DNA from: Saccostrea echinata
Taxonomy: Eukaryota
DNA: 64,000 nucleotides
Assembly (NCBI RefSeq): GCF_033153115.1
Contig: NW_026889771.1
Coordinates: 13,888,001-13,952,000 of the forward strand
Direction: 5' to 3'
The stretch's first letter is position 1; every line of letters starts with the position of its first letter. A program made the translations under genes and the position numbers. Shown here in pieces: positions 1-64,000 of this stretch. The notes below the pieces were generated by a model. The model did not search any database. It saw only the letters and a program-made list of their open reading frames with translations, and was not told the DNA's origin.

Positions 1-84
1 GGGGTCGGGCGGTATACTTACATAGAGCTGTTCATAAAGATGTCAATTATGACTGAGTCGACGGTGGCGAGTTCACTCAATTAA

Positions 85-185
85 GGTCAGACGATACGTT
101 TCTCAAATATCTGTTATTTATATCTTCGTAATGTATGAAAAAAGTATGAAAAATATTCAAAAACTGAAGAACGTGTCGTCTGTCC
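85..185. mobile_element. Kolobok-type MITE
   Basis: TTAA|GGTCAGACGATACGTT ... AACGTGTCGTCTGTCC|TTAA. Confidence 0.7.
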
Positions 186-1754
186 TTAACAACATTTCCT
201 TCTAGAACAAGATAGGGTAGTTAGAAGCTTCCATGGTGGTCAGAGAAGGAACCCCCCTCCCCCACCCCCATCAACAACAACAACAACAATCATCACCAAC
301 AAGACACTTAAAACTTAGCAAAACTGGGAAACTATATACCAAGAATTAATTTATTTTTGCAAAAAGTTATCGTGGCTTAAAATTCTCATAATGTGTTTGG
401 GGGGGGGGGGTTAACCACCCATAGTCAGGTGCCTGTGCTTTTTGGGGGAAGAAATTTTCAATACTACATTGTAAACAATTTTTTACATGTAAAGCGAAAT
501 AGAATACACTGACAGACATTTCTGGATTTGGTTCTTAGTATTTTGAAATAATTATTCAGATTCCTCTATCGTAAATACTTTACTTTCTTCTGTTGCTTTC
601 TTCGACCAACAAAAAAGGGGAATGAGTATCAATAGATTTCTTACTAGATAAATTATGTTTCAGGTATAATAGTGCAGTTTTTCTTGTTCCTGAACGTGTC
701 CAGCGATTTCTTCTGATTGGTATAATTACAACAATTATCCAGAAATCCGGTTATAATAAAAAATATGTAAAAAATGAAAATTATTAAATTTCTTAATCAA
801 GTTTCTGTCAAAATTTGCAGCAGTGAAAATAATCACAAGGACACTGATTTCTGCAAGGTGTCAAATTTAAGGGATTTTGTGACTGGAATACTTTGGCATA
901 TATTTTCCAACATACAGCTGTAATTGTTGCAATAAAAGGAATGATGTGAATTGTAGTTCGGGGATAGAGCTACGATGGAGGAGGGGGTTGGGGGATTGGA
1001 TCTCTCAGTAACTGCCGCAAAATGGTATTACACCTAGGACAATTGAATTTTATGCACGAAACAGAAAGAAAAAAAATATGTGTTTGAATAGTAATTTCAC
1101 TTTCAGTAGAAAAACGTTATCCCCCACCCCCCAAAAATGGAGTTATAAACATCTCCTGTGTTCATATAAGGAGGTCTCGTTCTGGTGAAGCTCATAGCCT
1201 AATTAATGTAAACTCAGATGATTGAAAATATATTTCATTATTGGAAGACATTGAATGAATTATTGCACGTAATATACATGAAATTGGTGTGCGCTTCAAT
1301 TAATTGTCAGAGCTTTAATCAATTGTTAATGAGCGCAATAAAACATAAATAAATAAATAAATAAAACATAAATAAATAAATAAAAATTACAGATATCTCT
1401 TTTATTTTATATGAAGATCTTTAATTATACTATCAAGGAATTTATGACGTCTATGTGAAAACGCTAAATTATCAACGTGTATACAGAGGTTTCATTTATA
1501 AACGTGAATTTTAAGAAAGTCGCGCTCAAATTTACATACATTTCATTTTTTTCCGACTAACCGATTACAGATTTTCTAACCGATTACCATCGTTCCGACC
1601 GAGTAATCGGTTAACCGGTTACAAACTGCCATCCCTACTTCAAATGATTAAAAATATATTTAATTATTTGGGTTTATGTTGATTGTGCGCTCCATATGTA
1701 TTCATCTAATGGTCAAACATCTATCAATCGCGGTACATGCGATATTATTTGATT

Positions 1755-2760
1755 TTTGATCGCCTGAGTTACTCGGGTGATCTATTGCCTCTAGAATCTG
1801 TTTTGAATTCGTCCATCGTCGTGTGTTAACATCTGAATATTGCCCTTTCTTCTATGGAATCATTGAACCAATTTTGGAATATGACATCTAAAAAAAAATA
1901 AATTTCATGGTCCCCACCTCCTGGGGCCTGAGGGGTGGAATTAAAACCATCAAAATTAGTGGTATCTTTGAACTCCCGGACATCAAGCAGTAAAACTGTT
2001 GGAAAGATTGTAATTTTAAAAATAAGCATTGAGCTCTCTATCAAAATTGTGAAATTCGTGGCCTATGCGTCAAGGACGGGGCTCTATTGATTATAAAGTG
2101 AGAATGCATATATTCTGTAAAAGTCGTCTTCTCTGTCTTTGGGTATCTAGCAAACAGTGCCTGGCTATGATGAATTAACCCCTGGGTCAGGGGCTCTGGT
2201 GTTAGGACAGGGCTCTATTGTTAATGTAGTGAAGATGCATTTGTTATTTGAAAATCTTAATTTCTCCGATACTGGTATTTAACAGATAAACTACAGTACG
2301 CGCATGGTTATGATGAGCCCTTGGGTCAGGGGCTCTGGTGTTAGGATGGGGGTCCTTTTATCATATAGTAAAAATTCATTAATTCTTTGAAAATCTTCTC
2401 TGCTCCTGGGTATTAAGCAAAGAAACTAAGTGCATGATTATGATGAGCAAGGATGACTTGTCTAAAATCATTTTATTCCTGGCTCTTGGGTAAGGGATTT
2501 TGGTGTTAAGGAGGGGCTCTATTAATTATATAGTGAAAATGGATTAATTCTTTGAAATTCTTCTTCAACTAGGAGGCTAACAGAGTACAAAGTTGTATAA
2601 ACATGCAAAGGTATAAATGATTCATATTCGTGAAACTCTGGAGCATTGGGTCAAGGGTTCTGGTGCTTTGCACTTGTAAAATATAAAAAAAAAAATCTGT
2701 CCTACTTGTGAAATAAATTTCATATTCAACTACTAAACATTGAATATCCTCCATGTACTT
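1755..2760 (-). repeat. Diverged satellite-bearing HINE-like copy
   Basis: Repeated CCCTGGGTCAGGGGCTCTGGTGTTAGG..TGAAAATGCATT..GAAAATCTTC units; same family as 15500-16460. Confidence 0.6.
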
Positions 2761-2918
2761 TAAAGATATAGATGCAGGAATTGTCATCCATCAATTGGTC
2801 ATAATCTTGTAAATATTTTCCAGCTTCTCTGAATCCCAAAACCAATTACAACAAATATTGGTAAATGGCATACGGCCTCTTCTTGGAACAGAGACAGTTA
2901 GATCTGTTCAGAAATAGA

Positions 2919-3351
2919 AACATGATATCTTGGTCATTAAATACTTTATTTTGTGATTTACCACCAAAAAATATCACATTAGGATTTTGATGATAACAAA
3001 TGCCTACAAAACAACCATCCAAAACACAAAAATGAGAGTACAGAATCAATGCACAAGTGTAAAGAATCATTGCACTAGTTGAATTCACCTGCTTTACTTG
3101 CTAATATAAATATGATAGAAAAAATGAATTCGTCCATCGTCCAACATGATATCTTGGTCATTAAATACTTTATTTTGTGATTTACCACCAAAAAATATCA
3201 CATTAGGATTTTGATGATAACAGATGCCTACAAAACAACCATCCAAAACACAAAAATGAGAGTACAGAATCAATGCACAAGTGTAAAGAATCATTGCACT
3301 AGTTGAATTCACCTGCTTTACTTGCTAATATAAATATGATAGAAAAAATGA
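2919..3351. repeat. Recent 209-bp direct duplication with 15-bp spacer
   Basis: 2919-3127 and 3143-3351 are near-identical (one A/G difference seen). Confidence 0.9.
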
Positions 3352-4278
3352 TAGACCCCCCCTCCCCCCCCCCCCCCCCCAAAAAAAACTGACTAAGTCA
3401 TAAAGGGTCCCACAGTATGCTTATATAAATAATTTAAACAATGGTCTTTCAAGTGTCCTCAGAACCTATAGGAGTCTCTTTCAATTGTGCAGTGAATTAG
3501 ATGACATGTTCAAGTGATTTGAACAATAGAATAACCATTTATACATACACAACAATATATCAAATCCATAATCTCAATCTTTATGAAGTGACCCACAAAC
3601 CTATAGATACCTCACTTTAACCAGTTTCCATCTACCTCTACATATGAAGTCTGTAGATTACAAAATGTCAAAGTTGAGTAAGTGATCCTAAAACCTGTAG
3701 GCCTTTTCCTTTACCCATTCTCTACTTATATACTAAATACAAAGTGTGTAGAAGGGATATGTAGATTTACTATACACAAAGTAGGTTTCAAAATGTCTAA
3801 GTTACTGCACCACAATGTTTATGGTAATAATCTTTTGTTTTGACCTTGACCTTCATTTTGGTGTCTTCCTTTAACCATTCTCTACCTATGGTAAGTGTTG
3901 TTGGTAAGATAAGAAAAATACTAAATATTGCATAAATATCACATATATGTATTATGATAATGGTAACTATTCTGACCTTGACATTTGACCAATTGACTTA
4001 CAAAACCTGTAGGCCCAATCCTCTAAACCATCCTCAAACAATGCATTAAATATGATATCTATATGGGTTGAAAGTTAACGACTTTATCGTCCCGTAAAAT
4101 GTGTTGATGACAGACAAACCTGCATGGTGATTACTAAAGGGCGCACACATCCTGATGTGGCACCATAATAAAAAGCGATTGTGAAGCTAGCACATACACA
4201 TGTACTGCACTCTTAGTATACTTTACATAATATACAGAAAACATAAAATCTTCATTAAAATTTTTACAGTGAAAAATG

Positions 4279-7200
4279 TCAAGAAAATAGTCCCTCATTC
4301 CTCATGATTTCATTCCTAATATTTGTAAGTAAGTAGCCAAGTTTGTTCTTTCCTCTCCAGGATTTTCGGCTGTGAGCTTTGGGGTTTTGCGCACCAAGTC
4401 CGATTCCCCACAATCGATCACGTGGTGCAGCTTCCACCAGAATGCAGGGGAATGTGGCAATCAATGCTCTCATTAGATTTTTATTCTGTTTGAACTAAGA
4501 ATAGGAAGGAAACATTTAATTTATATACAAAGTCAAAACTTTACTCATTTTTTGTTTAAAAAGGAACAAGCAACTTGATAACATTCATCAACAAACAACT
4601 TTTCCAATTTTAAGGATTTAATCTCAATTATGATTGACCAAATCAGATTATTTTATATTCATCTTGATCAAATCTGAACATCTTGGACATGTAATACATG
4701 TAATTATTTTGAAGAATTGGAGAGATAAAGAGATAATCATTACCTTTGCCATAATCCCCCTCTTCACAACCTTTTCACTGATGTTAGCCCAGTGTTTGGC
4801 ATCAAAATTTTGCACTTGTCTTCCTAGTTTTTTCATTTTTACTGGATCTGTTGCTTTCATTATTTCATTGGCATGATATGGATCTTGAAATATCACTATA
4901 AAGGAAAAGTACAAGAAGTAATGTCTAGGGTGTATAAAAAAGTTTTTATAGGTTATTCCCCCTTTTACAAAACTTAAACCCAGTTGTTCATAAAGAAAGA
5001 TTGTTTACAAACATCAAAAAAATAAAAGCTTGGTCAAAACAGTGAGGAATGACAGTATTTTTAAGCAATTTCCATGTCCTATAAAGTTAAAAAAAAAATA
5101 ACTGTCTAATAAGAAACATAGTATAATAACCATCTAATGCTTCAGCTGATAAAATGGAGGATTAAAAAAATCTGCTATGACAACTTTCTACAATAATATA
5201 TTTAGGACATACAAATATTTTTTATATTTTTATGATGGCAAATATTATTGCATGACCTATTATCTCATTTGCATGACACATTTTTCTTAACCTCATAATG
5301 ATGTTTGAATGAGATTTATCTTGTTTGCATGATATATTATTATCTTATTCACACAACTCATAATGTCATTTGAACAAGATGTTATATCATTCACATTCAT
5401 TCATATAGCTAATTTGTTCCCTAAAACAGAGTTATCAATAAGTCAAGTTGCATTATTTACAATCTCCTGAAATTTTTCCTATTTTTGTGACCATCTTGAA
5501 AGAATCAAAGATAAAATGTTCACAAAACATCATTTTTGCTACTTTTAAAACTGAATTTGTATTACCGGTACATGTATAATGTAAAAAATTCCTGAATAAA
5601 AATTGAAGGCATCTAAAAATTGTTCAGTACATAACTTGGAATGACAAAAATTATGTAATGATTTTTTTGTTGTACAATATTTATTTATTGTTTTATTTAT
5701 TGAAAAAATAATTTATTTTCATTACACACATATATATAATGAAAATTTCCTGATTTACCCTTACCCACATACTGAAATCAACTTCCAATACCATATACAG
5801 TAAAAAACACATACAACGAAGTGCCAGGGATGGATGATTTTGCTTCGTTATAAACGTAATTCACTATATCTGTTAAGTTCATAATGTATTTTACAGCCAA
5901 GGGAAATGAAAATCACTTTGCTGTAAGTGTCAATTCATTATAAGCGTGTTTGCTGTAACTGTCTTTTACTGTACAAGTCTATGGCCAGCCTAATATACTA
6001 TCATAACAAAGAGATAAAATTGAATAGAAAAATCACCTCATGCGAATGAGATAATAAAACATGCAAATGAGATACGAAATATTTTGTCATGCAAATGATA
6101 TAATACCTCATGTGAATGAGACAATAAGTTGTTCATATGAGATAATAATAAGTCATGAAACCAGGATACTGTGCACCCATGCAAATGAGATAATAGTCTT
6201 GCAAACAAGGTAATAACTTAACAATGTGTGTATGACATAACATCTTGTGCAAAGAGATATCCCATGCTAATGAGATGATAAGATAAGTCATGCAAATGTG
6301 ATACATGTAATGTCTTTCAAAAGAGAAAATATGTCAAGCAAATGAGATATTTATATGTGGTGCAAACAAGATATTAATTCACGTGAATGAGATAAGTCAT
6401 GTGAACAAGATAATAAACTGAGCGAACACTGTAATATCTCGTGGGAAGGACATTAAATTTTGAGCATATTAAGAAGTAAGCATGTAAATCCTTCTTCATT
6501 ATCTGTATTTTGATTAATAAAATATCTATATTAAAAACCATTTTCAAAGCTATTGTTAAAATAAATATCACTTCCTAAATATACCACTGTAACTTTGTCA
6601 TCTTGGAAGAAACTTTTTTCCCTTTCTGCATGGTCATTTTTAATTTAGTGGAGTGAGCTTTGAAAATGACTTTTCTGGCATTGAAAGTGTGAAGACTAAT
6701 TTTTTCTTATGAAAAATAATAGTCCAAGTGGTATGACTACATATATAGAAGTTCACTTTACCTTACAACATATAAGCTGACATTGAAGTATGACAAATTA
6801 GTGTGAAAAAATGTTGACAATTCCACTTGCTAAGATTCACAGTACCAGTAATCTAAAAGCATCACATTCAACCACAATGAAGCATGGCTTTACTTTGAAC
6901 AACATATTATTACCATCTACTGAAAATTTGAACAAACCTGCTTTTTGATGCATCATATACTGCTCACTGCAGCTATAGGTGACCCCATCAAGGTCAAATT
7001 TAGCTGGATGAAAGTTACTGAACGGCGAAACCTTTCCAAAAAAGAAATGAAAGTGTTCTTTTCTGTCCTTTGAGTAATCTTGTTTCATTAAAGTTATGCT
7101 GTCTTGTAAATTTAACTTTGTTTTCTCAATCAAATCAACAGAATTAAACCGAGATTCTCTCCTTGGACTTTTTACTTTTTGGGAACTTGAGGGGTAATCT

Positions 7201-7982
7201 GGGTTGGAGTTCTTTTGCTCATCTTGGTTACGTCTGGGACTGGAACTTGCAGAAAAGTATTCACTGATATCTTTATGCTTCCTGGATCCTGTAAATTTAT
7301 CTTTGCGTGATGAAGAAAGATGTCTATCCTTGTCTCCTCCGAAGCCTGAAGATTTATCTTTGGGGTGAGAAGAAGAGTGTTGCTTATCTCTGTCCTGTCT
7401 GGAGCCTGAAGAATTATCTTTGTGTGTAGAAGAATGGTGCTTATCTCTGTCACGACTGGAACCTCGAGATTTATCTTTGTGAGTAGAAGAATGGTGCTTA
7501 TCTCTGTCACGACTGAAACCTCGAGATTTATCTTTGTGTGTAGAAGAATGGTGCTTATCTCTGTCACGACTGGAACCTCGAGATTTATCTTTATGTGGAG
7601 AAGAGTGGTGCTTACTTGTATCTCTGTCATGACTGGAACCTCGAGATTTATCTTTGTGTGTAGAAGAGTGGTACCTTTTTTCTTCCCCTTTGGAACCTGA
7701 ACTTTCATTATTTTCGGGAGAAGAGTTTTGCCCATCTTTGCCTCGTCTAGAGCTTGAATCTTCTAAATTATCAGAGGAAGAAATTTTCTTCTTCATTACT
7801 GAGACTCTATCTTTTGATGGAGATGAGTTGTGTTTATCATCAGCATCAGACATTTTTACTTTTTCTGGGTAATGCCTCTCGTCATCATTAATGTTTTCTG
7901 CAGTATCTACTGATTCATTAGATTTTAACACCTTTGCCTGCTTGCAATCATCACTCGATGTTTCACCTCCTGATCTTTTCAT
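4279..7982 (-). CDS. NADAR-domain protein A (YbiA/RibX-like N-glycosidase) with long low-complexity N-terminus, ~470 aa, 3 coding exons
   Basis: Exons 7982-6938, 4895-4744, 4494-4279 join in frame with GT-AG ends (phases 1, 0). NADAR motifs FSNFH, SEQYMMHQKA, MKKLGR, LVEAAPRDRLWGIG, WRGKNKLGYLL. Confidence 0.9.
5798..5971. mobile_element. TA-flanked MITE
   Basis: TA|CAGTAAAA ... TTTTACTG|TA. Confidence 0.6.
7270..7672 (-). repeat. Coding 54-bp tandem repeat (18 aa unit HHSSTHKDKSRGSSRDRDK, ~7 copies, degenerate at the ends)
   Basis: Unit gatttatctttgtgtgtagaagaatggtgcttatctctgtcacgactggaacctcga recurs every 54 bp in exon 1 of NADAR A. Confidence 0.9.
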
Positions 7983-8615
7983 CTTTACAAACTACAAACA
8001 GTACAGCAATCTGGAAAAGAAGTGTCATTTGATAAAAAAAATATATGCAGTATTTTGCAAATTATTGTGTTGTGTGTCAAACTGGTAAACACGTACCTGC
8101 ATAGTAAGATTTTTTTTTGTTTTTGTACTTGTATTATGATTGATAGCTAGCTAGCACATATATAAATGCAATATATGTTAATAAGCCATTGAGGTATTCT
8201 TAAAATGTTATTTTTAAATACATTTTTCTTTTCTTTAATCTAGTCTGTGTTTAATATTTATAAAGTTTACTTAAACTTGATTGTAATGTCAATAAATTGT
8301 ACAGCATACTGAGACTATGTTCTTTTTATTGAAATCAATTATATAAAACCTTTTAACATTATCATTTTTTAGGATACAGTCACAATTTAAATTAATTTAT
8401 CGTGTTATGCTTCTATATTTAAAATACATATTCAAACCCTTCAAAAACTGTTTGTCCCTGTCAAAAGGATATCTACTTTCTACTGATTTTAGTGAAACCG
8501 TTATTTCACAACATATTCGCAACAACTTGAATATTAAAGAACTTGTTTACAATATATAAGCCTCTCAGCTGCAAAGAATGGTAAACTTAGTTACACATCA
8601 GACATAGCGTATAAC

Positions 8616-9055
8616 AAAACTGAAATCAAAGAGCCCAAGCAAAAGTAAGACTGAAGGTATGCATTGTTATAAACGTATGATTTAAACAATAATGCACTCC
8701 ATTGAATTTGTCAAATCAATATTATTGTCTGTTTTGAATTTTACCTGCAATGATTTGTTTTCCCTTTTCCTAGTTGTTGTAAAATTTACTAATTTTAGCA
8801 CATTTAAAAAAAAAACGACTAAAGTACATACCAGCGAATAATGTGGGGGTTTCCAGGAGTTCAAAACGAAAGTAGATAGGGAAGGTAAGCAGGTGGTGTT
8901 AGTTGGCTATTTACCAGTTTTAGGACTAATTTGCAATTAGCTCAGGCAATTTAAATAAATAGACACTATTTCTTTTAGATAAAAAGGATTTCATTTTATT
9001 AAGAAAAAGAATAATGATATTAAGGTTGAAATGGTAAGAAACAACTTTCGGTTTC
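8616..9055. promoter_or_regulatory. Bidirectional promoter of the NADAR pair with NF-kB and ISRE/IRF-E motifs
   Basis: GGGGGTTTCC 8845-8854 fits GGGRNYYYCC. CAAAACGAAAGT 8862-8873. ACTTTCGGTTTC 9044-9055 (reverse complement GAAACCGAAAGT). AAAACTGAAAT 8616-8626. Candidate 5'UTR splice donors face outward at ~8744 (-) and 8885/9034 (+). Confidence 0.55.
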
Positions 9056-9571
9056 TCTACATCGTGATGCTTGATGTGTAACGTTATACATGTATACCAC
9101 TTCTGATACAACGAATACTTGCACAGAAATGTACAATAAGTACCGTAACTGAAGTTAGGGTATCGTTTGTTCACATTTTGAATGTTATAATTAAAACATT
9201 CAATTTTGGACGACTACACTAAAGAGAATACAAATTATACGTATGCATATACTATAATGCAGTGATATGTTGGAGGAATAGGAATATTTCTAGTAACATC
9301 CAATATCGCAATACATTATTGTACAGTGTATATGCTTATACTGAGTGTCTTATAAGTCAATACACACAGTGACCACAGAGATATCACATCACAGATTTGC
9401 TGATAAGATCTAATGGAATCTCATATCTTATGTATAAATAATATCTCTGAATAGCATGCAGATGCAGGAAAATTGAAAGAAAAAATAATGGGCAATTTTG
9501 TGCAGTTTTGCTAGAAAATGAATATATATGATAAAGATATATATAAATGGAATGAATTTTTTTTTTCAGGT

Positions 9572-12500
9572 ATGGCAGAAAAAGACTTGGAACATCAGGT
9601 GACAGAAGCACTAAAAAATCTTGAGGTAAATGATGCAGAAACAGAAAAATGCCTGAACTCACCAGAAATTGTCCAAACCAAGCCTGAGAATGAGTCAAGT
9701 GATTTAGTGGAAACAGAAAAGCCAGCTGAGTCTGCAGTGGAACAAGAACCTAGTATAGAGGCAAGCACATCAGAAAACTGTCATAGTGATAACGATAATC
9801 AGGAAACTGTAGAATTAGTGTGTACAGGAAACACTGAATATCAGCAGGAAAGTGAGGAGCAGGGAGAAGAAACATCAGAGCCGACAGAGAAAGAGGAATC
9901 TAATGACGACCATTCAGACGAAACAAAAGCCATGGGTGAAAAACATTCCAAAAATCACACAGACAAAGAGGAAAATTATGATTATCAGGGAGAATACAAA
10001 AATAGAGGAAAAGGCCCCTCAGGGGAAAACCCAGACCATGGAAATAGACATAGAGGTAATGACAATCAAGGGTGCCGACCAAAAAAGAAACCAGGGATTC
10101 AAAGACTGTACGGTGGAAGTGGTGATGAAAGACCAACCAAGGAAAGGAAGAATGAGAGATGGGAGAAAAATAATAGGAATGAGGATAGCAGAGGGGAGGA
10201 AAATGATCGGAAAGGAAACAAAGGAAAATCTAAGGAGAAAAATAGGAATGAGAGATGGGGGGAAAATAGATGGAATGAGGATAATGGAGGAGAGGAAAAT
10301 GATTGGAAAGGAAACAAGGGGCAATCGAAGGAGAAGAATAAGAATGGGAGAGCTTGGAATAAGAACTCTGAATTACCTGATGAGAGAGAACAATATGAGT
10401 ACTTCTGGAGGAGTCACTCTGTCTATAGTCAGTGGTATATGACAGAGTTTGAGGTTGATGGGTTAAAGTATAATTGTGCCGAACAATATATGATGCATCA
10501 GAAAGCAGGTACATATCACTTACATATTCATGAAAAGTTCACCTTTTTAGATTTCTTTCATTGATTTTTAAAAATTCAATTCAATTCACTTTATTGACAA
10601 TTACCATGTCGGCATACAGTCATGACATAAAACGAATTAACAAGAATAATACATACATATACAAAATGACAAATGTGAGTTGAACAAAATAATGTAGAGT
10701 ATATTCACATATCTCTAAGTATTCATTGCTGACTTTCTTTTCTGGTGTCAAAGCACTTTTTCAAAAAACAACATATCCTTCTAGCAGTTGTAATATTTGT
10801 AGGATTGACAATTTTTCTAATGGGATTATCACTAGTATATGTGTTTACATTAAATATATCAGTATAATTGCATCTAAATTGGTCATACTTTGAACAGTAT
10901 AGAACAAAATGTTTTTCATCTTCAATAAATAATTTACATGAATAGCATAAACGTTTTTCTCTAGGAATAGGGGGTTTACAGTATCTGCCCGTTTCAATAT
11001 ACAATGGATGGGCACTGATCCTTAATTTTGTTAATACAGATCTAAAACTTTTCTTTAAAGGCAGCTTTAAATAACTTTGCAATTTGTATTCATTTTGAAT
11101 TACAATTTTACTATAAAAAGCTAACTTTCCAGAGTTTGATTTGCTTATATTTTTCAGTTGTTCATGTATCTTGTTTTGGTAATGCTCTTGTAATTTGTTT
11201 TTCAAGGTTGTGTGAGAAATATCCAAAGAAGTGATATTTAATTTTTGTAGTAATGAAGACAGTTTTCTTTGCCAAGATATTCTAGATACAAGTTTTTTGT
11301 CTTCTTTAAATGCAGAAATCACTAAATAATTATTATAATCATGTTTGTTTTCCATTTCCTTAAGTCTCTTAAAATATTTAAACATATATTCATAACATAA
11401 ATAGTACAAAGGAAAACGACCCAATTCACATAAAACAGCAAGATTTGATGCCTTTCTATGTACCCCTAGTATGTCTTTAAATATTAAGTGTTGTGTTTTT
11501 TCAAAAGGAAATTGGTCTGAAGACATTAAATCACATTTGAAGTCAGTTATCCATACTTCAGATCCATATGTAATAATTGGTATTATCATTGACTGGTATA
11601 ATTTTAACATAATTTCAGCTGAAAAATTAATGTTTGCAGGAAAATTTGATTTAATAGCATAATATGCTTTCCTAGCACGTTCTGATAGTTGTTCAGCTGC
11701 AAATTTCATTTTTCCATCAGATCTGAACACAACACCCAAATATTTATATTCATTCATTATGTTAATCATTTGGTGATTGTAATAAAATCTAAATGATGTT
11801 TCATCATCTGTTTTTCTTGAAAAAATCATAACATCTGTTTTATCCATATTAACACACAATTTCCAGTCTGAACAATATTTTCCTAAAACATCTATACAGT
11901 TTTGTAGACCAACTTCTGATTCTGATACAATAAAAAAGTGTTAAAGGTTATATTTAACAATGTTTAACAATTCCACTTTGATATTTTTATCAAATGTGGT
12001 TACAGTTTCAAAGTAGATGTATACTCACTATTTGTTGATGCACACAAAAGAAGGAAGTTACTTAGTTGCCTTGTCATTGTTTCATACTTTTCTAATTTTT
12101 CTCTAGAACTGATGAAGGATAAAGATAGTGCAGAAATTATTATGGCATTAGATCAACCACGTGAAATGAAAGAACAAGGAAGATACGTGAAGAACTTTAA
12201 TCAAGAGTTGTGGGACAAAAATTGTAGAAATATTGTTGAAAAAGGAAATATGGCAAAGGTATTGTGTTTGAAAATAGATTAAGTACATGTAGCATACATT
12301 TGTTCCATTGATAGAGAATTGTAATGTGCTAGAATGAATGTTTAGTCTGCCATTGTGATACCCTTCAAGGAGCCTCTGTCAGTTTACAGAAGAATGTTCA
12401 ACATTAGTGCTTGTGATATACATGCATGTATATGAATCCACTGAAGAAATATTAAACACCACATAATTTATCCTTTTCAATTGACATTTTGTAAAAAGTA

Positions 12501-40700: not shown

Positions 40701-43700
40701 ATAACTGCATCCCAACCAATAAGAGTGGGCGACCACAATTTTTTCTACGTAAAGCTTCATTAAATCTTATATGACTAAATCAAAATCTTAATGATTTGGT
40801 GACATTTAAAACTGTGATCTTCTCATAAAATGTCAGTAACCCTATGGAGCTTACATCAATTTTCTCCTCATTAGATGTTTTATAAAAGTGGATCTTGGTT
40901 AAACCTGTGACTTGCAAAGATGATCTGAGTTGAGATTAACAATGACCTTATATGAGAAACTTACAATTTAAAACATGCACTTTTTTTTCATAGCTTGGTG
41001 ATTAATTTCAGTTCATATCCTCATGATGATTATTGCAACAGTGTGAATGATTTTAAAATATTTGACTACGAGAAATGACCTAGCTAGAATGTTATTGCCC
41101 TCACAATACAAGTACTGTGCTACTTTAAATCACAAGTTCCTAATTAAATGAGTCACTTATGTCCCACTCGTCTTGTTGAAAGAAGTTTTAATAACTCACT
41201 TTATAAACAATATCAGCTTTTTTATGCAGAAAAAGGGTAGCATTGGCTGTAGCCATAGTCTCCAGTACAAACGTTACCGTCATGTAGCTACAAAATATAA
41301 AACCGGAATAATTGTTTGTTAAAGGATAAATTTACTAATTCTGTGCAATTCATATATAAACTATGTAAACACATATCAATCTGAAATTAAAATCATTTAT
41401 CTGACTCCAGTGCTCTACTAGTATACCAGTATACTAAAAGCAAACACTGGGAGAGAGAAAGTTACTTTGTGAAATGGTGATGTATATTCATAGACAAAAG
41501 AGTCTACAACATAGAACTGCATATTAAGCTGGATCAATTAACAACAGAATGGGTAACAGAGGTTTTGAAAACTCCAAAACCCTAAACCCTAAAGCAGTTG
41601 TTTCAATCAAGATAAAGAAAAAATTCTGTTCGTAGCACAACCCTACTCTGTGTACAATATATATCTATAACATAAATGTAAAACAGGAGATGCACATTGC
41701 CAATATGTAATAAAGAGTTTGGGAGTTTCATTGAATTGCATTCATGTGAAACATACGGACCTAAGGACACCCAAATCACTTTATACCCACTACTTTTCAA
41801 GAGACAGATATGATGATCCAAAGTGATTTCAATATATCAAAGAGTTCAACAGGCCCACCTGAATCCTGCCAGCAATACAATGATGACCAGACTCAGCAAC
41901 CATCCAGCATTCTGGAAAGCCAGTGGCATTGTTAGTGCTCCTGTACCCACAATCAGATTAAATAGATACACAAACCCAACCTGCAATTAAAGATGACCAA
42001 ATAAAATTAATTTTGTTTCCATCAATTTTTTTTTCTTAATTATTTCATTTACATCCCAATGTAAATTTTCCATTTTAAAATTGGAAATGCCCTCTTTCAT
42101 CTTTTGGCCAAGAAGTTCTTTGACAGATGCTTTTGTTCTCATTTCTATATAAAGCTACATGACTAGATTGGAGAGGGAGACAGCTGGCTTTGCTAGTTAC
42201 ACTTTCTTCATATACTGGGATCTCCCCTTTGTTTTCTCTGCTTAGTCCCTCATATTCTGTTACTTTAAGTTCAATTAAAACATTGCTGTGACGTCATGCC
42301 TTTGTTCTTTCAGTCTAAAAATTTACCTGTAGCCGTCCGATAATAATAATTCACAGTCCAATAATATATTATCGGACGGCAGTGATAACAAAATCAGACA
42401 GTAGTTAAAAAACAACAACTAGAGTGAAATCAAGGTTTAATATGTCCAGAGACCAAAAAAAAAAGTTACGGAGAAAAAATTCAGGGAAAGCGAACGCGAG
42501 GAAAATAAGTTGTTAAAAATAGCAAATCCAAGAAGAATGAAACTGGAGTTTTAACCTTTCTCAAAAGTAATACTTTCCATTCGGTTTTTGCAAAGCGTTT
42601 TCGATACAGCACTGTGAATAAGCCAATTTAAATCCATTTCTGATAAAGATCCAGTCTGCGAATCTCTTCATTTAACGAGGTTTGTTCGCTAATGACCGCA
42701 CTTTTAAAACCCAAGATTTTCATCATATCATCCAATCAAAATTTTAGATAAAAATCCACACTTTTACTTTGAATGCATTTTGAAGATATCATCGAAACAC
42801 TGTATCTGTATCAAAGTCAAATGCACTTAATAAAAAAAAATATTCCGAATCATTAAAAAATATCCTTCATCACCTGACCACTGTCCATAGTTCCTGCTAC
42901 GACTGCCATTGAATGAATGAATGAAACAAGAGTTCACTAACTGGTTTTACAATCTAAAGAAAAAAAAACTTTCTCTTTTCTTTTGTCTACTTATTAGATG
43001 GTTTTAGGTAGAAAACTATTGATGCCTGAACTGCTATTGTGTAATTATCGGACTCCTCCGGGTAACTTTTGGACATTTAAATGGCAATGTTTTAATTAAG
43101 ATATATGCCTCATACAATTCTATATGTAAAATTATCAGACTGTTTTCGGCCCTAACGGGCCTCAAACAGTCTGATAATTTTACATATAGAACAGTATTCG
43201 GCATATATCCATTACTTATACATGTATTTGGGTTGGGGAAAGTACCGGTAGGTTTTTACATTGTATTATAACTGTAAAACTGGTAATAAATTTGTAAAGT
43301 CTTGTTAATCTTATTTTTATTTCTAGTTCCTTTCAATTTACAAATATTTCCAAGGTATATTCTAATGTAGAGGTCTAATTCAGAAAGTTGTCTAAAAATA
43401 AAAATAAACACAACATACAGGCTATTGAACACCAGACCTGCATGCTGCAGTATTAACTAAAAGTAACTGACTACAAGTGAACTTTCTAAATAAGTTACAG
43501 ATGGAATTTAAAAGGTTTTATCTCATAATCTTTTATAATTTTAAAGATATTTATTTAACAGTGTGAGAATTGAATTATAATACTAAACAAGAGGCCCATG
43601 GGCCACAACGCTCAACTGAGTCAATATGGCCCTGCTGTTCTTCATCAGCAGTTTTTTTTTTCTATTATATACATGTATTCCTTAAACTTAATGTAAAACT

Positions 43701-44988
43701 TTGATCCCTATTGTGACCCCACCCTATCCCCAGGTGTCATGATCTTTATAGATATAGCCCAACCCTACCCCTCAGGGTCATGATTTGAACAAACCTGAAT
43801 CTACACAACCTCAAGATTCTTCCATATCAACATGATCAATGTGATTAATCATGGTTTTGCTGTTCTTGAGAAAAGATTTTAGAGTTTTTTTCCTATACAT
43901 TTATATGTTAAACTCATAAAGTGCATTGTGGCCCCACCCTACCCCAGGGGGTCATAATGTATTTGAACAAACTTGAATCTACACTGCAACCTGAGGATGT
44001 TTCCATATTAATGAATTTTAATTGCCTGCAAGATATCAAGTACCAGTAATTTTTAACAGTTGTAAATTTAATTTCTGTTATTTATGTCTCTGGGAGTTTT
44101 GGACTTGGAATTGATTAGTTGTGTATTTGAAATAAATATTTATTTAATTATTTGCTTATGTTGATATGAAGTTGATAACTAAATAAAAAATTCAAAAAAA
44201 AAAAAAGAGGCAAATTTAATATATTTGCTTATGATGATCATGTTGATATTAAATTAGCATTTTTTCGTATGACAAACAAAATAGTGTTAATTTATATGGA
44301 GTGGTAAGTTACTTACAACATATCATGTATGTGTTGATTAATTTATAACTTTTAGAGGAAATTGCAGGAATATTAATTAAATAGGCCTAATGAGGAAGCT
44401 AGCTTAAATATTTAAATACATGTTTATCTCCCTATTAAATTTTATTCATAGGAAAAATTACACTTTTCAAATTAAATGAACGAACACAATACATTTGTCT
44501 CGCTATTAAAATGAAAATGTAGGCTACTTTGGTTCGAAATTTGGAACGAATTAAGGACATACGCAACGTAGTTTGAACTTTATTGTATTTTTCTCTGGAG
44601 TTGAAGAGTTCCAATACTTAAAGGAACTGTCTGCTACATTTTAATGTCTTTATATGCTGTTGTACACTTCTTCTTAAACAAGTTTTGATAAACAAAACAT
44701 CTAGAATATATGTTTAGTAATTTTTGTATATATTTTTCTTTAAATTATACAAGAATTTTCATGAAATGATATCTTTTCAAAACCCCTGGTAATGCATGCT
44801 GATTTTTTGTCTATGAACATCTGATGGCATTATAATCTTAAATTAAGAATATCTTGAAAAATTATCAGTAAGTAAGATACGTTGCGAATGTCCTTAATTA
44901 AAATACATCAAATCATGATCAAGTGAAAACTCAATCTTACCGCTTTCGAATAAGAAGCACCAGCCTCTGTTAACGTATTTCCTGCCAT
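27923..44988 (-). CDS. TMEM104: Transmembrane protein 104 (SLC38-like amino acid transporter), ~506 aa, 10 exons
   Basis: Exons 44988-44941, 41980-41859, 41287-41200, 37285-37180, 35596-35553, 35395-35365, 31073-30974, 30662-30545, 28922-28829, 28692-27923 are all phase-consistent. Motifs FNLIVGTGALTMP, YLYGDL, FFNVQKTKYLQ, YSFMCHHSLPSL. Confidence 0.92.
29081..29461. mobile_element. MITE with ~64-bp imperfect TIRs
   Basis: CATCCTCACAAAATCAGGGGTCCTGAGTCAA... (29081-29144) is inverse to 29398-29461. Confidence 0.7.
30723..30887 (+). mobile_element. MITE family 1 copy
   Basis: TA|CAGTCAAACCTCATTATCTC ... GAAGTTCAACTG|TA. Confidence 0.8.
31094..32400 (+). repeat. HINE-like element with ~146-bp internal tandem repeats rich in AGGTCA
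   Basis: GATGCAGTTG landmark at 31385, 31530, 31670, 31771, 31920, 32065, 32211. GACGG microsatellite; 3' hairpin GCCCCAGCCA..TGGCGGGGC. Confidence 0.75.
33407..33698 (+). mobile_element. Second copy of the same tRNA-derived SINE
   Basis: A/B boxes, same core, (AAAC)n tail. 14-bp TSD ACAATCATGTTAAC at 33393 and 33699. Confidence 0.9.
34232..35124 (+). mobile_element. Degenerate, internally deleted mariner element in TMEM104 intron
   Basis: TA-flanked CGAGGGTTGATCCAAAGTTCATGGAATT and its degenerate inverse at 35100-35124. Transposase remnant TVLDIATEIGTSYGTMEHVLKKDRNMKKVGARW at ~34715-34812, broken by stops and frameshifts. Confidence 0.75.
36771..36843. repeat. (TA)n microsatellite, ~36 units
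   Basis: Pure TA run. Confidence 0.98.
37693..38970 (+). mobile_element. Helentron/HINE-like element carrying six 166-bp satellite monomers (Cg170-type)
   Basis: 5' AACAAGAGGCCCATGGGCCACATCGCTCACCTGAG. Monomer landmarks at 37806, 37975, 38141, 38307, 38473, 38639. (GACG/GACA)n microsatellite and GATCAGAAAAGCTCACT end. Confidence 0.85.
39300..40150 (+). repeat. HINE-like element with ~148-bp degenerate tandem repeats
   Basis: Recurring GTGTGCATCC..GATGCATCA..AAGTTTGGT units; terminal AGCTC..GGTGAGCTAAAA. Confidence 0.6.
43100..43209. repeat. ~110-bp palindrome/hairpin element
   Basis: Perfect 28-bp arms 43118-43145 / 43164-43191, inner GGCCC-TAAC-GGGCC stem-loop and outer GATATATGCC arms. 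Confidence 0.85.
44555..44893. mobile_element. Kolobok-type MITE
   Basis: TTAA|GGACATACGCAACGTA ... TACGTTGCGAATGTCC|TTAA. Confidence 0.8.
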
Positions 44989-45305
44989 CTTGACCCCTTT
45001 GTCCAGTTACTTTATTCTCAAATTCACTTGTTAAAACGCAATCGTGACAACCAATTGACTCTGTCTCTGGCAGCTGTTGATAAATTCTCCATTTTGTTAT
45101 CATGTGACCTACAGTACTGAGGGGTCTCGTCACCCGCGTATTTCGCCACCTACTTCAGGTCAATTTTTTAAAAAGTAATCAATTTGGAATATTCTTTTAA
45201 AAGTTTTAAATTCGGGTAAATATTTACATGAATTTTCATAAAATTTAATTTATTTGGTAAAACAAATTATTTGGAAAATCAAAGGAAAATATAGCCATCA
45301 CTAAT

Positions 45306-46952
45306 ATTGTCCCTCGCTTTCGCGAAAGCGAGGGGACATTTAATCTCATTCATCTGTCATTCTGTCACAAAAACTTTAACATTGGTCATAACCTTTAATT
45401 CATAGACACCCCTAGTTTAATTCTTAAACAAAAAATATATCTTCTATACTATAACATAAGGTAAATGAGAAGAGTATTTCACCTGTACGTTACCTGTGAC
45501 AAGAAATTTTCAAATATACTTTGACGTTCGACCCCTTGACATTGACCTTCAAGTTAGACCTACTTTTCAAAAAAATTAACATAACTTTTCAAAACTTTTG
45601 AATCAGAAGAGAAAGGGCTTTCATATTTCACATGTACATTACCTGTGACAAGACATTTCTAAATAGACTATTGTTATTGACCCCGTGACCTTGACCTCAA
45701 AGTTTGACCTACTTAAAAAAAAAAAAGATTGATTATAACTTTTGAAGGAGAGAAGATAGGGTATTCTTATTTGACTTATGTGCATTACCTGTGACAAGAT
45801 GTTTCTGATCATGCTATGAATTTTGACCATTTGACTTTAACCTTGAATTTTGACCTAATTTTCAAAACAAAACAAAACAAAAAACAAAACCAAAAAAAAA
45901 AAAAAACAAAAAAAAAATCATTGGTGATAACTTAAGAATGAATGAAGATAAGGCCTTCCTATCTGATGAGTGCATTTTCTGTGACAAGAAGTTTCCGAAT
46001 ATGCTCTAATATTAGATCCAATGGCCTTGACCTTCAAGTTTGACCTAATTTGCAAAAAAATATCATTGCTGCTAACATTTGAAAGAGACAAGATAGGGCA
46101 TTTCTAATTGACAAGTACATTATCTGCGTGAAGACATTTCCAAATATACATTTTCTATGATTTTAACCCCACGACCTTGACCCTGAAGTTTGACCTAATT
46201 TTCTTTTGAATGAGAGAAGATAGGGCATTTATATTTGTCATGTGCATTACCTCTTTCAAGAGCTTTCCTAATGTACTCTGGTTTTCATGTATGACAAGAC
46301 GTTTCCGAATGTACTATGATTTTTAACGCCATGACCTTGAAGTTTGACCTAATTTTCAAAAAAATTTATTGCTGATAACCTTTGAATGAGATAAGGTAGG
46401 GCATTTATATTTGATATGTGCATTACCTCTCTCAAGGCTTTTCCAAACATACTCAGGCTTTTGATATAATGACCTTGAACTTAAAGTTTAATCTATAGTC
46501 TTTTTCAATGTCTTTACATTGGTAGTAACTTTTGAATGAGAGAAGATAGGGCTTTTATATTTTACCTGTACATTACCAATGACAACACCTTTTAGAAAGA
46601 TATATAATTTTTGACTCATGACCTTGACCTAGAATTTTGACCTACTTGTCAGAAATGTCAACTTTGACCATAACTTTTGCTCCAGAAGAGACAGGACTCT
46701 TTTTTTTCAAAAGTGCTTTACTTGTGACAAGACCTTTTGAATTGTATTATGGATATTTGACCTCATGACCTTGAAGTTTGTTGCCGTTTTGAGAAGCTTT
46801 AATCTTTGCCATAACTTTTGTTAACTCAATAAATTTCTTTCTTTTTTGTATGGTGGACAGACAAGACAGGACATATAAACAAGACATTTACAATTTGCCA
46901 TAAATAATTGCATCCCAACCACTAAGACAACACCGAAAGCGGGGGACCACAA
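45306..46952 (-). repeat. HINE-like element with ~150-bp degenerate tandem repeats (related decayed copy at ~40172-40740)
   Basis: Terminal hairpin CCCTCGCTTTCGCGAAAGCGAGGG. Repeated TGACCTTGAC..TTTGACCTA..GAAGATAGGGC units. Confidence 0.7.
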
Positions 46953-47914
46953 TTCTTTGAATTTGATTGTTTTGGTAAAAATTGCTATTTCACTGTAGAA
47001 ACTAATGTAAACTGAAAATACATTTAAAAAATTCCTTTTTTACAGGTATCACCTATTCACACCAAAACTTTTGTTGCTGAAAGGGGGGGGATATATTTTA
47101 AACTCAATTTTTATCACCAGCTATGAATTTTTAATCTAAGAATCTGAAAAAGCTCAACTAAATGTATTGTTATTATTTATATGCTACTACTATGTCTAAT
47201 AATAATAAAGTCTCTGTGTAAAAAAAAAAGACCAATTGTCAAATTAATAAACATATGACAAATTTTAATTACAGGTTAACAAATCAAATGAAAATCATTT
47301 TTTTAAGCAAAAAATATTGATCCATATATGTGTTGGTACTTTAAAACTTTGGGCTTAATTCAATGGACAATATTTATATCCACCAGTGTCAAAAAGAGCT
47401 TTAATAATCATTTACTAGGTGAATTCTACTATGAATTTAAAAACCTGTTTGTTTATATCTCTCAGACCATACAAATGGTGCAAAAGGAAAATTGCAAAAC
47501 ATTCTGAAATATCAGGGCCATCACAAAGTTTCAGCGAAGGGGGTATGGAGGAGTAACCTTCTCTCAGTCACAGGTGCTTGAGGGCATAACCCCCTCCTCC
47601 CCCTCGGGGTGAACCCCCCCATCTAAGGATTTAAATGCCACTGTTCATCAGGAGTTGTGTAGCATATATAGTGGTTAGTGTGTTAGTCTCAAAAGTAAAT
47701 GATACTCTGGATTTTCATTGCTAGGGTTTGAACCCAAAGAATACCACATATTTTTTTTTATTACATGTAATAGAAAAAATTTCACCAGAAAAGTTTTGTT
47801 TGTCATTATTTCATAAATTTCAATAATGAGAACTTTACTGTAAATACTAAATTCACAAATTGAATATGATCTTTATATATCTGAAGCTATAGGCATTCTG
47901 CATGCTTTGTTCAC

Positions 47915-48560
47915 CCATCTCCTCTGTCAACTTTGTGAAAGAAGGGGAAAAGGGACATAAAGCTTGTGTTGAAGGAAGTGGTATGCACAGGACAGCAACA
48001 GATTGGCAGATGCTGGCAGACCTGAGAAATAAATTAGAATTTCCAATTGAAATAGCAGTTACAAACAGGAGGTCTGACATATTTATTTGGTCAGTGGCAA
48101 CAAAACAGGCAATTCTTATGGAATTGACAGTACCATGGGAAGAGAGAATAGAGGATGTATATAACCACAAAACCTTAAGTACCAAGATCTTGTGAAGGTT
48201 TGTCAACAGAATGGATGGAAGGTCTGGTTTTTCACAGTATAAGTGGGATGAAGAGGGTTTGTTGGACAGTCTTTGTGGAGGGCATTGAGCGCAATTGGCA
48301 TAACTGGAGCAGAGAGGAGACTGATAGGAGGTCTGTGTAGGGAGGCGGAGTCAGCATCTATGTGGTTGTGGTAAAAAAGGGCAGATACGTGGTAAGACAG
48401 CTAAAATAGAACAGTAGTGGTGCAGAGCTGGGCTGGGACCTGTTCACTCCAGTTGGCATACCTTGGGGGGGGGGGGGGGGTGTAGTGGACAGAGCCGAAA
48501 CAGCTGCTGAAGGAGGATAGACTTAAGGGTGGAACCACAAGCATGTATACAATAAGCTGA
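47915..48560 (+). mobile_element. Decayed 3' fragment of an RLE-type (Hero-like) non-LTR retrotransposon
   Basis: ATDWQMLADL..FP..IAVTNRRSDIFIWS..KQAILMELTVPWEE followed by frameshifted KYQDL..GWKVW..RGFVGQS..EAESASMWLW with stops. This is a restriction-like endonuclease domain. Confidence 0.75.
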
Positions 48561-49287
48561 AAAAACACTAAAAGATTGTAGTTTGACTGAGTTACGTTGT
48601 CAAAATTTGTTGGCATCTTTACATTCAACATGACAAATGATGCATGAGGATTCTCATAAACTAGAATGCACACTACATATGCATATGAATTCTATTTCTG
48701 TCTTTTGCTTCAGTTTCGATTGTGCTCTGTGATTATTTGAATGCATTACATGGGGTCTACAAGATCCAAAAAACTGCTCAGATATAGTTTTGATGTTCTT
48801 TCAAATGACTTCCCTACTCCTATTCAAAACATTTAACCCTCTCCCCCTTGTCCAATTGGAGATGGATGGCATCAAAAAATGATCATGTCTAAGTATTAAA
48901 TACATAAATATGCTTGTATATTAGATATAAATACATGTACAAGTGTTAAATATTGTTTTTTTTTAGAAGATAGCTTTAAAATTGGTTTTAAAAAACTTAT
49001 GCACTATCCTTTTTTGGAGAGGGAATGATTTCAATAAATTGAGTCTCCAAATTGGAATGCTTGAATATTATTTTTGAAAAATTACAGTTGTTCTTTATCT
49101 CAAGTAAGTATATCCCAGATGTCAAAAAACCTTTTTTCTAAAAACTTCATCAAGAAATTCCAAGTGCATGTCCCTGTATTCCTCACATTCATTTGAAATG
49201 AAACATGACAAAAGTTTATCATCTCATAATTTATTATAACAACAGTTTAACAAAAGCGGATTAAGTACAACTATAAAACAGCCGGGG

Positions 49288-52200
49288 TCATGTGGCAGGA
49301 ATGGTTCCCTTCAGCATCCAGCTATTGGCTTTCTGGACACAATAGTCCTGTAAAGAAACACATGTATAACTACATGTATCATTTATATATTTAAAAGGAG
49401 CCAACTGGAACTAGGGCACTTGCTGTATTTAATGATCACCTCTCTCTCTCTCTCTCTCTCTGAAACATGTACCTGATAATACTGAAAACAACTATTTAGA
49501 AACAACATGGCCCAGAACAAAGCAATAAAATGACCTTAAAAATTCTAAGAATGTTAACAGCTGTTGCCAGGTTACTCATCTTAAGTAACAGAATGTTTAC
49601 AGCACTCTCTACCATCAGCTCATACATTTACCACTGTCATAGGCTCACATATATCATAGCGTTACGCACATTGTCAAGAAATAGTGTGTTTGTTTTCATT
49701 ATAATCATATTTCTGCACTAATGTTTGTCTTTTAAGGTATATATTTACTTTATATATTATATAAGTACATGTAGATCTAGAACTATTAGTTGAATTTGAA
49801 ATAATCCTTTGAATATCATGTTTTTTTACCTTATGTCAAAAATCTTGACTCGAGCTCATTGCAGAGGTGTCTGAGAGAGGAACAAACAACTCTGCAAGGG
49901 AGACTGGGTTTACAGCTGTTGCTTGGTAACTCACCTTGAGTAACAAAATGTTTACAGCTGTTGCCTGGTAACTCACCTTGAGTAATAGCTTTGTGTCCTG
50001 CTCAGAGAGAGTAAACCCACATTGCTCCTCTACTGACTTCATAAACTGTTTCCTGTTAATCTTATGACTAGATGTAAAGGCATTCAACAACACAGTACGA
50101 GCCTATTAAAAAAGAAAAAACACAGACAGCATACAAAGACACATCCACTATCAATTAAACACTAATTCACTTAATTTGAAATATATTAAATGCCATACTA
50201 CTTAGATAATAAACTTGTGGAATATTTCATGTACAGTGAAACTTGTCTAATCAGGATGTTGTGTATTCCGAAATCTTGCCTAATACGATGTAAACTTAAA
50301 GTTCCTGTAACTAAATTCAATTGTTGAGAATTTCGTCTAATCCTGAATGTTGTCTATTCCGGCTAATTTTTATGATGTCTGGATTACACAAGTTTTACTG
50401 TAATACTAAAGGTAGATACGTACAGGGTCCAGTTTATCTCCAATTTTTGGTAAGGCATATATGGGTTCTTGTTGAGAATTTGGTGGCCACTGCAAAAACA
50501 GACACTTAAATATACTATCATTAATACAAACAAATATTATGCACAGAGTATTACCTGTAAATGGTACGTTATATATTTCCTCAATGTAGAATCAAATTTC
50601 TGTATCATATAGTGATGTTTACTTCACTTTTCAATCGATTTCTTCCATATTAAAAAGAAATCTTACTAATGTACCTTGTGATAGTTCTATAATATACAAT
50701 GACATACTCTTTTTACTACTGTATTTACATCTATAAAATATTTGTATATCTACTACAATAACATTGTGTCACAAAGATCAGCATATTCTTTAACTTTGCA
50801 GATGAATACAATTAAACACACAATGGCTGCTTTGCACTTCATTCAATTTTTCTACAATCAATGCTTGCAACCATCATATCCCCTTAGGATGACAATAAAA
50901 ACACACTTTATTATTTAAATATTTACAAGAATACTTTTCTTATTTTTCTAAGACTGACCTGATTTTGTAGTAGCACCCCTCCAACCTTTAAGGCGGACTC
51001 CTCCAGGATTTTATCTGACACACCTGTTGCCAGAATTTGCCCTGGGGGACTCTGAGCGAGATGCATCTGAAATAATCTTTGAAGTTCACTTGCACTAACC
51101 ACAAATCTTGTATACAGTTTCTCCTTCACAAAATTGAGGATTTCAAGTTTAAATTCAGGAGAATCAAAAGAGTTTTCTCCCTTGGTAGTATCACAGTCAG
51201 AATTTGGAGTGACCTCTATGGTACCATTAAAGTTTGTAAGTTTAGTAGAAGACACTTCCATTGGCTCTTCTTTTCTGGAAAGTAAATCGTCATGGTTTTC
51301 TAGATCTTGTTTGATGGCATCCATTTCTGCATCACTGTAATCGGACAAAGACCGGCCACTTAGTGTACGTTTTCTGCGTGTGCCTGTCGAGGACCTTGAG
51401 GAATTTCTGCGACGTCTTGTTGGCTTTTCCCCCGGTGAAATGGGTGGTTCTTTAAAATACATTTTAGTTCAAATCATTTTATAAACAATGTTTCATATTC
51501 ATATTAAGAAACTAAAATTTTGCAGCATTGCTTTTCGTTAGTTTCAATAAGTTATGCAAATTGCCAAAGGTTTATCCAAATCTTTACAAGATTATTTTGC
51601 AAAAAAACCCTCTAGTTATATTAATACATTCTTATGAACAAAACTACCTTGAGTATTTTCATTTTAATTCACAAAGTACATGTATAAAATAACCCATTAA
51701 CAAATAGAACTTTGTTGCATTTTCATATGCTTGAAACTTTTCAATATCAACTATACCTTTGTCTTTGAACTTCTTATCATGTTCCTTGGGGATTTTCAGA
51801 AGTTTGGCCAGACCCTGATATTTAGCTTCCCATAACATTTTCTGTCTTTGAACAATATCTGGATACCTGTATTTCAGAAAATTATATCTCTTTTGGGGAA
51901 AAGTGGTACATACAATATACATATTTACTGGTGTTAAAATACTGATGAAGATTATAATAAATTTCTATAAAAGTTCATTGATTGATACTGTAAAACATTT
52001 TATTTTTGTGGGGTCAAATGTTTCTGGTTTGAGGAAAAAATCTTGGTTTGTGGGATTTAATTTCGTGGATGAAGTGTTCAGTTGTTCAGTTGTTATATGA
52101 ATGAAACTTTACATTTTATGGGGGACATGAATTTGTGGATCTCTCCCTACCACAAAAACAACAAAAATTAAACCCCCATGAAAATTAGTGATTCCACAGT

Positions 52201-64000: not shown

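What the first reader, a model, noticed from the sequence alone, without database searches (positions are those of the whole stretch)
8616..9055. ISRE and NF-kB sites in the shared NADAR promoter suggest immune induction
Seen: an ISRE-consensus match (ACTTTCGGTTTC, 9044-9055), and a kB site GGGGGTTTCC (8845) followed 7 bp later by an IRF-E-like CAAAACGAAAGT. A further AAAACTGAAA lies at 8616. All fall within ~440 bp around the presumed TSSs. Established: oysters have IRF- and Rel-dependent antiviral responses, and adjacent kB+IRF sites typify vertebrate antiviral promoters. Inference: one or both NADARs are ISG-like genes, which would link this family to animal innate immunity as it is linked to phage defence in bacteria.
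Basis: partly seen in the sequence, partly recalled or inferred. Interest (0 to 1): 0.8.

Follow-up and report, generated by a model that had tools for sequence, protein, structure and literature searches.

The report
Immune-type motifs beside oyster NADAR genes
The interferon-type and NF-kB-type DNA motifs are really there next to two back-to-back oyster NADAR genes and are rarer than chance, but they lie in the transcribed leader and first intron of one gene rather than in the shared promoter, and nothing yet shows that infection switches the genes on.

Summary
Against 264 kb of this genome, one strict kB site plus two ISRE-type sites in the 1.56-kb 5' region has a nominal probability of about 2e-3. 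The kB site with an IRF-type site 7 bp away is unique among 13 kB sites. The stretch is single-copy.

RNA contigs redraw the anatomy. The minus gene starts at or just above 8125. The plus gene has two alternative non-coding first exons, 1a (8526 or lower, to 8656) and 1b (about 8838-8884). The real inter-TSS core (about 8126-8525) holds none of the motifs. AAAACTGAAA lies inside exon 1a, the kB/IRF pair inside exon 1b, and the ISRE in intron 1.

Both genes are transcribed in all four runs laid, whose sample conditions are unknown. Induction and conservation could not be tested, because the tool for orthologous loci was closed.

Controls argue for caution. Five antiviral-family genes of this genome show no strict motif upstream, and the best ISRE in the window precedes a chloride-channel gene.

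C. elegans irg-1 is already a NADAR-family infection-response gene.

I put a real Rel/IRF module at about 35%. The scan's other NADAR notes in this genome concern LINE ORF1-NADAR fusions, not these motifs.

The parts
8616..8625 (+). AAAACTGAAA, a loose IRF-core match (AANNGAAA). It lies inside the transcribed exon 1a of the plus NADAR gene.
   Evidence: Exon 1a contig 8526-8654 in run X1. Background rate of AAAANNGAAA is 0.47/kb.
8845..8854 (+). GGGGGTTTCC, a strict kB consensus (GGGRNWYYCC). It lies inside alternative first exon 1b, about 10 nt from the contig's 5' end.
   Evidence: 4 matches in 64 kb, 2.85 expected. Rate 0.049/kb. Exon 1b joint in run X2.
8862..8873 (+). CAAAACGAAAGT, a near-ISRE / IRF-E (first G replaced by C), 7 bp after the kB site. 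It also lies inside exon 1b.
   Evidence: It is the only kB plus near-ISRE pair within 30 bp among 13 kB sites in 264 kb.
9044..9055 (-). GAAACCGAAAGT, a strict ISRE consensus (GAAANNGAAASY). It lies in intron 1 of the plus gene, about 160 bp past the exon 1b donor and about 900 bp upstream of the minus-gene start.
   Evidence: 3 matches in 64 kb, 1.06 expected. Rate 0.061/kb. No RNA contig covers 8946-9533.
8759..8768 (-). AAAAGGGAAA (plus strand TTTCCCTTTT), a further IRF-core-like match about 70-80 bp upstream of the exon 1b start.
8803..8815 (+). TTTAAAAAAAAAA, a TATA-like run about 33 bp upstream of the 5' end of the exon 1b contig. I infer it is the core element of an alternative promoter P1b.
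   Evidence: Sequence. The spacing to the contig end is my inference.
8526..8656 (+). Plus NADAR gene, non-coding first exon 1a. Its 5' end is open, so the TSS is at or below 8526. The donor is GAAG|GTATGC, spliced to 9570.
   Evidence: Run X1 contig with joint 8654>9568, GT..AG after a +2 shift.
8838..8884 (+). Plus NADAR gene, alternative non-coding first exon 1b. The 5' end is approximate. The donor is GGAAG|GTAAGC, spliced to 9570. It contains a 12-codon uORF (ATG 8841 to TAG 8879) that spans both motifs.
   Evidence: Run X2 contig with joint 8882>9568, GT..AG after a +2 shift. The uORF was read.
9570..10508 (+). Plus NADAR gene, first coding exon (ATG at 9572). It is 100% identical to S. 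echinata LOC133190468, and the NADAR domain begins at its end.
8097..8125 (-). Minus NADAR gene, non-coding exon 1 (the part seen). The TSS is at or above 8125, probably about 8130-8135, about 30 bp from the TATA at 8158-8167.
   Evidence: Run X2 joint 8010|8097, CT..AC on plus = GT..AG on minus, 86-nt intron. The TATA was read.
6938..8010 (-). Minus NADAR gene, first coding exon (ATG at 7982). It encodes a His/Ser/Arg-rich repeat region followed by the start of the NADAR domain.
8126..8525 (.). The true inter-TSS core of the divergent pair (400 bp or less). It is AT-rich, with TATA-type boxes at 8158-8167, 8340-8348 and 8414-8424. It holds no kB, ISRE or GAS match.

Best explanation
The stretch is the 5' control region of two divergently transcribed NADAR paralogs of the oyster Saccostrea echinata.

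Shown:
- The minus gene starts at about 8130.
- The plus gene starts at 8526 or lower (exon 1a) and has a second first exon, 1b, beginning at about 8838.
- Both first exons splice to the coding exon at 9570.
- Both genes are transcribed in every run laid.

Inferred: a compact, TATA-flanked bidirectional core of 400 bp or less (about 8126-8525) drives basal expression of both genes. The flagged kB/ISRE matches lie downstream of it, in the plus gene's leader exons and first intron. They are more likely incidental matches, or at most weak modulators, than an interferon-type on-switch. On this reading the NADAR pair is an ordinarily expressed gene pair, and the motifs do not make it ISG-like.
For: - RNA contigs place the TSSs and alternative first exons, and show both genes expressed in 4 of 4 runs, at most 3 samples and 2 studies.
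- The inter-TSS core has no kB, ISRE or GAS match.
- All four motifs lie downstream of the plus gene's first TSS and 470-900 bp upstream of the minus-gene start.
- In this genome strict motifs do not track antiviral genes. The 7 kb upstream of viperin and four IRF genes holds no strict kB or ISRE.
- The strongest ISRE in the window, a tandem at 61081-61098, precedes a CLC chloride-channel gene.
- The motif set was chosen after looking. AAAACTGAAA-type matches occur at 0.47/kb.
Against: - The cluster is nominally unlikely by chance: about 2e-3 with empirical genome rates and 0 of 5000 local Markov simulations.
- The kB plus IRF-type pair 7 bp apart is unique in 264 kb.
- The pair sits at the 5' end of the exon 1b contig, which lies about 33 bp from a TATA-like run.
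- Oyster IRF and Rel pathways act on ISRE and kB reporters (PMC5869526, PMC5557890).
- A NADAR/DUF1768 gene is infection-induced in C. elegans (PMC3527274).
- Contigs cannot show expression level, so basal presence does not exclude induction.
- The control genes' true TSSs are unknown.
Confidence: 0.45

Rival explanations
1. The kB site and the adjacent IRF-type site, helped by the intronic ISRE and the upstream AAAAGGGAAA, form a genuine Rel/IRF-responsive module. It marks an alternative, stimulus-responsive promoter P1b or a leader/intron-1 enhancer. Infection would then add exon-1b transcripts of the plus NADAR gene, and perhaps raise the minus gene from 700 bp away, on top of basal expression. 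This is essentially the reader's reading with corrected anatomy.
For: - Rarity of the cluster and uniqueness of the kB/IRF adjacency.
- Exon 1b begins about 10 nt before the kB site and about 33 bp after a TATA-like run.
- A further IRF-core match lies at about -75 from that start.
- Different samples show different first exons: X1 shows 1a and X2 shows 1b.
- The stretch is single-copy, not a repeat.
- Oyster IRFs activate ISRE reporters (PMC5869526).
- C. elegans irg-1 is a DUF1768/NADAR gene induced by P. aeruginosa (PMC3527274; DUF1768 = NADAR, PMC11543638).
- An oyster nidovirus carries NADAR and macro domains, which suggests that nucleic-acid ADP-ribosylation matters in oyster-virus conflict (PMC12377751).
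Against: - There are no expression data under challenge and no conservation data.
- The sites are transcribed, at about +10 to +37 of exon 1b, rather than upstream. The ISRE is at about +200.
- Contigs cannot show a TSS, or the absence of an isoform.
- The exon-1b contig belongs to a divergent allele (7 differences in 254 nt), so first-exon choice could depend on the allele.
- Antiviral control genes lack strict motifs, and a CLC gene has the best ISRE.
- NADAR terms were absent from the held supplements of two C. gigas antiviral transcriptome papers. Those files are incomplete, and orthologs may be listed as uncharacterized.
Confidence: 0.35
2. The matches are functional but serve other factors or another level of control. 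GGAAA/TTTCC cores also fit ETS, NFAT and STAT-type factors, and GAAA repeats fit other IRF-independent binders. Alternatively, the sequence matters as RNA, since the 12-codon uORF of exon 1b spans both motifs and would damp translation of that isoform. Either way the role would be tissue or developmental control, not immune induction.
For: - Both leader exons carry short uORFs (read).
- The motifs are transcribed.
- The tandem ISRE before the CLC gene is followed at once by an ETS-like TCGGAAGT. That suggests GAAA-rich promoter elements in this genome are not confined to immune genes.
Against: No direct evidence supports any specific alternative factor. There is no GAS match in the region. The uORFs are short and such uORFs are common by chance.
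Confidence: 0.15

Closest known systems
Vertebrate virus-inducible promoters with adjacent IRF and NF-kB sites (IFN-beta enhanceosome PRDIII-I/PRDII; ISG-type ISRE promoters). This comparison is from general knowledge.
   Same: There is a strict kB decamer with an IRF-type GAAA element a few bases away, and a further strict ISRE within 200 bp.
   Different: In vertebrates the sites lie within about 50-200 bp upstream of the TSS and are conserved and bound. Here they are transcribed or intronic. Binding, conservation and inducibility are all untested, and no GAS/STAT site is present.
C. elegans irg-1 (C07G3.2), an infection response gene annotated DUF1768 (= NADAR)
   Same: It is an animal NADAR-family gene whose defining property is induction by infection (PMC3527274 table; DUF1768 = NADAR in PMC11543638). 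A Mytilus NADAR protein that matches the plus gene's NADAR region carries the name 'protein irg-1-like' in NCBI.
   Different: From general knowledge, irg-1 is induced through a bZIP (ZIP-2) pathway that senses translation block, not through Rel or IRF, both of which nematodes lack. No induction data exist for the oyster genes.
Bidirectional (head-to-head) promoters with alternative first exons
   Same: The divergent TSSs are 400 bp or less apart, TATA-type boxes face both ways, and two first exons splice to one acceptor.
   Different: Nothing unusual. This is the ordinary part of the locus.
Bacterial DarT1-NADAR toxin-antitoxin / anti-phage modules
   Same: They share the NADAR hydrolase domain (Pfam PF08719). 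Eukaryotic NADARs also remove ADP-ribose from guanine in vitro (PMC11543638).
   Different: The oyster genes have long low-complexity N-termini and introns. I did not look for a partner ADP-ribosyltransferase, and their regulation has no relation to the bacterial operons.

Membership tests
ISRE (IRF/ISGF3 response element) | Sequence fits GAAANNGAAASY | tested here: met
   9044-9055 on the minus strand is GAAACCGAAAGT. 8862-8873 misses the first G, and 8616-8625 fits only the AANNGAAA core.
ISRE (IRF/ISGF3 response element) | Lies in the proximal promoter, upstream of the TSS of the regulated gene | tested here: not met
   RNA contigs put the strict ISRE in intron 1 of the plus gene, about 200 bp past the exon 1b start and more than 500 bp past the exon 1a start. 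It is about 900 bp upstream of the minus-gene start.
ISRE (IRF/ISGF3 response element) | Bound by an IRF and confers induction by virus, dsRNA or cytokine | not testable with these tools
   No labelled challenge RNA-seq was reachable. The runs found are unlabelled contigs.
kB site (Rel/NF-kB) | Sequence fits GGGRNWYYCC | tested here: met
   GGGGGTTTCC at 8845-8854. The genome rate is 0.049/kb.
kB site (Rel/NF-kB) | Bound by a Rel protein and needed for induction | not testable with these tools
   This needs EMSA, ChIP or a reporter assay.
Composite kB + IRF antiviral module | The two sites lie adjacent, within a few helical turns | tested here: met
   The gap is 7 bp. It is unique among 13 kB sites in 264 kb.
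Composite kB + IRF antiviral module | Conserved in orthologous promoters | not testable with these tools
The metagenome scan returned no oyster locus. The genome collections hold only bacteria and archaea.
ISG-like gene | Transcript rises after immune challenge | not tested
   Only the presence of transcripts in 4 unlabelled runs is shown. NADAR terms were not found in the held supplements of PMC6182001 and PMC7064767.
Bidirectional promoter | Two divergent genes with TSSs less than 1 kb apart | tested here: met
   Minus-gene exon 1 reaches at least 8125 and plus-gene exon 1a reaches 8526 or lower.
NADAR family (PF08719) for both flanking genes | Significant match to the Pfam NADAR model | tested here: met
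   The single first coding exons score below the cut-off (28.9 and 24.9 bits against 35.1), because the domain is split by introns. The next plus-gene exon scores 38.5 bits. Genome-wide exon hits lie at window 4306-4500, 4741-4926, 12085-12258 and 13102-13293. The database protein P0001 carries PF08719.

The most novel reading that the evidence does not exclude
A Rel/IRF-responsive alternative promoter sits inside the leader region of an oyster NADAR gene. Infection would then switch on an exon-1b isoform of an enzyme that erases ADP-ribose from nucleic-acid bases. That would make NADAR an interferon-stimulated-gene-like effector, or a self-protection factor, in lophotrochozoans. It would parallel C. 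elegans irg-1 and mirror the NADAR and macro domains carried by an oyster nidovirus.
Probability: 0.25. Interest if true: 0.6.

Novelty: new member of a known kind. Interest (0 to 1): 0.3.

Why it matters
If the sites work, an enzyme family absent from vertebrates and known mainly from bacterial toxin-antitoxin and anti-phage systems would be tied to the IRF/NF-kB antiviral programme of a mollusc. [quoted passage not shown] It would be testable with one RNA-seq experiment. If they do not work, this is an ordinary bidirectional promoter, and the case is a caution that consensus matches in AT-rich oyster DNA do not identify immune genes. The link between NADAR and animal infection responses is not new in itself, because C. 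elegans irg-1 is a DUF1768/NADAR gene.

Tried and rejected
- **Repeat or transposon origin of the motif cluster:** rejected. The 1556-bp stretch is single-copy in the 923-Mb genome, with only a 45-bp match elsewhere.
- **Orthologous promoters:** A metagenome scan with the exon-2 protein gave 80 loci, none a close oyster relative; the best was 41% identity over 79 residues.
- **Larger genome background:** I used 264 kb in all.
- **Positive controls:** viperin and four IRF genes of this genome have no strict kB or ISRE in 1.2-1.5 kb upstream of their ATG. This is uninformative on sensitivity because their TSSs are unknown. Viperin does carry a palindromic GAS at -128 and GAAAGTAAAAGT at about -105.
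- **Literature on oyster NADAR induction:** nothing was found. The 'PYRR' hit was 'pyrrolidone'.
- **Supplements of PMC6182001 and PMC7064767:** they hold no NADAR, DUF1768 or YbiA term. A poly(I:C)-sustained 'Nek4-like' gene, CGI_10010191, could not be mapped to the C. gigas kinase-NADAR fusion, so it remains only a lead.
- **GAS/STAT sites in the region:** none.
- **Spliced model:** I built no joined model. Queries went exon by exon, or used the database protein P0001 by its id.

Full report
**What is there**

The window comes from Saccostrea echinata. The first coding exon of the plus gene is 100% identical to 'uncharacterized protein LOC133190468 [Saccostrea echinata]' (P0001, 476 aa, PF08719), and the nearest relative is S. 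cucullata LOC134242910 at 67%.

Two genes stand head to head.
- The minus-strand gene has its first coding exon at 6938-8010 (ATG at 7982).
- The plus-strand gene has its first coding exon at 9570-10508 (ATG at 9572).
- Both exons run into a NADAR domain that continues in later exons.

**The observation**

- AAAACTGAAA at 8616-8625.
- GGGGGTTTCC at 8845-8854.
- CAAAACGAAAGT at 8862-8873, after a 7-bp gap.
- ACTTTCGGTTTC at 9044-9055, which is GAAACCGAAAGT on the minus strand.

The kB site fits GGGRNWYYCC and the last motif fits GAAANNGAAASY. The third misses only the first G. The first fits only the minimal IRF core.

**Chance**

Within the window, the kB consensus occurs 4 times (2.85 expected from shuffles) and the strict ISRE 3 times (1.06 expected).

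I added 200 kb from 20 random places of the same genome. The pooled rates and their consequences for the 1556 bp between the two first coding exons are:

| Motif | Rate per kb | Probability in 1556 bp |
|---|---|---|
| Strict kB | 0.049 | 0.074 for one or more |
| Strict ISRE | 0.061 | 0.090 for one or more |
| Near-ISRE | 0.174 | 0.031 for two or more |

The joint probability is about 2e-3.
- Of 13 kB sites in 264 kb, only this one has a near-ISRE within 30 bp.
- Six IRF cores in 460 bp occur in 0.73% of genome windows, and this is the only such window that also has a kB site.
- A first-order Markov model of the local sequence never produced the set in 5000 trials.
- The stretch is single-copy in the genome, so it is not a transposon relic.

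The cluster is therefore more than simple chance at a nominal level. The discount is that the motif set was chosen after looking, and that the scan inspects many gene starts.

**Anatomy from RNA**

The five runs that hold the stretch are listed as 'RNA?'. The four I laid behave as RNA: contigs cover exons, skip introns at GT..AG, and leave the intergenic DNA bare.

- **Minus gene.** It has an 86-nt intron (8011-8096) and a short non-coding exon 1 that reaches at least 8125. A TATA-type box at 8158-8167 would put the TSS near 8130-8135. That placement is my inference.
- **Plus gene.** It has two alternative non-coding first exons, and both splice to 9570. Exon 1a runs from 8526 or lower to 8656 (run X1). 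Exon 1b runs from about 8838 to 8884 (run X2).
- **Exon 1b start.** It begins about 33 bp after a TTTAAAAAAAAAA run (8803-8815), which suggests its own core promoter. This is inference, because contigs cannot show a TSS.

The region truly shared by the two genes is therefore about 8126-8525. It contains TATA-type boxes but no kB, ISRE or GAS match.

- AAAACTGAAA lies inside exon 1a.
- The kB/IRF pair lies inside exon 1b, at about +10 to +37 of its contig start.
- The strict ISRE lies in intron 1.

Seen from the minus gene, they lie about 480, 710 and 910 bp upstream.

Both genes have contigs in all four runs laid (at most three samples, two studies), so they are expressed without any known challenge. 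Contigs give no expression levels.

**Can the immune reading be tested here?**

Only indirectly.
- The established part holds. Oyster IRF acts downstream of MAVS and activates ISRE reporters, and IRF and NF-kB translocation leads to antiviral gene transcription (PMC5869526, PMC5557890, PMC8218723).
- Induction could not be checked, because the runs carry no usable labels and the one laying call is spent.

I ran two controls inside this genome.
1. Genes that belong to the antiviral programme by homology, viperin and four IRF genes, show no strict kB or ISRE in the 1.2-1.5 kb upstream of their start codons, about 7 kb in all. Viperin has a palindromic GAS and a degenerate GAAAGTAAAAGT about 100-130 bp before its ATG.
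2. The best ISRE of the whole window is a tandem, GAAAAAGAAAGTGAAAGC, at 61081-61098. It lies about 90 bp before a candidate first exon of what downstream exons show to be a CLC chloride-channel gene.

Strict consensus matches are therefore neither a sensitive nor an obviously specific mark of antiviral genes in this genome. The unknown TSSs of the control genes limit this argument.

**Family context**

NADAR domains remove ADP-ribose from guanine in DNA. They act as antitoxins of DarT1, and eukaryotic members keep the activity in vitro. The family, formerly DUF1768, is absent from chordates (PMC11543638, PMC10789625).

The link to animal infection responses already exists but is rarely spelled out. 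C. elegans irg-1 (C07G3.2), the standard reporter of the P. aeruginosa response, is annotated DUF1768 (PMC3527274). NCBI names a Mytilus NADAR protein 'irg-1-like'.

An oyster nidovirus encodes NADAR and macro domains (PMC12377751). These facts raise the prior for immune regulation of oyster NADAR genes, but they say nothing about these sites.

**Verdict**

- The 'shared promoter' framing is corrected: the motifs belong to the leader and intron-1 region of the plus gene, and the kB/IRF pair lies at the 5' end of the exon 1b contig.
- Whether they are working Rel/IRF sites is open.

My estimates are:
- About 45%: incidental matches on a constitutively active bidirectional promoter.
- About 35%: a real Rel/IRF module at promoter P1b or a leader enhancer.
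- About 15%: functional, but for other factors or at the RNA (uORF) level.

Even if real, this would be a new member of a known kind of regulatory module. Its interest would lie in tying NADAR to mollusc antiviral signalling.

- I built no joined spliced model. Searches used single exons, or the database protein P0001 by its id.

Noticed in passing
window 61081-61098 (and 61186-61233; L126 234-401, 904-1110): A tandem of overlapping strict ISREs (minus strand GAAAAAGAAAGTGAAAGC) is followed at once by the ETS-like TCGGAAGT. TCACGTGA (E-box/CLEAR-like) lies just before a candidate first exon, ATG 61186 ... TCG|GTATGT (MDDSERTPLINRRPTS, an [DE]xxxL[LI]-type motif). Downstream exons are Voltage_CLC (PF00654). 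It looks like a CLC-7-like lysosomal chloride transporter with a classically placed ISRE. The link between this first exon and the CLC exons is inferred, not shown by RNA.
   Followed up: partly
window 7890|7891 (minus NADAR gene, first coding exon): A transcript contig of run X5 carries 429 extra letters between 7890 and 7891. Contigs of X2 and X3 break off with loose ends at the same point. The length equals 143 codons, so it would be in frame. The reference allele appears to lack a segment present in other alleles or individuals, or in organism B.
   Followed up: no
own genome, e.g. L003-L014 (G000:C2:31059758-31060192 and more than 100 others): The NADAR Pfam model gives 151 matches in this genome. 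Most are intronless open frames of 400-455 aa with near-identical scores, so they look like a mobile element. Earlier scan notes (s1-810018, s1-817733) read them as LINE ORF1-NADAR fusions. I did not verify the LINE context.
   Followed up: partly
window 10563-11859: Intron 2 of the plus NADAR gene holds a reverse-transcriptase-like ORF on the minus strand (10723-11859, 378 aa). Its edge (10574-10700) is covered by many high-depth RNA contigs with differing flanks, as expected of an expressed repeat family.
   Followed up: no
window 8841-8879 and 8592-8621: Each alternative leader exon of the plus gene carries a short uORF. Exon 1b has 12 codons (MWGFPGVQNESR) that span the kB and IRF-type motifs. 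Exon 1a has 9 codons, and its stop codon overlaps the start of the AAAACTGAAA motif.
   Followed up: no
L037 (G000:C22:10814663-10817944), minus strand, about 95-130 bp before the viperin ATG: The viperin gene of this genome lies on the same contig as the window. It has a palindromic GAS (TTCAAAGAA) and a degenerate ISRE-like GAAAGTAAAAGT close together just upstream of its start codon, but no strict ISRE or kB site within 1.5 kb.
   Followed up: partly
window 9568-10508, run X5 (organism B) and run X2: Organism B's transcript differs from the reference at 51 of 878 positions and joins a different-looking next exon. Run X2 shows two allelic contig sets (0 against 4 differences over 9792-9909). 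Polymorphism or paralogy is high at this locus. The exon-1b contig belongs to the divergent allele.
   Followed up: no
proteins P0016, P0020, P0021, P0035, P0074; PMC7064767 supplement file 6: Crassostrea species have NADAR fused to a Nek-like kinase and to a RING finger. C. virginica NADAR genes LOC111118875 and LOC111118883 have neighbouring numbers, which hints at a cluster. A 'Nek4-like' gene, CGI_10010191, shows sustained up-regulation after poly(I:C) in C. gigas, but I could not establish whether it is the NADAR fusion.
   Followed up: no
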